A DNA stretch of 64,000 nt. It comes from Methyloprofundus sp. (GTDB lineage: Bacteria > Pseudomonadota > Gammaproteobacteria > Methylococcales > Methylomonadaceae). The number at the start of each line of letters is the position of its first letter. Position 1 is the stretch's first letter. The position numbers and the translations under genes are program-made. This document shows, piece after piece, positions 1 through 64,000 of the stretch. Where the stretch lies: assembly GCA_028599115.1 (NCBI GenBank), contig JAQRMR010000099.1, positions 14,197 through 78,196 on the forward strand. The letters are read 5' to 3'. The notes under the pieces are model-generated. The model ran no database searches. It was not told the DNA's origin and saw only the letters and a program-made list of their open reading frames with translations.

Positions 1-16
1 CGTACCTCACCGCATC
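1..16 (-). repeat. Fragment of a GTAGG-type REP (CGTACCTCACCGCATC), cut by the window edge
   Basis: The reverse complement GATGCGGTGAGGTACG resembles the GTAGGATG-type REP arm at 6626. The terminal CCTAC is absent. Family assignment is from memory. Confidence 0.35.
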
Positions 17-21
17 ATGCT

Positions 22-95
22 CTCGTTCCCACCGTCCTCGGTGGGAATGCATACTGTACATCCATCAAGATCGGTATGCATTCCACGCGGGAACG
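22..95. repeat. REP doublet (REPIN-like), right arm partly deleted
   Basis: Hairpin TTCCCACCG-tcct-CGGTGGGAA (26-47), plus the inverted pair GGAATGCATAC (44-54) / GTATGCATTCC (74-84). Confidence 0.7.
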
Positions 96-130
96 CGTTA
101 AATTAAAAACATCCGCTGTTATAACTTATT

Positions 131-152
131 TAATCGTGGTCCGTCCCCTATT
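131..152 (+). repeat. Solo end motif related to the terminal repeat of the HUH-transposase element at 62485-63244
   Basis: TAATCGTGGTCCGTCCCCTATT shares the CGTCCCCT core and spacing with the right TIR AAAAGGGTAGCGTCCCCTTTAA. Confidence 0.45.
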
Positions 153-154
153 GT

Positions 155-224
155 TATTTGGTTGAGCTACCTTGCCAGAGCGGGACTTTCACCCGCTGGA
201 ATTATCGACCTTGCTCGGCCGCAC
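155..224 (-). mobile_element. 5' fragment (~70 nt) of a group II intron
   Basis: The minus strand reads GTGCGGCCGAGCAAGGTCGATAATTCCAGCGGGTGAAAGTCCCGCTCTGGCAAGG. It has a GUGYG 5' splice consensus followed by domain-I-like stems (CCAG-CGGG/TGAAAGT/CCCG-CTGG). No RT ORF and no remainder of the intron. Confidence 0.7.
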
Positions 225-226
225 AC

Positions 227-246
227 CCTTTGATTTTTCGTTAGGC
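227..246 (+). mobile_element. Right arm (L'-R') of an integron attC site; R' GTTAGGC overlaps the higA stop codon
   Basis: CTTTGAT-TTTTC-GTTAGGC (228-246) matches L'-5 bp-GTTRRRY and is exactly complementary to GCCTAAC at 873-879. Confidence 0.6.
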
Positions 247-546
247 TATTTGTGGAGGATTCAAATGGTAAGGCTCAACTTTCAATAAAGCTGTTTTTTG
301 CCTTGAATTCCAAAGGTCATATGCATTTTGTAAGCGGAGCCAATGTTCTGCGGATGGTTTTTCAAAAACTAATTCAAGCCTTAATGCCATTTCTGGTGTT
401 ACAGAACCTCTAGCATTTAATACTTTTGAAAGTGTTTTACGACTTACATTTAAATGCTTAGAAACGTCTGTAATTGTTAGCTCTAAAGGCTCAATTAAAA
501 GATCTTTTATAATTTCCCCTGGATGTGCAGGATTATGAATACTCAT
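241..546 (-). CDS. higA: HigA-family antitoxin (XRE HTH)
   Basis: HPGE motif, HTH, WLRLQNAYDL C-terminal motif; TAATG overlap with the upstream toxin. Confidence 0.92.
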   Translation of the reverse strand: MSIHNPAHPGEIIKDLLIEPLELTITDVSKHLNVSRKTLSKVLNARGSVTPEMALRLELVFEKPSAEHWLRLQNAYDLWNSRQKTALLKVEPYHLNPPQIA

Positions 547-824
547 TAGTGGTAATCCTCATAATTGACTATTTCAGTATTTCGACCTTTAAATCGAAAC
601 GTAACTCTCCAGTTTCCACTGACCCACACAGACCATATTCCCTTACGGTTACCTGTTAATTCATGTAACCGTAACCCTGGTAAATCCATATCATCAGAAC
701 ACTCGGCTTGATCTAAGTTTGAAAGTATTAAACTTAAACGCTTTGCATGGTTGGCTTGAATTCCAACCTTACTACCATTTTTATAAAACTTGGCTAACCC
801 TTTGTGAATAAAACTTAAAACCAT
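546..824 (-). CDS. higB: HigB-family (RelE-like) toxin
   Basis: F-x-HKGL start, LHELTGNRKGIWSVWVSGNWRVTFRF and EDYH C-terminus; toxin-before-antitoxin order. Confidence 0.92.
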   Translation of the reverse strand: MVLSFIHKGLAKFYKNGSKVGIQANHAKRLSLILSNLDQAECSDDMDLPGLRLHELTGNRKGIWSVWVSGNWRVTFRFKGRNTEIVNYEDYH

Positions 825-829
825 TATTC

Positions 830-857
830 ATTGTAACCTAGAAGGTATCTGTGTCAA
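830..857 (-). promoter_or_regulatory. Sigma70 promoter of higBA, probably near-leaderless
   Basis: TTGACA (857-852), 16 bp, TACAAT (835-830), then only 5 nt to the ATG at 824. A second TTGACA lies directly upstream. Confidence 0.6.
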
Positions 858-872
858 TGTCAATTCTTTTTT

Positions 873-930
873 GCCTAACGATCACATCACTTGACGTAAA
901 AAAAAGGGGGGGCATCGCAAAAAATGTCAA
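873..930 (+). mobile_element. attC site lacking its L'-R' arm
   Basis: R'' GCCTAAC (873-879), 5-bp spacer, L''-like CATCACTT with C at position 4 (885-892), inner stem TTGACGT (891-897) / ATGTCAA (924-930). The expected L'/R' is replaced. Confidence 0.6.
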
Positions 931-952
931 AAATCAAGCTGGCTGACCCCTT
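931..952 (+). repeat. Possible second solo end motif (AAATCAAGCTGGCTGACCCCTT)
   Basis: Starts exactly where the attC breaks off. Shares only AATC and CCCCT with the motif at 131-152. Confidence 0.3.
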
Positions 953-1016
953 GAACGTATTATTGGGTTTTTAGCGTGATAACCATACATTGTTTTTTAT
1001 GCGTATACCTTTAAGA

Positions 1017-1029
1017 TTACCCACCCTAC
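1017..1029 (-). repeat. GTAGG-type REP end fragment
   Basis: TTACCCACCCTAC is the reverse complement of GTAGGGTGGGTAA, similar to the REP ends at 6626 and 62362. Confidence 0.4.
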
Positions 1030-1164
1030 AGGGCTAAATAAATAAAGGAGTGCCTGCTTTTTAAACGCACAATGTCCTCATCAACCCTATGTAATATAAG
1101 CTTCGACGACTGCTTATGGATTTTTTAATAAAATCTAGCAAGCCATTAACGTCTGTTCCACTTC

Positions 1165-2940
1165 CTAGGCCGCTCTGCCAGTTTGCTTATTAACAGGCAC
1201 TATACGCTGATTAACAAAACAACTATTTCCTTTTATGAGTTTAGCTTGATGTTTAGCTTGAGCCGCTAAATCTGATATTTCCATATAATTAACACAACTT
1301 GCAATGGCATTCGGAGGCACAGCGCCAATCGACAAACTTAATATAGGGAAAAAACAAGCATTCCCTTGTCGGTCATAGCCTGAAATTCCTTTATTATTTT
1401 GATGTTCCTCACTATATAATTCAAGAGCTTCTGTTTCAAAATCTTTCAAAATACAATGACAAATAGCTTGCCAGTTTGGATCTGTAAAAATAACAATAAA
1501 ATCATCGCCGCCAATATGTCCAAGCAAATCAATTTGTTTAGTCGTCCACTTATTTAATAATTTGGCGACTATTTTAATGACCTCATCTCCCTTTGCATAT
1601 CCATATTCATCATTAAATGGTTTAAAGTGATCCAAATCAAAAAAGGCCACCGAAAAGGGGTTTCCTTGGCTTAGCAATAGGCTCATTTTTTCATTAATCG
1701 GCGGCGCACCAGGCAATAAGGTCAATGGATTGGTGTACTTAGCACTCTTTATTTGCTGTTTAGTAATCTCAGCCAATAAATCCATTAAAGTTCCCACTCC
1801 CTTATACTGGCCATTATCAGTAATAGCAAAAGCTGGCATTAATTGATAATGAGCCGTTAATTGCTTACTCACATCCTCTAGTGGACTGTTTGCTTCGAAA
1901 CTTAAGACACGCTGCGTCATAAACTGGCTAATTTCTTTTTTTCCATAAAGATCCAAACCATACTGACTTGCAAATAATTTAGTTAAAAACTGCTCCTTAG
2001 AAACGATACCACAACAAACACCCGCTTTTGTGACCATAGGTAAAAACTGTCTAGCTTCCTGCTTTCTATACAGGCCAAGCACATCAAAAACCAGCATATC
2101 CGGACTAATGGTTAAATATTGCTTTTGTATGCTCACAACCTGCAACGATACATCCTTTGCTTGTATTTTATTCATCCTAAACGAAGACTTAAATAGCTTT
2201 TTTTCAATATGCGTTTTAGGCTTTGTTTCTGGGCGGGCAAAATAATATCCCTGTGCAAAAGCGATACCTAACTCATCAATGACTAGGAATTCCGCTTCGG
2301 TTTCTATTCCTTCGGCAATAACCTGGCAATTACTTGCAATGGCCATGGCTTGAATAGAGCGAACAAAGTCTAACTTCACTTTGTCCTTATCTATATCTTG
2401 AATAAAATGCCGATCTATCTTAACAAAATCTGGCATTAATTCTGTCCAAACACGTAAGCTCGAATAACCCGCGCCTAAATCATCTAACGCAATTTGAAAG
2501 CCCATCCCTCGGTAATGTTCTACTGCGCTACGCATTAGACCGTAATCTTCAATCGCTTGTTGCTCCGTTATCTCAATCACAACGGATTCTGGAGCAATAC
2601 CCATTTCTTCCAAAAAGCGTAAGGTTTTTCCCGATTTAAAATCAGGATGCAACAAAACATGTGGGCTTACATTCAGAAATAATTTATGGGGCAAATTTAA
2701 CGCTGCATACTCTCGAATGCTAGTATGCCGACAAGCATGCTCAAGCTGCACTGATAAATCACACTGTTCCGCAGCAGCAAATAAATTAAAGGGGTTATGT
2801 AGCGGGGAAGCTGAAGGCCCTCTAATCAAAGCTTCAAAAGAAAAAATAGTCTGCGATGCTAGGGAAATAATCGGCTGAAAACGTGAGCTTAATTTCTCAT
2901 TTTCAATAATATCAAGCAGCTCTGATTTTAAAGTATTCAT
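1165..2940 (-). CDS. EAL-CBS-GGDEF c-di-GMP phosphodiesterase/diguanylate cyclase
   Basis: EAL, NVS, EITE, DDLGAGYSSL, KID and EGIE motifs intact; central CBS-like pair; C-terminal DLDHFK..ND..G and GGDDF. Confidence 0.9.
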   Translation of the reverse strand: MNTLKSELLDIIENEKLSSRFQPIISLASQTIFSFEALIRGPSASPLHNPFNLFAAAEQCDLSVQLEHACRHTSIREYAALNLPHKLFLNVSPHVLLHPDFKSGKTLRFLEEMGIAPESVVIEITEQQAIEDYGLMRSAVEHYRGMGFQIALDDLGAGYSSLRVWTELMPDFVKIDRHFIQDIDKDKVKLDFVRSIQAMAIASNCQVIAEGIETEAEFLVIDELGIAFAQGYYFARPETKPKTHIEKKLFKSSFRMNKIQAKDVSLQVVSIQKQYLTISPDMLVFDVLGLYRKQEARQFLPMVTKAGVCCGIVSKEQFLTKLFASQYGLDLYGKKEISQFMTQRVLSFEANSPLEDVSKQLTAHYQLMPAFAITDNGQYKGVGTLMDLLAEITKQQIKSAKYTNPLTLLPGAPPINEKMSLLLSQGNPFSVAFFDLDHFKPFNDEYGYAKGDEVIKIVAKLLNKWTTKQIDLLGHIGGDDFIVIFTDPNWQAICHCILKDFETEALELYSEEHQNNKGISGYDRQGNACFFPILSLSIGAVPPNAIASCVNYMEISDLAAQAKHQAKLIKGNSCFVNQRIVPVNKQTGRAA

Positions 2941-2967
2941 TATTTTAATATCCTGCTAACAAAAAAT

Positions 2968-3654
2968 TTATGTCGCATCTACCTTAGGTTTGCTCATCGT
3001 ACCGCCTACTCTTGCATAATGCATAAGTACTCCAATACTTAAGGCTCTATCTGCGATTTTTTCTAAGCGACGCAAAGCCGACATCACGCCTTGATATTCT
3101 CGTGATAGTTCTATATTTTCATTAAGCTCGCTCAATAAACTTTTTTCAATCATTTGATAAAGTTCATCATTCTTATCCTCTTCTAAAACAACCTTTTTAT
3201 AAAGGCTATTGACGACTTCCTTGTCATCCTCGTCAAGTAATGCAATTGCATTTTTCACCGCTTTTACACAAGTTTTTTGCAAAGGAATCGCATATTCTAA
3301 AATACTGTTTTGATCCATATCGCCCGATAAAACAATAGGTAAGTCACGTACAAATGAACGACAACTATTCTCAATACGATCAAACTCATTAGTAACTTTT
3401 AAAAAAGCCACTAACTGCCTTAAATCTCTTGCTTCTGGCGAATATAATGCGCACACATTAATAATTTGATTATCAATTTCAGCTATTTTTTCACGCCAAG
3501 TTTTTTTAGAGTAAAGCTCGATACTCGATATTTTCGAAATTTCCCCCTTTTCTAAGGTACTTAAAATATCACTATTCACTTGTAGAACATGTCCACCTAA
3601 GTCAACCATATCTTGTTGAATTTTATTTAACTTTTCCATTTCTATTGGTAGCAT
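2968..3654 (-). CDS. phoU: Phosphate signalling/transport regulator PhoU
   Basis: Two PhoU repeats (EIDN..PEARDLR..EFDRI; DDELY..LEKIADRA); follows pstB with a TAATG overlap. Confidence 0.9.
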   Translation of the reverse strand: MLPIEMEKLNKIQQDMVDLGGHVLQVNSDILSTLEKGEISKISSIELYSKKTWREKIAEIDNQIINVCALYSPEARDLRQLVAFLKVTNEFDRIENSCRSFVRDLPIVLSGDMDQNSILEYAIPLQKTCVKAVKNAIALLDEDDKEVVNSLYKKVVLEEDKNDELYQMIEKSLLSELNENIELSREYQGVMSALRRLEKIADRALSIGVLMHYARVGGTMSKPKVDAT

Positions 3655-4427
3655 TAGCCAAATCTCCCGGTAATATAATCTTCAGTCTTTTTTTCTACTG
3701 GATTAATAAAAATTGTTTCCGTTTCCGCGTATTCAATTAAATCGCCCATGTGAAAAAAAGCAGTCATATCCGCTACACGCCCTGCTTGCTGCATGTTATG
3801 CGTCACAATAATAATCGTGTATTGCTTTTTCAGCTCTAACATCAGCGCTTCAATCTTTTCTGTTGAAATAGGGTCTAACGCTGATGTAGGCTCATCCATC
3901 AAAATAATATCGGGTTGTACCGCAATGGTACGAGCGATACAGAGCCTTTGTTGCTGCCCACCTGATAATGAAGTACCCGGATCAGATAGTTTGTACTTAA
4001 CCTCTTCCCATAAACCTGCTTGAATCAATGATTTTTCTACCAACTCATCACAAGCAACCGAACCTTTTTTAACCAAACCATGCTTTATCGGCGCATAAGA
4101 AATATTTTCATAGATGGATTTTGGAAAGGGGTTAGGCTGCTGAAATACCATACCGACGCGTTTACGCACCGCGACTTCATCAACATCTTTGTCGTAAATA
4201 TTTTTTTGATCAATAACCACTTCACCATCAACTTTTACGCTGGTGATTAGGTCATTCATACGGTTAAGGCAACGCAAAAAAGTAGATTTTCCACAACCTG
4301 ACGGTCCAATTAATGCGGTAATTTTATTTTCTTGAATGGCCATATCAATGCCATGCAAGGCATGGTTATCGCCATAATATAGGTTTAAATCACGAACCTG
4401 AATTTTAGTGTTATTTTTTTGACTCAT
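3654..4427 (-). CDS. pstB: Phosphate ABC transporter ATPase
   Basis: [49 protein letters not shown]. Confidence 0.97.
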
Positions 4428-5609
4428 TTACCACTTAACCTCAAATTTCTTTCTTAAATAAATTGCGAGTGTATTGAATGCAATTAACACACTGATCAAC
4501 AACATAATACCTGCTGCTGTTCGCTCTATATACGCTCTTTCTGGCATACCCGCCCAGGTAAATAATTGCGCTGGCATAACGGTAGCTGCTTCAAAAATCG
4601 ACGTCGGTGTATCGGGAATAAAAGCGATCATACCAATAATAATTAACGGCGCTGTTTCGCCCATCGCATGTGCTAAACCGATAATAGATCCCGTCATAAT
4701 CCCAGGAAAAGCTAAGGGTAAAACATGATCTTGCACCACTTGTATTTTTGTTAAGCCCAAGCCATAGCCTGCTTGACGAATACTATCGGGCACACTACGT
4801 AATGCCGCTCTGGAGCTAACAATAATAACCGGTAAGGTCATTAACGCTAAGGTTAATCCACCCACTAAAGGTGAACTGCGTGGCATACCAAACAAGCTAA
4901 TAAACACAGCCAAGCCTAATAAACCAAAAAGAATGGAAGGGATAGCAGCTAGGTTATTAATATTGACTTCAATCAGCTGCGTCCAGCGATTATCATCAGC
5001 AAACTCTTCTAAGTACACAGCCGTCATAACACCGAGGGGAAAGGCAACAACCATCATTACAGTAAGCGTTAAAATTGAGCCGACAACGGCTGATTTAAAA
5101 CCTGAATTTTCAGGAATTTTTGAATCACCATGAGTAAAAAATATTTCATTAAATTTTAGTTCAACTAAGCCATCTGCTTGCATCGCATCAACTAACTTAA
5201 TATTTTTTGCTTTAACTTTGTAATAGTGGCCTTTTAAATATTGATCAACTTGATGATTTAAAAGTACCCAACGTGTTTGCGTTGTATTCATTAGCGCCGG
5301 GTTATTTTCTACTTCTCTTGGAATTCCTCTTAGCCAAGAGCGGCTAACAATACGGCGATATTTTTTATCAATGGCTTTACGTGTTGATGCTAAACTTTTT
5401 TCATTATAAGCCACATCAATTTTTATATACGACTGCTGAAAAGCGGGCAAGCCTTTATAAACCATATCACCTAAGAAAAACACCAAAAAGCTAATAGCAA
5501 AGACAATGGATGTCAGCGTAAATAACTTAAAAGCTTGCGCACGCAAATGACGCTTAGTTAATGAAGCATCATAAAATGGATTATGCTCTGTACCTGTCTG
5601 CTGGGTCAT
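4428..5609 (-). CDS. pstA: Phosphate ABC transporter permease PstA
   Basis: NLAAIPSILFGLLGL, EAA-like loop, GETAPL. Confidence 0.93.
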   Translation of the reverse strand: MTQQTGTEHNPFYDASLTKRHLRAQAFKLFTLTSIVFAISFLVFFLGDMVYKGLPAFQQSYIKIDVAYNEKSLASTRKAIDKKYRRIVSRSWLRGIPREVENNPALMNTTQTRWVLLNHQVDQYLKGHYYKVKAKNIKLVDAMQADGLVELKFNEIFFTHGDSKIPENSGFKSAVVGSILTLTVMMVVAFPLGVMTAVYLEEFADDNRWTQLIEVNINNLAAIPSILFGLLGLAVFISLFGMPRSSPLVGGLTLALMTLPVIIVSSRAALRSVPDSIRQAGYGLGLTKIQVVQDHVLPLAFPGIMTGSIIGLAHAMGETAPLIIIGMIAFIPDTPTSIFEAATVMPAQLFTWAGMPERAYIERTAAGIMLLISVLIAFNTLAIYLRKKFEVKW

Positions 5610-6535
5610 AAGGTGTTCACCTTGTATTTTTCTTTAAATTTACGAATTAAGCTCAGCGATATCACATTTAAAACCAATGTAACAACAAATAGAACCAACC
5701 CTAACGCAAAGGCAGAAAGCGTATCAGGTGAATTAAATTCATTATCGCCCACTAAAGCATCCACAATGCGCACGGTAACTGTGGTCATATCTTCCAGTGG
5801 ATTCCATGTCATATTCGGACGCAAGCCAGCTGCCATCACCACAATCATCGTCTCCCCTAAGGCTTTTGATAGCCCTAAAATAGCGGCAGAAATAATGCCG
5901 GGTAAAGCAGAAGGCAGTACGATATGCAGAATAGTTTCCCCTTCTGTCATCCCTAAGCCTAAAGATGCTTTACGCTGAGAATCAGGAACAGCACGGATCA
6001 CATCATCACTGAGTGATGAAATAACCGGAATAATCATAATGCCCATCACAATGCCACTAGCTAATGCACTGTTAAATGAAGCTTGAATGCCTAAAGAAGC
6101 AAAGAAATTAACAATCGCAGGAGCAACGGTAATCGCAGCAAAGAAGCCATAAACAACAGTCGGTATTCCCGCTAATATTTCTAATAAAGGTTTTAATTTA
6201 TCGCGCCAAAAAGGTGAGGCATATTCACTTAAGAAAACAGCACTGCCTAAGCCTATGGGTAATGAAATCGCCATAGCGATCAAGGTAATCATAAAGGTAC
6301 CAGCAAAAATAGGTAATGCCCCAAATTTACTATTATCAACCCCTGGTGACCACTCAATGCCAGTTATGAAGTACCAAAAACTACGCATTTGAAAGAATTC
6401 GATTGCTTCAAATAAAATAGAAAAAAGAACGCCAAAAGTGGTTAATACCGAAACGGTGGCGGCACTAATTAAACAGAAATGAATAATCTGTTCTTTTAGA
6501 TTGTGATTCCTTTGTTTAAGCTCGAAAGGTTTCAA
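5606..6535 (-). CDS. pstC: Phosphate ABC transporter permease PstC
   Basis: LAGIPTVVYGFF, ALGETMIV. Start moved from the ORF-track 6583 to the in-frame TTG at 6535, which follows AGGA. Confidence 0.92.
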   Translation of the reverse strand: MKPFELKQRNHNLKEQIIHFCLISAATVSVLTTFGVLFSILFEAIEFFQMRSFWYFITGIEWSPGVDNSKFGALPIFAGTFMITLIAMAISLPIGLGSAVFLSEYASPFWRDKLKPLLEILAGIPTVVYGFFAAITVAPAIVNFFASLGIQASFNSALASGIVMGIMIIPVISSLSDDVIRAVPDSQRKASLGLGMTEGETILHIVLPSALPGIISAAILGLSKALGETMIVVMAAGLRPNMTWNPLEDMTTVTVRIVDALVGDNEFNSPDTLSAFALGLVLFVVTLVLNVISLSLIRKFKEKYKVNTL

Positions 6536-6625
6536 AATGTATCCTATATAAAGTCGCTGTATTAAAAGGCTCGTATTACGCAATATTGATATTGCCCTAG
6601 GTAAGCATTATTAAATTAACATTCT

Positions 6626-6729
6626 GTAGGATGGGTAGAGTGAAGTGCCTGATTTTTAGGCACGCAGTGAAACCCATCAATGCCATGAAAAACGATGGGT
6701 TTCGCAAAAAGACAATCTACCCATCCTAC
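6626..6729. repeat. REPIN (GTAGG-type REP doublet) between pstS and pstC
   Basis: Outer inverted repeat GTAGGATGGGTAGA / TCTACCCATCCTAC; inner GAAACCCATC / GATGGGTTTC. Confidence 0.85.
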
Positions 6730-6812
6730 AAAAATTCTTAATAAAAAATATTTAAGCTCCCCTACTAACTAATTTGTAAGAGCGTCTGAAAATAATGATT
6801 ATTACAAACACC

Positions 6813-6847
6813 AAAAGACTGAATAGACTCACGCCTATTCAGTCTTT
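6813..6847 (-). terminator. Intrinsic terminator/stability hairpin after pstS
   Basis: 13-bp stem AAAGACTGAATAG / CTATTCAGTCTTT. Confidence 0.7.
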
Positions 6848-6928
6848 CAATACGCTATACCAACCTGAGATATTAATGGGGAAATTAAACCCAAGGCCAG
6901 CATAGCTTGTTGTAAAAATATGAACGAG

Positions 6929-7996
6929 TTATTTTTTAGTTAAATCGTCTAGTGTTAATTTTTTATGTTGCATAACGCCAGCTCTAATTGCTGCACGGCG
7001 TGCTTCAGGTAGAGCAATCAAACCAAGCTCACTTAAAAGGCCATCCGGGCCAATCATGTTTTCATTCATAAATAATTCAACATATTGATCAATCGCAGGT
7101 ACTGATGCTCTATGTGAGTTTTTTACATAAAAGAATAAAGAACGAGAAATCGGATATGCGCCACTCGAAATAGTATCCGGAGTCGGTAAAACACCTTCAA
7201 CTGTTGCCGCGCTCACTTTGTCATCATTTTCCATTAGGAAGCTGTAACCAAAAATACCAATAGCCGCTGGGTTTTTATCTAATTTTTGTACAATTAAGTT
7301 ATCATTTTCGCCAGACGGAACATAAACACCATCCTGTCTGATTTTATGATACTTTTTGTAAGCTTTATTTTTAACTTTATCAGCTTTATATAATGAAGTA
7401 TAAACGTCCATTTTTTTAGTCTGACCTTTCATGATCATATCTTCAAAAGCATCACGAGTACCTGAACTTGTTGGTGGTCCGTAAATGATAATTTCTCTAT
7501 CAGGTAAACTTGAATCAATTTGATTCCAGTTCTTATATTGGTTTCTAATGAGGCCAGATCCATCTTTAGCAGGTACTTCTTCAGCAACGGCTAAAAGCAA
7601 CTGTTTTTTAGTCACTTTTAAAGGCGCATTATTTTTATTTTGTGCAATGGCAATACCATCAAAACCAATCACTGCTTCCGTAATATCTGTTACACCATTT
7701 TCTGCACACATTTTGAATTCTTTCGTTTTCATGCGACGTGAAGCATTGGTAATATCAGGCGTATTTGCATCACCTCCCTTACAAAACAACTTCATTCCAC
7801 CACCTGAACCTGTAGATTCAACAATAGGTGTTGGGTTTTTAGTGGTTGCTCCAAACTCTTCAGCAACTGAGCTTGAAAAAGGGTAAACAGTTGAAGAACC
7901 CACAATTTTAATTTGTTCAGCTGCACTTGCAGTTACTGCTGCCACTGTAAGAACTGACCCTACAATCATTGGTAAGACAGGTGTCTTGAATATCAT
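6929..7996 (-). CDS. pstS: Phosphate ABC transporter substrate-binding protein
   Basis: GSSTV, STGSGGG, NASR, SSGTRDAFE and YPISRSLFFY motifs. The signal peptide starts at the ATG at 7996, not the ORF-track 8137. Confidence 0.93.
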   Translation of the reverse strand: MIFKTPVLPMIVGSVLTVAAVTASAAEQIKIVGSSTVYPFSSSVAEEFGATTKNPTPIVESTGSGGGMKLFCKGGDANTPDITNASRRMKTKEFKMCAENGVTDITEAVIGFDGIAIAQNKNNAPLKVTKKQLLLAVAEEVPAKDGSGLIRNQYKNWNQIDSSLPDREIIIYGPPTSSGTRDAFEDMIMKGQTKKMDVYTSLYKADKVKNKAYKKYHKIRQDGVYVPSGENDNLIVQKLDKNPAAIGIFGYSFLMENDDKVSAATVEGVLPTPDTISSGAYPISRSLFFYVKNSHRASVPAIDQYVELFMNENMIGPDGLLSELGLIALPEARRAAIRAGVMQHKKLTLDDLTKK

Positions 7997-8029
7997 TTTT
8001 ATTTCCAGTTTTGTATAAAATGAAACTGA

Positions 8030-8063
8030 AGTATAAAAAGTAAATGTGACAAGCTTGTGACAA
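8030..8063 (-). promoter_or_regulatory. Pho box and -10 of the pstS promoter
   Basis: Minus strand TTGTCAC-aagc-TTGTCAC (8063-8046; 11-bp period), then 10 nt, then TATACT (8035-8030). Confidence 0.85.
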
Positions 8064-8106
8064 ATGATGTTTTTTCTAAAATTAAAGATAAAAAAATTTT
8101 CTCTTT

Positions 8107-8124
8107 TTGTCACATAGCTGTCAC
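8107..8124 (+). promoter_or_regulatory. Pho box upstream of the PiT transporter
   Basis: TTGTCAC-atag-CTGTCAC on the + strand, 82 nt before the ATG at 8207. Confidence 0.75.
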
Positions 8125-8206
8125 ATTTGTAGACCACACCGTAATATTTGACTGATATAATAGATGTCGTTTTAGCAAATTAATTATTTCTTTATCGGAT
8201 ATATTT

Positions 8207-9769
8207 ATGAACCAACCCACCCAAGCCAGCAACTCGATTCGAGCTGAAGCCTTTAAACTAGGCGGTGCCCTGCTATTCTTAGCCGGTATCGTGTTTTTTA
8301 TTAGCAATATGCCTGTCGAAATCACAGCTAACCATACATTTTTAATTATATCCGCCGTCATTGGTGGTTATATGGCACTTAACATTGGTGCCAATGATGT
8401 TGCCAATAATGTTGGTCCAGCGGTTGGTTCTAAAGCACTAACACTGACCGGCGCCATTTTTATTGCTATGATTTTTGAATCCGCTGGGGCTTTAATTGCC
8501 GGTGGTGAAGTGGTTAGTACCATTAAAAAAGGTATTATTGATCCTGCCTTAATTAATGATACAGATACTTTCATTTGGCTAATGTTAGCGGCTTTATTAG
8601 CAGCAGCTGCTTGGTTAAATATCGCAACATTTCTAGGTGCACCTGTTTCAACAACACACTCTATTGTAGGTGGTGTATTAGGTGCAGGGATTGCAGCAGG
8701 TGGCTTTGGAATTGCTAACTGGGTTGTGTTTGGCAAGATTGCAGCCAGCTGGGTTATATCTCCTGTCTTAGGCGGACTGATTGCAGCTAGCTTTCTCTAT
8801 ATTATTAAACGCAACATTACCTATAAAGAAGACATGCTTGTTGCAGCTAAAAAAGTCGTACCTCTATTAATTGCCGTGATGGCTTGGGCCTTCTCGACTT
8901 ATTTAATACTCAAAGGTTTGAAAAAAATATGGAAAGTTGATTTTATAGTGGCAGGCTCTATCGGGCTTGCTATTGCTGCTTTAATTTACCTTTCCCTGCG
9001 CCCATTGATTGCTAAGGCCGCTGAAAAATTAAATAACTCCAAAGGCAGTGTGAATGCTTTATTTACCATTCCTTTAATTTGCGCAGCAGCCTTTTTAAGT
9101 TTTGCTCATGGCGCCAATGACGTTGCTAATGCAGTTGGCCCTCTTGCTGCGATTAATGATGCAATTACTCATGGCGGTATTGCCAAAAAAGCAGCTATTC
9201 CACTTTGGGTCATGTTAATTGGAGCAGTAGGTTTATCATTAGGACTCGCTTTATATGGTGCTAAATTAATTCGTACTGTCGGTTCTGAAATTACCGAGCT
9301 TGATAAAATGCGCGCTTTTTGCGTTTCAATGGCAGCCGCTATCACGGTAATTATTGCTAGCCAATTAGGCTTACCCGTTAGTTCTACCCATATTGCTGTG
9401 GGCGCTATTTTTGGTGTCGGTTTTTTACGTGAGTATTTAAAGCATAGCGAAGAAAAACGTATTGCTAGCATTAAAGAGCATCACGAACATTTAGACCCTG
9501 AAACAACGACTGCTTTTCTCAATCGATTTCAAGCGGCTGATGTGGCAACTAAATCAGCGATGCTTAATGAGCTTAAGCAACAACAAAAAAATAGTGAAAC
9601 TGAATTCACTAAAAAAGAACGTAAAGTGCTAAAAAAAGCTTATAAAGAAGAATTAGTTCAGCGCTCACATGTTTATAAGATTGCAGCAGCATGGATTATT
9701 ACTGTGCCTCTTTCAGCTATCTTAGCGGCAATGTTATATTTTATGATTCGCGGCATGTTAATTCCTTAA
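8207..9769 (+). CDS. Inorganic phosphate transporter, PiT family
   Basis: Two GANDVAN signatures, PVSTTH/PVSSTH, many TM helices. Confidence 0.95.
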   Translation: MNQPTQASNSIRAEAFKLGGALLFLAGIVFFISNMPVEITANHTFLIISAVIGGYMALNIGANDVANNVGPAVGSKALTLTGAIFIAMIFESAGALIAGGEVVSTIKKGIIDPALINDTDTFIWLMLAALLAAAAWLNIATFLGAPVSTTHSIVGGVLGAGIAAGGFGIANWVVFGKIAASWVISPVLGGLIAASFLYIIKRNITYKEDMLVAAKKVVPLLIAVMAWAFSTYLILKGLKKIWKVDFIVAGSIGLAIAALIYLSLRPLIAKAAEKLNNSKGSVNALFTIPLICAAAFLSFAHGANDVANAVGPLAAINDAITHGGIAKKAAIPLWVMLIGAVGLSLGLALYGAKLIRTVGSEITELDKMRAFCVSMAAAITVIIASQLGLPVSSTHIAVGAIFGVGFLREYLKHSEEKRIASIKEHHEHLDPETTTAFLNRFQAADVATKSAMLNELKQQQKNSETEFTKKERKVLKKAYKEELVQRSHVYKIAAAWIITVPLSAILAAMLYFMIRGMLIP

Positions 9770-9795
9770 GCCTTTTATCATTTTTACTTCTCTTT

Positions 9796-9836
9796 AAAGC
9801 GGTTGATTATTGAATAATAATCAACCGCTTTTTTTT
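9796..9836 (+). terminator. Intrinsic terminator after PiT
   Basis: 16-bp stem AAAGCGGTTGATTATT / AATAATCAACCGCTTT followed by a T run. Confidence 0.85.
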
Positions 9837-10073
9837 GCCTGCTTTATTTATCCTCAGCTTCTTAGCTGTCAACAATTTTATTTTTTTATTTAGGTTTACA
9901 CACATTTTTTTTCTGTCACTATATTCTGAACAACAATAGAGCAGCAGAATATTAATAACAACTATTGACTTAGCTATCCAATTGTTTATTAAAGGATTTT
10001 TTAAACCGTCAATTTTTAACACGATTTAAGTTTGCTGCTTGTAATTCAAGGATTAGAGGCAATTTCTCTCGGC

Positions 10074-10108
10074 TTACACACAGAGTTATCCACAATTTTT
10101 GTGCATAA
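10074..10108. promoter_or_regulatory. Cluster of three DnaA boxes upstream of priA
   Basis: TTACACACA (10074-82, one mismatch), TTATCCACA (10086-94, perfect), TGTGCATAA (10100-08, inverted TTATGCACA). Confidence 0.75.
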
Positions 10109-10154
10109 CTTTTTTCCCTGCTTCAACAACCACTTATGATATTAAATACTTAAA

Positions 10155-12362
10155 ATGTCCTTAGCTGAAAAAATTATTTTAAGTATTGCGATTCCTATTC
10201 CGGTTGATCGTTTATTTGATTACCTAGCACCTAACTCAGTAAATATAGAAAAACTATCTCCTGGTATACGTGTAAAAGTCCCTTTTGGGAAATCATTCAA
10301 AATAGGCATTATAATTGAGCTCAAAAATAGCAGTGACAGCCCTGCTAATAAACTAAAGCATGTCGAGGAGATTTTAGATGCTTCTCCACTACTTTTAGAA
10401 AATGACCTAAAACTCTTACACTGGGCGCATCGTTATTACCACCACCCTATTGGCGATGTTTTTACCAGCGCATTACCCACTGCTTTACGTAAAGGAAAAT
10501 CAAGTGCATTAAGTAGCACCCCATATTATGAATTAAGTTTATTAGGTAGCAAATTTGACCTTGCTCTATTTAAAAATGCCCATAAACAACGGGCTTTATT
10601 TGAACTTATCGCCAAGCAAAAGCACCCCATAAGCCAAAAAGAAATTTCATCTCACTTTAGGCTTTGGCAAAGTAGTGTAAAAGCTTTATTAAAAAAAGAG
10701 TTAATTCAACTCTGTGAACCCACACAAAAGACAGCCCCCTTAGAAAAACAAACTCCACTACCAGCAAACACGGAACAACAAGTAGCCATTGAACATATCA
10801 GAAAAAACAATATGCATTTTTCAGTGTCTTTATTAGATGGCGTTACAGGGAGCGGCAAAACTGAAGTGTATTTGCAAAGTATTCAAGCAATATTGAATAA
10901 GGGGCAGCAAGTACTAGTGCTTTTGCCAGAAATAACGCTAACACCGCAACTAGAGAGCAGATTTAATGCAAGGTTCTCAACAAAAATAGAAACTTTTCAT
11001 TCCAAACATACCGAAACACAACGCCGGAATGCTTGGCTTAATATGCAACAAAAGAAGAGTTTGATTTTATTAGGTACACGATCTGCCCTATTAACCCCCT
11101 GCCCCAATTTAGGCATGATTATTTTAGATGAAGAACATGACGCATCTTTTAAACAGCAAGAAGGGTTTCGATTTTCAGCACGAGATGTTGCTATTGTGCG
11201 CGCAAAAATGCTCAATATCCCGATTATTTTAGGCTCTGCAACGCCATCACTAGAGAGTCTTTATAATGTGCAACAAAAACGCTATACACGCCTAGCATTA
11301 TTGCAGCGTGCCGGCTCTGCAACACCGCCTATATTGTCTTTATTAGATGTACGCAATCAATATCTCCAAGAAGGTTTATCTCCCACGCTGATAAAAATGA
11401 TAAAGAGTACCTTGGCTAAAAACGAGCAAGTATTATTATTTTTAAACCGGCGTGGATTTTCACCCACGCTTATTTGCCATAGTTGTGGATGGACTGCGCA
11501 GTGCAAACGTTGCGATGCTAACTTAGTTGTACATTACCAGCAGCAAAAACTCCGCTGCCACCACTGTGCTAGTGAACAGTTTTTAATCAAGAGTTGTCCT
11601 GCCTGCAAATCGGAAGAATTAAAACCCTTAGGTTTAGGAACAGAGCGAGTTGAATACGCACTAAACAGCCTATTTCCAGGAAAAAAAGCGGTGCGTTTAG
11701 ATAGAGATAGTACGCAAAGAAAAGGCAGCTTAGAAGAGCAGCTATCCGCCATTAATTCTGGACAAGTTGATATTATTTTAGGCACACAAATGTTAGCTAA
11801 GGGGCATCATTTTCCTAATGTCACTTTAGTCGCATTACTGGATGTTGATAGCGGATTATTTAGCATTGATTTTCATGCAGCTGAAAAATTAGCACAGTTG
11901 ATTATTCAAGTGGCTGGTCGTGCAGGTAGGGAACATAAAAAAGGCCACGTGGTCATGCAAACCCGCCAGCCTGAGCACCCCTTACTTAATACACTCATAC
12001 AGCAAGGTTACTCTCACTTTGCACAAGCAGCCTTAGCTGAGCGCAAAGAGGCTCAATTGCCACCTTATACTTATCAAGCCTTATTGCGGGCAACAGCGAC
12101 TGAACCACAACTTGCTTTAGAGTTTTTATCTGAAGTGAGCTTAACGATTAGTAAACAAGCCTTTCATACTTTGTTATTAGGCCCTGTTCCTGCTCCTATG
12201 CCTAAAAGAGCAGGACAGTACAGATATCAGCTGTTATTACAAAATGAGCAACGCAAATCTTTGCATTTATTATTAAATGCTATCGTGCCAGAAATAAGTA
12301 AATTAAAACTAGCGCGTAAAGTGAAGTGGTCTTTAGATATAGACCCGATTGATTTGTATTAG
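10155..12362 (+). CDS. priA: Primosomal protein N' (replication restart helicase)
   Basis: GVTGSGKTE, DEEHD, two CxxC pairs, GTQMLAKGHHFP, QVAGRAGR, WSLDIDP. Confidence 0.97.
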   Translation: MSLAEKIILSIAIPIPVDRLFDYLAPNSVNIEKLSPGIRVKVPFGKSFKIGIIIELKNSSDSPANKLKHVEEILDASPLLLENDLKLLHWAHRYYHHPIGDVFTSALPTALRKGKSSALSSTPYYELSLLGSKFDLALFKNAHKQRALFELIAKQKHPISQKEISSHFRLWQSSVKALLKKELIQLCEPTQKTAPLEKQTPLPANTEQQVAIEHIRKNNMHFSVSLLDGVTGSGKTEVYLQSIQAILNKGQQVLVLLPEITLTPQLESRFNARFSTKIETFHSKHTETQRRNAWLNMQQKKSLILLGTRSALLTPCPNLGMIILDEEHDASFKQQEGFRFSARDVAIVRAKMLNIPIILGSATPSLESLYNVQQKRYTRLALLQRAGSATPPILSLLDVRNQYLQEGLSPTLIKMIKSTLAKNEQVLLFLNRRGFSPTLICHSCGWTAQCKRCDANLVVHYQQQKLRCHHCASEQFLIKSCPACKSEELKPLGLGTERVEYALNSLFPGKKAVRLDRDSTQRKGSLEEQLSAINSGQVDIILGTQMLAKGHHFPNVTLVALLDVDSGLFSIDFHAAEKLAQLIIQVAGRAGREHKKGHVVMQTRQPEHPLLNTLIQQGYSHFAQAALAERKEAQLPPYTYQALLRATATEPQLALEFLSEVSLTISKQAFHTLLLGPVPAPMPKRAGQYRYQLLLQNEQRKSLHLLLNAIVPEISKLKLARKVKWSLDIDPIDLY

Positions 12363-12365
12363 GCT

Positions 12366-12399
12366 TATCGTTACTTTGTTTATATACAAAGTAACGATA
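12366..12399. terminator. Hairpin between convergent priA and ppiD
   Basis: 14-bp stem TATCGTTACTTTGT / ACAAAGTAACGATA; no clear U tract. Confidence 0.5.
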
Positions 12400-12514
12400 T
12401 TACAAGCAGTACTCTGAATAGAACACCGAAATTAAAGCTTAAAATTCTAAGCCTTATAACTAAAATCTGCAGCACCCCCACGCCTAGCGTGCAAGAATAC
12501 TGCATAGAGCATTT

Positions 12515-14368
12515 TTACTGATTAATAGAAACAGCTGTATTAACACGCATTCCATCAATAACAGCGGCATAATCAGCCTTACCTAAAGCATTAGAAATAT
12601 TCATTGCCGCTAATTTTTCTTTCTCTGCTTCACCTTTTGAGCTGCCTTCATTAACAGATGTTAATTTAACAACAGTTTGCTCGCCTTCTGCTGAAGCAAC
12701 GATAAAAATAGTAGACTCACCAGCAATAGGTTTAGCCGCTTTAAAGACAGCTTGGTTAAGCTGCCAAGTTAAATCACTATTATTACGAGCGACATTATTA
12801 AGTGCTTGTACTGTTAATTTTTGCGCTTTAACCGCATCCTTGAATGTTGAGCCCGCTAATAATTTCTGTTTTATTTTTTCTGCATTTTCCTGCGCCAACT
12901 CTTTTGCTTGTTTTGCTTGAATGGCTAATTCAATGCTCGCTTTTACAGTGGCTAATGATTTAGTTTCTGCTGGTAAATGCTTTAATAGACGCACGATAAC
13001 TAAACTATCATCGCCTAGTTCAACTGGCTCACTATTATTACCTTCTAAAACTGATTTAGAAAAAGCCATACTTCTAATTTTTCCCTCTTCAGCAATTCCT
13101 TCTCCTGACTGACGAGTAAAGAGTTTTGATGTTTTTAATGGTAAATCTAACATTTCAGCAACAACTTGTAAGTTATCTGAATTCTCAAAACTTAACTCAG
13201 TTAATGATTCACCTAGCTCATAAAAGCTAGTTTCTGCTTCAGCTCGCTGCACAGCTTCCTTAACCTGAATTTTTACTTCCTCTAAAGGCTTAGTTACCGC
13301 AGGCACTAATTCTGTCACAGTAATAATATGGTAACCAAAAGCAGACTCTACAGGCTCAGATATCTCGCCTAACACTAATTCTGCAGCAACTTTTTCAAAA
13401 TTTGCTTCCATAACGCCAACTTCAAATAAACCTAAATCACCCCCGACTTTAGCAGTCAAGCTATCATCCGATAACTCCTTAGCTAAGCTTGCAAACTCTT
13501 CTTTTGCTAAGCGAGACTTAGCAGCTTTAGCTTTTTCTAAAGCTTGCTCCAATGTTGTTTCTTTTGTTTTTGCGAATAAAATATGACTAATTTTTCTACG
13601 CTCTTTTTTAGAAAAAAGCACCTTATTTTCTTCATAATAAGCAGTAACTTGCTCATCTGAAGGTGTCACACTCTGCATTAAATCAGATAAGGTTAATTGA
13701 ATATACTCAATAGATGCCTGTTCTTCTGTCTGATATTCACTGGTGTGCGCCGCATAATAAGCATCAATATCTTCTTGGCTAGGCTGCTTTTTAATCGCGT
13801 TGACTTTAACAGTACTGTACTCAATAGAGCGAGTTTGATTTTGAATTTTAAAAAATTGCGCTAACTCTTGTTTTGGCACAAAGCTGCTTTCCGTCACTGC
13901 TTTTTGAAATTGCTCCATTAATAAAGCTTTACGAACACGATTAACAAATTGAGCCGTTGACATACCCTGTCTACCTAAAACAGCTTCGTATTGCTTTTTA
14001 TTAAATTTTCCATCTTCTTGAAAATACTGTAATGATGCGATAAATTCTCGTACTGCTGTATCGCTAATACTCAGCTTTTCCGACACAACATGTTGCAATA
14101 ATAATTCATCACTAATCAACTTTTCTATTGCTTGCTGCTTAAGTATTGCTTCAGGCACCTGCATTTCAGCATATTGCTGCTTAAATTGCTCGTAAGCTTG
14201 GTTGACATCATATTGAGAAAACTCAGTCTCTCCCACAACCACAAGACCTGCTTCTTTAACATTATCCGTATAATTATTTAACCCCATCAACGCAAAAGGA
14301 ACACAAATAACAATTAAAATTCCCCAGGCAAAAGTACCCTTTGTTTTTTCTCTGATTTTTGTCAGCAT
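12515..14368 (-). CDS. ppiD: Periplasmic chaperone/PPIase PpiD
   Basis: MLTKIRE N-terminal anchor, SurA-like domain, parvulin motifs (SHILF, GGDLG, FGYHII); conserved position after hupB. Confidence 0.92.
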   Translation of the reverse strand: MLTKIREKTKGTFAWGILIVICVPFALMGLNNYTDNVKEAGLVVVGETEFSQYDVNQAYEQFKQQYAEMQVPEAILKQQAIEKLISDELLLQHVVSEKLSISDTAVREFIASLQYFQEDGKFNKKQYEAVLGRQGMSTAQFVNRVRKALLMEQFQKAVTESSFVPKQELAQFFKIQNQTRSIEYSTVKVNAIKKQPSQEDIDAYYAAHTSEYQTEEQASIEYIQLTLSDLMQSVTPSDEQVTAYYEENKVLFSKKERRKISHILFAKTKETTLEQALEKAKAAKSRLAKEEFASLAKELSDDSLTAKVGGDLGLFEVGVMEANFEKVAAELVLGEISEPVESAFGYHIITVTELVPAVTKPLEEVKIQVKEAVQRAEAETSFYELGESLTELSFENSDNLQVVAEMLDLPLKTSKLFTRQSGEGIAEEGKIRSMAFSKSVLEGNNSEPVELGDDSLVIVRLLKHLPAETKSLATVKASIELAIQAKQAKELAQENAEKIKQKLLAGSTFKDAVKAQKLTVQALNNVARNNSDLTWQLNQAVFKAAKPIAGESTIFIVASAEGEQTVVKLTSVNEGSSKGEAEKEKLAAMNISNALGKADYAAVIDGMRVNTAVSINQ

Positions 14369-14482
14369 TTAACTTAGCCTTAACTGATTGTATGTTGAAT
14401 ATACGGCTTATTTAAGCCATAAGATTACGAAGTAAAAAGAGTATTTTACTGCATTTAATGATAAATACACTTTATTTTAAGC

Positions 14483-14515
14483 AAAAAAAAGCCTCGAACA
14501 ATGTCGAGGCTTTTT
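14483..14515 (-). terminator. Terminator of tRNA unit 1
   Basis: GCCTCGA / TCGAGGC stem flanked by A8 and T5. Confidence 0.85.
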
Positions 14516-14519
14516 AATA

Positions 14520-14596
14520 TGGCGGAGCGGACGGGATTCGAACCCGCGACCTCCGGCGTGACAGGCCAGCATTCTAACCAACTGAACTACCGCTCC
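14520..14596 (-). tRNA. tRNA-Asp (GTC)
   Basis: GGAGCGGTAGTTCAGTTGG...CTGTCAC...GTTCGAATC...CTCCGCCA cloverleaf with encoded CCA. Confidence 0.97.
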
Positions 14597-14605
14597 TTTG
14601 TCTTG

Positions 14606-14681
14606 TGGTGGGTGATGAGGGGATCGAACCCCCGACCCTCGCCTTGTAAGGGCGATGCTCTCCCAGCTGAGCTAATCACCC
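14606..14681 (-). tRNA. tRNA-Val (TAC)
   Basis: GGGTGATTAGCTCAGCTGG...CTTACAA...GTTCGATC...CACCCACCA. Confidence 0.97.
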
Positions 14682-14696
14682 CACTAAAGAAAATCA

Positions 14697-14725
14697 ATTA
14701 TATGGCAAAAATAACTCTACGTCAA
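14697..14725 (-). promoter_or_regulatory. Sigma70 promoter of tRNA unit 1
   Basis: TTGACG-17 bp-TATAAT. Confidence 0.85.
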
Positions 14726-14777
14726 CAAAAATGCGACTTTAAAAAATAATACTATCTCAAGACCTTTTATCTTAAGC

Positions 14778-14810
14778 AAAAAAAAGCCTCGAACAATGTC
14801 GAGGCTTTTT
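14778..14810 (-). terminator. Terminator of tRNA unit 2
   Basis: Identical to 14483-14515. Confidence 0.85.
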
Positions 14811-14814
14811 AATA

Positions 14815-14891
14815 TGGCGGAGCGGACGGGATTCGAACCCGCGACCTCCGGCGTGACAGGCCAGCATTCTAACCAACTGAACTACCGCTCC
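14815..14891 (-). tRNA. tRNA-Asp (GTC), copy 2
   Basis: Identical to 14520-14596. Confidence 0.97.
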
Positions 14892-14900
14892 TTTGTCTTG

Positions 14901-14976
14901 TGGTGGGTGATGAGGGGATCGAACCCCCGACCCTCGCCTTGTAAGGGCGATGCTCTCCCAGCTGAGCTAATCACCC
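14901..14976 (-). tRNA. tRNA-Val (TAC), copy 2
   Basis: Identical to 14606-14681. Confidence 0.97.
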
Positions 14977-14991
14977 CACTAAAGAAAAACC

Positions 14992-15019
14992 ATTATAATA
15001 CCTTTTTAGATTTATACAA
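14992..15019 (-). promoter_or_regulatory. Sigma70 promoter of tRNA unit 2
   Basis: TTGTAT-16 bp-TATAAT. Confidence 0.6.
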
Positions 15020-15035
15020 TCTTTAAAACTACTTT

Positions 15036-15311
15036 TTAAGTATTAACGCTATCTTTTAAACTTTTACCTGCTTTAAAAGAAGGAACTTTAGCTGCTTTAA
15101 TAGTAATTTCAGCACCTGTTTGTGGGTTACGGCCTTTACGTTCCGCTCTTTCTTTAACGGTAAAAGTACCAAAACCAACTAATGCTACAGAATCTTGGTT
15201 TTTTAATGCGTCAGTTACTGAAGACATAAATGCATCTAATGCACGCCCAGCATCTGCTTTTGTTAATTCTGATGCGTCCGCCATTGCATCAATAAGTTCT
15301 GATTTATTCAT
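15036..15311 (-). CDS. hupB: DNA-binding protein HU-beta
   Basis: [32 protein letters not shown]; downstream of lon. Confidence 0.96.
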
Positions 15312-15387
15312 TTACTCTACTCCTAAGGAAATTTATACAATCTAATATGCTTGGTTCAAAACTGCATGTATCGTTAAACCAATTACC

Positions 15388-15417
15388 TTTATATCAACTA
15401 CATGCTAGCCCTGTCAA
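15388..15417 (-). promoter_or_regulatory. hupB promoter
   Basis: TTGACA-18 bp-TATAAA with an extended -10 TG. Confidence 0.6.
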
Positions 15418-15442
15418 GCTGTTCAGCTGTATTTTACAAAAT

Positions 15443-17863
15443 TTAATGAGCAACAACTGATTTACCCTCTTTTTCTTTCATCTTCTGCTCTACCAGCGAC
15501 TCACTAATGGCTAACGGCTTAGGTTGGTGCTGAAGCGCGAAATCTAAGACTTGATCAATCCAGCGCACGGCTTTAATATCCATATTTTCTTTAATGTTTT
15601 CAGGAATATCCGCTAAATCTTTTTCATTTTCCTCTGGAATTAAAACCACTTTAATCCCACCTCTATGTGCAGCTAATAACTTTTCTTTCAAACCACCAAT
15701 CGGCAACACTTCGCCACGCAAGGTAATCTCTCCTGTCATCGCCACATCAGCTCTTACCGGAATCCCCGTTAAGACAGAAATAATCGCTGTACACATCCCT
15801 GCCCCAGCACTAGGCCCATCTTTTGGCGTTGCACCTTCCGGCACATGGATATGTAAATCTTGGTTCTGAAACACCTCTTCTTTAATCCCTAAAGCACTTG
15901 CGCGAGAACGCACAACCGTTACCGCTGCCTCAATAGATTCCTTCATCACATCGCCCAATTTTCCAGTCGATGTTTGCTTACCCTTACCTGGCATTGCAAC
16001 CGCTTCAATAGTCAGCAACTCCCCTCCAACTTCGGTCCAAGCCAAACCTGTTACCTGTCCGATTTGGTTCTTATCTTCCGCCAAACCAAAACTAAAACGC
16101 TTAACCCCTAAGTACTCACTTAAGTTATCTGAGTCCACCTTAACCATTGCTTGCTTCTCTTTTAGCAACAGCTCTTTAACCACTTTTCGGCAAATTTTAG
16201 AAATTTCTCGCTCTAAATTTCTAACACCCGCCTCACGCGTGTAATAACGAACAATATCACGAACAACATTTTCCTCAATATTTATCTCAGCTTCTAATAA
16301 ACCATTATTTTTTAATTGCTTAGGAACTAAGTAACGAAGAGCAATATTGATTTTTTCATCTTCGGTATACCCTGCTAAACGAATCACTTCCATTCTATCC
16401 AATAAAGGACCCGGAATATTCATTGTATTAGCGGTCGCAACAAACATAACGTCAGACAAATCAAAATCAACATCTAAATAATGATCCGAAAATGCTTTAT
16501 TTTGCTCTGGGTCTAAAACCTCAAGCAGTGCTGAAGCTGGATCACCACGAAAATCACCGGACATTTTATCTATTTCATCCAGCAAGAACATTGGGTTACG
16601 AACTTTTATTTTCGCTAGATTTTGTATAATTTTCCCAGGCATTGCACCGATATAAGTACGTCGATGCCCGCGAATTTCCGACTCATCTCGCACCCCACCC
16701 AGCGCCATACGAATATATTTCCGATTAGTTGCACGTGCAATAGACTGCCCTAAAGATGTCTTACCAACCCCAGGAGGCCCTACCAAACATAAAATAGGCC
16801 CATTAAGCGACTTCACCCGCTGCTGTACGGCTAAGTACTCTAAAATGCGTTCTTTCACTTTTTCTAAGCCATAATGATCTGCATCAAGTATTTCTTCAGC
16901 AAGCTTTAAATCATGTCTTACTTTGGTTTTTTTCTTCCACGGCGCATTCAGCATCCAATCAATATAGTTACGTACAACTGATGCTTCAGCCGACATCGCT
17001 GACATCATTTTTAACTTATTTAATTCAACCGTTGCTTTCTCTTTAGCTTCCTTGCTCATCCCTGCTTTTTCTATCTTTTTCTCTAACTCTTCCGTCTCAC
17101 TTAGCACTTCTTCCATGTCGCCTAATTCTTTTTGAATAGCCTTCATTTGCTCATTCAAATAGTATTCTCTTTGGTTTTTATCCATTTGCTTTTTAACGCG
17201 CACACGAATATCTTTTTCCAAAGTAAATAAGTCAGCCTCATTCTCCATCAACAGCATTAACTTTTCTAAGCGCTGCGTTACATCAACCATTTCTAGCAGC
17301 TCTTGCTTCTCCAGCACCTTCAAGCTCATATGCGCCGCCATTGTATCTGCAAGGCGGCTCGGTTCCTCTATGCTCGACAAAGCGCTAACAACTTCCGGTG
17401 GAATTTTATTATTTAGTTTTACATATTTAGAAAACGACTCAATTGCAGCTCTAACCAATACATCCAGTTTTTTCTCATTTTCAACTTCAGTTTCTTCAAT
17501 AGGCGTAATATCTGCAACAATATAATCCAGTTGCTCTAAATATGCATCAACCCTAACACGTTGCTCGCCTTCAACTAAAACCTTAACCGTACCATCAGGT
17601 AGTTTCAGCAATTGCAATATATTAGCAAGCGTACCCACTTCGTGTAATTCATCAAACTTAGGGTCATCCAAATCTGCTTCTATTTGCGTGGCGAGCAATA
17701 TCTGCTTATTATTATCCATTGCAAAGTCTAAAGCATCTATTGACTTAACTCTTCCCACAAATAAAGGGATCACCATGTGAGGATACACAACCACATCTCT
17801 TAAAGGTAATACTGGGATTAAATCACTCCCCATGTCTTCAACTAATTCTTGTGCTTCCATCAA
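15443..17863 (-). CDS. lon: ATP-dependent protease La
   Basis: [35 protein letters not shown]. Confidence 0.98.
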
Positions 17864-17962
17864 TAAAACCTGCTTTTAATTCAAAATATGTTTTTTAGGG
17901 CAAAGGATGCAATAAAACTCATAACAACTACAAGGTTTTATAAAGTCCTCTATATTTAATAC

Positions 17963-17989
17963 TATAAGGGTGATTAATAACATAACAAG
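17963..17989 (-). promoter_or_regulatory. Possible sigma32 promoter of lon
   Basis: CTTGTT-13 bp-CCCTTATA resembles CTTGAA/CCCCATNT; lon is a known RpoH target in other gammaproteobacteria. Confidence 0.3.
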
Positions 17990-18000
17990 TTAATCGGCAA

Positions 18001-18041
18001 AAAAAAGCGTAAGCTTCATTAACTGAAACTTACGCTTTTTT
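18001..18041. terminator. Terminator between clpX and lon
   Basis: AAAAAAGCGTAAG / CTTACGCTTTTTT stem. Confidence 0.75.
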
Positions 18042-18059
18042 AGTATTTTCTACTTTTAT

Positions 18060-19331
18060 TTATGATGCTTCTTTCTTTTCCTCATCATAAATAAAATATG
18101 GATCATTATCACCTTCGATCACATCCTTATCAATCACAACCTTTCTAACATCATCTGTTGAAGGAATTTCATACATCGCGTCTAACAACACATTTTCTAC
18201 AATGGTTCTTAAACCACGAGCACCTGTTTTACGCTGCATTGATTTTTGAGCAATAGCTGACAACGAATCTTCGCTAAACTCTAACTCAGTCCCTTCCATT
18301 GCAAATAATCGCTGATACTGCTTAGTTAATGCATTTTTAGGCTCAGTTAACACCTTGATTAGCGCATTTTCACTTAGCTCTTCTAAAGTTGCAACAACCG
18401 GTAACCGACCAACAAACTCAGGGATCAAGCCATATTTCACTAAATCATCTGCTTCGACTTCAGCAAACAATTCACCAATATTTTTGCTATCCTCTTTAGT
18501 TTTCACTTCAGCAGAAAAACCAATACCCCCTTTTTCAGACCGTTGCTGCACAACCTTGTCTAAACCAGCAAATGCTCCGCCAACAATAAAAAGAATATTA
18601 GCAGTATTCACTTGAATAAATTCTTGCTGTGGATTTTTCCGCCCACCTTGCGGGGATACCGAAGCAATTGTTCCCTCAATTAGCTTTAGCAGTGCCTGTT
18701 GCACCCCTTCACCTGAAACATCCCTAGTAATCGATGGGTTCTCAGATTTACGGGTAATTTTATCAATTTCATCAATATAAACGATTGCTGACTCAGCTTT
18801 CGTCACATCAAAATCACAAGTTTGTAGAATTCGTTGAATAATGTTTTCAACATCTTCGCCCACATAACCTGCTTCGGTCAACGTTGTTGCATCTGCAATA
18901 GCAAATGGAACATCTAAAGCTTTTGCCAAAGTTTCAGCTAATAATGTTTTTCCTGAACCTGTTGGGCCAATTAATAGAATATTACTTTTTCCTAGCTCAA
19001 TATCACTACTTTTATCAGTGTGGCTACGCAATCTTTTATAATGATTATAAACAGCAACCGACAAAATACGTTTCGCCTTATCTTGGCCAATCACATACTC
19101 ATCAAGAGCCGCTTTAATTTCTTTTGGTTTCGGTAGCGCTTTCTCTAAACTAGCACCACCCTCTTCGGCAGCATCTTTTGCTAATTCTTCTTCGATAATA
19201 TCGTTACAAAAATCAACGCACTCATTGCACATATAGACAGATGGACCAGCAACCAGCTTTCTAACTTCACTTTGGCTTTTACCACAAAATGAACAATACA
19301 AAACCACATCACTTTCGCTATCTTTACTCAT
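18060..19331 (-). CDS. clpX: ClpX ATPase
   Basis: CSFCGKS zinc finger, [29 protein letters not shown]. Confidence 0.98.
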
Positions 19332-19362
19332 TATCTACCCTACTTAAAACAACGTTTAACTT

Positions 19363-20007
19363 TTAAGATCCAGCTCTATTTGCTAAAACTTTATCCACTA
19401 AGCCATATTCTACTGATTCATCTGCACTTAAAAAATTATCTCTATCCGTGTCAGCTTGGATTTTTTCTATCGGCTGCCCCGTATGATGCGACAACACTTT
19501 ATTTAATTTTTCACGAATTGTTAAAATTTCCTTCGCGTGAATATCAAAATCAGACGCCTGTCCTTGAAAACCACCTAAAGGCTGGTGAATCATGACACGT
19601 GAATTTGGCAAGCAAAAACGTTTACCTGCTGCACCACCTGTTAGTAATAATGACCCCATACTTGCCGCTTGGCCAATACACATCGTGCTCACATCAGGCT
19701 TAATAAACTGCATCGTGTCATAAATTGCCATTCCAGCAGTCACAGAGCCGCCAGGAGAATTAATATATAAATGTATATCTTTATCAGGATCTTCTGACTC
19801 TAGAAATAATAACTGAGCCACAACCAGGTTAGCCATATAGTCTTCTACCTGCCCTACCAAAAAGATAACTCGTTCTTTTAGTAGTCTTGAGTAAATATCA
19901 TACGAACGGTCGCCGCGTGATGTTTGCTCAACAACCATCGGCACCAAGCCGCCCGCCGCCTCAGGTGAGATCATATTACCTATTCCGTTATTGTGACTCT
20001 GTATCAT
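19363..20007 (-). CDS. clpP: ClpP peptidase
   Basis: [29 protein letters not shown]. Confidence 0.98.
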
Positions 20008-20024
20008 GCTTAATTTCCTAGTCC

Positions 20025-21326
20025 TTATGCCGCTACTGGTTCCATAACAGCACTAAATGACATTGTTTCCTCTGTCACTGTTGCTTTTGTTAAAACCCAA
20101 TCAACCGCCGCATCTTCAAGCACCATTTGCTCGACTTCAGCTAAACGCTTTTCATCACCATAGTACCAACTAACAACTTCCTCTGGTTTTTCATAGCTTT
20201 CAGCTAAACCATCAATCACAGCTTTGACAGCATCAGAACCTGCTTTGATTTCATTTTTCTGAATAACTTCAGCTAAAATCAAACCTAAACCGACACGACG
20301 CTTAGCTTGCTCTTCAAAATTTGCAGCAGCAGGCTTAACATCATTGATGTCTAAGTTTTGTTTTTTTGCATTCTCTATATAAGGCTTCATTAGAGCCTCT
20401 ACTTCCTGATCAACCATCGCAACAGGCAAAGTCACTTCAATATTACTGTACAACTCATCCATGACCGCATTTTTTAACTTTGTTTTTAATGCTTGCTGTA
20501 ACTCACGCTGCATGTTCTTTTCTATATCAGCACGGAAATCAGCTTCATCACCACTTTCCAAACCATAAGCTTTGATAAACTCAGCATCTAGCTCAGGCAA
20601 TGTTGCCGACTCAACCTTAAGTACTTCAATTTCAAAAGTTGCTGGTTTACCCGATAAATCTTTATTTGTATATTCTTCAGGGAAAGTCACTTCTAAGGTT
20701 TTTTCTGCACCAACCGCCAAACCGATTAATTGCTCTTCAAAACCAGGAATCATACGTTTTGAACCAATTTCAACTAAGAAATCATCAACGGTTCCATCGG
20801 TAAAATTTTCACCTTCGCAAACACCAGAAAATTTAATCGTTACTTGATCGCCATCTTTAGAATCAGCATCTGAAGTTGCCCATTCTTTTCTTTGCTCTCT
20901 AAGCTTCAAGATCATTGCATCAACATCAGCAGCATCAACAGTGGTAACCGCTTTGCTAACGCTCATTTTATCAACATTATCTAAAGTAAACTCTGGGTAG
21001 ACTTCAAAAGTAGCAACAAATTCAAAACCTTCTTCTGATTTTACTGGCTCAATTTGTGGGTAGCCAGCAGGTCTTAAGTCATTATCTTGTAGTGCTTTAA
21101 AGTAATTTGTTTGAATTAAATCACCCGTTACTTCTTCTCTTGCACGTGCGCCATACATTTTTTTGACTACTTTCTGAGGAACTTTTCCTGCACGAAAACC
21201 ATCAATTTTAACGTCTCGCGCTAAAGTTTTTAAACGCTCATCAACTTTACTCTGAACAACATCTTCAGGAATATTAACTGTCATTTTTCTGCTTAATTCT
21301 GATGTTTTTTCAACAGAGACTTGCAT
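20025..21326 (-). CDS. tig: Trigger factor
   Basis: GFRAGKVP signature and FKBP domain (MIPGFEEQ). Confidence 0.97.
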
Positions 21327-21432
21327 TGATCTACCTCAAAAAATATTTGTATATGAATTGTTTTATATCCGAGATTGGATATTTTTACGGGAATTAACGA
21401 TGACTATCGTCAATTTAAATCTGATTATCGAG

Positions 21433-21517
21433 TGGTGCGAGCGGGGAGACTTGAACTCCCACATCATAAGATACTGGTACCTAAAACCAGCGCGTCTACC
21501 AATTCCGCCACGCTCGC
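21433..21517 (-). tRNA. tRNA-Leu (TAG)
   Basis: GCGAGCGTGGCGGAATTGGTAGACGCG...TTTAGGT...long variable arm...GCTCGCACCA. Confidence 0.96.
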
Positions 21518-21535
21518 TACTCAATCTGAAACGCC

Positions 21536-21563
21536 ATTATAGACATTTAATCCAAAATTACAA
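21536..21563 (-). promoter_or_regulatory. tRNA-Leu promoter
   Basis: TTGTAA-16 bp-TATAAT followed by a GC-containing discriminator. Confidence 0.55.
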
Positions 21564-21688
21564 ATGCTAAATTGTTTTTAATAAAAAAACTTGCATCACC
21601 CTCATCAAATAAAAGACTATTACTAAGATAAAGCTGTTATCAAACAAGCCATCGCCTAACTAAACCCAGACTATATTTGAGGTATAAA

Positions 21689-21764
21689 TGGCGTCCCCAG
21701 ACGGACTCGAACCGCCAGCTATCCCTTAGGAGGGGACTGCATTATCCAGTTATGCAATGGGGAC
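21689..21764 (-). tRNA. tRNA-Arg (CCT)
   Basis: GTCCCCA/TGGGGAC acceptor stem, CTCCTAA anticodon loop, GTTCGAGTC T loop, CCA. Confidence 0.93.
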
Positions 21765-21876
21765 GTAATTGGAACTAGGCATTATACAATAATTTAAAAA
21801 CTGTTATTTCCTAAATATACGATGACTATTATAGGGTATACTCAACGGATTTTTTTACCCTAAGAGTATAATAGTT

Positions 21877-22599
21877 ATGAGACCTAGCGGCCGCGAACCC
21901 AATCAAATGAGAGAGATTAAATTAATCAGTGGCTACACTAAACATGCTGAAGGATCAGTTATGATTGAGTTTGGCGATACACGGGTTTTATGTACAGCAA
22001 GTGTCGAAAACCGCGTACCTCGCTTTTTAAAAGGCAAAGGTGAAGGCTGGGTGACCGCTGAATACGGTATGTTGCCTCGCTCTACTCACTCTCGAATGGG
22101 GCGTGAAGCTAGTCGAGGAAAACAAAGTGGCCGTACCCAAGAAATACAACGTTTAATTGGTCGATCTTTGCGCGCCGCTGTTGATTTATCAGCTTTAGGC
22201 GAACATACCATTACGATTGATTGCGATGTTATTCAGGCTGATGGCGGAACTCGCACCGCGTCTATTACCGGCGGCTTTGTTGCACTGTCTATTGCCATTG
22301 AATCCTTGCTTAAAAAGAAAAAAATCAAGAAAAATCCACTGCACGGGCAAATTGCTTCGGTTTCTGTTGGTATCTATAATGGCATACCTGTTTTAGATTT
22401 AGATTACCCTGAAGATAGCAATGCTGAAACAGATATGAATATCGTGATGAATGATGCCGGCGCATTTATTGAAGTACAAGGTACTGCTGAAGGCCATGCT
22501 TTCCATCAAGAAGAGTTAAATGAAATGCTTGCGCTGGCAAAATCTGGTATTACTGATTTATTTAGCAAACAAACGGCTGCTTTAGAATCTGCTCTCTAA
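21877..22599 (+). CDS. rph: Ribonuclease PH
   Basis: [27 protein letters not shown]. Confidence 0.98.
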
Positions 22600-22633
22600 T
22601 AAGCAGCTAATTAAGTAAAATTTTTTCAACAGT

Positions 22634-22659
22634 ACTTCGCGCTTACGATTGCGCGAAGT
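22634..22659. terminator. Hairpin between rph and rdgB
   Basis: ACTTCGCGC / GCGCGAAGT 9-bp stem; weak U tract. Confidence 0.4.
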
Positions 22660-22684
22660 CTATTTCAACTTATGGGTTTAACTG

Positions 22685-23293
22685 ATGTTGCTTAATTATT
22701 CTGATCAAATTGTTTTAGCCAGTAGTAATCTCGGAAAAATAAAGGAAATCCAAAATATTTTAAGTGGGCATACGATTGTCACCCAAAAATCACTTAATAT
22801 TACTGAAGTTGAAGAAACAGGCAGCACCTTTATAGAAAATGCCATTCTCAAAGCTAAAAATGCCACATTACATAGCAAGCTACCTGCTATTGCTGATGAC
22901 TCTGGTTTAGTTATTGATGCACTACAAGGTGCACCGGGCATTATTTCTGCACGCTATGCGGGTGAAGATGCAACAGACCTCGATAATTTAAACCTAGTCT
23001 TACAAAATATGGCATCCGTTCCAGATGCTGAACGCACCGCGCGCTTTATTTGTGTTATCGTGCTTATGCGCCATGCAAAAGACCCCTTTCCACTTATTGC
23101 TCAAGCTAGCTGGGAAGGTAAAATTCTCACTTCCGCTCAAGGCAGTAATGGTTTTGGGTACGACCCTATTTTTTGGCTCGAAAAAGAAAACTGCAGCTCA
23201 GCGGAGTTATCTCCCGCTAAAAAGAACCAACTCAGCCACCGCGCACAAGCATTACAACAATTAGAGAAACATTTACTTTCACATAATTTATAA
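22685..23293 (+). CDS. rdgB: dITP/XTP pyrophosphatase
   Basis: ASSNLGK, ADDSGL, GFGYDPIF, SHR. Confidence 0.96.
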   Translation: MLLNYSDQIVLASSNLGKIKEIQNILSGHTIVTQKSLNITEVEETGSTFIENAILKAKNATLHSKLPAIADDSGLVIDALQGAPGIISARYAGEDATDLDNLNLVLQNMASVPDAERTARFICVIVLMRHAKDPFPLIAQASWEGKILTSAQGSNGFGYDPIFWLEKENCSSAELSPAKKNQLSHRAQALQQLEKHLLSHNL

Positions 23294-23308
23294 TCATTTA
23301 ATAAAGCC

Positions 23309-24916
23309 ATGCTGACACGATTTACTCTCTACCTTGCTTACAGCATAAAAACTTCAGAATGGCATCACCGTAATAAACGCTTTTTCTATGACTTATTAGA
23401 AAACCCTAAAAGTAAAATCAAGCCCTATTTTGATATTTTCATGATTACTCTTGTGATGAGTAGTGTTTTTATACTCATACACGAAGTAAAAAATGAAAGT
23501 AATTTATGGTCTATTTATTTTGAACATTTCGTCGTCTCAATTTTCCTCTGTGAATATTTATTACGTGGCTGGATTTATTCAGACATCCACCTCATCATCA
23601 TTCAACACCACGAAAATACAAAATACCTAGGACAGCCTTTTTCCTTGGCAAAGGTTAGTCAGCAAATATTAAAAAACAAATTAGGCTATATTTTTTCCCC
23701 TAGTGCGATTATTGATCTGCTCGCAATACTACCTAGCTATCGTCCATTACGTATTTTGCGCGTCTTTCTTATTTTTCGCCTTTTTAAATTGCTACGCTAT
23801 TCGCAAAGCATCCAAATGTTTACAGGTATTTTAAAAAGCAAACAATTTGAATTAACTACCTTAGCTATTTTCATGGGCTTTTTAATTTTCATTGCCAGCA
23901 CTGCTATTTATATTTTTGAGCATCAATCCGTCGGTGGTCAAATTGATACTTTATATGATGCTTTTTATTGGGCTGTTGTGACAATATCGACGGTAGGTTA
24001 CGGTGACATCACTCCTCTTAGTACGGGCGGGCGTTTAGTGACCAGCGCACTGATTATCTCTGGGCTAGGTGTTTTGGCCTTCTTCACTTCAATTATTGTT
24101 GCTGCCTTCAATGAAAAAATGTCTGAATTTCAAAAAGATAAGATAAAATCAAGCATTGAAAAAAGTAAGGACTCTATTATTCTTTGTGGTTTTGGGCGTG
24201 TTGGCCAAGAAATTGCGCAACAACTCTATGAAAACAAAAAAAACTTTATTGTTATTGACCCCAATAAACAACACGCTGATTTAGCAATGCAAAAAGGCTA
24301 TATCACACTTAACGAAGATGCTAGTACAAACAGCACTCTATTGCATGCCGGCATTAACCATGGCGCTAAAACCGTTTTATGCGTCACCGGCGATGATGTG
24401 ATTAATGTATATATCACCCTAACAAGCCGCCATTTAAATGCCGGTATTAATATCATTTCACGAGCAAACCGCGATGATAATGTAAAAAAACTTTACCAAG
24501 CTGGCGCAAATCATATCGTCCAACCTTTTTCTATCGCTGGTTTGCTCGCTTCTGAACACATCGGCCAACCAGTTGCTTTTGATGCTATCCAAGGTATTCT
24601 TCACCAACAAAAAGAGGGGCAGATTGATGCTATTCCAGTACTGAAGCAAAGCTTTCTCGATGGCATTACTATTGAGCAAGCAGAGTTAAGTCAATATAAA
24701 ACAGGTTTACTCGGTGTCATTAGTTCCAACCCTAGTCATACAAAACGCAGAAATCGTTATAAATTACGTAATCAACACTTTTACTTTAACCCTGAAGCAA
24801 ATTTCATTCTTAATGAGGGCGATATCCTGGTTCTTTTAGGCCGACAATTAAGTATAGAATTTTTACAAAGCCTTATAGAAAAAAGTCATTTAAGTGCTCG
24901 CAAGGAGGCGTTATGA
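23309..24916 (+). CDS. 6TM potassium channel with C-terminal RCK (TrkA_N/TrkA_C) domains
   Basis: S4-like RPLRILRVFLIFRLFK, TVGYGD filter, CGFGRVG Rossmann motif. Confidence 0.92.
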   Translation: MLTRFTLYLAYSIKTSEWHHRNKRFFYDLLENPKSKIKPYFDIFMITLVMSSVFILIHEVKNESNLWSIYFEHFVVSIFLCEYLLRGWIYSDIHLIIIQHHENTKYLGQPFSLAKVSQQILKNKLGYIFSPSAIIDLLAILPSYRPLRILRVFLIFRLFKLLRYSQSIQMFTGILKSKQFELTTLAIFMGFLIFIASTAIYIFEHQSVGGQIDTLYDAFYWAVVTISTVGYGDITPLSTGGRLVTSALIISGLGVLAFFTSIIVAAFNEKMSEFQKDKIKSSIEKSKDSIILCGFGRVGQEIAQQLYENKKNFIVIDPNKQHADLAMQKGYITLNEDASTNSTLLHAGINHGAKTVLCVTGDDVINVYITLTSRHLNAGINIISRANRDDNVKKLYQAGANHIVQPFSIAGLLASEHIGQPVAFDAIQGILHQQKEGQIDAIPVLKQSFLDGITIEQAELSQYKTGLLGVISSNPSHTKRRNRYKLRNQHFYFNPEANFILNEGDILVLLGRQLSIEFLQSLIEKSHLSARKEAL

Positions 24917-25614
24917 GTGATAACAGCACCGCTATTTTTGGTTATAACAGCTTGTCTTTTGAACTCATTGCTCAACTGGTTAAAAAGCAAACAAAGATTA
25001 TCATTCTAGACTCTGACCCAGAAAAAATAGAACTGGCAAAAAAAAATCAACTGATTGCTTACCAGCTTGATTATCGACAAGATGATGATTTAATCGAAAT
25101 TGGCATTGGCTCTACTCTTAATACTCTTTTTTGCTTTTTAGAGCATGATTCAGAAAATGTTTTTTTAACTTTATCAGCTCGGTCATTAGATAAAAATATC
25201 AATATCATTTCTTTAGTTAGCCACCCCGAATCAGCAGAAAAGCTTTTTTCAGCAGGTGCCAATAGAGTGATTGACCCTTATGAAATCTGCAGTAATAAAG
25301 TCTATCAATTACTCAGTAAACCCCATCTAACCTGGCTTTTAGACCATGTTGTTTTTGGCCGTGCTGATCTAAATATGGCTGAAATTACTATTCCAGAAAA
25401 TTCTATTTTAGATAAGACATCCACACAAAACCTATGTATTCACGAAAAATACAACTTATTTTTAATTGGTGTGGTCGATAAAGAATTGGGAGAAAAGCTT
25501 TATTTTTCCTTAGGCGAACAAGACCACATGCTTGATGTTGGGGATATTTTAGTTATACTCGGAGCTCATCGAGATATTAAACACTTCAAAAAAGAAATAG
25601 GAATAATTGATTAA
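24913..25614 (+). CDS. Stand-alone RCK/TrkA-like protein
   Basis: TrkA_N (ENVFLTLSARSL, AGANRVIDPY) and TrkA_C (GDILVILG); ATGA overlap with the channel gene. Confidence 0.85.
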   Translation: MSDNSTAIFGYNSLSFELIAQLVKKQTKIIILDSDPEKIELAKKNQLIAYQLDYRQDDDLIEIGIGSTLNTLFCFLEHDSENVFLTLSARSLDKNINIISLVSHPESAEKLFSAGANRVIDPYEICSNKVYQLLSKPHLTWLLDHVVFGRADLNMAEITIPENSILDKTSTQNLCIHEKYNLFLIGVVDKELGEKLYFSLGEQDHMLDVGDILVILGAHRDIKHFKKEIGIID

Positions 25615-26102
25615 TGTTTTTTTCTAAACGAATAGAGTTTTTCTTAGGCTTTTTAGCCTGTTTTTCCATGCTTGCCGTGGGCGCTTATTTTCAATTTGTT
25701 GAAGAATTAGAGCCCTGTCCTTTATGCATCTCCCAGCGCATCGCAATCCTTATAACTGGACTTGTTTTTCTTGCTGCCAGTATACATAACCCAAAATCAA
25801 CTCTGGGTAGTCGCTCTTATGCTATTTTTGGTGCAATTGCCGCCTTGCTCGGTAGCGCTGTTTCCGCTCGTCATGTTTGGTTACAAAATCTTCCCGCTGA
25901 CGAAGTCCCCGAATGCAGCCCTGGTTTAAGTTATATTTTTGAAAATTTCCCATTAGCAGAAACCATCAAACTAATGCTTAATGGTACGGGAGAATGTGCT
26001 GATGTGTTATGGACTTTATTTGGTTTAAGTATTCCAGCTTGGACTTTTATTGCTTTTATAGGCCTTGCGATTTTAAGTTTGATGCAACTAAAACAAAAAT
26101 AA
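25614..26102 (+). CDS. dsbB: Disulfide bond formation protein B
   Basis: PCPLCISQR, ARHVWLQ, second Cys pair. Confidence 0.95.
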   Translation: MFFSKRIEFFLGFLACFSMLAVGAYFQFVEELEPCPLCISQRIAILITGLVFLAASIHNPKSTLGSRSYAIFGAIAALLGSAVSARHVWLQNLPADEVPECSPGLSYIFENFPLAETIKLMLNGTGECADVLWTLFGLSIPAWTFIAFIGLAILSLMQLKQK

Positions 26103-26187
26103 AAACCATTTTTTTTTAGTGTTGTATATTTTTTTAATCACAAATAATATAGAATCAACATCTTAGATCCTTATTTCTTAACATTAT

Positions 26188-26922
26188 ATGTCCAGTATCC
26201 CAAGTTTAAGCGCACAAAACCTCCCTGCTTTTGAATTTAAAAGCAGCGTTATTACAGTTCCTGTCCTTAATATTTATACAACAGATATTAATGTACTTAG
26301 CTTGCAACTACGAGAAAAGGTTAAGCAAGCTCCAGAATTTTTTAAAAACTCATCTGTCTTAATTGATTTACAGAACATCCAAGACCAAGAATTAAACCTA
26401 TCTCTATTAGTTGATGCAATTCATAATGTAGAAATACTGCCCATTGGTATTCGTGGCGGTTCAGAGGATCATAAGAAGTTAGCGCATCAGCTTCAGCTAC
26501 CTAGTTTTAACAACGCTCGTAGTTCAGCTGAAAAACCAGTGATTAAAGAAACACCTGAGCCCACTGTCGCGGAATCGGCTGAGCCTGTTTTAAACAACAT
26601 AGAGAACACCTTAATTACTCAGCCTGTTCGCTCTGGACAGCGTGTTTATGCTAAAGGAGACTTAGTCATAACCTCCCATGTTAGTGCTGGCGCAGAAGTG
26701 ATTGCGGAAGGCAACATCCATATTTATGGCGCACTAAGAGGCAGAGCGCTAGCTGGTGTACTAGGCGATGAAACAGCTCGGATTTTCTGCTCAGATTTAC
26801 AAGCAGAACTTATCTCAATTGCAGGAAACTATCGCATCAGTGAAGATATTGATCAAAGCTATAAAAAAGTCCCCGTACAAATTTATTTAAACGAACAAGC
26901 ATTAATTATACAAAATACTTAG
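26188..26922 (+). CDS. minC: Septum site-determining protein MinC
   Basis: PVRSGQRVY, GNIHIYGALRGRALAG. Confidence 0.96.
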   Translation: MSSIPSLSAQNLPAFEFKSSVITVPVLNIYTTDINVLSLQLREKVKQAPEFFKNSSVLIDLQNIQDQELNLSLLVDAIHNVEILPIGIRGGSEDHKKLAHQLQLPSFNNARSSAEKPVIKETPEPTVAESAEPVLNNIENTLITQPVRSGQRVYAKGDLVITSHVSAGAEVIAEGNIHIYGALRGRALAGVLGDETARIFCSDLQAELISIAGNYRISEDIDQSYKKVPVQIYLNEQALIIQNT

Positions 26923-26932
26923 GAGAAAACCA

Positions 26933-27742
26933 TTGGCTAGAATTATTGTTGTCACATCAGGAAAAGGCGGCGTAGGAAAAACCACAACTAGCGCAGCTAT
27001 TGCCATGGGCCTTGCTAAGAAAGGACATAAAACAGCGGTTATTGATTTTGATGTAGGCCTGCGTAACCTTGACCTTATTTTAGGCTGTGAACGTCGTGTT
27101 GTTTATGATTTCGTTAATGTTATTAATGGTGAAGCAACGCTGAACCAAGCGTTAATAAAAGATAAGCGTTGTGACAAACTATTTGTTTTACCGGCTTCAC
27201 AAACGCGCGATAAAGATGCTTTAACCGTTGAAGGTGTTGGCAAAGTCCTTAAAGAATTGAAGAAAACATTTAAATATATTGTTTGTGATTCACCTGCTGG
27301 TATTGAGCGCGGCGCACATTTAGCTATGTATTTTGCTGATGATGCTTTTGTGGTCACTAACCCTGAAGTTTCTTCAGTACGAGATTCAGACCGTATGCTA
27401 GGCATCCTATCCAGTAAATCGCAGCGTGCAGAAAAATCTGAAACACCAATTAAAGAGTATCTACTATTAACTCGCTACAACCCTGCTCGTGTAAAACTGG
27501 GCGAAATGTTAAGCGTAGATGATGTACAAGATATTCTTTCTTTACACCTGCTCGGTGTCATCCCTGAATCTCAAGCCGTATTAAATGCATCAAACTCCGG
27601 TACACCCGTTATTCTTGATGAAGCCAGCGATGCCGGGCAATCATACTCTGATATTGTCGATCGCTACTTAGGTGAAGACAAACCACACCGCTTTATTGAT
27701 GAAGAAAAGAAAGGCCTCTTTGGCCGACTATTTAGGAGCTAA
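26933..27742 (+). CDS. minD: Septum site-determining ATPase MinD (TTG start)
   Basis: SGKGGVGKTT, DVGLRNLD, C-terminal amphipathic helix. Confidence 0.98.
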   Translation: MARIIVVTSGKGGVGKTTTSAAIAMGLAKKGHKTAVIDFDVGLRNLDLILGCERRVVYDFVNVINGEATLNQALIKDKRCDKLFVLPASQTRDKDALTVEGVGKVLKELKKTFKYIVCDSPAGIERGAHLAMYFADDAFVVTNPEVSSVRDSDRMLGILSSKSQRAEKSETPIKEYLLLTRYNPARVKLGEMLSVDDVQDILSLHLLGVIPESQAVLNASNSGTPVILDEASDAGQSYSDIVDRYLGEDKPHRFIDEEKKGLFGRLFRS

Positions 27743-27744
27743 TC

Positions 27745-27999
27745 ATGAGCTTGCTTAATTATTTTAAAAAATCCAAGCCAAATACAGCACAACTAGCCAA
27801 AGAGCGACTACAAATTTTAGTTGCTCACGAAAGAACTCAGCGCAACCAACCTTCTTACTTGCCTGAACTACAAAAAGAGCTAATGGCTGTTATTAAAAAA
27901 TATGTTCAAGTTAATCAAGATGATATTTCGATTAACTATGAAAGCGATGATGAGCAGGAGACTTTAGAACTAAATATTGTTCTCCCTGATAATGTTTAA
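27745..27999 (+). CDS. minE: Cell division topological specificity factor MinE
   Basis: AKERLQILVAHER, LELNIVLP. Confidence 0.97.
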   Translation: MSLLNYFKKSKPNTAQLAKERLQILVAHERTQRNQPSYLPELQKELMAVIKKYVQVNQDDISINYESDDEQETLELNIVLPDNV

Positions 28000-28154
28000 A
28001 GAAGCTCTAATCAAGTCCGATTCTTTTTAGCCTGCTAAATTCTAATCAACTTAATCAGAGACCCCTTAAGTAAAACAAACGCACTGCTATTAAGCAGTGC
28101 TCCAGGTTTTGTTGATAAACACGTCTTATTAATAAAGCATGTTTATCGACGAGA

Positions 28155-28571
28155 CTAAATTTTCTCAGTACTTGCCCTAACTTTGCGCTTACGCATTAAA
28201 CTGCCCTTTGCCTCTTCTTCAAAATAAATATACCCCCCCTTTCCATTATTGTAAGCAGGACAAATAATTTCAAAATTAATATCTGATTTTTTGGAAATTA
28301 ATAACTCGTTAACTTTATCTTCTTCTACTAAGCATTTTTTCAGGTCATCAAAAATCTCTATTAAGACCTCGTCTTTTACCTTACCCATCAATACAAATTG
28401 AAAAGTATGATCATATTGACACAATAGAAATTTTTCTATTTGTTCAGGAATATATAGTTTCACCTTCCAGCTACTTAAACGCACATTACCTTTTTTATCC
28501 GCAATATTTTCCAGCTTCTTCTCAATCGTTTGTTTTATAAAGTTCAGTACTTGTATTGTTCTTTTATTCAT
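28155..28571 (-). CDS. Hypothetical protein (138 aa, no recognised family)
   Basis: Isolated ORF filling the glmS-minE gap; about 30% GC (109/360 by hand over 28201-28560). Confidence 0.6.
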   Translation of the reverse strand: MNKRTIQVLNFIKQTIEKKLENIADKKGNVRLSSWKVKLYIPEQIEKFLLCQYDHTFQFVLMGKVKDEVLIEIFDDLKKCLVEEDKVNELLISKKSDINFEIICPAYNNGKGGYIYFEEEAKGSLMRKRKVRASTEKI

Positions 28572-28774
28572 ATTGCTCTACTTCTGGCTCTCCACCCTAA
28601 GGAGGGCTACCTTAGTGGAACCCACCCCAAATAATTAAATTTTCATCTTTGTATTTGTTAACAAGTAAAAATAAATATCCTTTTTACTGTGATCTAAAAA
28701 AGTTAATCACATTAGAGCAGCCCTTGCACCAACTCCCTGCAATACTTTATTTTTACATATAACCAGAACTTTTA

Positions 28775-30628
28775 TTATTCTACTGTCACTGATTTTGCAA
28801 GATTTCTCGGCTGATCAACATCTGTTCCTTTAATAAGAGCAACATGGTAGCTTAATAATTGTAATGCGATATTAAAAGTAATCGGTGCAGTAATTCGCCC
28901 CACATTTCTAGTTACTTTTAATACATCAAAACCATCACCTGAACCGACATCTGACTGTTCATCTTCGAAAACGATCATCTGCCCCCCACGAGCTTTGACT
29001 TCTTGAATATTTGATTTTAATTTTTCCAATAAATCATCCAGTGGTGCAACAGCAATAACGGGCATATTTTCATCAATTAAAGCCAAAGGGCCATGCTTCA
29101 ACTCACCTGCAGGATATGCCTCCGCATGGATATAACTAATTTCTTTTAGCTTTAATGCTCCCTCCATAGCAATCGGGTACATTACTCCACGCCCTAAAAA
29201 TAATGCATGCTGCTTATCTGCAAAAAGTTCAGCCATTTTTTCTATGGTTGCTTCATGACCAAGCGCAGCATTAATTAGCTGAGGTAGTTTCTGTAATCCC
29301 TTCACAATGCGCTTTTCTTGTGCAGCTTCCATGCGCTTTTGCACTCGTCCCAGCGCTGTCATTAATAAAGCCAAGACAACCAGTTGTGTTGTAAACGCCT
29401 TTGTTGATGCAACACCTATCTCAGGTCCTGCATGAGTCAGATAAGTTAAATCTGATTCTCTTGTTAAACTAGACTCAGCAACATTACAAATACTCAACGT
29501 AACAATATTCATGGATTGTTTTAGCTGATTTATTTGTTGTAATGCAGCTAAAGTATCCGCCGTTTCGCCTGACTGGCTAATGGTGACAAATAAACTATTA
29601 TTTTGAACAACAGGGTTGCGATAACGAAATTCACTAGCCACCTCAACCTGACAAGGTATCTGTAAAATATCTTCGAACCAATATTTAGCAAGTAACCCAG
29701 CATGATAGCTTGTTCCACAAGCAATAATTTGCACTTGTTGAATGCTTTGGAAAATTTCCTCAGCATTCACACCAAATGCTGAAAGAACCACTTCCTCCTG
29801 TGTAATTCTACCTTCTAAGGTAGCAATAACTGCTTCTGGCTGCTCATAAATCTCTTTATGCATATAATGTTTATGCTCGCCCAGCTCAACCGCTAATGAG
29901 GATAACTCCGACTGTTTAATCGCACGCTCAACAGCATTGCCGTCCGCATCAAATATCTCAATTTTATCGCGCTTAATTTTTGCAATATCACCCTCCTCTA
30001 AAAAGATAAACCTTTGCGTGACAGGTAATAAAGCCGAAACATCTGAGGCAATAAAATTCTCCCCCACCCCAAGACCAATTACTAACGGACTGCCTTTTCT
30101 TGCTGCCACTAATAAATTAGGCTCATCCTTACAAATAACACCAATCGCATAAGCTCCTTCAAACTCCATCGTCGCTTGCTTAACCGCATCATAAAGGTCA
30201 TCAGTCTGTTGATAATAATAATGTACCGCATGCCCAATGACCTCGGTATCGGTTTCTGATTCAAAGCGGTAATTTAAGGCTTCTTGCTTAACTTTTAGCG
30301 CTTGGTAATTTTCAATAATGCCGTTATGCACCAAAGTCACTTGATCGTTACTCATGTGCGGATGCGCATTACTCTCTGACGGCACACCATGTGTCGCCCA
30401 ACGCGTATGCCCGATAGCACAGCAACCCGTTAAATCTGCACAACTTTGGGCGATTTTTTCTTCTAAGTTTTTAATTTTCCCAATAGAGCGCACTCTATTC
30501 AGATCCATTTGTGCATTGATCGCAGCAATCCCTGAAGAGTCATATCCTCTGTACTCTAAGCGTCTTAGCCCTTCCAGTAAAATTGGCACTACATTCCGCT
30601 CAGCAATACCACCAACAATTCCACACAT
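28775..30628 (-). CDS. glmS: Glutamine--fructose-6-phosphate aminotransferase
   Basis: MCGIVG, GHTRWATHG, SQSGETADT, PRNLAKSVTVE. Confidence 0.98.
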   Translation of the reverse strand: MCGIVGGIAERNVVPILLEGLRRLEYRGYDSSGIAAINAQMDLNRVRSIGKIKNLEEKIAQSCADLTGCCAIGHTRWATHGVPSESNAHPHMSNDQVTLVHNGIIENYQALKVKQEALNYRFESETDTEVIGHAVHYYYQQTDDLYDAVKQATMEFEGAYAIGVICKDEPNLLVAARKGSPLVIGLGVGENFIASDVSALLPVTQRFIFLEEGDIAKIKRDKIEIFDADGNAVERAIKQSELSSLAVELGEHKHYMHKEIYEQPEAVIATLEGRITQEEVVLSAFGVNAEEIFQSIQQVQIIACGTSYHAGLLAKYWFEDILQIPCQVEVASEFRYRNPVVQNNSLFVTISQSGETADTLAALQQINQLKQSMNIVTLSICNVAESSLTRESDLTYLTHAGPEIGVASTKAFTTQLVVLALLMTALGRVQKRMEAAQEKRIVKGLQKLPQLINAALGHEATIEKMAELFADKQHALFLGRGVMYPIAMEGALKLKEISYIHAEAYPAGELKHGPLALIDENMPVIAVAPLDDLLEKLKSNIQEVKARGGQMIVFEDEQSDVGSGDGFDVLKVTRNVGRITAPITFNIALQLLSYHVALIKGTDVDQPRNLAKSVTVE

Positions 30629-30679
30629 AAGTTTATTCCTTCTTTTAAAACATAAGGCCCTAACAGCCTTTGTTATGAC

Positions 30680-31339
30680 TTATTCATTTAACATGGTCAA
30701 GGCTCGTTGCAGATCCTGCCACATGACAGCTTTTTCTGATAATTTCCGTAATAAATAGGCTGGGTGGTAAATCACCACAACGGGAATATTTTTATATTCA
30801 TGCCCCCCCTGCCTTAACTCAGTCATGGTTAATTTACTCTGTAGCAACTGTTGCGCAGCAATGCGCCCAACTGCAAAAATCATTTTCGGTTTTAACAGGG
30901 CAATCTCACGCTCTAAAAATACCTGACACGTTGCAAGCTCCAAAGCATTAGGGTGGTTGTCATTAGCAGGCCGACATTTTACGCTATGCGTGGTAAAAAT
31001 AGCTTTACGGTCAAATTGCATCGCACGCAACATTTCGCCAAATAATTCTGCAGATTGATCCGAGAATGCCGCACCCTGCTGTTCGTCTTGTAAACTAGGT
31101 GCATCCGTTACCCATAAAAAGTCTGCCTGTTGATCGCCTGTTCCACAAACGGCCTGCTGCCGTGCTTGGCACAGTTCACACTGCTCACAAATTTTTATTT
31201 CTGCATTTAGCGCTGCCCAAGAATCATCTAAAGGCTCGATAATTTCTGTGGCTACTTGTTCAATATATTCAGCGTTCCTAGGCACCCAAACATCAATATC
31301 CATAGCCGATAAATATTGTAAACGTATTGAGTTATTCAT
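30680..31339 (-). CDS. Family-4 uracil-DNA glycosylase-like Fe-S protein with a degenerate motif A
   Basis: CEQCELC, VKCRP, YHPAYLLR; GEAPG replaced by TDAPS. Confidence 0.8.
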   Translation of the reverse strand: MNNSIRLQYLSAMDIDVWVPRNAEYIEQVATEIIEPLDDSWAALNAEIKICEQCELCQARQQAVCGTGDQQADFLWVTDAPSLQDEQQGAAFSDQSAELFGEMLRAMQFDRKAIFTTHSVKCRPANDNHPNALELATCQVFLEREIALLKPKMIFAVGRIAAQQLLQSKLTMTELRQGGHEYKNIPVVVIYHPAYLLRKLSEKAVMWQDLQRALTMLNE

Positions 31340-31389
31340 AAATTACAATATCTATCGACAGCCTGAAATAATACTTAATCAAATAAAAA

Positions 31390-32925
31390 TTAGACTTGAG
31401 GGTGCTTCTTCACCCCTTTGTCTTCTAATTTATTCAGTGCATTTAAATAGGCTTTTGCAGAAGCAATCACAATATCAGTATCAGCACCTAAGCCATTTAC
31501 TACACGGCCCGCTTTTTCTAAACGCACGGTAACATCCCCTTGCGCATCCGTACCACTATTAATATTATTCACAGAATACAGTTCTAAATTTGCAGCAACT
31601 TTTGTGACCGATTCAATCGCCTTTAAACTCGCATCAACCACACCACTACCTTCTGCAGTACCTGTAAATTCTTGCGTTCCAACCTTAACTGTCACAACAG
31701 CTTCCGGCTTCTCACCTGTTTCAGAGCAAACCTTTAAAGCAATCAATTTAAAGTGTTCTTCTTCTGTATCGGTATTAACTTCGGTAATTAAAGCTTGTAA
31801 ATCTTCATCAAAAATTTCATGTTTTTTATCCGCTAATTGCTTAAAACGGAAAAAAGCATCATTTAATTCTGATTCACTATTAAACTCAAAACCTAATTCA
31901 GTCATTCGACTTTTAAAAGCACTACGCCCAGAATGCTTACCTAAAACCATACGGTTAGCTGACCAACCGACATCTTCAGCACGCATAATCTCATAGGTTT
32001 CACGATTTTTTAATACACCATCCTGATGAATACCAGATTCATGTGCAAACGCATTCGCGCCAACAATCGCTTTATTCGGTTGTACTGGAAAACCCGTAAT
32101 ACTTGAGACTAATTTAGAACAGGTCAATATTTCTCGCGTATCTAAACCCGTCGTACAACTAAAAGCATCTTGGCGTGTTTTTATTGCCATTACGACTTCT
32201 TCTAAAGAAGCGTTACCTGCGCGCTCCCCTAAGCCATTAATAGTACATTCGACCTGTCTTGCGCCTTGCATAACAGCGGAAAGCGAATTAGCAACGGCTA
32301 AGCCTAAATCATTATGACAATGCACCGAAAAAATAGCTTTATCTGAGTTTGGAATACGTTGTATTAAATTGCCAATCGTTGAACCAAACTGTGCTGGAAT
32401 ACTGTAGCCGACAGTATCAGGAATATTTAACGTGGTTGCACCGGCATCAATCACCGCTTCTAAAATACGACATAAAAAGTCTTCATCAGAACGCCCTGCA
32501 TCTTCAGCAGAAAACTCTACATCATCAGTAAATTGACGTGCACGCTTAACGGCTCTGACAGCATATTCAACCACCTGATCAGGCGACATACGTAACTTCA
32601 TTTCCATATGTATCGGCGACGTTGCGATAAAGGTATGAATCCTTGAGCGTTCAGCTAATTTTAGCGCCTCCCCTGCTCGATCAATATCTCTATCTAATGC
32701 ACGCGAAAGGCCACAAACCGTGCTACCTTTCACCGCTTCTGCAACCGACTGTACCGCAAGAAAATCGCCTTCACTTGCCGCAGGAAAACCTGCTTCAATG
32801 ACATCGACCTTCATGCGCTCTAGCGCACGAGCAATGCGTACTTTTTCATCGGCCGTCATTGACGCACCAGGACTTTGCTCACCATCACGCAAAGTTGTAT
32901 CAAAAATGATTAATTTATCTTTCAT
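31390..32925 (-). CDS. leuA: 2-isopropylmalate synthase
   Basis: [25 protein letters not shown], regulatory domain. Start placed at the ATG at 32925 after AGGA. Confidence 0.97.
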
Positions 32926-33029
32926 AAGTATCCTACTCATTGAGCAGTGTAGCCATTTATTTGGCTGTTCTTAAAAACCTAGTTAACTAACGATTCATTA
33001 ACTTAACTAGGATGAATAATTAGCTGTAT

Positions 33030-33779
33030 TTAGCTAATTCGAGACCTTCTTTTTTTACGCAATAAAATCACGGTCACAATCGGGCCTGATAGTGCGTAAC
33101 CAAAAAAGAATAAACATAAAACTGTCGCTGGGTTTGATAAAGTCACTGCAATTCCCAGCATAATACCTATCATTACGACAAAGGGAACTTTTCCGTGCAA
33201 GTTAATCTCTTTAAAACTGTAATAACGAAAATTACTAACCATTAATAACCCTGTTAATGAAGTAACCGTTAGAATAGCCCACGAAAAGTCTTCTGCACCA
33301 TAAGCATACTTCTCACTCACCCATACCAAACCAGCTAAAATTGCTGCGGCTGCAGGACTAGGTAAGCCTTGAAAATAGCGTTTATCTTCTATGCCTAACT
33401 GCGTATTAAAGCGTGCTAAACGCAACGCACCACCCGCTAAATGAACAAAAGCACCGACTAAACCTGCTTGCCCTAAAGACTCTAAAGACCATAAATACAT
33501 AACCGTTGCAGGCGCAGCGCCAAAGGAAATCATATCAGCCATACTGTCATATTCAGCGCCAAAATCACTTTGTGTATTAGTTAATCGAGCGACACGTCCA
33601 TCAAGACCATCCAGTACTAGAGATACAAAAATAAGCATTGCGGCTGTTTCAAACTGCCCATCAATTGCCGACGTAATCGCATAAAACCCAGAAAATAATG
33701 CCGCAGTAGTAAATAAATTAGGTAATAAATAAATACCACGACTACGTGGCTTAGCTTTTTTTTGCTCTGATTCTGTCAT
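33030..33779 (-). CDS. pssA: CDP-diacylglycerol--serine O-phosphatidyltransferase
   Basis: LPNLFT, DGLDGRVAR, EYDSMADMISFGAAP, RLARFN. Confidence 0.94.
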   Translation of the reverse strand: MTESEQKKAKPRSRGIYLLPNLFTTAALFSGFYAITSAIDGQFETAAMLIFVSLVLDGLDGRVARLTNTQSDFGAEYDSMADMISFGAAPATVMYLWSLESLGQAGLVGAFVHLAGGALRLARFNTQLGIEDKRYFQGLPSPAAAAILAGLVWVSEKYAYGAEDFSWAILTVTSLTGLLMVSNFRYYSFKEINLHGKVPFVVMIGIMLGIAVTLSNPATVLCLFFFGYALSGPIVTVILLRKKRRSRIS

Positions 33780-33941
33780 AACTTCCGTCTAATATCGCTT
33801 AAAAAATTCCTCATTATTATATAACATTTAAGCTTTATCCCAATAGAAAAAACAGTTTACCAAGTAAGCCTCTATAAAACCGAACTCCATAATTAAATCA
33901 CTTATTTAATTTTTTTAATTTCCATGTAAGAATAACCTAAT

Positions 33942-35042
33942 ATGGAGACATCAAGACACGGTATTAGCCCTTTTTCTACAACTTTATCACGCACCGCTTT
34001 AAAACAAATGATTCACCTTGTGCGTGACTTACAATTACTTTGCGAGCAGCCAAACTACCCAAGCACACTTAACAATCTGTTGCCTGTTGCACATTTTAAC
34101 CACTCACACTATTCTGTTTTGATGGGTTATGACTTCCATATAACGGAAGATAACCAAGCTAAACTAATTGAGGTTAATACCAATGCCGGTGGGTTATGGT
34201 TTGCTGACCAGAGCACTCACCCAGGTATCAAGCAATTTTCAAGCAAACTCGCTCAGCGCTTATTAGCTACCTTTTTAGCTGAGTATCGCTTATTTCATAA
34301 AAATAACAACGCAACACCTAAACTACTTGCTATTATTGATCAAGACCCTGAGCAGCAATTTCTCTACCCTGAAATGCAGATTTTTGCCCAGTTATTTAAA
34401 GCAGCAGGAATACAGTGCCTTATTATTGACCCGCGCGAACTGGTAGAAAAAAAGGCACATCTGTATTTTAAAGGCCAACGCATTGACTTAATCTACAACC
34501 GGCATTGCGATTTTTATTTCAGCACCCCTGAGATGCAGGTAGTTCATACTGCTTGGAAAAACCAAACCACCTGCATCACGCCAAATCCACGCATTTATGG
34601 ATTACTCGCTGACAAGCAACGCATGGCCAATTGGTATCAAGCTGAATCACTAGAAGCTCAGCTACCTAAAAAGATAGCTTCGCGACTACATAAGGCGCTA
34701 CCAAAAACTTACTTGCTCAATCATTTTAACTCTGATGATTTGTGGCATCAGCGCAAAAAATGGGTTTTTAAACCGCTTAATAGCTATGCTAGCCGAGGTG
34801 TTTATATTGGCGCTAAACTAACCAAAAGCAAGTTTACTAGCTTCAATGCGCAAGAGACCTTAGTACAAGAACATATTAAACCCTCAATCACACTTAACCC
34901 CGATGCTGAAAAATTTAAAACTGATTTCCGCCTTTTTACTTATCGAAATGAAATTTTAGCGCTTAGCGCAAGAATCTACCAAGGCCAAGTCACTAATTTA
35001 CGTACTCAAAATGGCGGTTTTAGCCGCGTTACTCTTCTATAA
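33942..35042 (+). CDS. Uncharacterised ATP-grasp protein (glutathionylspermidine synthase/circularly permuted ATP-grasp-like)
   Basis: GYDFH..LIEVNTNAGG, IYNRHCD, FKPLNSYASRGVY, VQEHIKP, DFRLF..SARIYQGQVTNLRT..GGF. Confidence 0.75.
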   Translation: METSRHGISPFSTTLSRTALKQMIHLVRDLQLLCEQPNYPSTLNNLLPVAHFNHSHYSVLMGYDFHITEDNQAKLIEVNTNAGGLWFADQSTHPGIKQFSSKLAQRLLATFLAEYRLFHKNNNATPKLLAIIDQDPEQQFLYPEMQIFAQLFKAAGIQCLIIDPRELVEKKAHLYFKGQRIDLIYNRHCDFYFSTPEMQVVHTAWKNQTTCITPNPRIYGLLADKQRMANWYQAESLEAQLPKKIASRLHKALPKTYLLNHFNSDDLWHQRKKWVFKPLNSYASRGVYIGAKLTKSKFTSFNAQETLVQEHIKPSITLNPDAEKFKTDFRLFTYRNEILALSARIYQGQVTNLRTQNGGFSRVTLL

Positions 35043-35045
35043 ATT

Positions 35046-37916
35046 ATGCAATCAACTCTTAAAAACATCCTAAGCTTAAGTACTCTTATTTTCACTGCTT
35101 TTGCTCTAAGCGCCTGCTCTTTTACGCCTGCATTTATGACAAACAATACTATTATCCAAAGCGAAAATGACACACGCCTCTATGAATCATTCACTTTAGA
35201 GAACCAACTAGAAGTGTTAATTATTTCTGACCCTGATGAAGATAAAGCCGCTGCCTCACTAGATGTTTTTGTGGGTAGCGCAAGTGACCCAGAAGAAAGG
35301 GCTGGGCTCGCGCACTTTTTAGAACACATGCTGTTTTTAGGCACTGAAAAATACCCAGATCCTAATGAGTACATGAATTTTATCGCACAACATGGCGGTT
35401 CTCGTAATGCTTACACAGCTAAAGAGCATACTAATTATTTTTTTGATATTGAAAATAAATCACTAGAGCCAATGCTTGATCGCTTTAGCCAATTCTTTAT
35501 TGCCCCCTTATTTAATCCTGAATTTGTAGAGCGCGAGAAAAACGCAGTTCACTCTGAGTATTTAGGGAAAATCAAAACTGATAGCCGCCGTTTTTATGCC
35601 GCAATGCAACAAGCTTTCAACCCCAAAAGTCCTTATGCAAAATTTAGCGTCGGTAGCTTAGAGACACTAGCTGATAGAAAAAATCAAGCTGTTCGCGATG
35701 ATTTATTAAGCTTTTATAAAACACACTATTCTGCTAATAAAATGCGCTTAGTCGTTTTAGGCAACGAACCACTGCCTACCCTTAAAAAATGGGTCAATGA
35801 AAAATTCTCAGCAATCCCTAATACACACGCGAAAAAAGCGGCCTTTACTGAGCCATTAATCAGCAAAAACGAAATGGCTAAATGGATTAATATTGAATCC
35901 CTACAAGCCAAACGCGAATTAGCCCTTTTATTTCCATTACCTGAAACTCAATCACACTACCTTGCTAAGCCAAGCGCTTACTTCCAGTCTTTACTGGGTC
36001 ATGAAGGTAAAGGCAGCGTACTAGCTTTATTAAAAGCAAAAGGTTGGGCAGATGAAATGAGCGCATCGACAGGGTTTAGCCATAACCAGCATGAATCGAG
36101 CTTGTATTTAGGCATTAATCTAACCCAAGAAGGCCTGAATCATGCCGATGCTATTATTGATATTGTCTTTCAATATATTCGTTTAATGCAAAAAGAAGGC
36201 GTGCAAAAATGGCTCTTTAAAGAGCAGCAACAAATGGCTGATTTGCGCTTTCGCTACCAAGAAAAGCGCAGCGCTAGCCACACTGTCACCGACCTAGCAC
36301 GAAATATGCATTACTACCCCACTCAGGATGTACTACGTGGCAATATTGTAATGAAGCAATTTAAACCTGAACTGAGCACAAAGCTTCTACAACATTTAAG
36401 TCCTGAGCGCGTATTAATTTCTTTACATGCACAGCAGCTTAAAACAGATAAAACCGAAAAGAACTATCATGTTGATTATTCCATTAAAGCGCTAACGGCA
36501 GAGCAGCTCAGTCGCTGGAGTAACTCTGACATTAACGCGGCGCTTGCTTTACCCAGCACTAACCCTTTTATACCCAACAAACTAAGTTTACACACAGAAA
36601 GCAACGCACAATCAAAACCATTATTAATTAAAGAATCGCATAATTTAGCCCTCTGGCATCAATTAGACACCCAGTTCAAAGCACCGCGTAGCAGTCTTTA
36701 CCTTGCTTTACATAACCCAGAAGCGAACCAATCACCTAAAGAGTCGCTATTAAGCGCCTTGTTAACCGGTATGATTAAAAAGCAGCTAAATAGCTACGCT
36801 TACCCTGCGAACTTGGCTGGCTTAAATTATTCTATTTACACCACAGAGCGCGGTTTAAGCATCCAATTATCTGGCTACTCACAAAAACAAGCCGTTTTAT
36901 TAGACCGTATTATTGCTGCCCTCAAGCAACCAGAAATGGATCAACAGCGTTTTGATATTTTGAAAAATAAATTTCAGCAAGATTTACATAATGCAAAAAA
37001 GCAGCAGCCGTTTCATCAAGTGCTTGCCGAATTAAAACGCAGTTTAGTCGAGCGTCGCTGGACCAACGAACAAAAACTAGAGGCACTAGTGCCTTTAACG
37101 CTTTCTGACTTAACGCATTTCTCAGAACAGTTCTTACAAAACCTACGCCTCACTCTGCTTGTACAAGGCAATACATCCAAAGATGAAGCCCTAGCCCTAG
37201 CCCAAAGAATTAAACAACAACTTCCTGTTGCTAAAGAAGCCTTAACTATTCCTGCCGCACAAACAATTAAACTCCCCATTAATACCTTAGTGGCACGGAA
37301 ATTAAATATTGATAATAACGATGCGACCTTGGCTTTATATTTTCAGGCTAAAGATAATAGCATCATGTCCCAAGCGGAAAGTCAGCTATTAGGCCGTATA
37401 CTCTCATCGGCATTTTTTGCAGATTTACGTACCCGCCAACAACTGGGGTATAACATAGGGGCTGCTTCACTACCTATGAAAGATTCACCCGGGATTATCT
37501 TTATCCTGCAGTCACCCGTTATTTCTGCTGTCGAGATTGAAGCCCGCATACGCGCTTTTATTCTTGATTATCAAGAGCAACTGAGCCAGATGCCCGAAAC
37601 AGAATTTAACAATTACAAAGCAGGCTTAATCACCCGCTTATTAGAAAAAGATAAGAGCCTACAAAAATTAAGCCATAGAAATTGGCTAGAAATTGATCGT
37701 GAAAACGCCAATTTTGATACTAAGAAAAAGATTGCTGAAGCAATAAAAAGCATTAATAAGCAAGCACTATTAACACTATATCAAGAACTATTTGTGACTA
37801 AAGCCCGTGTATTTCGTAGTTACGCCTTAGGTAAGCAATTCAATAAAAATGACTTCTCTTTAGCTGATTTAATGACTGATATAGGCACTTTCAAACAAGA
37901 TAGCGAGAAATACTAA
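35046..37916 (+). CDS. ptrA: Pitrilysin/insulinase (M16A) zinc peptidase, predicted lipoprotein
   Basis: GLAHFLEHMLFLG (HxxEH), NAYT, EKNAVHSE; signal peptide ending LSAC (lipobox). Confidence 0.85.
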   Translation: MQSTLKNILSLSTLIFTAFALSACSFTPAFMTNNTIIQSENDTRLYESFTLENQLEVLIISDPDEDKAAASLDVFVGSASDPEERAGLAHFLEHMLFLGTEKYPDPNEYMNFIAQHGGSRNAYTAKEHTNYFFDIENKSLEPMLDRFSQFFIAPLFNPEFVEREKNAVHSEYLGKIKTDSRRFYAAMQQAFNPKSPYAKFSVGSLETLADRKNQAVRDDLLSFYKTHYSANKMRLVVLGNEPLPTLKKWVNEKFSAIPNTHAKKAAFTEPLISKNEMAKWINIESLQAKRELALLFPLPETQSHYLAKPSAYFQSLLGHEGKGSVLALLKAKGWADEMSASTGFSHNQHESSLYLGINLTQEGLNHADAIIDIVFQYIRLMQKEGVQKWLFKEQQQMADLRFRYQEKRSASHTVTDLARNMHYYPTQDVLRGNIVMKQFKPELSTKLLQHLSPERVLISLHAQQLKTDKTEKNYHVDYSIKALTAEQLSRWSNSDINAALALPSTNPFIPNKLSLHTESNAQSKPLLIKESHNLALWHQLDTQFKAPRSSLYLALHNPEANQSPKESLLSALLTGMIKKQLNSYAYPANLAGLNYSIYTTERGLSIQLSGYSQKQAVLLDRIIAALKQPEMDQQRFDILKNKFQQDLHNAKKQQPFHQVLAELKRSLVERRWTNEQKLEALVPLTLSDLTHFSEQFLQNLRLTLLVQGNTSKDEALALAQRIKQQLPVAKEALTIPAAQTIKLPINTLVARKLNIDNNDATLALYFQAKDNSIMSQAESQLLGRILSSAFFADLRTRQQLGYNIGAASLPMKDSPGIIFILQSPVISAVEIEARIRAFILDYQEQLSQMPETEFNNYKAGLITRLLEKDKSLQKLSHRNWLEIDRENANFDTKKKIAEAIKSINKQALLTLYQELFVTKARVFRSYALGKQFNKNDFSLADLMTDIGTFKQDSEKY

Positions 37917-37947
37917 CTGTTTTTTCGTGCCAGTTATCACCAATAAG

Positions 37948-37989
37948 CATGCTATAAAAGGCACGCCGTATCTATCTTTTATAGCATGT
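37948..37989. terminator. Hairpin between convergent ptrA and mscS
   Basis: CATGCTATAAAAG / CTTTTATAGCATG 13-bp stem. Confidence 0.55.
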
Positions 37990-38000
37990 GAGAGGTATAT

Positions 38001-39902
38001 TTAATACTCACCTTGTAACACCTGATTATTCATTGCCTGCCCCGCCTCCTCATCTCTATTAATTTGCACATGAGTTGGGTAAGCAAAAGATAAATTATTT
38101 TGCTCTAAAATCTCAGCAATCTGAAACATCACATCTTCTTTGACCTCTAACCAACCAGTCCAATCAACCGTTTTAGAAAAACAGTAAACTAAAATATCAA
38201 TAGAAAAATCACCATAGCGATCTAAAAATACTAGCTGGTTGGATTTAATCCCTTGCTGATCTGCATGAGATAAATATCTATTCTTTTTCCTCAGCACTCC
38301 CTTTTGTTGCTTTTCCCTAGGGTTGGCAATTTCCGGGTGCTCTGCCAACATAGCTTTAATATCACTAACCGCATTTTTAATATCTTGCATATTACTTTCA
38401 TAAGTCACACCGACATGCATTTTTATTCTTCGCCCCACTGCACGGCGGTTCCAGTTGAGAACACTGGCTGTCGAGACTAAAGAATTAGGCATAGTAATCA
38501 AGGCATTATCAAAAGTTCTTATAGTAGTACTACGCAAGCCAATTTCTACAACCGTACCTTCTGCACCACCAACCTTAATCCAATCACCCATTTTAAAAAT
38601 ACGGTCGATCATAATATTTAAACCACCAAAGAAGTTAGAAAGACTGTCCTTAGCGGCCATTGCAAAAGCGAAGCCCCCTATTCCTAGAGTAGAGATAATG
38701 GCTGTCACATTAATACCCATGTGACTTAAGATAAAGGTTAATGCAACCAAAATAACGATTGTTTTTAACACCTTAACCGTTAACAGTAATAACTCCTTGC
38801 TATACTCTTTATTCCTTTTATCAGCAGCTTCTAGCCGGACTGTTGCCACACTTTCAATTAAATTAAATAGTAGATAGACATACAGCACGCTATAAATAAA
38901 GTAACTAAACTGCTCTATAGAAACTTTATAGGTTGTTTTATACATTAAGGTTGCAATAGCAAGGTCTAAGCCAAAAAAAGTAACCCAATATAAAATAGGC
39001 TTCCGAATTGATAATAAAACAATCTCAATGTGCTCTACTTTATCGTCATTTAAAATAAACTTTTCAACTAAATAATGCGTTACTCTTGATATGACAGGAA
39101 AGGCAATCATGGTTAGTAAAAATATGCATAACGCAACCAACACCCCTCCCATATCAAGTTTTAAAGGGGAAATTGCATGGTTGGCAGGCTTAAGAGCATC
39201 AATACTATTAATATAAGAGATAGCAGAAATAATTGAAATCCGCTGTAAAAAGCTGGTGACAACAATATCTTCCGGGTTATCTAAAACAAATTGAATAAAA
39301 TCAATTGATATCGTATAAGTTTGTAATAAGTGCTGATAATTTTTAACCGTCGCATCATAAATAGCACCCTCACCATTGCCTGGCTTGTTTACTTCTTTAT
39401 TTTTTTGTACTGCTTTTTTTAGACGTTTATTCGATTCAGTTAAAACCGCTTCTTCCGTTGCATAATAGCGTCCCGCACTAGCTAAGTATTGAACATAATT
39501 TGCCAGCTCCTTTTTCGCTAAATATTGCTCAACCAAATATTTATCTCTTTTAACTGCAAATAAGTTCCCTCTTGAACGATTGATATTTATTTTAGAATGT
39601 AAAAATCGCAACTCTTTTTTATGCAATGCTTTAATATCAAAACTAATCAAAGAACCACGGATCATTAAAAGTAGCGTTTGAAAGTATTGGTTTCTTTCCT
39701 TGATTAGCTCTTTAAGCGCCAGCTCCTGCTTTGCTTTATCAGTATCTTCACTATCAATCCCAAGTGCCGATATCTTTTGGTTAACTTTTGCCGCACTAAT
39801 AAAAACATCAGCAATTGTTTTGTAGTTACTATCCTCTTCTGCCTGCACGGAAAATGACAAAAGAATAAAAGAAAAAATGCTTATATAACGTATTAGTTTC
39901 AT
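38001..39902 (-). CDS. Large MscS-family mechanosensitive channel
   Basis: GIGGFAFAMAAKDSLSNFFGG, GDWIKV, EIGLRSTTIRTFD; signal peptide and long N-terminal domain. Confidence 0.92.
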   Translation of the reverse strand: MKLIRYISIFSFILLSFSVQAEEDSNYKTIADVFISAAKVNQKISALGIDSEDTDKAKQELALKELIKERNQYFQTLLLMIRGSLISFDIKALHKKELRFLHSKININRSRGNLFAVKRDKYLVEQYLAKKELANYVQYLASAGRYYATEEAVLTESNKRLKKAVQKNKEVNKPGNGEGAIYDATVKNYQHLLQTYTISIDFIQFVLDNPEDIVVTSFLQRISIISAISYINSIDALKPANHAISPLKLDMGGVLVALCIFLLTMIAFPVISRVTHYLVEKFILNDDKVEHIEIVLLSIRKPILYWVTFFGLDLAIATLMYKTTYKVSIEQFSYFIYSVLYVYLLFNLIESVATVRLEAADKRNKEYSKELLLLTVKVLKTIVILVALTFILSHMGINVTAIISTLGIGGFAFAMAAKDSLSNFFGGLNIMIDRIFKMGDWIKVGGAEGTVVEIGLRSTTIRTFDNALITMPNSLVSTASVLNWNRRAVGRRIKMHVGVTYESNMQDIKNAVSDIKAMLAEHPEIANPREKQQKGVLRKKNRYLSHADQQGIKSNQLVFLDRYGDFSIDILVYCFSKTVDWTGWLEVKEDVMFQIAEILEQNNLSFAYPTHVQINRDEEAGQAMNNQVLQGEY

Positions 39903-39930
39903 TAATATCAGTATATTAAAGGAGGAAAGT

Positions 39931-40053
39931 GTAACTTCTCATTATCCACAGGATCGAACTCCTGAATAAATGGAACGCAGGCCTTTAGCCTGCATTGATT
40001 CAGCGGCAGGCTAAAGACCTGCGTTCCAGTGCCCGTTGATAATGAGAAGTTAC
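39931..40053. mobile_element. 123-bp MITE with IS66-like ends
   Basis: 16-bp perfect TIR GTAACTTCTCATTATC; 8-bp direct repeat AGGAAAGT at 39923-39930 and 40054-40061; internal 23-bp hairpin 39971-40028. Confidence 0.85.
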
Positions 40054-40065
40054 AGGAAAGTTAGT

Positions 40066-40599
40066 TTAATGTTCGGGGGTTGCTTCAATTAACTCGCGTA
40101 AATAACGAAACAACAAACGCGAATTTTTAGGTGGTTTACTAAGTGAAGCTTCTTTTTTTGCATTACGCATAAGCTGACGCACTTGCTGCGCTTCTGCTGA
40201 TGGAAATTGATTCAATAAATCTGTTAATGCTTGTGTATCTTCAGATAATAGACGATCACGCCAGCGCTCTGCTTGGTGCAGCTCACGTGCAGCATGCGCA
40301 CTTTTCGCCTTCATTTTATCTAACGTTTCTTGAATAGCATCTAGGTCTTCATTACGCATTAACGAGGTGACGTATTTCATTTGTCGTTTACGCGCACTTT
40401 TTGCGGGCATTTTTGCAGCCGCCTCTAGCGCAACAACAACGGCATCCGGTAGAGAAAACTTCTCTATCTGAGCCGCTGTTAACTGACTAATCTCTTCGCT
40501 TAGACTGCTTATTTCAGCAATATCGCGTTTAAGCTGTGATTTGTTCGGGCGAATCGCCCACGTTTCTTCTTCCCAATCTTCTTCTATAAACTCTGACAT
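40066..40599 (-). CDS. yjgA: Ribosome biogenesis factor YjgA/DarP
   Basis: PNKSQLKRD, RKRQMKYV, ERWRDRLL, RQLMRNAKKE..KPPK. Confidence 0.93.
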   Translation of the reverse strand: MSEFIEEDWEEETWAIRPNKSQLKRDIAEISSLSEEISQLTAAQIEKFSLPDAVVVALEAAAKMPAKSARKRQMKYVTSLMRNEDLDAIQETLDKMKAKSAHAARELHQAERWRDRLLSEDTQALTDLLNQFPSAEAQQVRQLMRNAKKEASLSKPPKNSRLLFRYLRELIEATPEH

Positions 40600-40600
40600 C

Positions 40601-40786
40601 TCAAACCATCGAAATTAAAAAAACAACAAATATAATAACCGCTGCAGCCGGCAATAAAAAACCCGGCCAATCTGACTCCGCAGTTTTACTACGCTCCATT
40701 GAAGCCTTTATCCCTGGGCGCATCCAAAAAATCAAACCAACAGCCATTAAACCTACAAATATATTTTCCCACATTGAAAATTCCAT
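40601..40786 (-). CDS. Small two-TM membrane protein
   Basis: 61 aa with two hydrophobic segments; tightly packed between iscA and yjgA. Confidence 0.7.
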   Translation of the reverse strand: MEFSMWENIFVGLMAVGLIFWMRPGIKASMERSKTAESDWPGFLLPAAAVIIFVVFLISMV

Positions 40787-40813
40787 TTATCTCTCCGTTT
40801 ATCTTTGCGCTAC

Positions 40814-41137
40814 TTACACAGAAAAACTTTCACCACATCCGCAAGTTCCTTTCACATTAGGATTATTAAATTTAAAAGCTTCGTTAATCCCCTCTTTGGC
40901 AAAGTCTAGTACTAGTCCATTCAGTGTTTCTATATTTTCATTGGCAACTACCACATTCACACCAAAGGTTTCATACACCTTATCACCCTCTTCTAGCTTA
41001 TCTGCATAGGCAATCGTATAAGCAAAACCAGAACAACCTGATTTTTTTACACCTAATTTCAAGCCTAAACCTTCACCTCGGTTATCCAGTTGTTTTTTAA
41101 TTTGCTTTGCTGCACTTTCTGTTAATTCAACTGCCAT
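40814..41137 (-). CDS. iscA: A-type Fe-S carrier IscA
   Basis: SGCSG, FKFNNPN, CGCGESF. Confidence 0.92.
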   Translation of the reverse strand: MAVELTESAAKQIKKQLDNRGEGLGLKLGVKKSGCSGFAYTIAYADKLEEGDKVYETFGVNVVVANENIETLNGLVLDFAKEGINEAFKFNNPNVKGTCGCGESFSV

Positions 41138-41142
41138 AATAA

Positions 41143-42240
41143 TTACCTGTTTGTTGCGATAATTTGTTTTAATTTTTGCACAAAAATATCGATTTCTTCT
41201 AATGTGTTATTTTTTCCTAAACTAACTCGTATTGCTGATTGCGCTAACTGTGGCTCTATAGCCATTGCGGCCAAGACATAACTACTTGCCTCTTCATTAC
41301 TCGCGCATGCTGAACCACTAGAAACCGCAATATTTTGCTGATCTAGTTGCATTAAAAGCATTTCTCCAACACAACCTTGTATGCCTATTTGTACTGTATT
41401 TGATATTCTCTGAGCCTGTCCTGAAAATATTTTGATTGCATGAATACCCTGCAATTGTTGTTCTAAATAATTTCTTAATTTAAGGCTATGGGCTTGCCTT
41501 TCTTCTAACTCCAGCCTCGCAAGTTCTGCGGCTTTACCAAAGCCAACAATAGCGGCAACATTCTCTGTTCCTGCTCTAAGGTCTTTTTCCTGCCCGCCCC
41601 CAGTCATAAGTGCATTCATAAGCCCACTCTGATTGCTGATTAGTGCGCCACAGCCTTTAGGACCGTAAATTTTATGACTAGAAATGGACATTAAATCAAC
41701 ACCCAAATCTTGCATATCAATCTTTATTTTACCTAAGGCCTGCACTGCATCCGTATGTACTAATACACCCCGCTCTTTTACTATTTGAGCAATTTTTTTT
41801 ACCTCCTGAATAACCCCAGTTTCATTATTCACCAGCATAAAAGAAGCAAAATCAAAATCACTAGAATCTACTATTTCTTGCTCAGAAATAAGCCCATTAT
41901 AGTCAACACCAACCCGAGTTGTATTTGACACATGATTAGGGCATGACTCTAAAATGGAAGGATGTTCTATCTTGGATGTTATTAAATGGCGTTTAAGTAA
42001 GCCACTTTTTAATGCTAAATTATTGGCTTCCGTTCCGCCACTGGTAAAAATAATATGTTCCGGATTGGCATTAATTAATAATGCAATGCGCTCTCTCGCT
42101 GTTTCTATCGCACTACGAGAAATTCGCGCCAAGCGATAAAGCCCTGATGGGTTTCCATACAGCTGCCCCAAAAAAGGCAGCATCTCTTCAAGCACTCTAT
42201 CATCAAGGGCTGTAGTCGCGTTGTGATCAAAATAGATCAT
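41143..42240 (-). CDS. iscS: Cysteine desulfurase (IscS/NifS-type, short)
   Basis: YFDHNATT, TSGGTEANN, SSHKIYGPKG, SSGSAC. Confidence 0.88.
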   Translation of the reverse strand: MIYFDHNATTALDDRVLEEMLPFLGQLYGNPSGLYRLARISRSAIETARERIALLINANPEHIIFTSGGTEANNLALKSGLLKRHLITSKIEHPSILESCPNHVSNTTRVGVDYNGLISEQEIVDSSDFDFASFMLVNNETGVIQEVKKIAQIVKERGVLVHTDAVQALGKIKIDMQDLGVDLMSISSHKIYGPKGCGALISNQSGLMNALMTGGGQEKDLRAGTENVAAIVGFGKAAELARLELEERQAHSLKLRNYLEQQLQGIHAIKIFSGQAQRISNTVQIGIQGCVGEMLLMQLDQQNIAVSSGSACASNEEASSYVLAAMAIEPQLAQSAIRVSLGKNNTLEEIDIFVQKLKQIIATNR

Positions 42241-42723
42241 TTATTTTATTGCCATACCTACGGTTGTGCCTTTAAAGTTAACAGGCTGATCACCAGCTTG
42301 TCTTGCCACCACTACTTTTACAGCATCTCTTTCTAAAATATCACCTAATGTAATACCATCTAAGTAATTGCGCACAACATCACTTAAGCCCATCCACAAA
42401 TCATGTGTTAAGCAAGGCTCACCATCTTGACAATTCCCTTTTTGCTCACAGTTAGTTAAATCTACCTGTTCATCAACCGCTAAAATAATATCCGAAACAT
42501 TAATCTCTGTTGCTTCACGATTTAGCTTATAACCACCACCTGGCCCTCTAACACCGACAACCATTTCAGCACGGCGTAAACGTGAAAAAAGTTGCTCTAA
42601 ATAAGAAAGAGAAATAGTTTGACGCGTTGCTATTTCAGTTAAAGTAACCAGTTTAATTTCACTGTGTATTGCCAAATCAAGCATTGCGGTTACCGCATAT
42701 CGACCCTTCGTAGTAAGTCTCAT
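42241..42723 (-). CDS. iscR: Fe-S cluster regulator IscR
   Basis: MRLTTKGRYAVTAMLDLA, SYLEQLF, RGPGGGY, C-x5-C-x5-C-LTH ligands. Confidence 0.96.
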   Translation of the reverse strand: MRLTTKGRYAVTAMLDLAIHSEIKLVTLTEIATRQTISLSYLEQLFSRLRRAEMVVGVRGPGGGYKLNREATEINVSDIILAVDEQVDLTNCEQKGNCQDGEPCLTHDLWMGLSDVVRNYLDGITLGDILERDAVKVVVARQAGDQPVNFKGTTVGMAIK

Positions 42724-42759
42724 TGATTTTCCTTTTTTAAATTAAGTTAATTGGGCACA

Positions 42760-42792
42760 ATATTAAATTAACCAAGTAAAATAGTCAAGTAT
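42760..42792 (-). promoter_or_regulatory. iscR promoter overlapped by a type-1 IscR site
   Basis: TTGACT-17 bp-TAATAT; ATACTTGACTATTTTACTTGGTTAA (42792-42768) resembles type-1 IscR operators. Confidence 0.75.
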
Positions 42793-42845
42793 TACAACAC
42801 AGCAATAACCCATTTATTTTAAAGACTTAGAACCCCTCTCACACT

Positions 42846-43592
42846 TTACTCTTTGTTAATTTCACAGCCATCAAGCTCAGGAATATCCTCAACTTTGCAA
42901 GCAATTCCCGCTTCAATCAGTGCCTTTTTCATAGCACCCATTTGTTGGTCCATCACCTGAATATGGTCCAACATATGGTTAATTGCATAAGCAACTGGAT
43001 CAGGCGAGTCCGCCGTTGTTCCATAGGCATCAAAGCCCATTTTATCGGCAATTTTTTTACGATCCGTCATCTTATTATTTTTCACACTAACAACATGACC
43101 AGGAATACCAACAACAGTGGCCCCTGCTGATACAGGCTTTAATACCACAGAATTTGAACCTATTCGAGCATTTTCACCAACTTCAATCGGGCCTAATATT
43201 TTTGCCCCAGCACCGACCACCACACCATTAGCTAGTGTTGGGTGTCGCTTTCCTTCGCTACTACTCGTTCCCCCTAATGTAACACCATGGTATAAAGTGC
43301 AATCATCACCAATAATGGTCGTCTCACCAATCACAACGCCCATTCCATGGTCAATAAAAAATCGCCGCCCAACAACAGCCCCCGGGTGAATTTCTATGCC
43401 AGTTATCCAGCGGCTCAAATGTGCAATTAACCGTGCAGGGAATTTAACCCCTTTTACCCATAAATTGTGACTCAATCGGTGCAAAACAATCGCATGAAAC
43501 CCCGGGTAAACAAAAACCACATCTAACAACGATTGCGCTGCTGGGTCTCTAGCAAACACGCTAGAAATATCCTCTTTAATCAACTTAATCAT
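42846..43592 (-). CDS. cysE: Serine O-acetyltransferase
   Basis: RDPAA, TGIEIHPGA, FFIDHGMGVVIGET, KRHPTL. Confidence 0.96.
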   Translation of the reverse strand: MIKLIKEDISSVFARDPAAQSLLDVVFVYPGFHAIVLHRLSHNLWVKGVKFPARLIAHLSRWITGIEIHPGAVVGRRFFIDHGMGVVIGETTIIGDDCTLYHGVTLGGTSSSEGKRHPTLANGVVVGAGAKILGPIEVGENARIGSNSVVLKPVSAGATVVGIPGHVVSVKNNKMTDRKKIADKMGFDAYGTTADSPDPVAYAINHMLDHIQVMDQQMGAMKKALIEAGIACKVEDIPELDGCEINKE

Positions 43593-44314
43593 AATTTTTT
43601 GTGTAAAACTGCCGTTGATTTCTTTAAAATACCGCGCAAAATATCTAGCTCTTTGGTATCCAAATTAGCGCGATGATATAGCCGCCTTAAGCGGCGCATG
43701 ATAGATGTAGACTTTTCAGGATTTAAAAAGCCAATTTCATCAAGTGTTTGATACAAATGATCAAAAAAAGATTCCATTTGTGCTGAACTCGCCAATGGGT
43801 TTTCAGGCTCCTTTGGTTTCGACACGTCAATATTGGTAGCAACCATTAGCTCATAACAAACAACCTGTACTGCAGCTGCAAGATTTAACGAACTATATTC
43901 AGAATTAGAAGGAATAGAAAGTAAGCTTTGGCATAAATCAAGCTCATGGTTTTTTAAACCTGAATTTTCACGACCAAATAAAAGAGCGATGTTTTTATTC
44001 TGTGCTTCAACGACTATTTTTTCTGCACACTCTCTTGGTAGCAATTCCGGCACCGAAATACTTCGTGTACGCGCACTGGCGCCAATCACAATTTCACAAT
44101 CAGCAACAGCTTCTTGTATTGATTCACATACCACTGCATTAGCTAGTAAATCATCTGCACCAGACGCACGTGATGTTGCCTCAGCACTAGGAAAAATTTT
44201 AGGCTGAACTAAATACAATTCAGTCATACACATATTCTTCATGGCACGGGCCACCGCACCTATATTTCCTGGGTGAGAGGTTTCAACTAATACAATCCGA
44301 ATATTTGCCAGCAC
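43589..44314 (-). CDS. trmJ: tRNA (C32/U32-2'-O)-methyltransferase
   Basis: TSHPGNIGAVARAMKNM, FGRENSGL, SSLNLAAAVQ. Confidence 0.95.
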   Translation of the reverse strand: MLANIRIVLVETSHPGNIGAVARAMKNMCMTELYLVQPKIFPSAEATSRASGADDLLANAVVCESIQEAVADCEIVIGASARTRSISVPELLPRECAEKIVVEAQNKNIALLFGRENSGLKNHELDLCQSLLSIPSNSEYSSLNLAAAVQVVCYELMVATNIDVSKPKEPENPLASSAQMESFFDHLYQTLDEIGFLNPEKSTSIMRRLRRLYHRANLDTKELDILRGILKKSTAVLHKKL

Positions 44315-44404
44315 TATGCTCTGCCCTATTAAATAAAAACATCAATTTTATCAAAAATTTTGTTATCCTATATTGATTTCTAACCGCTCATTACAAATTT
44401 ACCT

Positions 44405-45205
44405 ATGCATCCAATGCTTACCATCGCTATCCGTGCTGCGAGAAGCGCGGGGGACATCATTCTTCGTGCCTCTGAAAACGTTAATCACATTCAAATTGAT
44501 AACAAAGAACAACATGATTTTGTCACTGAAGTTGATCGTCAAGCAGAAGCTGAGATCATTAAAATATTAAAAACCGCTTACCCAGAACATGCCATTTTAG
44601 CGGAAGAAAGTGGCGCTCATGAAGGCAATGATTATACTTGGATTATTGATCCACTCGATGGAACCACGAATTTCTTACATGGTTTTCCTCATTACGCCGT
44701 TTCAATTGCCTTAAAGCATAAAAATAATTTAATTGTTGCTGTAGTATTTGACCCACAACGTGATGAACTTTTTACCGCTTCACGTGGCGATGGCGCAGCT
44801 TTAAATGGCAAGCGTATTCGAGTCACTCAACAATCGAATTTATCTGGCGCATTAATTGGTACAGGCTTTCCTTTCAAGGCTCAACAACAGCAATATTTGG
44901 GTGCTTACCTCAATATGTTTGAAGCGGTTTGCATAAATACCTCAGGCATTCGCCGCACAGGTTCCGCAGCAATTGATTTAGCTTATTTAGCAATGGGACG
45001 TTTAGATGGTTTTTGGGAAGTTGACCTTAAACCATGGGATATTGCAGCCGGATTACTACTCGTCAAAGAGGCAGGTGGTGTTGTAACTGACTTGGCCTTT
45101 AATGACCAATATTTAGAATCAGGTAACTTGATTGCAGGAAATCCTAAAACGCACCAAGCGCTATACCAGCTGATTGAGCCGCATGTAACAGAAAACTTAA
45201 AATAG
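44405..45205 (+). CDS. suhB: Inositol monophosphatase/Nus factor SuhB
   Basis: WIIDPLDGTTNF, WDIAAG; divergent from trmJ. Confidence 0.96.
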   Translation: MHPMLTIAIRAARSAGDIILRASENVNHIQIDNKEQHDFVTEVDRQAEAEIIKILKTAYPEHAILAEESGAHEGNDYTWIIDPLDGTTNFLHGFPHYAVSIALKHKNNLIVAVVFDPQRDELFTASRGDGAALNGKRIRVTQQSNLSGALIGTGFPFKAQQQQYLGAYLNMFEAVCINTSGIRRTGSAAIDLAYLAMGRLDGFWEVDLKPWDIAAGLLLVKEAGGVVTDLAFNDQYLESGNLIAGNPKTHQALYQLIEPHVTENLK

Positions 45206-45219
45206 CTAAAGCCTTTTAA

Positions 45220-45259
45220 CGAAACCCATCAATATGGTGGTGGGTTTCGCCCAAAAGAC
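45220..45259. repeat. Internal remnant of the 6626-type REPIN between convergent suhB and hemY
   Basis: CGAAACCCATCAA...TGGGTTTCGCCCAAAAGAC matches the inner part of 6669-6713. Confidence 0.65.
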
Positions 45260-45283
45260 TCTTCAAGCATAAACAACTAGGTT

Positions 45284-46513
45284 TTATAGGGTTGCTGTCG
45301 CATGATTAATCACTTCGCTCGAAGCCAACTCTAAACCTAATTTATAACACTCCATTGCACGTTCATTATCCCCCTCTTCTGCTAGGAAATTACCTAAAAC
45401 ACGGTAGGCTTCAACAGTGGGTTCTAAGCTAATACTTTTAGCTAAATACTTTTTTGCTTTATCAGAGAATTCACATTTAATCGCAATTTTACCTAAGACT
45501 CGTAATAAAACGGGATCATTACCGTATTCTAATAACCATTTTTCAGTAATTTCTAACTGTCCACGAAAATCAATTGACTGCACACTACCAAATAGAGCAA
45601 GCAAGGTCATATCCCATTTTTTATTCAATGCTGCAACAATATCACTTTCTATTTTTGCACCTGCACCAGCCTCAATCATAGCTGCATAATAAATCGCAGG
45701 TAGCCCCTGCATGTTTTGCACATGCGCAGGAATTTCACTCCAAAGCGCCTGAATACCTTTAGCATCAGACTTTCCGGCAGCCTCTTTTAGTAAAGTACTA
45801 TAAGTCTCAATTTCCAAAAGCTTTACTTCAGCTTCCATAAATACTTTATTTTCATTTAATGCCGGCAATAAAGCTTTAATTGCAGACCAGTCCCCAAGGT
45901 GGTGATAAGTTTGATGCAGCATTTTCAACACACTGGCATGCGTTGAGTCCATTGAATGTAACTTCGTTAATGTTGCCAATGCATGATCAAATTGCTTTTG
46001 TGAAAGATGTAATTCAGCTTGCGTTAATCCAACAGCTACTTCAGAGCCTGGAGCATCTTTAGTTGCGCGTTTTAAGTACTCATCTCGTTTATCTAGTGCG
46101 CCTCGGGAGTGCGCTGCTCTCGCTGCTGTTAAGTAATGAATAAGTGGTGCACCACTATGAGAAGCGTGCTTAATAAGCGTACTTTCCGCTCGCTCCCAAT
46201 TTCCTTCAGCGGCATCAACCAAGCCCGAAATTAATGCTTCTTGAGATCGATTAAACTTAACGTCCTTGCCTTTATGGCGCATCTTTCTTGGCAAACGAAT
46301 AGCCCAACCTAAGCCACGGAAAAGAAAATACAAAACAACAAAACCAAGCATTGATGCAACAACGAAAATAATCAATGAGGTTTCTAATGCCCAGTGCCCA
46401 ACACCAATTAAAACATAACCAGGGTCATCATATTGCGACAGCCACTCATGCGTAACAAATGCTAGAAGCAGTGCTAAAACGAGGGTACCTAAAAAAAATA
46501 ATATATTTTTCAC
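45284..46513 (-). CDS. hemY: HemY-family TPR membrane protein
   Basis: GYVLI..ETS, AEGNWERAE, TPR repeats; follows hemX. Confidence 0.9.
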   Translation of the reverse strand: MKNILFFLGTLVLALLLAFVTHEWLSQYDDPGYVLIGVGHWALETSLIIFVVASMLGFVVLYFLFRGLGWAIRLPRKMRHKGKDVKFNRSQEALISGLVDAAEGNWERAESTLIKHASHSGAPLIHYLTAARAAHSRGALDKRDEYLKRATKDAPGSEVAVGLTQAELHLSQKQFDHALATLTKLHSMDSTHASVLKMLHQTYHHLGDWSAIKALLPALNENKVFMEAEVKLLEIETYSTLLKEAAGKSDAKGIQALWSEIPAHVQNMQGLPAIYYAAMIEAGAGAKIESDIVAALNKKWDMTLLALFGSVQSIDFRGQLEITEKWLLEYGNDPVLLRVLGKIAIKCEFSDKAKKYLAKSISLEPTVEAYRVLGNFLAEEGDNERAMECYKLGLELASSEVINHATATL

Positions 46514-46527
46514 TTCACTTACCTCTA

Positions 46528-47706
46528 TTATTCGCTAGCCTGCGACTCTTCATTTTTCGGTGCTTTATCCGCTTCTTGTAGCGCTTTATCCGCCTCCAAC
46601 CTCAACTTAACAATATCTTTCAGCATTTTAAAAGACAAACTAATATCAGGCAGATTACTTCGGATTTGAATAGCTCTTAATTTTTCTAACTCTCGCATAA
46701 AACGAATCTGCACTTTATCCTTGGTAAAATGTGCATTCAACCACTGCTGCACATCTTTAATACTTGCTTGATAAAGCTCATCGTCATGCTGTAATAAAGC
46801 CAGTTTAACGATCATTAACTTACTACTAAGTCGTTCTTTTATAAAAATCTTATGCTCTGGTGTAATAATTGATTTCACTGGCGCATCTAAACGTCGAATA
46901 CTAACAATACCTTCAATTTCAATCAGCGCATTATCCAGAGCATCATTAAGGTCTGCGCTGGATTCTTGTGCATTTTTACCTATTGTTTGCTCTTTTAATT
47001 TTCCTGAATAAGGTAAAAAGAGGTTTAAATAATCTACTTGCTCCTCTAAAGCCTCTATCGCCGAATAAATTCCAACGGTATCCGCTGTATTAATTTCCTG
47101 AACAATAGAGATTTCTTTAGCAATTTGCTTACGAATTTTAAAAGCTGCGGTATCACCACTTTCACGCAACCTTTGGTCTGCAGCTTGTAATGCGGCGAGT
47201 GTTGTACCAATATCCCCCATTAAATGTAATCGACGATTGGCCACACCTAGTAAATATTCAGCATCTGAGACCAACCAATCACCTCTTGTTTTACCAAGTT
47301 GCCGATGAATTTTTCGAATAGCCCCTTTAACGTCTGTTGCGGTATTCTCAAGACGCTCATCTTGAATTTTCATCGCTTCATTTAGGCGGTGCTCAAAATT
47401 ATCTTCTTTATTAGCGACATTAGAACTTAAGCTTGATAGCTGATTCTGAATTGCCACTAACTGAGCTTGATAACCTGATATCTGCTTAGTTAACTCCATG
47501 ATTTGCTGGGTTTCTTTACCTATCTCCCCACCTAAATCTTGCTGCTTATCCCTTAACTGCTGTAATAACAAATAACCCACACCGGCTACCCCTAATACAA
47601 TCAGTAAAATAACCAAACCAAACCAAGCACCACCACTACGCTCTTTTTTAACTTTTACTGGTTTTTCTTTTTTCTCTTTAATAGCTTCAGCCACGTGATT
47701 CCCCAT
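46528..47706 (-). CDS. hemX: HemX-family membrane coiled-coil protein (probable GTG start at 47694)
   Basis: TM helix, coiled coil, W..SDAEYLL..ANRRL, AADQRL. Confidence 0.88.
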   Translation of the reverse strand: MGNHVAEAIKEKKEKPVKVKKERSGGAWFGLVILLIVLGVAGVGYLLLQQLRDKQQDLGGEIGKETQQIMELTKQISGYQAQLVAIQNQLSSLSSNVANKEDNFEHRLNEAMKIQDERLENTATDVKGAIRKIHRQLGKTRGDWLVSDAEYLLGVANRRLHLMGDIGTTLAALQAADQRLRESGDTAAFKIRKQIAKEISIVQEINTADTVGIYSAIEALEEQVDYLNLFLPYSGKLKEQTIGKNAQESSADLNDALDNALIEIEGIVSIRRLDAPVKSIITPEHKIFIKERLSSKLMIVKLALLQHDDELYQASIKDVQQWLNAHFTKDKVQIRFMRELEKLRAIQIRSNLPDISLSFKMLKDIVKLRLEADKALQEADKAPKNEESQASE

Positions 47707-48475
47707 TCAATAATGCATTAATCATTGCAGCATCTGATGCCTCATCTGCAATAATTATCTGTGTAAATCCAACTTTTTTAGCCGCCAAATAAACTCGCTG
47801 ACTAATCACCACGATTGGCGTGATGAATAAATGCTTTTTAATTCCATCTTCTGCTAATAAGGCAATAAGATTATGTAGTGCAACCACACTATAAATCAGT
47901 ATCGCTTCTAGTTCATCATTTAACAAATACTCACAAACCTCTTGTGTATCGGAAGTTGCTAATGATTTTTGGTAAACCTCCACATACTCAACTAAGGCTC
48001 CCCGTGCTCTTAAATTTGTTGCTAATAATTCTCGACCACCATCGCCTCTTATAATTAAACACCGTGCTTTAGGCAGAGATTGTAATTCTGGCATGGCTAA
48101 AATAGCTTCTGAATTAAACCCTTGCGTAGGTCTTAACACATTGTTCAATCCTTTTTTAGCCAAAGCATCCGCAGTCGCCTTGCCAACGGCAATCAGCTGA
48201 GTTTTTTGCAATTCTTCTATTTTGCCATTAATTAGCTGTAGGGCAAAATTTACCGCATTGACACTAATAAAAAAAACAAGATCAAAAGACGCTATTTGCT
48301 GCATAAAAAGCTTTTCTCTCTCCGATACTTCGCTTGCTTGTACTTCAATCACAGGTAAATTAACATTAATTCCAGCATTTTCCTGAATTAATTGATTTAG
48401 TACCATCGACTGATGTTTAGAGCGTGTTACTAAAACCTTTTTACCCGCTAATGATCTATTCAGAGTACAAGGCAC
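47687..48475 (-). CDS. hemD: Uroporphyrinogen-III synthase
   Basis: [28 protein letters not shown]. Confidence 0.93.
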
Positions 48476-49385
48476 TTAATACTTTTCCTGCACCGCTATC
48501 GAGCAACTCATCTGCAATCGCTAGCCCAATTTTTTCTGCATCTTCAATCGCGCCGGTTTTTTCTGCACGATAAATGACACTGCCATCAGGCTCCCCTACC
48601 AAGCCACGCATAAATAGCTGGCCTTCTTTGATTTCAGAAAACCCTGCAATAGGCACTTGGCAACCGCCATTCAATCGCTCATTCATTGCTCGTTCTGCAC
48701 TTACACGTATCGTGCTTTCGGCATCTGCCAAAGGCGCTAATAACGCATTAACCTCTGCATCATCGCTACGACACTCAATACCTACAGCACCTTGCCCAAT
48801 AGCCGGTAAACTAACAGTACTATCTAAAGTTTGGGTAATTCTATCGGTAAAACCTAAACGCTTTAGGCCCGCTGCCGCTAAAATAATGGCATCATAATCA
48901 CCCGCATCAAGCTTAGAAAGCCGAGTATTAACATTACCGCGTAAAGATAAAATTTCAGCGTTCGGAAATCGCTCAGCAATTTGGCATTGTCTACGCAAAC
49001 TAGAGGTACCAATTTTTGCATGCTCCGGTAAATCCTCTAAGCTTTTATAATGATTAGAAACAAAAGCATCTCTAGGGTCTTCACGAGGCAGAATAATGGC
49101 TAAATGTAAGCCTTCTGGGAATTCGACAGGAACATCTTTCATTGAATGCACTGCAATATCAGCCTCACCATCTAGCATTCCCTGTTCTAGCTCCTTAACA
49201 AACAAACCTTTACCACCAATTTTCGCTAAAGGTGCATCTAAAATTTTATCGCCTTTGGTCACCATTTTAACCAATTCAGTTTTAATTCCAGGGTGCGCCT
49301 GCTCAAGCCGTGCAGCAACATATTCAGCCTGCCATAAAGCTAATGGGCTTTGCCTCGTTGCAATCCTAATTGTTTTTTCTATCAC
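48456..49385 (-). CDS. hemC: Porphobilinogen deaminase
   Basis: [37 protein letters not shown]. Confidence 0.98.
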
Positions 49386-49571
49386 TTAGCTTTCCTTGTT
49401 AAAGTTTCTAAATATTCAATAACCTTCCATTGTACCTTCATCTACTCCTATCTTGAAATACGGAAAATTAGATTTCTCTACAATTTTTCTCAAAATTTTT
49501 ATTTTTTTGCATAATTTCTCATCTTCATTCATTATAATCGAACAAAATATCATCTTTTTATCAAAGGGAAT

Positions 49572-50600
49572 ATGATCATGCGCACCTTAGTTGGATTAAT
49601 TTTTTTCTTCATGTTTAGCTTTATCTGCACCGCGGATGTCGTCAAAATCAACTCCGATCATCCCACTAAACATATAGTAGTTAAGGGTGATACCCTTTGG
49701 GATATCTCGGCTAGATTTTTAGAAAATCCTTGGGAATGGCCAAAAGTCTGGCGTCATAACAGCCAAATCAAAAACCCTCATCTCATTTATCCAGGCGACA
49801 TCATTACCCTTTGCTTTATTAATAACCAACCTATGCTTTGTGTTAATTCAGAAGATCGTTTGCAGCCGAGAATTCGCTACGAAGATCACGAACCCCAAGC
49901 CATTGCTATGATTCCAATGGATGTGATTCGCCCTTTTTTAATCTCCCCAAAAGTTTTAAACGAAGACGAGCTAAATAACGCACCCTATATTGTTGCCTTT
50001 GCTGACGAACATATCATCGCCGGTACTGATGCTAATATTTATGTGCGCTCAATATTAAAAAGAGAGTTTATGCGCTACACAACTTACCGTGTTGGCGAAA
50101 CCTATAAAGACCCTGATACAGATGAAATACTAGGCTACCAAGCGATACATATTGCTGACAATAGCATTATTTCTCTTGGCGACCCTGCAACCTTAAGCAC
50201 CACTCGCGCTCTACGTGAAGTTCGCTTAGGTGACCATTTAATGCCTGCCGAAGAAACTGAGTTTAACTTTAACTTTTACCCTATTGCCCCTAAAGAAAAA
50301 ATAAAAACCACGATTATTGCAAGCAAGACAGAATCCCAAGAAATCGGGCAGTTTGATGTCGTTGTCTTAAGCAAAGGCGCAAAAGATGGACTTAAAACAG
50401 GACATATACTTGACATCATCCAAGAGGGCAAGTTAATCAGAGACCCTTATAACAAAACAGGGTATGAACTAGTGAAACTGCCTGATAGTAAATCCGGCTC
50501 TGTCCTTGTCTTTCGTACCTTTGATCGCGTTAGTTACGCCTTAATTATGCATGCTACAAAAAATATTCGCTTATTAGATAAGGCAAATACTCCTGAATAA
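49572..50600 (+). CDS. LysM peptidoglycan-binding protein (TsaP-like)
   Basis: Signal peptide, VVKGDTLWDIS..PWEWP..NPHLIYPGD; conserved position before dprA. Confidence 0.85.
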   Translation: MIMRTLVGLIFFFMFSFICTADVVKINSDHPTKHIVVKGDTLWDISARFLENPWEWPKVWRHNSQIKNPHLIYPGDIITLCFINNQPMLCVNSEDRLQPRIRYEDHEPQAIAMIPMDVIRPFLISPKVLNEDELNNAPYIVAFADEHIIAGTDANIYVRSILKREFMRYTTYRVGETYKDPDTDEILGYQAIHIADNSIISLGDPATLSTTRALREVRLGDHLMPAEETEFNFNFYPIAPKEKIKTTIIASKTESQEIGQFDVVVLSKGAKDGLKTGHILDIIQEGKLIRDPYNKTGYELVKLPDSKSGSVLVFRTFDRVSYALIMHATKNIRLLDKANTPE

Positions 50601-50613
50601 TCACTCTCAACTA

Positions 50614-51702
50614 GTGGAGCAAAAGCATTGGCTGATGCTTTTGCGCACTCCAGGCGTGGGTAGCAGAACTTTTTTAAAATGCCTCGCCCATTACACACCT
50701 GAGGTATTATTCTCAACCCCGCGTGAAACATTACTCCAACTAGGCCTAAAAAATAAAATAGTCGATGCCCTTAAAAACCCACAATGGGATTTGATTAAGG
50801 CTGATTTAGTTTGGCTAGCACAAGAAAATAATCACGCTATTCTGTACAGTGATGCAAACTACCCTCAGCAATTAAAAGAAATAGCCGACCCTCCTCCTAT
50901 TCTATTTGCTCGTGGCGATATCGATTTAATTCACTTCCCACAAATCGCCATTGTCGGTAGCCGCAACCCCTCGCAATCTGGCCTACAAATCGCTTATGAA
51001 TTCGCTGAAAGCTTAGCAAATTCAGGGTTTACTATTACCAGCGGACTAGCACTAGGCATCGATGCCGCCAGCCATAAAGGCGCACTGAGTGCACAAGGGG
51101 CAACCATTGCCGTCACAGGCACCGGCTTAGATCGCGTTTACCCCGCCGCACATAAAAGCTTAGCCACCGACATTGCCGCTACCGGTGTGATTCTCTCTGA
51201 GTTCCCCCCAGGCACTTTGGCAAAAGCAAATCACTTTCCACGTCGTAACCGCATTATTAGCGGCTTATGTATGGGCTTACTCGTTGTAGAAGCTGCCCAA
51301 AAAAGCGGCTCCCTCATAACCGCACGCATGGCTTTAGAGCAAAATAGAGAGGTTTTTGCCATTCCTGGCTCCATCTACAATCCTTTAGCCCGTGGCTGCA
51401 ATGCTTTAATTCGCCAAGGGGCAAAACTAGTTGAGACCACACAAGATATTTTAGAAGAGCTAGCACCGCATATTAATGACAGGCCGTTACCACAACAAAT
51501 GGAGAAGGCAGCTGAAACAAACCCACTATCAACAGAACAACAAAAGCTATTAAATCATATAGAGTTTTCACCCACTTTAATCGACCAGCTAGTTCTTACA
51601 ACACAATTAAGTGTCGATAATATTAGCTCGCACTTGCTCATATTAGAATTACAAGGGTATATTAGTCCTACTCACGGTGGTGGCTACCAACGTAATAAGT
51701 AG
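50614..51702 (+). CDS. dprA: DNA processing protein DprA
   Basis: AIVGSR, SGLALGID, FPRRNRIISG, SGSLITA. Confidence 0.96.
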   Translation: MEQKHWLMLLRTPGVGSRTFLKCLAHYTPEVLFSTPRETLLQLGLKNKIVDALKNPQWDLIKADLVWLAQENNHAILYSDANYPQQLKEIADPPPILFARGDIDLIHFPQIAIVGSRNPSQSGLQIAYEFAESLANSGFTITSGLALGIDAASHKGALSAQGATIAVTGTGLDRVYPAAHKSLATDIAATGVILSEFPPGTLAKANHFPRRNRIISGLCMGLLVVEAAQKSGSLITARMALEQNREVFAIPGSIYNPLARGCNALIRQGAKLVETTQDILEELAPHINDRPLPQQMEKAAETNPLSTEQQKLLNHIEFSPTLIDQLVLTTQLSVDNISSHLLILELQGYISPTHGGGYQRNK

Positions 51703-51790
51703 TCAGCACTTAGGATCACGTACAAAATCAGTGACTAAACTTATTTCGTACCCATCTCTTAATTAAATTGCCGCAAAAGACAATAACAGA

Positions 51791-52258
51791 ATGAATGAAG
51801 ATATTTTCGACGTTTTAATTTACCTATTTGAAAATTATATGAATAGCGAAGTTGAAACCACCCCAGATTCTGATGAATTAAAAACCGAACTGAAAGAAGT
51901 CGGCTTTACCAACAACTGCATTAACAAAGCATTTGATTGGCTTGATTCTCTCGCATTACAAGAAGAATCAGAGTTCAAATCAGCAAAAAATTTCCGCATT
52001 TTTTGTACTGAAGAAACTCAAAAATTAGACTTAGAATGCCGAGATTTTCTAATGTTTCTAGAACGTTTAAACATCTTAACGCCTAACACACGAGAACTGG
52101 TTATCGACAGAGCGATGGCCATCGAAGAGCCGCTTATTTCTATTGAAGAACTTAAGTGGATTTCTTTAATTGTTTTATTAAGCCAACCCGATGATGAAAT
52201 TGCCATTGCACACATGGAAAACATTATCTACCAAGAAGCTTCGGCTCTTTTAAATTAA
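51791..52258 (+). CDS. smg: Protein Smg (DUF494)
   Basis: FDVLIYLFENY, KAFDWL, RELVIDRAMA. Confidence 0.92.
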   Translation: MNEDIFDVLIYLFENYMNSEVETTPDSDELKTELKEVGFTNNCINKAFDWLDSLALQEESEFKSAKNFRIFCTEETQKLDLECRDFLMFLERLNILTPNTRELVIDRAMAIEEPLISIEELKWISLIVLLSQPDDEIAIAHMENIIYQEASALLN

Positions 52259-52275
52259 ACAAAAACACACGTCGT

Positions 52276-54594
52276 ATGAGCAAAAATTTAATTATTGTAG
52301 AATCACCTGCAAAATCAAAAACAATTGAAAAATACCTAGGAAAAGACTTTCAGGTTCTTGCATCTTTTGGTCACCTACGTGATTTAATCCCTAAAGAAGG
52401 CGCCGTTGACCCTGAAAACGATTTTGCCATGAAATATCAAGTGCAAGATCGAAATCAACGCCACTTACAAGCGATTACCAAGGCATTAAAAGGCGTAGAC
52501 ACTTTATATCTCGCGACCGATCCAGATAGAGAAGGAGAGGCTATTTCTTGGCATTTACTAGAAATGCTTAAAGATAAAAAATTACTTAAAAAGAAAGAAG
52601 TTCGCCGTGTTGTATTTCATGAAATCACTAAAAAAGCCGTGACTCATGCCATTGCCAACCCTGGTGAAATTGATACTAATTTAGTTGATGCACAGCAGGC
52701 ACGACGTGCGCTAGATTATTTAGTTGGTTTTAATTTATCACCTTTATTATGGAAAAAAATTCGCCGTGGCTTATCAGCAGGCCGCGTACAAAGCCCTGCA
52801 TTACGTATGATTGTAGAGCGCGAACTTGAAATTGAAGCCTTTAAAACCAAAGAATACTGGTCGATCACTGCAAAACTAACACAAGAAAAACAAGCTTTTA
52901 AAGCTAAACTAACACATTTCAAAGGCGAAAAACTTAGCCAATTCAGCATCACTAATGATGAACAAGCCGTTGCCACACAAGCCGAACTAGAAAAAGCTGC
53001 TAATGGTCACTTAGAAGTTGCTAACCTAGAAAAGAAACAACGAAAACGCAACCCATCACCCCCCTTCATTACCTCAACTTTACAACAAGAAGCAGCACGT
53101 AAATTAGGCTTTACCACTAAGCGCACCATGATGGTTGCACAGCAACTTTATGAAGGAATAGACATTGGTGGCGGAGAAACAAGCGGTTTAATTACCTATA
53201 TGCGTACTGATTCGGTTAATTTAGCCGCTGAAGCACTAGAGAATATTCGTGCTTTAATCAGTGAAAAATATGGTGCTGATCAAGTACCTAAAGAACCGCG
53301 CTCATTTAAAACAAAATCTAAAAATGCACAAGAGGCTCATGAAGCAGTTCGCCCTACCTTGGCACAGCAGACACCAGCTGATTTAAAAAAATACCTTTCT
53401 AGCGATCAGCTTAAGCTCTATGATTTGATTTGGAAACGTACTGTCGCCTGCCAAATGATTCACGCCACTATCAACACCGTGTCTGTCGATTTAAATTGCG
53501 GTAGTGACAAAAATGTATTTCGGGCAACGGGTTCAGTTATTGCGAAACCTGGCTTTATGGCTGTCTATTTAGAAGGCCAAGATGACAGTAAAGAAGGTGA
53601 TGACAAAGAAACCTTTTTGCCTGCAATGAAAAAAGGTGACAGCATCCCTTTAGATGCTATCGTCACCAACCAACACTTTACCGAGCCACCACCTCGCTAT
53701 AGTGAGGCGAGCTTAGTTAAAGCGCTAGAAGAGCATGGCATTGGCCGTCCTTCTACCTATGCCTCTATTATTTCTACACTACAAAACCGTGAATACGTTA
53801 CTTTAGATAAAAAACGTTTTTATCCGACAGATGTAGGTCGTATCGTTGCAAAGTTTTTAACCGACCACTTTACTCAGTATGTCGATTACAACTTTACCGC
53901 TAAATTAGAAGATAATTTAGATGCCGTTTCTCGTGGCGAAAAAGATTGGGTTCCATTAATGAGCGCATTCTGGAAACCTTTCACTAAGCTGATTCATGAA
54001 AAAGAGGAATCTGTTCAACGTAAAGATGTTACTCAAGAAGCGATTGATGAAAAATGCCCCGAGTGTGGCAAACAACTTTCTATCCGCTTAGGTCGCAACG
54101 GTCGGTTTATCGGCTGCACAGATTACCCTACTTGCTCTTATACACGGAATCTGAATGATGATGGCACTGAATCAAATGAGCCTGAAATTGTTGCCGATAG
54201 AAAATGTCCTAGCTGTGAATCTGAACTCGTTATTAAAGCAGGACGATATGGTAAGTTCATTGGCTGTAGCTCTTATCCTAAATGTAAGCATATTGAGCCA
54301 CTAGAGAAACCTTTAGATACCGGCGTTGAATGCCCTAAATGCACAAAAGGCAGCATTTTAAAACGTAAATCACGTTACGGGAAGATTTTTTATTCCTGTT
54401 CGGACTACCCAAAATGTGATTACGCCTTATGGAATGTTCCAGTCAAAGAGCCTTGCCCTGCCTGTGAGTGGCCAATCTTAACTTTAAAAACCACAAAACG
54501 TCGTGGCCCTGAAAAAGTCTGCCCACAAAAAGAATGTAAATACGCAACACCGTATGAGGGAGACCCAGAAGATATTAATGGCCCAAAAAGCTAA
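52276..54594 (+). CDS. topA: DNA topoisomerase I with C-terminal zinc ribbons
   Basis: IVESPAK, ATDPDREGE, SAGRVQ, ITYMRTDS, GIGRPSTY, four CxxC ribbons. Confidence 0.98.
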   Translation: MSKNLIIVESPAKSKTIEKYLGKDFQVLASFGHLRDLIPKEGAVDPENDFAMKYQVQDRNQRHLQAITKALKGVDTLYLATDPDREGEAISWHLLEMLKDKKLLKKKEVRRVVFHEITKKAVTHAIANPGEIDTNLVDAQQARRALDYLVGFNLSPLLWKKIRRGLSAGRVQSPALRMIVERELEIEAFKTKEYWSITAKLTQEKQAFKAKLTHFKGEKLSQFSITNDEQAVATQAELEKAANGHLEVANLEKKQRKRNPSPPFITSTLQQEAARKLGFTTKRTMMVAQQLYEGIDIGGGETSGLITYMRTDSVNLAAEALENIRALISEKYGADQVPKEPRSFKTKSKNAQEAHEAVRPTLAQQTPADLKKYLSSDQLKLYDLIWKRTVACQMIHATINTVSVDLNCGSDKNVFRATGSVIAKPGFMAVYLEGQDDSKEGDDKETFLPAMKKGDSIPLDAIVTNQHFTEPPPRYSEASLVKALEEHGIGRPSTYASIISTLQNREYVTLDKKRFYPTDVGRIVAKFLTDHFTQYVDYNFTAKLEDNLDAVSRGEKDWVPLMSAFWKPFTKLIHEKEESVQRKDVTQEAIDEKCPECGKQLSIRLGRNGRFIGCTDYPTCSYTRNLNDDGTESNEPEIVADRKCPSCESELVIKAGRYGKFIGCSSYPKCKHIEPLEKPLDTGVECPKCTKGSILKRKSRYGKIFYSCSDYPKCDYALWNVPVKEPCPACEWPILTLKTTKRRGPEKVCPQKECKYATPYEGDPEDINGPKS

Positions 54595-54602
54595 AACTAA
54601 GC

Positions 54603-54669
54603 GATGCTGCCTCTAGCATAGGGGCAGCATCAGCTATTTAAAGTATAGGCATCTATTTTTAGATGCCTA
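54603..54669. terminator. Two hairpins between convergent topA and alr
   Basis: GATGCTGCC..GGCAGCATC (54603-54631) and TAGGCATCTA/TAGATGCCTA (54646-54669). Confidence 0.6.
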
Positions 54670-54692
54670 CTAGTGATTAGTCGCTAAACCAT

Positions 54693-55766
54693 CTAGATTA
54701 TAGAAGTTTTCACTCGTGCAGTAATACCGCACATTAATGTATAAGCAATTGTATCTGCACAATCCGCAATTTCATCAATGGGCAAACCCTCGCCCCATAA
54801 AATAGCCTGATCGCCTATTTTCACTGAACTACACCCAGTAACATCAACCGTTAACATATCCATTGATACCCGCCCAATTAACAAGGCACGCTGCTGGTTA
54901 ATCAATACCGGCGTACTTGATTTTGCATGTCGAGGATAACCATCCCCATAACCTGCAGAAATAACCGCTATTTGTGTATCTTTAGGCGCAACCCAAGTAC
55001 TACCATAGCCTACCGCTACACCTTTTTTTATTTCTTTAAGCGCAATCACACGCGCACAAAACTGCATGACAGGCTTTAACCCTAACGCTTGTGCACTTTC
55101 ATTGATCATTGGTGACGCGCCATAAAGCATTAACCCCGCACGATTCCAGTCTAAATGTGCAGATGGCCAAGCAACAATAGCCGCCGAATTGGCAATGCTT
55201 CTTGCACCACTTTCCGAACCAATCGTCGCCAAAAAACACGCTTCTTGTTGCTTTGTTTTCGCATCATTTCGGTTGTCTGCATTCGCAAAATGCGTCATAA
55301 ATTTAATATCATGAGCAACAGCTCTTAAGCGCGCTAATAATGATTTAAATTGCGCAGGCTGAACTCCTAAGCGATTCATCCCTGTGTCTATTTTTAGCCA
55401 CACCGAAAGTTTTGCGCTTACTGGCTGGTTTTCTAATAGCTCAATTTGATAGTCAGAATGCACCACCGCATCCAGTTTTTGCTGCAGAAAAACATTCAGC
55501 TCCTCTGCTTGCGAAAACCCTTGTAACACAAGGATCTTTTGCTTAATACCCGCATCTCTTAAAGCGACCGCCTCATCAAGCCGAGCGACAGCAAATGCAT
55601 CAACCTCAGCTGCTAAAATTTGTGCAACAACGAGCGCACCATGTCCGTAAGCATTTGCTTTAATAACTGCAATTAATTTAGATTTTGGTGCATATTCACG
55701 TGCTTTTCGCGCATTATGCTGCAATGCTGTACTACTTAATTCAACCGATGCAGCAACAGGGATCAC
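54693..55766 (-). CDS. alr: Alanine racemase
   Basis: AVIKANAYGHG, KIDTGMNRLG, GYGDGYPR, GRVSMDM. Confidence 0.97.
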   Translation of the reverse strand: MIPVAASVELSSTALQHNARKAREYAPKSKLIAVIKANAYGHGALVVAQILAAEVDAFAVARLDEAVALRDAGIKQKILVLQGFSQAEELNVFLQQKLDAVVHSDYQIELLENQPVSAKLSVWLKIDTGMNRLGVQPAQFKSLLARLRAVAHDIKFMTHFANADNRNDAKTKQQEACFLATIGSESGARSIANSAAIVAWPSAHLDWNRAGLMLYGASPMINESAQALGLKPVMQFCARVIALKEIKKGVAVGYGSTWVAPKDTQIAVISAGYGDGYPRHAKSSTPVLINQQRALLIGRVSMDMLTVDVTGCSSVKIGDQAILWGEGLPIDEIADCADTIAYTLMCGITARVKTSII

Positions 55767-57157
55767 TCATAATCCCCTTCAGAATAAGGATTATGCGCAC
55801 AATTTTCAAAACGTGTATATTTTCCTAAGAAAGTTAAGCGCGCCGTTCCAATCGGTCCATTTCTTTGCTTGCCGATAATGATTTCCGCGGTTCCTTTATC
55901 AGGACTGTCTTCGTTATACACCTCATCTCGATAGACAAACATAATCACATCGGCATCCTGCTCGATACTTCCTGACTCCCTTAAATCCGACATAACCGGC
56001 CGTTTATTAGGGCGCTGCTCTAAATTACGGTTTAGCTGAGATAAAGCCACAACTGGCACATTAAGTTCTTTTGCTAAGGTTTTTAAGCCACGAGAAATAT
56101 CTGAAATTTGTGCAACTCGACTTTCCCCACTGGATGGCGATTGCATCAACTGTAAATAATCTAAGACAATCAAGCCTAACTGCCCATGATCTCTCGTTAA
56201 TCGCCTCGCTCTTGAACGCACTTCACTGGGTGTTAAAGCCGCTGTATCATCAATAAATAGCTTAGTTTCTGCTAATAAATTAATGGCCGAGGTTAATCGC
56301 GGCCATTCATCATCATCTAATTTTCCTGTTCGTACTTTATTTTGGTCGATACGCCCTAATGAAGACATCATCCGCATCGCTAAAGAATCACCCGGCATCT
56401 CCATACTAAAAACAGCAACTGGTAACCCACTACCCACCGCTGCATTTTCCGCCATATTCATAGCAATCGTGGTTTTCCCCATTGATGGGCGACCTGCGAC
56501 AATAACTAAATCACCGCGCTGTAAGCCTGAGGTCATCTCATCTAAATCAGTAAATCCTGTACTGACACCCGTGATATTTCCTTCTTGCTCAAACAGTGTT
56601 TCAATTTTTTCAACTGCCGTTCCCAGCAAATCTTTAATGGAAATAAAACCTGCCTGTCCCTTTTGTCTTTGCTCGGCAATTTCAAAAACATTCTTTTCCG
56701 CTGATTCTAATAAATCACTAGTTGTCCTACCTTCGGGTAAAAATACTGACTCCGAAATATCCGTACCAATGTGTATCAACTGCCTTAATACCGAGCGATC
56801 TCTAACGATGTTCGCATAAGAAACAATATTTGCCGCACTCGGTGTTTCTTTGGCCAAAACACTTAAATAAGCTAAACCACCCGCTTCTTCTAACTCATCT
56901 ATTTTCCGTAGTGCTTCAGAAATAGTGACCACATCAAAAGGCTCTTGTTTTTCCGCTAAATCCGCAATTGCCTGAAAAATAACCCGATGATCTTTACGGT
57001 AAAAATCACTATCAACAACCTTATCTGCCACCGTATCCCAGCGCTCATTGTCCAGCATTAACCCCCCCAAAACAGACTGTTCTGCTTGAATAGAATGAGG
57101 AGGGATTTTTAATGATTCAACCGCCCTATCGCGCATTTGATATTCACTACTAGACAT
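55763..57157 (-). CDS. dnaB: Replicative DNA helicase (no intein)
   Basis: PPHSIQAEQSVLGG, GRPSMGKT, DYLQL, SQLNR, DLRESGSIEQDAD. Confidence 0.98.
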   Translation of the reverse strand: MSSSEYQMRDRAVESLKIPPHSIQAEQSVLGGLMLDNERWDTVADKVVDSDFYRKDHRVIFQAIADLAEKQEPFDVVTISEALRKIDELEEAGGLAYLSVLAKETPSAANIVSYANIVRDRSVLRQLIHIGTDISESVFLPEGRTTSDLLESAEKNVFEIAEQRQKGQAGFISIKDLLGTAVEKIETLFEQEGNITGVSTGFTDLDEMTSGLQRGDLVIVAGRPSMGKTTIAMNMAENAAVGSGLPVAVFSMEMPGDSLAMRMMSSLGRIDQNKVRTGKLDDDEWPRLTSAINLLAETKLFIDDTAALTPSEVRSRARRLTRDHGQLGLIVLDYLQLMQSPSSGESRVAQISDISRGLKTLAKELNVPVVALSQLNRNLEQRPNKRPVMSDLRESGSIEQDADVIMFVYRDEVYNEDSPDKGTAEIIIGKQRNGPIGTARLTFLGKYTRFENCAHNPYSEGDYE

Positions 57158-57198
57158 TTTATTTTCTCAATTAAGGTTGTAACATAAAGTTATGGCAT

Positions 57199-57237
57199 AA
57201 AAAAAGGGCTGCAATTTTTCAATTACAACCCTTTTTT
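57199..57237 (-). terminator. rplM-rpsI terminator
   Basis: Minus strand GGGTTGTAATT-GAAA-AATTGCAGCCC followed by T7. Confidence 0.75.
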
Positions 57238-57302
57238 GCGATCGATTATGACTGCATTTAAAATGAGCAAACTCATTATAAACACAGCATATCGATAAGC
57301 GA

Positions 57303-57695
57303 TTAACGTTTTGAGTACTGAGGACGTTTTCTCGCTTTGTGTAAACCAACTTTTTTACGCTCAACTTCACGTGAATCACGAGTAACAAAACCCGCTTTTC
57401 TAAGTTGAGGACGTAAAGTTTCATCGTAAACCATTAACGCACGAGTTAAGCCGTGACGAATTGCGCCAGCTTGTCCTGAAGGACCGCTGCCTGTAACAGT
57501 TACGTTTACATCAAATTTATCTGCTAATTCTAGTAATTCTAATGGTTGTAATGAAACCATTTCGTCAGTCTTACGACCAAAATAATCAGCAAGTGCTTTA
57601 CCATTTACTGTGAATTTACCAGTACCTGACTCTGCGTAAACACGTGCGATTGCACTTTTACGACGTCCTGTTCCGTAATATTGAGCTTCTGCCAT
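57303..57695 (-). CDS. rpsI: 30S ribosomal protein S9
   Basis: [26 protein letters not shown]. Confidence 0.98.
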
Positions 57696-57715
57696 GATAT
57701 TAACCTGTTAGTTGC

Positions 57716-58144
57716 CTAAAGTTCTAAAACTTTAGGTTGTTGAGCTTGATGACCATGTTCAGGGCCTGCATAAATTTTTAGCTTAGTAAACATTGCACGA
57801 CCTAAAGGGTTACGTGGCAACATTCCTTTAACCGCATTACTAATAATACGATCAGGAAAAGTTTCTCTTAACTTTCCTAAGCTAACTGATTTTAAGTTAC
57901 CAACATAACCAGTATGGTGATAATACATTTTATCTTTTTCTTTATTGCCTGTTACGCCAATTTTTTCAGCGTTAATCACGATAATATAGTCACCTGTATC
58001 AACATGTGGCGTATATTCTGGCTTATGTTTCCCACGAAGGCGTCGTGCTACTTCGGTAGCTAGGCGACCTAAAGTCTTGCCTTCAGCGTCGATTACGTAC
58101 CAATCGCGCTTTACTTCAGCGGGTTTTGCGCTAAATGTTTTCAT
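57716..58144 (-). CDS. rplM: 50S ribosomal protein L13
   Basis: [23 protein letters not shown]. Confidence 0.98.
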
Positions 58145-58181
58145 ATTTATATCTTTTATTAAGATTTCAAGTTAGCCGCAT

Positions 58182-58210
58182 ATCATACTAAAATTATCCC
58201 CCCCTATCAA
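58182..58210 (-). promoter_or_regulatory. rplM promoter
   Basis: TTGATA-17 bp-TATGAT. Confidence 0.7.
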
Positions 58211-58243
58211 GTCCAAACCATAAAAACATCATACAATTCAAGC

Positions 58244-59854
58244 TCATTTCTTCTTTAGAATATCCAGCGCTATTGCCTCTGCTATTTTAATGCCATCCAC
58301 AGCAGCAGAAAGTATTCCACCTGCGTAACCAGCTCCTTCTCCCGCCGGGTAAAAGCCTGCCGTATTAATGCTTTCTAGGCTGAAATTATCTCGTTTTACG
58401 CGCACAGGCGATGAGGTGCGCGTTTCTACTGCGGTCAATAAAGCATCTGCCATCGCAAAGCCACGTATTTTTTTATCGAAAGCGGGAATGGCTTCTTTTA
58501 ACGCTTCAACCGCATATTTCGGCAGACTTTCACTTAAATCAACCAACTTAATTCCTGGCTTATACGATGGCTCAACACTACCTAACTGAGTACTTGCACG
58601 CCCTTTTAAAAAATCACCCACTAACTGTGCTGGCGCAGTGTAATCTTCACCGCCTAATATAAAGGCTTGCTCTTCTAGTTTATTTTGTAGTGCCAAACCA
58701 GCTAACGGGTCATTCGGGTAGTCTTTTTCAGGATCAATACCCACCACAATCGCACTATTGGCATTGCGCTCATTACGTGAATATTGGCTCATACCATTAG
58801 TGACTACTTTGCCTTTTTCAGAAGTAGCCGCAACAACCGTCCCACCGGGGCACATGCAAAAACTATAAACTGAACGGCCATTCTTACAGTGATGCACTAA
58901 TTTATAATCTGCCGCCCCTAGCAAGTCATTTCCGGCATAATCACCAAAACGACATTCATCAATCAAAGATTGCGGGTGTTCAATTCTAAAGCCAATCGAA
59001 AAAGGCTTAGCTTCAACATAAATGCCTTTATCAAAAATCATTTTAAAAGTATCACGCGCACTATGCCCAACTGCAAAGGCAATATGCCGACTTGCCAACA
59101 CTTCGCCGCTTGCCAGCCGCACACCTTGTGTTTGCTTATTTTTAATTAGAACTTCATCAACTCGCTGTTCAAATCGGATTTCACCCCCTAAAGATTCGAT
59201 GGTTTCGCGCATTTTTTCTACCATAGAAACCAATTTAAACGTGCCTATATGCGGCTTACTTAAATATAAAATTTCTTCTGGCGCACCGGCCGCAACAAAC
59301 TCATTGAGCACTTTACGCCCATGGTGTTTCGCATCTTTAATTTGTGTATACAATTTGCCATCGGAAAAAGTACCTGCTCCTCCTTCACCAAACTGCACAT
59401 TAGATTCTTCATTTAATTCGCGCTTACGCCATAAAGCAAAGGTATCGACTGTGCGTTTTCGCACTTCTTTACCACGCTCTAAAATAATGGGCTTAAAGCC
59501 CATTTGCGCCAAAACTAAGCCTGCAAACAAACCACACGGCCCTAAACCTACAACAATAGGCCGCTCACTTAAATCTTCCGGGGCTTTAGTGACAAATTGA
59601 TAGCGATCATCAGGACGCATTTTAATTTGCGCATCATCCTTAAAGCGCTCTAAGAGCTGTGTATTTAAGCTAGTATCGATATCCAAACTATAGATAAAAA
59701 AGATAGTTCTTTTTTGCCGCGCATCGTAACTGCGCTTATATACTTGATAATTTAGCAGTTCAGCGTCTTTAATCGCCAAGCGTTGCAAAATTTCGGCGCG
59801 CAACTCTTGCTCTGTATGTTCCAGGGGGAGTTTTAGATTACTTAGGCGTAACAT
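58244..59854 (-). CDS. Uncharacterised NAD(P)/FAD-dependent oxidoreductase
   Basis: VGLGPCG, QFGEGGAGTFSDGKL, FCMCPGG, ETRTSSP, GEGAGYAGGI. Confidence 0.9.
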   Translation of the reverse strand: MLRLSNLKLPLEHTEQELRAEILQRLAIKDAELLNYQVYKRSYDARQKRTIFFIYSLDIDTSLNTQLLERFKDDAQIKMRPDDRYQFVTKAPEDLSERPIVVGLGPCGLFAGLVLAQMGFKPIILERGKEVRKRTVDTFALWRKRELNEESNVQFGEGGAGTFSDGKLYTQIKDAKHHGRKVLNEFVAAGAPEEILYLSKPHIGTFKLVSMVEKMRETIESLGGEIRFEQRVDEVLIKNKQTQGVRLASGEVLASRHIAFAVGHSARDTFKMIFDKGIYVEAKPFSIGFRIEHPQSLIDECRFGDYAGNDLLGAADYKLVHHCKNGRSVYSFCMCPGGTVVAATSEKGKVVTNGMSQYSRNERNANSAIVVGIDPEKDYPNDPLAGLALQNKLEEQAFILGGEDYTAPAQLVGDFLKGRASTQLGSVEPSYKPGIKLVDLSESLPKYAVEALKEAIPAFDKKIRGFAMADALLTAVETRTSSPVRVKRDNFSLESINTAGFYPAGEGAGYAGGILSAAVDGIKIAEAIALDILKKK

Positions 59855-59885
59855 GATGTTTTATTGATAAAGAATATGTGTGCGT

Positions 59886-60203
59886 TTATTGTATACGATA
59901 CGGGTCTAGTTGTATTGAATCGATCTGCCTTGCATGCATGGTAATCATGCCTCGGTAACGATCTCCTCCTGTTGCAGAAAATTCAAACTGATAGCGTCGT
60001 ACCCACTGCCAATTTCCTGCTGCATTTTTACCCAGTGTTAATTTAATCAGCGCAATATAACCATCTAGCATCTGCAACTCTAATTCATCACAATGTCTTT
60101 TTGTTGCTCGCCAAGCAATTTCTTTAATTTTTTGTGAACTTTGCCAATAAAGAAAAGCAACCGTCATCAAAAAAATTCCTGTAATCTCAAACCACATTTT
60201 CAC
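59886..60203 (-). CDS. DUF3301-like small membrane-anchored protein
   Basis: N-terminal TM, C..LELQMLD, YQFEFSATGGDRYRG. Confidence 0.75.
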   Translation of the reverse strand: MKMWFEITGIFLMTVAFLYWQSSQKIKEIAWRATKRHCDELELQMLDGYIALIKLTLGKNAAGNWQWVRRYQFEFSATGGDRYRGMITMHARQIDSIQLDPYRIQ

Positions 60204-60238
60204 TTTCCTTCATTTCAGGGTTCAAAATATTCGCCCAA

Positions 60239-61120
60239 TTAACTACGCGAGAACACAGCGCTCGCTTGCTCTTGTGTGCTGCAACTTAACAAACAAATAT
60301 TAGACTGTAGCGCCAGTTTTTCTAGCACCGCACTGTGCTGTTGAAATTTCTCCTGATAGTTCGCCATGCGCGTTTTATCGCCTGCATCAACAATGACATC
60401 TTGCTGTTTATCAGTAAAACGAAACCGACCTTTTTTCGGCAAAGCACTTTCCAAAGGATCATAAATTTGCACCAAAACAAGCTCACAATGTCGCGCCATT
60501 TTTGCTAATAGCATTTCCGCTGCTTCATTTATGCCACGAAAATCACTAATGATGTAAACCAAACTTCCCGGCCTTACATGCTGGCTAAGCCGTCCTAGAA
60601 CTTGCTCAAGACTACTCACCGCAAAAGAGGACTCGCTTTTAACTAAGGCATTTAAAAAATGCAGTACCGATTGCTTGCCATTACCGGGTTTTAATTCTCG
60701 GCAAGATTGATCTGTAAAAATCTGCCCGCCAATGCGATCCCCTTGCCTTTGCGCCATCCAAGCAATTAAACTGGCTATTTTTGCCGCCTGAACTGCCTTA
60801 AAAACACCGCGCGTGGCAAATTGCATTGAAGCGCGATAATCAACCGAGATAAAAACGGGGCGCTCTCGCTCTTCTCTAAAAAGTTTAGTATGTGTTTTCC
60901 CCGTCCGCGCAGTCACGCGCCAATCAATACTGCGAATATCATCTCCCGCTTGATAAGGTCGCACTTCATCAAACTCCATGCCACGCCCTTTGATTTTAGA
61001 AAGATAACCGCCGCTTTGTTGCGATTTAATGCCTGAGCGCGATAATTTGAGCATAGCCGCAGATTTAGCTAGGTTAATCAGCATTTTCAAATTAACGCTG
61101 ATTCGTTCATTCGCTGCCAT
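60239..61120 (-). CDS. DUF58 family protein (MoxR partner)
   Basis: GRGMEFDEVRPYQAGDDIRSIDWRVTAR, EERER, ISDF. Confidence 0.92.
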   Translation of the reverse strand: MAANERISVNLKMLINLAKSAAMLKLSRSGIKSQQSGGYLSKIKGRGMEFDEVRPYQAGDDIRSIDWRVTARTGKTHTKLFREERERPVFISVDYRASMQFATRGVFKAVQAAKIASLIAWMAQRQGDRIGGQIFTDQSCRELKPGNGKQSVLHFLNALVKSESSFAVSSLEQVLGRLSQHVRPGSLVYIISDFRGINEAAEMLLAKMARHCELVLVQIYDPLESALPKKGRFRFTDKQQDVIVDAGDKTRMANYQEKFQQHSAVLEKLALQSNICLLSCSTQEQASAVFSRS

Positions 61121-62106
61121 TAAGGAACCGGAATCCGAGCAATTAACTGCTCAATAAAATAATCCGTAGTAATGCCCTCGGCTTCGGCCTCATAAGACAA
61201 AATAATACGATGACGTAAGATATCAAAAGCAACGTCTTGTATGTCTTCCGGCGCAACAAAATCTTTCCCGTTTAACCACGCCCTTGCTCGCGCACAGCGG
61301 TCAAGGCCAATGCTCGCTCTTGGGCTAGCACCATACTGCAACCAACCCGCTAAATCCTCACCATAAGCTTTAGGGTTTCTTGTCGCTAGAATAATTTGTA
61401 ATAAATAATCTTCCAAGGCATCGGCCATATAAACTTCCAGCACCTCGGCACGCGCGGTAAATAAGCTTTCTTGGCTGATTGTTTGAATACTAGGTGCTGT
61501 TGCTGCATTCGTCTGTTTTGCTTCATTGCGCGCTAAATGTAAAATCTGTTTTTCATGCTCTGCGCTGGGGTAGTCAATCTTAACGTGCAGTAAAAAACGA
61601 TCTAACTGTGCTTCAGGTAAGGGATAAGTCCCCTCTTGCTCAATAGGGTTTTGCGTTGCCATTACTAGAAATAGCGGCGGCAATGGGTAAGTCTCCCCCC
61701 CGACGGTAATTTGTCTTTCTGCCATCGCTTCTAATAAAGCTGCTTGGACTTTAGCTGGTGAACGATTAATTTCATCCGCCAATACTAAGTTATGAAATAA
61801 CGGCCCTTTTTGGAATTCAAAACTACCTTGCTCTGGACGATAAATTTCTGTTCCGGTCAAATCAGCAGGTAACAAATCAGGCGTAAACTGCACACGATGG
61901 AAATCAGCCTGAATACCTTTACTTAACGCATTAATTGCTCGCGTTTTAGCTAACCCCGGCGCACCTTCAACTAAGATATGTCCATCTGCTAATAAAGCAA
62001 TCAACATACGCTCAACCAAGGTTTCTTGGCCAATAATTTGCTCGCTAATCGTTTGTTTTAATTGCTGCATCGCAACAAGGCTATTGCTAGGGGTTATTTC
62101 TGACAT
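61120..62106 (-). CDS. MoxR-family AAA+ ATPase
   Basis: GAPGLAKT, QFTPDLLPAD, DEINRSPAKVQAALLEAM, TQNPIEQEGTYPLPEAQLDRF, GASPRA. Confidence 0.96.
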   Translation of the reverse strand: MSEITPSNSLVAMQQLKQTISEQIIGQETLVERMLIALLADGHILVEGAPGLAKTRAINALSKGIQADFHRVQFTPDLLPADLTGTEIYRPEQGSFEFQKGPLFHNLVLADEINRSPAKVQAALLEAMAERQITVGGETYPLPPLFLVMATQNPIEQEGTYPLPEAQLDRFLLHVKIDYPSAEHEKQILHLARNEAKQTNAATAPSIQTISQESLFTARAEVLEVYMADALEDYLLQIILATRNPKAYGEDLAGWLQYGASPRASIGLDRCARARAWLNGKDFVAPEDIQDVAFDILRHRIILSYEAEAEGITTDYFIEQLIARIPVP

Positions 62107-62361
62107 ATTTTGCTTTGGTCCATCATTAAAATTGACACTAGTTTAATATAAATTAAGTTAATATTTAGAGAAGTTTGTGACAAATTAAAGAAACGACCAG
62201 CAACACGCCCACTAAGTTGAAATATGTTAGTGTTGTCATGCTCAAAACGTATTTTCTAGTGTCGTCTTTAAATGCTTGTTTAGGGTCAGTTTTAACTTAA
62301 GAATATCCAATAGACATCTTTCCTAAATAAAGCTTATCTTATTAACTGATGTTACGCAGTC

Positions 62362-62476
62362 GTAGGTCGTGTTAGCTTATTGAACGAAGTGAAATAACGT
62401 AACGCGACGGGTGTTTTACCACTGCTTGTCGCGTTACGTTATCTGCGCTACGCTTAGATAATCTAACACGACCTAC
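62362..62476. repeat. REPIN (GTAGG-type REP doublet) adjacent to the HUH transposase element
   Basis: Outer GTAGGTCGTGTTAG / CTAACACGACCTAC; inner ATAACGTAACGCGAC (62394-62408) / GTCGCGTTACGTTAT (62428-62442). Confidence 0.88.
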
Positions 62477-62484
62477 CTTCGCTT

Positions 62485-63244
62485 TTAAAGGGGACGCTAC
62501 CCTTTTATTTTAGAGATTTACCCCGTATAATCGCCTTTTTAACTTTAAACACCCCTTACCATGCCCCGAATTGCTCGAACTGTTTTTGCTGGTATTCCTC
62601 ATCATATTACTCAACGTGGTAATCGCCGCAATAAAGTATTTTTTACCGATGAAGACCGCCTTCAATATCTAAATTGGCTTCAAAAATACAGTCAAAAACA
62701 TCATGTTCAAATATTGGCGTATTGTTTAATGGACAACCATATTCATTTAATTGCTATTCCTAAAAATAAAGATGGATTACAGCGAGTATTAAAACCAATT
62801 CATATGCGCTATGCACAGTCTATTAATCGTCAGCATCAATGGTCTGGGCATTTATGGCAAGGACGCTTTTTCTCAAGCCCATTAGATGAAGCTTATTTAT
62901 GGTTTTGCATTCGATATGTAGAGCAAAATCCCGTTCGTGCTGGTATAGTTTCACGGGCTGAAGACTACCTATGGTCAAGTGCTGCCGGGCACTGTGGATT
63001 AAAAAAAGATGACTTGTTGTCAACCGATTCAGATTATTGGAAAGTATTTGACGGCATTAAAAATTGGTCTGACTGGCTGAAAAACGAGGAAGATAAAGAA
63101 AAACTAACCATAACTAGGCGTAATATTCAAAAAAATTTACCTTGCGGCTCAGATAGCTTTATTGAGAAACTAGAAAAAATTTCAGGGTCTTCATTAATGT
63201 TTCGACCTGTTGGAAGACCTAAAAAAGGGTAGCGTCCCCTTTAA
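62485..63244 (+). mobile_element. 760-bp element: HUH/Y1 transposase gene between perfect 22-bp inverted repeats
   Basis: TTAAAGGGGACGCTACCCTTTT (62485-62506) is the exact reverse complement of 63223-63244. No target duplication seen. Confidence 0.85.
62561..63232 (+). CDS. REP-associated-type tyrosine transposase (RAYT/TnpA-REP-like HUH Y1 nuclease)
   Basis: HHITQRGN, YCLMDNHIH (HUH), GHLWQGRF, RYVEQNPVRAG (catalytic Tyr), YLWSS, C-terminal GRPKK. The stop codon lies inside the right TIR. Confidence 0.92.
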   Translation: MPRIARTVFAGIPHHITQRGNRRNKVFFTDEDRLQYLNWLQKYSQKHHVQILAYCLMDNHIHLIAIPKNKDGLQRVLKPIHMRYAQSINRQHQWSGHLWQGRFFSSPLDEAYLWFCIRYVEQNPVRAGIVSRAEDYLWSSAAGHCGLKKDDLLSTDSDYWKVFDGIKNWSDWLKNEEDKEKLTITRRNIQKNLPCGSDSFIEKLEKISGSSLMFRPVGRPKKG

Positions 63245-63246
63245 TT

Positions 63247-63305
63247 CTGTGCGGAGCCGCATGCAGGGTGGTATGGGGAGGGTGAGAAACACGCCCTTAC
63301 CCGAT
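63247..63305 (+). mobile_element. 3' fragment of a class-C-like group II intron (partial domain V plus domain VI)
   Basis: CTG-TGCG-GAGC-CGCA-TG-CAGGGTGG (short DV lacking the triad strand); DVI GGG..CCCTT-A-CCC-GAT with bulged A63299 seventh from the AT end. Confidence 0.8.
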
Positions 63306-63317
63306 TATGTTTTTTTA

Positions 63318-63692
63318 TTAGATAAACCGTTCAACATTGACATTAAAAAAAACACTTAATTTTTTTGCAGCCTCTTTACTAATACTTCGCCGACCAAGCT
63401 CAATATCAGAAATATTTTGTCTTGTAAACTTCCCTAGCTGCTTACCTAATTGCTCTTGAGTTAAATTAAGGTTTTCTCTATATATTTTTACAACTTCACC
63501 CGGTGTTAGTGAGTCAGTTGTTTTCTTAAACCAGTCAGAAGATAAAAAATCTATCATTTCTTCACTCTCATCTACAATTTCTACATCATTACCAAAATTA
63601 TCTTGTAAATACTGAATAAGTTTTTTAGGGATTTCACCTTTAACCTCAAAAAGTGAGTTTTCAGTATGGGGCTTTTTCACGACTGCCAACAT
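63318..63692 (-). CDS. XRE-HTH antitoxin
   Basis: C-terminal HTH (YRENLNLTQEQLG..NISDIELGRRSIS). Start at the ATG at 63692 after GAGGT, inside the toxin gene. Confidence 0.85.
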   Translation of the reverse strand: MLAVVKKPHTENSLFEVKGEIPKKLIQYLQDNFGNDVEIVDESEEMIDFLSSDWFKKTTDSLTPGEVVKIYRENLNLTQEQLGKQLGKFTRQNISDIELGRRSISKEAAKKLSVFFNVNVERFI

Positions 63693-63924
63693 AATACACC
63701 TCAATATTAATAGCATCTTTGTCATGACTCCAACAAGCAACCCATGAAGTACCTAAGTGACAATGATGTTCTGTAGAGCTCAACTTACTATAGTTTTGCC
63801 AATTCGGTTGTTCTGGGCCTTTATCTTTTAAATCCATAGCCAAAACAGCCATCTTTTTTTGCACCCATAGCGGAAGTTTAGCTATATTTTTAATAACTTT
63901 CTTTTTAACGGATACTTTATACAT
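63661..63924 (-). CDS. RelE/ParE-superfamily toxin
   Basis: 87 aa, basic N-terminus, NWQNYSKL..HHCHL..WVACW..IEVYYVGSRE; upstream of an HTH gene. Confidence 0.8.
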   Translation of the reverse strand: MYKVSVKKKVIKNIAKLPLWVQKKMAVLAMDLKDKGPEQPNWQNYSKLSSTEHHCHLGTSWVACWSHDKDAINIEVYYVGSREKAPY

Positions 63925-64000
63925 AGCTCAATGTACTACACTATTAGGTACAAAACAACGACACCCTTCATTTCCCAGTTTATAGATAGTTTAACTCATA

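Follow-up and report, generated by a model that had tools for sequence, protein, structure and literature searches.

Both ends of a 64-kb stretch of DNA (hereafter the window), which comes from a Methyloprofundus-like methanotroph of mollusc and vent metagenomes, carry a stray toxin-antitoxin cassette and a short group IIC intron relic abutting a REP-type repeat, which raises the question of how the same kinds of element came to lie side by side twice. An earlier note on this DNA had proposed that an HUH nuclease repeatedly cuts intron and attC DNA and thereby relocates integron cassettes next to REP elements. We found the parts at both loci to be known kinds of mobile DNA, while movement driven by the nuclease, a REP-associated tyrosine transposase (RAYT), was unsupported in our tests, and the evidence favours ordinary decay of mobile elements nested in one another. 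What each part is, that the right block is an insertion and that REPs and introns show no wider association were all observed directly, and the features concerned are collected in Table 1.

Table 1. Features of the left and right loci, in positions of the window
Feature	Position	Strand	Remarks
REP doublet (REPIN-like)	22-95		two inverted REP hairpins, GTGGGAATGCATAC type
52-55-nt tail repeat	101-152/155	+	ends in CGTCCCCTATT; right end ...GGTCCGTCCCCTATT(GTT)
Group IIC intron 5'-end relic	159-226/228	-	GUGUGCGG... through GGGUGAAAGUCCCGC motif; ~68 nt
5' exon of left relic	229-246	-	GCCTAAC (attC-core-like heptamer holding the higA stop codon; 240-246), then GAAAAATCAAA
higA antitoxin	241-546	-	TIGR02607 antidote_HigA, E = 8.4e-29; Pfam HTH_3
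higB toxin	546-824	-	PF05015 HigB-like toxin, E = 1e-20
Second GCCTAAC, 48 nt, 27-nt segment	873-954	+	heptamer 873-879; segment 928-954
REPIN, 115 bp	62362-62476		nested inverted repeats, GTAGGTCGTGTTAG termini
Left REP hairpin of RAYT	62485-62506	+	TTAAAGGGGACGCTACCCTTTT; arm of perfect 22-bp inverted repeat
RAYT (REP-associated tyrosine transposase, HUH/Y1)	62561-63232	+	intact, single-copy
Right REP hairpin	63223-63248	+	overlaps RAYT stop codon; unit continues to ...CCCCTTTAATTCT
3'-end relic of group IIC-attC-type intron	63247-63305	+	59 nt; domain V and shortened domain VI, ends ...CCCGAU
ACATA, first five bases of attC R'' core	63306-63310	-	interrupted by intron
HTH_3 antitoxin, weakly HigA-like	63318-63692	-	PF01381, E = 1.4e-12; TIGR02607, E = 2e-6
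87-aa toxin, conserved family	63661-63924	-	308 homologues; overlaps antitoxin gene
GTTAAAC, possible 5' boundary (R'-type core) of right cassette	63989-63995	-	heptamer only, weak

The right locus

The REPIN proposed at the right end is a real, high-copy element, as its nested inverted repeats, DNA fold (-35.2 kcal/mol, z = -7.0) and read depth of 18-58x single-copy in the host metagenome indicate, with element boundaries at 62361 and 62476-80, and it belongs to a different repeat family from the REP that flanks the neighbouring RAYT gene. At least five REPIN-like elements lie within the window, and a REPIN other than this one starts at its very end, 2 nt from the GTTAAAC heptamer.

The structure earlier described as an HUH transposase between terminal inverted repeats (62485-63244) is a RAYT gene between REP hairpins, the perfect 22-bp inverted repeat (62485-62506 / 63223-63244) bracketing the Y1_Tnp ORF. 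Its translation shows an HIH motif and a YVEQNP tyrosine, it matches PF01797 (E = 6.4e-16) and narrowly misses the curated cut-off of 80 for NF047646 REP_Tyr_transpos (75.3 bits, E = 4.4e-21), its read depth equals that of single-copy flanks, and the closest match in the genome collection is 63% identical. The REP unit (63209-63242) is present at about 18x depth in the host, joints between 62507 and 63220 reveal REP doublets elsewhere in the genome with spacers of 10-25 nt, and REP copies in metagenome contig L187 end in an identical TTTAATTCT, the flank of the right REP hairpin reading ...CCCCTTTAATTC up to the C|T site. Allowing up to 3 mismatches, inverted cognate REPs surround the gene in 21 of 80 loci with RAYT homologues, and both arms are present in nine of the ten closest; homologues in Methylophaga and Cycloclasticus MAGs carry an identical hairpin at a fixed distance, and between clades REP sequence and position covary with the RAYT protein. 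The exact REP 19-mer recurs in over 120 contigs of metagenomes that span many environments, 120 REP-bearing contigs holding 223 REP cores in total. This RAYT and its REP behave as a standard REPIN-RAYT system.

The intron 3' stub seen next to this REP is genuine. A covariance model (R1) built from plasmid introns alone gave a single hit in the window, at the relic (42.2 bits, E = 7.7e-7), in which the three basal domain V pairs are broken and domain VI is kept through compensatory changes, while the 5' basal strand of domain V, the side bearing the catalytic triad, is gone. The relic has the domain V/VI structure, bulged A and AY 3' end of group IIC-attC introns such as S.ma.I2 and Kl.pn.I3, and shares about 80% identity with the 3' ends of plasmid introns of this group. 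Altogether 188 plasmid records match it, and in the plasmids inspected the matching relic lies upstream of an ISCR2-like IS91-family ORF beside sul2, or of an annotated IS91-family transposase beside sul1. Rfam RF00029 scores the relic at only 15.9 bits, since it lacks the portion that would match the start of the model, and at gathering thresholds Rfam found neither this relic nor the left one, permissive E-value scans giving weak hits. Initially the right relic was taken as an intron 5' end, since it contains GUGCG and, before 63247, other copies differ from it; this assignment was rejected, the plasmid match lying after the reverse-transcriptase ORF and ending the intron. Other metagenome copies of the right intron retain AATGAAACGCC upstream, and intron copies elsewhere in host and vent metagenomes are uncut at these points and lie in other contexts.

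At the junction itself, REP unit (...AATTC|T) and intron (...CGCCC|TGTGCGG) share a 2-nt CT overlap, intact domain V around the breakpoint reading ...AACGCCC|TGTGCGG.... The same REP-relic junction was found in a vent strain (run X5), and because this strain is divergent the junction must be old.

On its other side the relic borders ACATA, which had been noted as R''-like on the minus strand and which homology identifies as a true R'' remnant: 660 nt of DNA similarity to an integron cassette of Sedimenticola (L211) stop at ACATAA, where the attC of L211 begins, and L211 continues from there with a 100-nt attC (ACATAAC...GTTATGC). Plasmid IIC-attC introns likewise sit after ...CATA, and the right intron lies between gene and expected attC on the strand opposite to the cassette genes, so that its position and strand match both the published behaviour of these introns (PMC3001079) and two plasmid examples (L088 and L089). 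The region 63306-63400 folds no better than shuffled sequence, hence no foldable attC is present there.

The right module is predicted to be a type II toxin-antitoxin system in which a small toxin gene overlaps the downstream HTH antitoxin gene. The toxin had no Pfam or NCBIfam match, several of its 308 homologues are named 'mRNA-degrading endonuclease RelE' by JGI, and homology agrees with the earlier view of the pair as antitoxin and toxin, here an HTH antitoxin with a putative RelE-like toxin; the antitoxin is called as 124 aa in contig L001. In two relatives, L210 and the Sedimenticola MAG L211, the pair is an integron cassette with an attC, L211 being an array in which small ORFs, all in one orientation, are accompanied by attCs. 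No conclusion was drawn from our home-made attC scanners, one of which missed the true attCs of L211 and another of which gave dozens of false positives.

The flanking genes moxR and DUF5765 are separated by 213 nt in the complete genome of Methyloprofundus sp. AP023240 vs 2.38 kb in the window, and since they are near-adjacent in this relative and 2.4 kb apart here, the right block is an insertion. With the block inserted, no integron integrase in the window (best tblastn match to IntI1, E = 0.31) and the same pair an attC cassette elsewhere, the proposal that cassettes are stranded outside an integron is supported. Isolated cassettes and an integrase route to genomic sites have been described (10.1101/2022.09.11.507474; PMC4889954).

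The left locus and its likeness to the right one

At the left end, the REP doublet is upheld by its inverted repeats (33-54 / 74-95) and by the fold of 19-152 (z = -4.8), and its depth is 3-8x single copy. The tail repeat beside it holds the 8-mer CGTCCCCT (142-149), which is common to the RAYT-flanking REP and occurs three times in the window vs 0.38 expected; each of three further copies of the repeat in the host metagenome passes into unrelated sequence at 152-155. The end motif described at 131-152 is thus the terminus of a recurrent repeat, although it shares with the REP only the 8-mer and formed no hairpin in the fold test. A reading of the tail repeat as a decayed left end of the RAYT element was rejected, as local alignment to the 5' flank of the RAYT gave two short matches only (shuffle fractions 0.016 and 0.196).

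The left intron 5' stub is likewise a real relic of the minus strand, for which 159-226/228 fits better than the 155-224 first proposed. It aligns colinearly from nt 1 to the full-length introns L088 and L089 (0 of 2000 shuffles as good), begins with the GUGYG 5' end and domain I of group IIC introns, and gave a sub-threshold match to Rfam RF02003 (20.9 bits, E = 0.034). Its depth is 4-10x, other copies continue past 159, and a 42-nt version at 97.6% identity is found in contig L187. The 5' exon is the same over 229-237/240 in at least four other copies of the intron, which diverge thereafter, and this exon region has no hairpin (z about 0). Neither relic holds a reverse-transcriptase ORF, both being truncated, and for these reasons they cannot be assigned to an intron lineage; both are remnants, not functional introns.

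The matches of higA and higB to TIGR02607 and PF05015 agree with the predicted toxin-antitoxin pair of the earlier note, and blastn of higBA against plasmids returned coding-region matches alone, without cassette context. In the relative L216, thiC lies after the GGDEF-EAL gene. The second GCCTAAC is complementary to GTTAGGC at 240-246, the two heptamers flanking higBA, and the 27-nt segment directly abuts an intron 5' end at a paralogous locus, runs X1 and X2 containing the joint from 228 to 928 with a depth near that of a single copy. An attC arm claimed here could not be upheld: 229-330 (minus strand) and 865-1000 fold no better than shuffles, which leaves the GCCTAAC/GTTAGGC heptamers and the recurrent 5'-exon motif, and attC-core-like heptamers occur across the window at the chance rate (8 observed vs 6.8 expected).

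Of the two-ended mobile architecture originally described, most component parts therefore stand, whereas the left end motif amounts to an 8-nt match with the REP, neither locus has a foldable attC, and a difference between the introns cannot be upheld. Both toxin-antitoxin operons are indeed transcribed toward the relics, each relic preserves the cassette-facing portion of its intron, and both truncations lie 0-6 nt from the terminus of a repeat carrying the shared 8-mer, in keeping with the description of stubs cut near a common motif. Random deletion ends would not coincide with repeat termini twice, so the repeats must somehow have taken part in the junctions. The placing of the intron stubs on the attC bottom strand is correct for the right locus; on the left the relic lies on the same strand as higBA with no preceding hairpin, although the motif of its 5' exon recurs at other intron copies. 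Comparison of the two loci bears out that they are not duplicates of one another, HigB and the right toxin showing no similarity; that the introns differ cannot be claimed, because the relics are non-overlapping intron parts and the plasmid introns matched by one are also matched by the other. Taken singly, each of the following is significant: the relics of the introns, the remnant of R'', the homology to a cassette and, at both junctions, the terminus of a repeat.

How the junctions may have arisen

The explanation towards which we lean is that of two independent orphan toxin-antitoxin cassettes of integron type whose attCs were invaded by introns and which then decayed next to REP repeats; in what order this happened, and how the deletions arose, is what we infer from the remains. 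Each cassette would have arrived in an ordinary intergenic region, for which integrase insertion at a secondary genomic site is the known route, here an assumption because neither an integron integrase nor an intact attC was seen from the host genome. An attC-targeting group IIC intron, with a few other genomic copies, would then have homed beside each cassette; at the right locus it interrupts the R'' core of the attC and lies on the strand opposite to the genes, as is usual for such introns. Subsequent deletion would have removed the introns and the attC hairpins, leaving relics of 59 and ~68 nt, and would have stopped each time at a REP-type repeat terminus, which belongs on the right to the REP that is paired with a normal, single-copy RAYT and on the left to a 52-nt repeat beside a REP doublet. 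The shared architecture would then have ordinary causes, namely the specificity of the introns for attC-like sites, the addictive character of toxin-antitoxin cassettes and the build-up of REPs in dispensable DNA. The left geometry, with the intron on the higBA strand and a hairpin-less 5' exon, departs from the textbook IIC-attC arrangement and so argues against this explanation, as do the coincidence of truncation points with repeat termini and the right CT overlap, which fits TnpA-REP cleavage.

Homologous recombination between dispersed intron copies might instead have moved cassette and intron together to new sites that already held another copy of the intron, REP-associated deletions then trimming the introns. 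Leon and Roy reportedly put forward a model of intron-assisted cassette formation, several intron copies exist in differing contexts of the same genome, the site of one of them shares 27 nt with the region upstream of higBA, and the retention of the cassette-facing intron part at both loci would be in line with such an exchange. We nevertheless consider it unlikely, as a full-length copy or a recombinant junction was not recovered and the breakpoints at repeat termini are left unexplained.

Also unlikely in our view is the direct mechanism, in which the RAYT cut single-stranded intron/attC hairpin DNA and joined it to a REP flank, truncating the intron and capturing or stranding the cassette. 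It would account for relics that end at repeat termini bearing CGTCCCCT, and for a consistent polarity (intron 5' part then AGGGGACG at one locus, CGTCCCCT then intron 3' part at the other). E. coli TnpA-REP cleaves at C|T and performs strand transfer in vitro (PMC3333891), and the CT overlap of the right junction would fit an exchange of strands between two C|T sites. Solo half-REPs (GCGTCCCCT) are about threefold over-represented in loci carrying this RAYT's REP (25 observed vs ~8 expected), and the position of the intron relic upstream of the ISCR2-like IS91-family ORF in resistance plasmids also speaks in its favour. We know of no case to date in which RAYT genes have been shown to mobilise foreign DNA.

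Such a mechanism, if it acted repeatedly, predicts enrichment of end motifs beside intron stubs, and this was sought in RAYT and REP loci and not found. At E < 0.2 no intron ends turned up near RAYT homologues (80 loci, 463 kb) or on REP-bearing metagenome contigs (100 of 120, 465 kb), none by Rfam intron search in the 19 closest RAYT loci, and zero matches in JGI metagenomes to the exact right-junction pattern (8-mer, up to 20 nt, intron 3' end); blastn over all 120 REP-bearing contigs gave a single intron piece, whose closest REP lies 2.5 kb away. Those other host REP and tail-repeat flanks that were displayed, a small sample read from short assembly contigs which break at repeats, were never intron-like. 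The repeated cutting and relocation proposed in the earlier note thus fails that note's own test of enrichment, no recurrence having been found in these searches, and the mechanism rests on two junctions, one of which shares just 8 nt with the REP, in a hairpin-less motif of a kind that about 1% of such sites would match by chance (an estimate). A 2-nt microhomology is equally typical of ordinary illegitimate recombination, and the age of the right junction, present in the divergent vent strain, also counts against the RAYT. Because of the C|T overlap at that junction, we retain as a doubtful but conceivable event that a RAYT, a domesticated Y1 nuclease, may occasionally join the C|T on the REP side to a C|T in foreign hairpin ssDNA, such as intron domain V in an attC, truncating the intron and fixing the cassette beside the REP.

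That the resemblance of the two ends is post-hoc pattern matching in a repeat-rich genome seems rather improbable. The number of REPIN-like elements in 64 kb, the 8-nt length of the left motif and the chance-rate heptamers on which the left attC claims rest would all favour it, but the individual significance of relics, R'' remnant, cassette homology and repeat termini does not; chance is largely excluded for the parts but may underlie the match of the left motif to the REP.

A single two-cassette array (right cassette, attC with intron, higBA) split by a ~62-kb inversion with breakpoints in the intron and at the RAYT locus would explain why the relics are complementary (3' on the right, 5' on the left) and in inverted relative orientation, such that they would rebuild a canonical array, yet this is refuted by conserved synteny, since the genes on either side of the right block, moxR and DUF5765, directly adjoin each other in AP023240 and leave no breakpoint there, and since the RAYT retains both REP ends intact, so that we regard it as extremely improbable.

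Known systems and biological meaning

The RAYT locus resembles described REPIN-RAYT systems (PMC3333891, PMC3116915, PMC5581495) in having a single-copy Y1/HUH gene bracketed by its own inverted REP, which is dispersed about 18-fold, partly as inverted doublets, and covaries with the protein across relatives. It differs from them in that the REP lacks the 5' tetranucleotide GTAG, the RAYT stop codon and the right REP overlap, and the neighbouring 115-bp REPIN is of another repeat family. REPs are usually lineage-specific, whereas the 19-mer is found here without change in contigs from many environments.

The right relic is like group IIC-attC introns (PMC3001079) in its sequence identity, in its compensatory changes in domain VI and in its location after the ...CATA of R''; it and its left counterpart differ from them in that only 59 and ~68 nt survive, without reverse transcriptase, catalytic triad or attC hairpin, and in that the left copy shares the strand of higBA. 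As in SALIN and CALIN elements and attG insertions (PMC4889954; 10.1101/2022.09.11.507474), single cassettes distant from an integrase lie in otherwise syntenic intergenic DNA, and close homologues of the right module are normal attC cassettes. A SALIN is defined by its attC, however, and here the attC is gone but for 5 nt. ISCR elements are IS91-family HUH rolling-circle elements found beside integron remnants, with Y2 enzymes and oriIS and terIS ends. They offer a precedent for an HUH enzyme beside truncated integron DNA, and plasmid matches of the right intron relic lie upstream of IS91-family ORFs, whereas the gene in the window is a Y1 RAYT with REP hairpins and no sign of moving neighbouring DNA.

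If RAYT joining were true, cassettes could be stranded or captured without an integrase, much as by ISCR elements but through a RAYT, and had the RAYT made these junctions, they would be the first sign of REP-associated nucleases rearranging foreign mobile DNA. Apart from this, one REP/RAYT family is common, almost base for base, to many environmental bacteria, and the two loci are a clear natural example of integron cassettes outside integrons in a genome of the methanotrophic symbiont type, in which the intron relics date their history.

The REP-associated transposase and its surroundings

The element that the earlier note had described as a HUH transposase between terminal inverted repeats is a Y1/HUH open reading frame within a perfect inverted repeat, but the repeats are the cognate REPs of an ordinary REP-associated tyrosine transposase (RAYT). 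The hairpin AAAGGGGACGCTACCCTTT lies at a fixed distance from RAYT homologues in Methylophaga and Cycloclasticus MAGs, a covarying version (GGGACACTCCCC) accompanies a deltaproteobacterial clade of homologues, and the host contains dispersed copies of the REP unit (approximately 18x depth), inverted doublets among them; this identifies the repeats as REPs. Each arm folds by itself as a small hairpin. The protein matches Pfam Y1_Tnp (E = 6.4e-16), scores 75.3 bits against the NCBIfam model "REP-associated tyrosine transposase" (cut-off 80), is single-copy according to read depth, and its best match in the scanned genome collection, which did not include the host genome, is 63% identical. The neighbouring REPIN (DNA fold of -35.2 kcal/mol, z = -7.0) is sharply bounded and has 18-58 times the depth of single-copy host sequence.

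More than 120 contigs, of sediment, freshwater, groundwater and marine origin, contain the exact REP 19-mer AAAGGGTAGCGTCCCCTTT, which is unusually broad conservation for a REP; only 28 of the 120 such contigs taken as a set (223 REP cores in all) carry a RAYT homologue.

Features of the window and of L001, the host contig reaching past its right end
Feature	Position	Strand	Description
REPIN	62362-62476		115-bp nested palindrome
REP arms	62485-62506 / 63223-63244		perfect 22-bp inverted repeat
RAYT	62561-63232		223-aa Y1/HUH open reading frame between the REP arms
Right intron relic	63247-63305		corresponds to the last 59 nt of full-length plasmid introns adjoining blaIMP-4 and dfrA14
Left intron relic	226-159	minus	starts GUGUGCGG, carries GGGUGAAAGUCCCGC motif
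Tail repeat	101-152/155		52-55 nt, ends ...GGTCCGTCCCCTATT, beyond the truncated side of the left relic
Homopolymer tract	893-912		A8-G7, upstream of higB
REPIN-like inverted repeat	6622-6733		TTCTGTAGGATGGGTAG...
REPIN-like inverted repeat	L001 1553-1620		ATAGGATGTGCC...GCACATCCTAT, just beyond the window end
Solo half-REP	L001 1687-1700		TAGCGCCCCTTTAG, about 140 nt beyond the right end of the window, no 5' stem, right-REP-arm orientation
Nested palindrome	39929-40055		127 bp, nearly perfect, ends GTGTAAC...GTTACAG
tRNA genes	14523-14976		tandemly duplicated gene pair; the pairs are identical and lie about 295 bp apart
tRNA genes	21436-21764		two further tRNAs

At least five REPIN-like elements occur in approximately 64 kb, the two end ones included. 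The palindrome at 39929-40055 (about -69 to -73 kcal/mol when folded with RNA parameters) resembles a REPIN or an attC, and its family is distinct from those of the other repeats of the window. Four mollusc-metagenome runs contain almost the whole sequence of the window, vent ("volcano") metagenomes contain roughly two-thirds of its words, and public host assemblies break at the repeats of the two loci.

Intron relics and toxin-antitoxin cassettes

An assignment of the right relic to an intron 5' end was wrong, as plasmid matches place it at the intron's end, after the reverse transcriptase: it is approximately 80% identical to 188 plasmid records, in which it lies past the C-terminal end of a group II reverse transcriptase, closing the intron. 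A covariance model of the intron end, built from five plasmid sequences and no others, had its sole match in the window at 63240-63305 (42.2 bits, E = 7.7e-7), with domain VI preserved through compensatory changes and the three basal domain V pairs disrupted, their 5' strand having been replaced by the REP; other metagenome copies still have an intact AATGAAACGCC upstream. The REP-relic junction is common to the host and a vent strain, so the event is old, and domain VI (63280-63292) falls 8 nt short of its length in other copies and at the orthologous locus of the vent strain, meaning that decay continued after truncation. On two resistance plasmids the same intron 3' end is also truncated, lying between sul2 and an ISCR2-like IS91-family ORF together with a reverse-transcriptase ORF remnant (L084, 3036-5445), and flanked by sul1 and a gene annotated as an IS91-family transposase (L086, 3001-5188).

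The right toxin (87 aa) belongs to a conserved family named RelE by JGI and matches no Pfam model, and the antitoxin is an HTH_3 protein. A homologous pair in a Sedimenticola MAG lies within an array of small co-oriented ORFs with attC sites between them, and a 91%-identical pair on a JGI contig is followed by an attC. Over 660 nt, beginning at the promoter and ending with ...ACATAA, the window is homologous at the DNA level to the Sedimenticola cassette; the homology stops at the start of that cassette's attC (ACATAAC...GTTATGC), which is where the window's intron starts, and the minus-strand ACATA proposed as R''-like is therefore genuinely a remnant of R''. Within this remnant the intron occupies the opposite strand from the cassette genes, which agrees with the published behaviour of IIC-attC introns (PMC3001079) and with the placement of plasmid copies (...CATA|intron). 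The attC hairpin and approximately 97% of the intron are gone, and the window contains no integron integrase.

Methyloprofundus sp. AP023240 has DUF58 and moxR separated by 213 nt from the two DUF5765 genes that come next, whose proteins are 89% identical to those encoded just right of the window, a match that makes the host a Methyloprofundus-like methanotroph. Here the moxR-DUF5765 distance is 2.38 kb. The whole right block (REPIN, RAYT, relic, cassette, further REPIN, and the half-REP beyond) is therefore an insertion into a conserved intergenic region, and the half-REP leaves cassette and relic flanked by two REP-right-type sequences.

At the left locus higB and higA were clearly identified. 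Its relic scores below threshold against Rfam RF02003 (E = 0.034) and is colinear with plasmid introns from the first base, none of 2000 shuffles scoring as well; its depth is 4-10x and other copies extend past 159. Its 5' exon, ...AAAATCAAAGG, is common to at least four other intron copies, so the exon-intron junction is an original insertion site, and a 27-nt segment upstream of higB directly adjoins the intron in a paralogous locus. The proposed attC arm is suggested by GCCTAAC, within which the stop codon of higA lies, and by its complement, the two flanking higBA, but nothing there folds better than shuffled sequence. The higBA block was probably inserted as well: in a relative, the GGDEF-EAL gene is followed at 385 nt by thiC and its riboswitch. 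The A8-G7 tract, which may represent a variable stretch of the promoter region of higBA, differs between strains in length and A/G boundary (AAA or AAAA inserted at 897, A>G at 903-905; metagenome runs X5 and X6).

Origin of the junctions

The claim that a HUH nuclease repeatedly cuts intron/attC DNA failed the earlier note's own test, which called for end motifs to be enriched beside intron/attC stubs. At E < 0.2 the intron-end model found nothing in 463 kb from 80 RAYT-homologue loci, nor in 465 kb from 100 of the 120 REP-bearing contigs, and Rfam, which did pick up the positive control, reported no intron for the 19 closest RAYT loci. Blastn over all 120 contigs gave one intron match, 2.5 kb from the nearest REP. 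JGI metagenomes gave no match to the right junction as an exact pattern (8-mer, at most 20 nt, intron 3' end), and the displayed host flanks of other REP and tail-repeat copies have no relation to introns. On this evidence, the REP-intron association is confined to these two junctions. The blastn match is a 42-nt relic of the left intron's 5' end (97.6% identical, cut at a different point) on L187, an unrelated JGI contig, at 1312-1352, 2.5 kb from two REP copies and upstream of a small tyrosine-recombinase gene.

The left end motif is recurrent, since the tail repeat has three further genomic copies with an identical end point, none continuing into intron sequence, but its match to the REP is limited to the 8-mer CGTCCCCT and it formed no hairpin in the fold test.

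Relocation driven by the RAYT has a low probability. Several observations nevertheless point to a part played by the repeats: both truncation points are repeat termini, which random deletions would not give; the L187 REP unit ends ...TTTAATTCT, as in the window, and the intact intron reads ...CGCCCTGTGCGG, hence a 2-nt CT overlap at the right junction; the TnpA-REP of E. coli cuts at C|T and is capable of strand transfer in vitro (PMC3333891); and REP-bearing loci carry about three times as many solo half-REPs as expected. These observations fit joining by a nuclease, but microhomology-mediated deletion, or REP-by-REP recombination once a REP had landed in the intron, fits them equally well. 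Since the two relics are complementary parts in opposite orientation, a single two-cassette array split by a 62-kb inversion was tested, and it is ruled out by the moxR-DUF5765 adjacency in AP023240. The two toxins are unrelated by BLAST and the antitoxins share 33% identity over the HTH.

In conclusion, the parts of both loci are real and well defined, and the architecture is best explained as nested, decaying mobile elements of known kinds: orphan integron toxin-antitoxin cassettes comparable to SALIN/CALIN (PMC4889954; 10.1101/2022.09.11.507474), relics of group IIC-attC-type introns and a standard REP/RAYT system.

Follow-up and report, generated by a model that had tools for sequence, protein, structure and literature searches.

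Y1 transposase genes framed by inverted repeats have been described as TIRtrons, and their products as TIRYTs, "TIR-associated tyrosine transposases" (Di Nocera, De Gregorio & Rocco 2013, BMC Genomics 14:522). Their counterparts in other classifications are TnpA-Y1 subclass 2.1 (Quentin et al. 2018, BMC Genomics 19:475) and Group 1 of the RAYTs (Bertels et al. 2017, GBE 9:2110). Among the motifs defined for these proteins, NH[VYFI]H, W[EQ] and Y---NP, the last marks the class 2, TnpAREP-like proteins (Quentin 2018, Table 1). How RAYT-like tyrosine enzymes spread short repeats in bacterial genomes is a long-standing open question, and our search of the literature found no biochemistry for any member of the TIRYTs. 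This agrees with the initial annotation of the locus studied here, which held that Y1 subfamilies flanked by inverted repeats are on record with no established mechanism. Its assignment of hairpins to HUH enzymes and terminal inverted repeats to DDE elements was too sharp, as the genes of classical RAYTs are also flanked by inverted REPs, and as each arm of the present element is a small hairpin in its own right.

The region 62485-63244 of the window (the whole 64-kb stretch of DNA analysed) is a TIRtron of ~760 bp, comprising one TIRYT gene and two inverted, cognate repeats of 20-22 nt. The left terminal inverted repeat (62485..62506, + strand) reads TTAAAGGGGACGCTACCCTTTT and contains a conserved core, AAAGGGGACGCTACCCTTT, at 62487-62505; the right repeat (63223..63244) reads TTAAAGGGGACGCTACCCTTTT on the - strand. 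The two arms are each 22 nt long, 100% complementary and separated by 716 nt. Searches of the window for the 22-mer at <=3 mismatches identified two sites only, which were the flanking arms, and none of 100 dinucleotide shuffles had a match (0 inverted repeats expected by chance). Between the arms is an intact ORF (62561..63232, + strand) for a 223-aa Y1 HUH nuclease/transposase, and the right arm encodes the last base of K221, K222, G223 and the TAG stop (63223-63232). Downstream of the left repeat and ahead of the start codon is a TATAAT (62526..62531, + strand), a -10-like box of an inferred promoter; a consensus promoter scan called no full promoter at this site. There was no target duplication at the element, whose flanks (...CGCTT| and |TTCTG...) have a trivial TT in common. 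Coordinates, Pfam and flanks thereby bear out the earlier description of an intact Y1 gene, ending in KKG-stop within the right repeat, between perfect 22-bp repeats that lack a target duplication.

DDE elements typically have terminal inverted repeats of 15-30 bp, and for that reason the repeats could be regarded as the ends of a DDE-type IS or MITE that encloses the Y1 gene by chance. We give this reading almost no credence, as there was no DDE gene between or beside the repeats, the Y1 gene being the sole long ORF, as the target duplication was absent, and as variation in the repeat followed the clade of the Y1 protein in 76 loci (described below).

Analyses of the protein indicated that it is a class 2 Y1 enzyme. 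The ORF matched the Pfam family Y1_Tnp (E 6e-16), and scored 75.3 bits against the NCBIfam profile REP_Tyr_transpos, under its cut-off of 80, and 24 bits against the IS200 model NF033573, whose cut-off is 55. All the class 2 motifs were present: NHIH, WQ and Y119-VEQ-N123-P124. The HUH residues H60-I-H62 (codons 62738..62746, + strand) were invariant in 36 homologues and aligned with the HUH of ISDra2 TnpA, and the predicted catalytic tyrosine, Y119 (codon 62915..62917, + strand), is within the motif RYVEQNP, which has the class 2 signature. Across the 36 homologues the invariant columns were H60, H62, W99-Q100, Y119, N123, P124 and W138-S139-S140. The core domain spans approximately residues 1-135 and is followed by a conserved C-terminal extension with the motifs WSS, LPCGS..F and a terminal GRPKK (invariant as GRP(K/R)K), predicted to be helical in an AF2 model with a pLDDT of 83.

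BLASTP placed the protein among the published TIRYTs (subclass 2.1), with 44% identity to pca3049 (E 5e-68), 43% to gsu2396 and aba2776 and 41% to ccr1445. All of these alignments spanned residues 1-222, the C-terminal extension aligning with the C-termini of the published proteins. Matches to classical RAYTs had much higher E-values (pfs3939, E 4e-10; E. coli b0228, 21% identity, E 2.5e-5). A search of the PDB with the single sequence found no relevant match and a search with a profile found weak matches only, to ISDra2 TnpA and TnpAREP, so that structure comparison was required for placing the protein. Foldseek identified TnpAREP (4er8) as the best PDB match (E 1.7e-7), followed by the TnpA proteins of IS608 and ISDra2. 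These data showed that the protein bears an HUH/Tyr catalytic core and that its nearest solved structure is that of the REP-bound E. coli RAYT. Pfam returned no family for residues 126-223, and none of its HTH families appeared there at a threshold as loose as E <= 10; the published HTH assignment was not reproduced for this protein. Searches of viral contigs found no relatives of the protein. Homologues of the TIR-flanked branch numbered 682 clusters (50% identity) at E <= 1e-30 and ~14,000 at E <= 1e-10.

The genomic surroundings of these homologues were informative for the role of the repeat. A full-length homologue (50-64% identity) was present at 16 genome loci. All of them carried the 20-mer upstream of the gene, 15 had a further copy at its 3' end (the 3' copy in L117 was degenerate), and in 12 the stop codon was inside the repeat. 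These loci had been retrieved via the 20-mer itself, an ascertainment that is partly corrected by a set of metagenome loci ascertained by protein, in which a flanking inverted repeat scoring >=14 was found in 57/76, versus 0/380 shuffles. The repeat type followed protein identity. The core of the window repeat, GGGGACGC, which was found in loci above ~54% identity that had a scorable repeat, matches the published TIRtron consensus GGGG[AT][CG]A[CG] (GGGGWSAS) at 7/8 positions. Below 50% identity the repeat was mostly GGGACAG/GGGACAC, and these relatives had GGGGACAG or GGGGACAC, both exact fits to the consensus, indicating that the clade of the window element carries a one-base variant. These data showed that the repeat is found together with the Y1 protein family and that the two co-vary.

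The same 20-mer was present as an exact match in >118 genome stretches assigned to several phyla, and its 19-nt end was invariant while the protein drifts to ~55% identity; directly beyond the ~20-22-nt module conservation dropped to zero. The initial annotation had attributed the absence of mismatches between the arms to recent activity or strong selection. As an exact 20-mer flanks proteins that are only 50-64% identical, it is the latter that is supported, and the perfect arms are evidently a product of family-wide purifying selection on the repeat and not of recent insertion. Our literature search found no paper that prints the repeat sequence, and neither the exact cross-phylum 20-mer nor the fixed doublet polarity and outer-side "stutter" copies described below were found in the papers that we consulted. 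Rfam searches of 62000-64000 returned noise only, far below gathering scores.

As single-stranded DNA the left arm is predicted to fold into a 6-bp stem (AAAGGG/CCCTTT) with a 7-nt loop (-4 kcal/mol, z -2.35). Across the family the hairpin was enriched (mean z -1.21 versus -0.07 in controls, p 5e-4), yet half of the arms were weak hairpins, many variants had none, and only 28% of divergent arms beat 95% of their shuffles. We consequently rejected a hairpin that is universal to every arm. Each arm is also an imperfect palindrome, and such palindromic arms could equally be a duplex site for dimer binding. A role for GTAG was rejected as well. The tetranucleotide is present in the complement of the repeat, but in the loop and not 5' of the stem, and a role as a GTAG-headed REP would need doublets of "-+" polarity, of which there were none among adjacent pairs.

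Copies of the element in other genomes provided evidence of mobility. In Ca. Venteria (L129), two copies shared 99.7% identity over 746 nt; their flanks were unrelated, the similarity ending a few bases at most from the repeats, and no target duplication was present. Between 62486 and ~63248 the window was ~97% identical to a locus from a brine metagenome (L210), which also had unrelated flanks. In addition, an identical protein (P0007) was found in at least three left contexts, with identity beginning at the outer edge of the left repeat, and no synteny was detected between the window and the homologous loci. The initial annotation had named a single-copy, static locus with synteny across species as an outcome that would refute its reading, and the occurrence of the repeat-to-repeat unit in unrelated flanks is at odds with that outcome. 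These alignments showed that it is the repeat-to-repeat unit that is duplicated or transferred, in the absence of target duplication, and this unit behaves as a discrete mobile or transferable one. The differing contexts were drawn from metagenome contigs, which break at repeats, and some of them could be assembly chimeras or transfers between organisms and not transposition.

In the source genome the gene was single copy, with a depth of 69.6 versus 70.1 for the flanks. A related strain of ~98-99% identity (X5) apparently has the element at the same place, indicating that it is not visibly active here. Assembled contigs from four runs contained no excision junction, circle or empty-site joint (~62484 to ~63245); such contigs drop rare variants. 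The single copy by depth and the probably shared locus would be expected of a domesticated, immobile RAYT-like host gene, inherited vertically, with repeats that serve the host, for example as terminators, binding sites or in ssDNA processing. Also consistent with such a gene are the low copy number and few identical duplicates reported for Group 1 / subclass 2.1 (Bertels 2017; Quentin 2018), the extragenic placement of the repeats (see below) and the scoring of the left arm as weak-terminator-like. However, this explanation has to contend with the near-identical units in unrelated flanks, the identical protein in at least three contexts and the lack of synteny between the window and its homologous loci, and Group 1 is the most IS-like group of RAYTs, with plasmid copies and 6.3% duplicates (Bertels 2017). 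We consider it unlikely, at perhaps one chance in five.

Away from genes the repeat was also scattered as single copies and tandem arrays, and as inverted doublets, which are miniature elements with a single fixed polarity. Repeats were in long open frames in 27% of cases versus a background of 82%, indicating that they are extragenic. Adjacent pairs within 120 nt comprised 24 of "+-" and none of "-+" polarity, and 41 direct pairs. The source metagenome yielded contigs linking the left arm to the right arm over 10-25 nt, that is, short inverted doublets. A count of repeat contexts in this metagenome by aligning contigs to a 63-nt stretch recovered only 2-8 contigs, so that the repeat copy number of the source genome is approximate. 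Truncated copies starting at the outer edge of the repeat were located outside 47 of 267 full copies, versus 6 and 0 in mirror controls, and these "stutter" copies suggest that cutting or joining takes place at the outer boundary of the repeat.

These derivatives also bear on whether the arms, instead of being recombination ends, are palindromic operators, and a bidirectional terminator, to which the C-terminal domain of the protein binds in regulating its own gene. The palindromy of each arm fits such a role, as does the position of the left arm, which lies directly before the -10 box here and directly before a promoter-box-like TTGAC in many relatives. The invariant C-terminal GRP(K/R)K, which we take to resemble an AT-hook, would likewise be in keeping with binding. 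Operators alone leave unexplained, however, why copies cease to be similar at the repeats or a few bases from them, why orphan singles, doublets of fixed polarity and arrays occur far from any gene, and why a catalytic HUH/Tyr core is conserved in thousands of homologues. As a replacement for recombination ends we regard operators as improbable; it may well be that the arms serve as operators in addition to being recombination ends.

A second repeat family is located beside the element. A GTAG-headed REPIN (62362..62476, no strand assigned), an independent, high-copy host repeat that is outside the element, ends 8 nt before the left arm. It comprises four alternating 15-nt units with GTAG at both outer 5' ends, has a predicted fold of -35 kcal/mol (z -7.4) and a depth in the source metagenome 18-38x that of the chromosome. 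The REPIN has no sequence in common with the 22-mer, as the initial annotation had also observed, and it is missing from the flanks of the sister copy L210. It was rejected as a substrate of the TIRYT on the basis of the unrelated sequence, its presence on one side only and its absence at L210. No second Y1 gene that might serve the REPIN was found in the window.

We propose that the TIRYT acts on single-stranded DNA, as IS200/IS605 and RAYT enzymes do. It would recognize the GGGAC core of the repeat, often presented in a small hairpin or in a long hairpin of two inverted copies, and its Tyr119 would mediate cleavage and rejoining at the outer edge of the repeat (before TTAAAGGGG). The whole unit may be moved occasionally and repeat-only derivatives more often. 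Since the left repeat adjoins the inferred promoter, binding of the protein may also autoregulate the gene. The strand, cut site and intermediate in this scheme are all ones that we infer. We assign a probability of about 75% to the complete explanation, in which the region is a TIRtron, its enzyme works on single-stranded DNA and its arms are kept by selection.

More tentatively, and with the odds against it, TIRtrons may be autonomous, horizontally travelling HUH transposons with a mechanism distinct from the peel-and-paste of IS200/IS605, the enzyme cutting at the outer boundary and joining the 5' end to any 3' end. The two ends are the same sequence on opposite strands, and the cut would fall at the outside edge of a 19-nt module that hardly varies between phyla. 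Available 3' ends could include strands stalled inside the repeat hairpin, and joining to these would yield the stutter arrays, tandem arrays and polar doublets. If this speculation is correct, it would amount to a first concrete model of repeat dispersal by RAYT-like enzymes. Its compactness (~760 bp), perfect ends and intact gene, and the existence of a near-identical copy at another place, make the element a suitable object for tests, and the invariant 19-nt end, doublet polarity and outer-edge truncations lead to testable predictions of recognition and cut sites. If these predictions fail, the element is merely another annotated "IS200-like transposase".

In comparison with known systems, the element is an ordinary member of an already described, biochemically unstudied class and needs no new category. 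Like the published TIRYTs, its protein is a RAYT-like Y1 enzyme in the range of ~220-240 aa, with NHxH, WQ, Y---NP, WSS and a C-terminal GRP(K/R)K. As in TIRtrons, the gene is framed by inverted repeats of a non-GTAG type that may overlap its 3' end, the repeat occurs also as singles, dimers and groups, the gene has a low copy number, and the taxonomic spread is wide and patchy. It differs from them in the core GGGGACGC, one base off the GGGGWSAS consensus, and in the distal HTH-like domain (Bac_DnaA_C, HTH_23 or HTH_28) published for TIRYTs, none of which was found by Pfam in the C-terminal 98 aa here.

The E. coli REPtron (TnpAREP/RAYT with REP/BIME; Nunvar 2010; Ton-Hoang 2012; Messing 2012, PDB 4ER8) also has a single-copy Y1 HUH gene with the Y---NP motif, and this gene too lies between inverted copies of a short repeat, further copies of which are scattered extragenically. 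The two proteins are only 21% identical, however, and the protein described here has ~90 extra C-terminal residues; its repeat is not a GTAG-headed long palindrome, and is conserved across phyla, whereas that of the REPtron is species-specific. In classical RAYT loci (subclass 2.2) GTAG REPs flank both sides, unlike the left-side REPIN here. With IS200/IS605 elements (IS608, ISDra2) the element shares HUH/Tyr chemistry and fold, the lack of target duplication and a duplicable unit. It is set apart from these by inverted-repeat ends in place of two different subterminal hairpins on one strand, by Y---NP instead of Y---Q, by the absence of tnpB and by its low copy number. Finally, the repeat-only derivatives resemble REPINs and MITEs (Bertels & Rainey 2011) in being extragenic inverted doublets with a 10-90-nt spacer that are presumably mobilised in trans by a single-copy enzyme. 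They are distinguished from REPINs by doublet arms that are the element's own terminal repeats in the gene-flanking polarity (24:0), and by direct tandem arrays that outnumber the inverted doublets (41 versus 24).

The element consists of a perfect 22-nt inverted repeat, TTAAAGGGGACGCTACCCTTTT, at window positions 62485–62506, its complement at 63223–63244 and, between these arms, a sole long open reading frame (62561–63232, plus strand) encoding a 223-residue protein. The right arm contains the TAG stop and last two codons of this frame, and there was no target duplication at the flanks (CGCTT on the left, TTCTG on the right). A search for the 22-mer with up to three mismatches found no further site in the 64 kb, and 0 of 100 shuffles matched. 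All the parts described in the initial annotation (the arms, the Y1 gene, the stop within an arm, the lack of a duplication and an adjacent REPIN) were present.

The protein matched the Pfam family Y1_Tnp (E 6e-16), and the NCBI model for REP-associated tyrosine transposases, at 75.3 bits (cut-off 80, not reached), scored far better than the IS200 model (24 bits, cut-off 55). Across 36 aligned homologues, H60 and H62 of the HUH motif, W99-Q100, the tyrosine motif Y119-x3-N123-P124, WSS (138–140) and a C-terminal LPCG...F...L...GRP pattern were invariant or nearly so. The AlphaFold model (pLDDT 83, pTM 0.82) had as its best structural match 4er8, the REP-associated transposase of E. coli in complex with a REP hairpin (E 1.7e-7, 134 columns), followed by IS608 and ISDra2 TnpA; sequence searches of the PDB gave weak profile matches to ISDra2 TnpA and TnpAREP and nothing stronger. 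The last ~90 residues are predicted to be helical, with no structural match and no Pfam family found in this tail.

Eight bases to the left of the element lies the REPIN (62362–62476), whose 115 nt consist of four 15-nt units in alternation, carry GTAG at each outer 5' end and fold strongly (-35 kcal/mol, z -7.4). Its depth in the source metagenome was 18–38 times chromosomal, and it is therefore a member of an abundant REPIN family. It shares no sequence with the 22-mer, and its own RAYT is absent from the window, where no second Y1 gene was found. Directly to the right of the element is a third repeated sequence (63247–63306, CTGTGCGGAGCCGCATGCAGGGTGG...). In three metagenomes it has elevated depth, with loose ends at 63247 and 63278, and elsewhere in them it follows ...GAACCGCC; it had no significant fold or Rfam match. 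Two further repeated structures were seen in the window: a nested palindromic element at 39930–40054 (outer arms 23 nt, 91% complementary; inner arms 23 nt, 96%) of REPIN/MITE-like architecture and unrelated sequence, and a 239-nt segment present twice in direct orientation (14464–14702 and 14759–14997; 97% identical, 295 nt apart), both copies carrying the terminator-like palindrome AAAAAGCCTCGAACAATGTCGAGGCTTTTT.

The repeat is shared across the family and strongly selected. Among the matches listed, the exact 20-mer TAAAGGGGACGCTACCCTTT was present in at least 118 genome stretches, with record titles naming alpha-, beta-, gamma- and zetaproteobacteria, Bdellovibrionota, Acidobacteria, Nitrospinota, Dadabacteria, Kiritimatiellae and Thermodesulfobacteriota; most stretches are metagenome bins, and isolated odd taxon labels need caution. 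Sixteen of the listed loci encode a full-length homologue (50–64% identity), and in these the 20-mer lay upstream of the gene in 16/16 and also at the 3' end in 15/16, the 3' copy in L117 being degenerate. The arm that lay outside the ascertainment differed by 0–3 bases, and the stop codon was inside the right repeat in 12/16. Across 250 copies, conservation fell to zero just beyond this ~20–22-nt module. In an unbiased set of 76 metagenome loci ascertained by protein, 57 had a flanking inverted repeat scoring at least 14, compared with 0 of 380 shuffles (maximum 12). Repeat type followed protein divergence in this set: loci above ~54% identity with a scorable repeat had the GGGGACGCTACCC-like type, and those below 50% mostly GGGACAG or GGGACAC types, the exceptions being three GGGGACGC-type repeats at 49–50%. 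A DDE element is excluded by this co-variation of the repeat with the Y1 clade, the lack of a DDE gene and the lack of a duplication. Because the same repeat is kept across so diverged a family, the zero mismatches between the window arms, which had been taken to imply recent activity or strong selection, reflect constraint and not youth.

Judged from sequence comparisons, the repeat-bounded unit moves or is transferred. The search for other copies proposed in the initial annotation found near-identical units in unrelated flanks. Candidatus Venteria ishoeyi (L129) has two copies that share 99.7% identity over 746 nt; their similarity begins and ends at most a few bases from the repeats, with unrelated flanks and no duplication. 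A contig from a brine metagenome (L210, protein P0001) matches the window at ~97% identity between 62486 and ~63248 and is unrelated outside. An identical P0007 protein is found in three or more left contexts, with DNA identity starting from the left repeat's outer edge; in this lineage (L125–L128) the right repeat has decayed (AAAGGGTAGaaccacc) and the common unit extends 246 nt beyond the gene, ending near a GACGC-TCT-GCGTC hairpin. L125 opens with 72 nt duplicated from the 5' end of the gene and fused to the left flank. No synteny was found between the window and homologous loci. The element is not visibly active in the source genome, as the gene is single copy in the source metagenome (depth 69.6 versus 70.1 for the flanks) and the element is apparently in the same place in a ~98–99% related strain. 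A fully domesticated, immobile gene would be consistent with the source genome, but is at odds with the copies in unrelated flanks. Downstream of the window element is a two-gene pair (63318–63924, minus strand); one protein, of 87 aa, matched no family, and the other is an HTH_3 protein with weak similarity to the HigA antitoxin. The Venteria copies also adjoin a toxin-antitoxin pair (Gp49/HTH_37, L129 5929–6562). This could be chance, or both sites could be variable regions.

In the genome loci, repeat copies were mostly outside genes (27% in long open frames, compared with 82% of all bases). Adjacent copies no more than 120 nt apart formed 24 inverted pairs, all with the '+-' polarity of the arms around the gene and none with the opposite one, and 41 direct pairs (genome loci). 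On source-metagenome contigs, a left arm was joined to a right arm across just 10–25 nt. The polar doublets resemble the element in miniature. Metagenome contigs (X1, X5, X6) also fuse a repeat arm to short internal gene pieces (62512–62717, 62514–62846 and 62871–63224), which suggests internally deleted derivatives. Whole-repeat tandem copies at right ends include the gene's last 6–28 nt (L129, L024, L210/X8). In addition, 47 of 267 full copies, at 33 loci, had truncated tandem copies, or stutter, just beyond them, the mirror-image controls giving 6 and 0; examples are L018 1264–1310, L111 7125–7180 and L210 60–100, with others in L002, L012, L020, L005, L057 and L026. These copies start where the full repeat starts, including 2–5 lineage-specific bases before AAAGGGG, and stop variably, after AAAGGG(G) or within GACGC(T).

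Binding at the left repeat may autoregulate the gene, since this repeat abuts a TATAAT box in the window and, in many relatives, a TTGAC box; scanning for consensus promoters returned no full promoter at that place in the window. If the repeats were purely regulatory operators, the unit boundaries and the orphan copies would be unexplained.

The analyses establish a Y1 HUH core, a cognate repeat, a duplication unit bounded by that repeat, the absence of target duplication, and scattered copies of the repeat alone. By analogy with IS608 TnpA and TnpAREP, the enzyme would act on single-stranded DNA. Each window arm gives a hairpin on folding (6-bp stem, 7-nt loop; -4 kcal/mol, z about -2.4), and several divergent repeat types retain a stem with other bases (AAATAGG/CCTATTT, GAAGGGG/CCCCTTC, ATTAAG/CTTAAT). 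Across 53 arms folding exceeded controls (mean z -1.21 versus -0.07, p 5e-4), yet only 28% were individually significant, so that hairpin recognition of the arm is plausible and not proven; possibly the arms pair with each other or are recognized as duplex. The outer repeat boundary would be the point of cutting and joining, its partner a 3' end that had stalled within the hairpin, and such a join would be expected to give stutter copies a constant start and a variable end. Replication slippage is an alternative source of these copies. The initial annotation knew of no established mechanism, and our literature search found no biochemical work. Three regularities did not appear in the publications consulted, namely the cross-phylum invariant end, the strict doublet polarity and the outer-side stutter, and they make the question of the cut site experimentally approachable.

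RAYT-like genes flanked by terminal inverted repeats instead of GTAG REPs were described by Di Nocera et al. (2013), who named the protein TIRYT and the element TIRtron, and reported a common repeat motif (GGGGWSAS), overlap of the repeats with the gene's 3' end, and repeat families found as single copies, dimers and groups. TIRYTs correspond to TnpA-Y1 subclass 2.1 and to Bertels' RAYT Group 1, with NHxH, W[EQ], Y---NP and an 'SS' motif in the tail, and their median length is 238 aa (Quentin et al. 2018); Group 1 is the largest and most IS-like RAYT group (Bertels et al. 2017). Published TIRYTs, rebuilt from Additional file 5 of Di Nocera et al., aligned full-length with the window protein: Pelobacter pca3049 (44% identity, E 5e-68), Geobacter gsu2396 (43%, E 1.2e-64), Koribacter aba2776 (43%, E 3.2e-62) and Caulobacter ccr1445 (41%, E 7.1e-58). 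The classical RAYTs gave 34% over 91 aa (P. fluorescens pfs3939, E 4e-10) and 21% (E. coli b0228, E 2.5e-5). Based on the full-length alignment, the window element is a member of the known TIRtron/TIRYT class, and the placement among TnpA-Y1 subclasses that had been proposed as a check gives subclass 2.1, RAYT Group 1. The class is not as exotic as was first implied; it had already been described, and it is large (682 clusters at 50% identity, E ≤ 1e-30). The membership carries two qualifications: an HTH family is undetectable in the window protein's tail, and the repeat core, GGGGACGC, departs from the consensus by one base.
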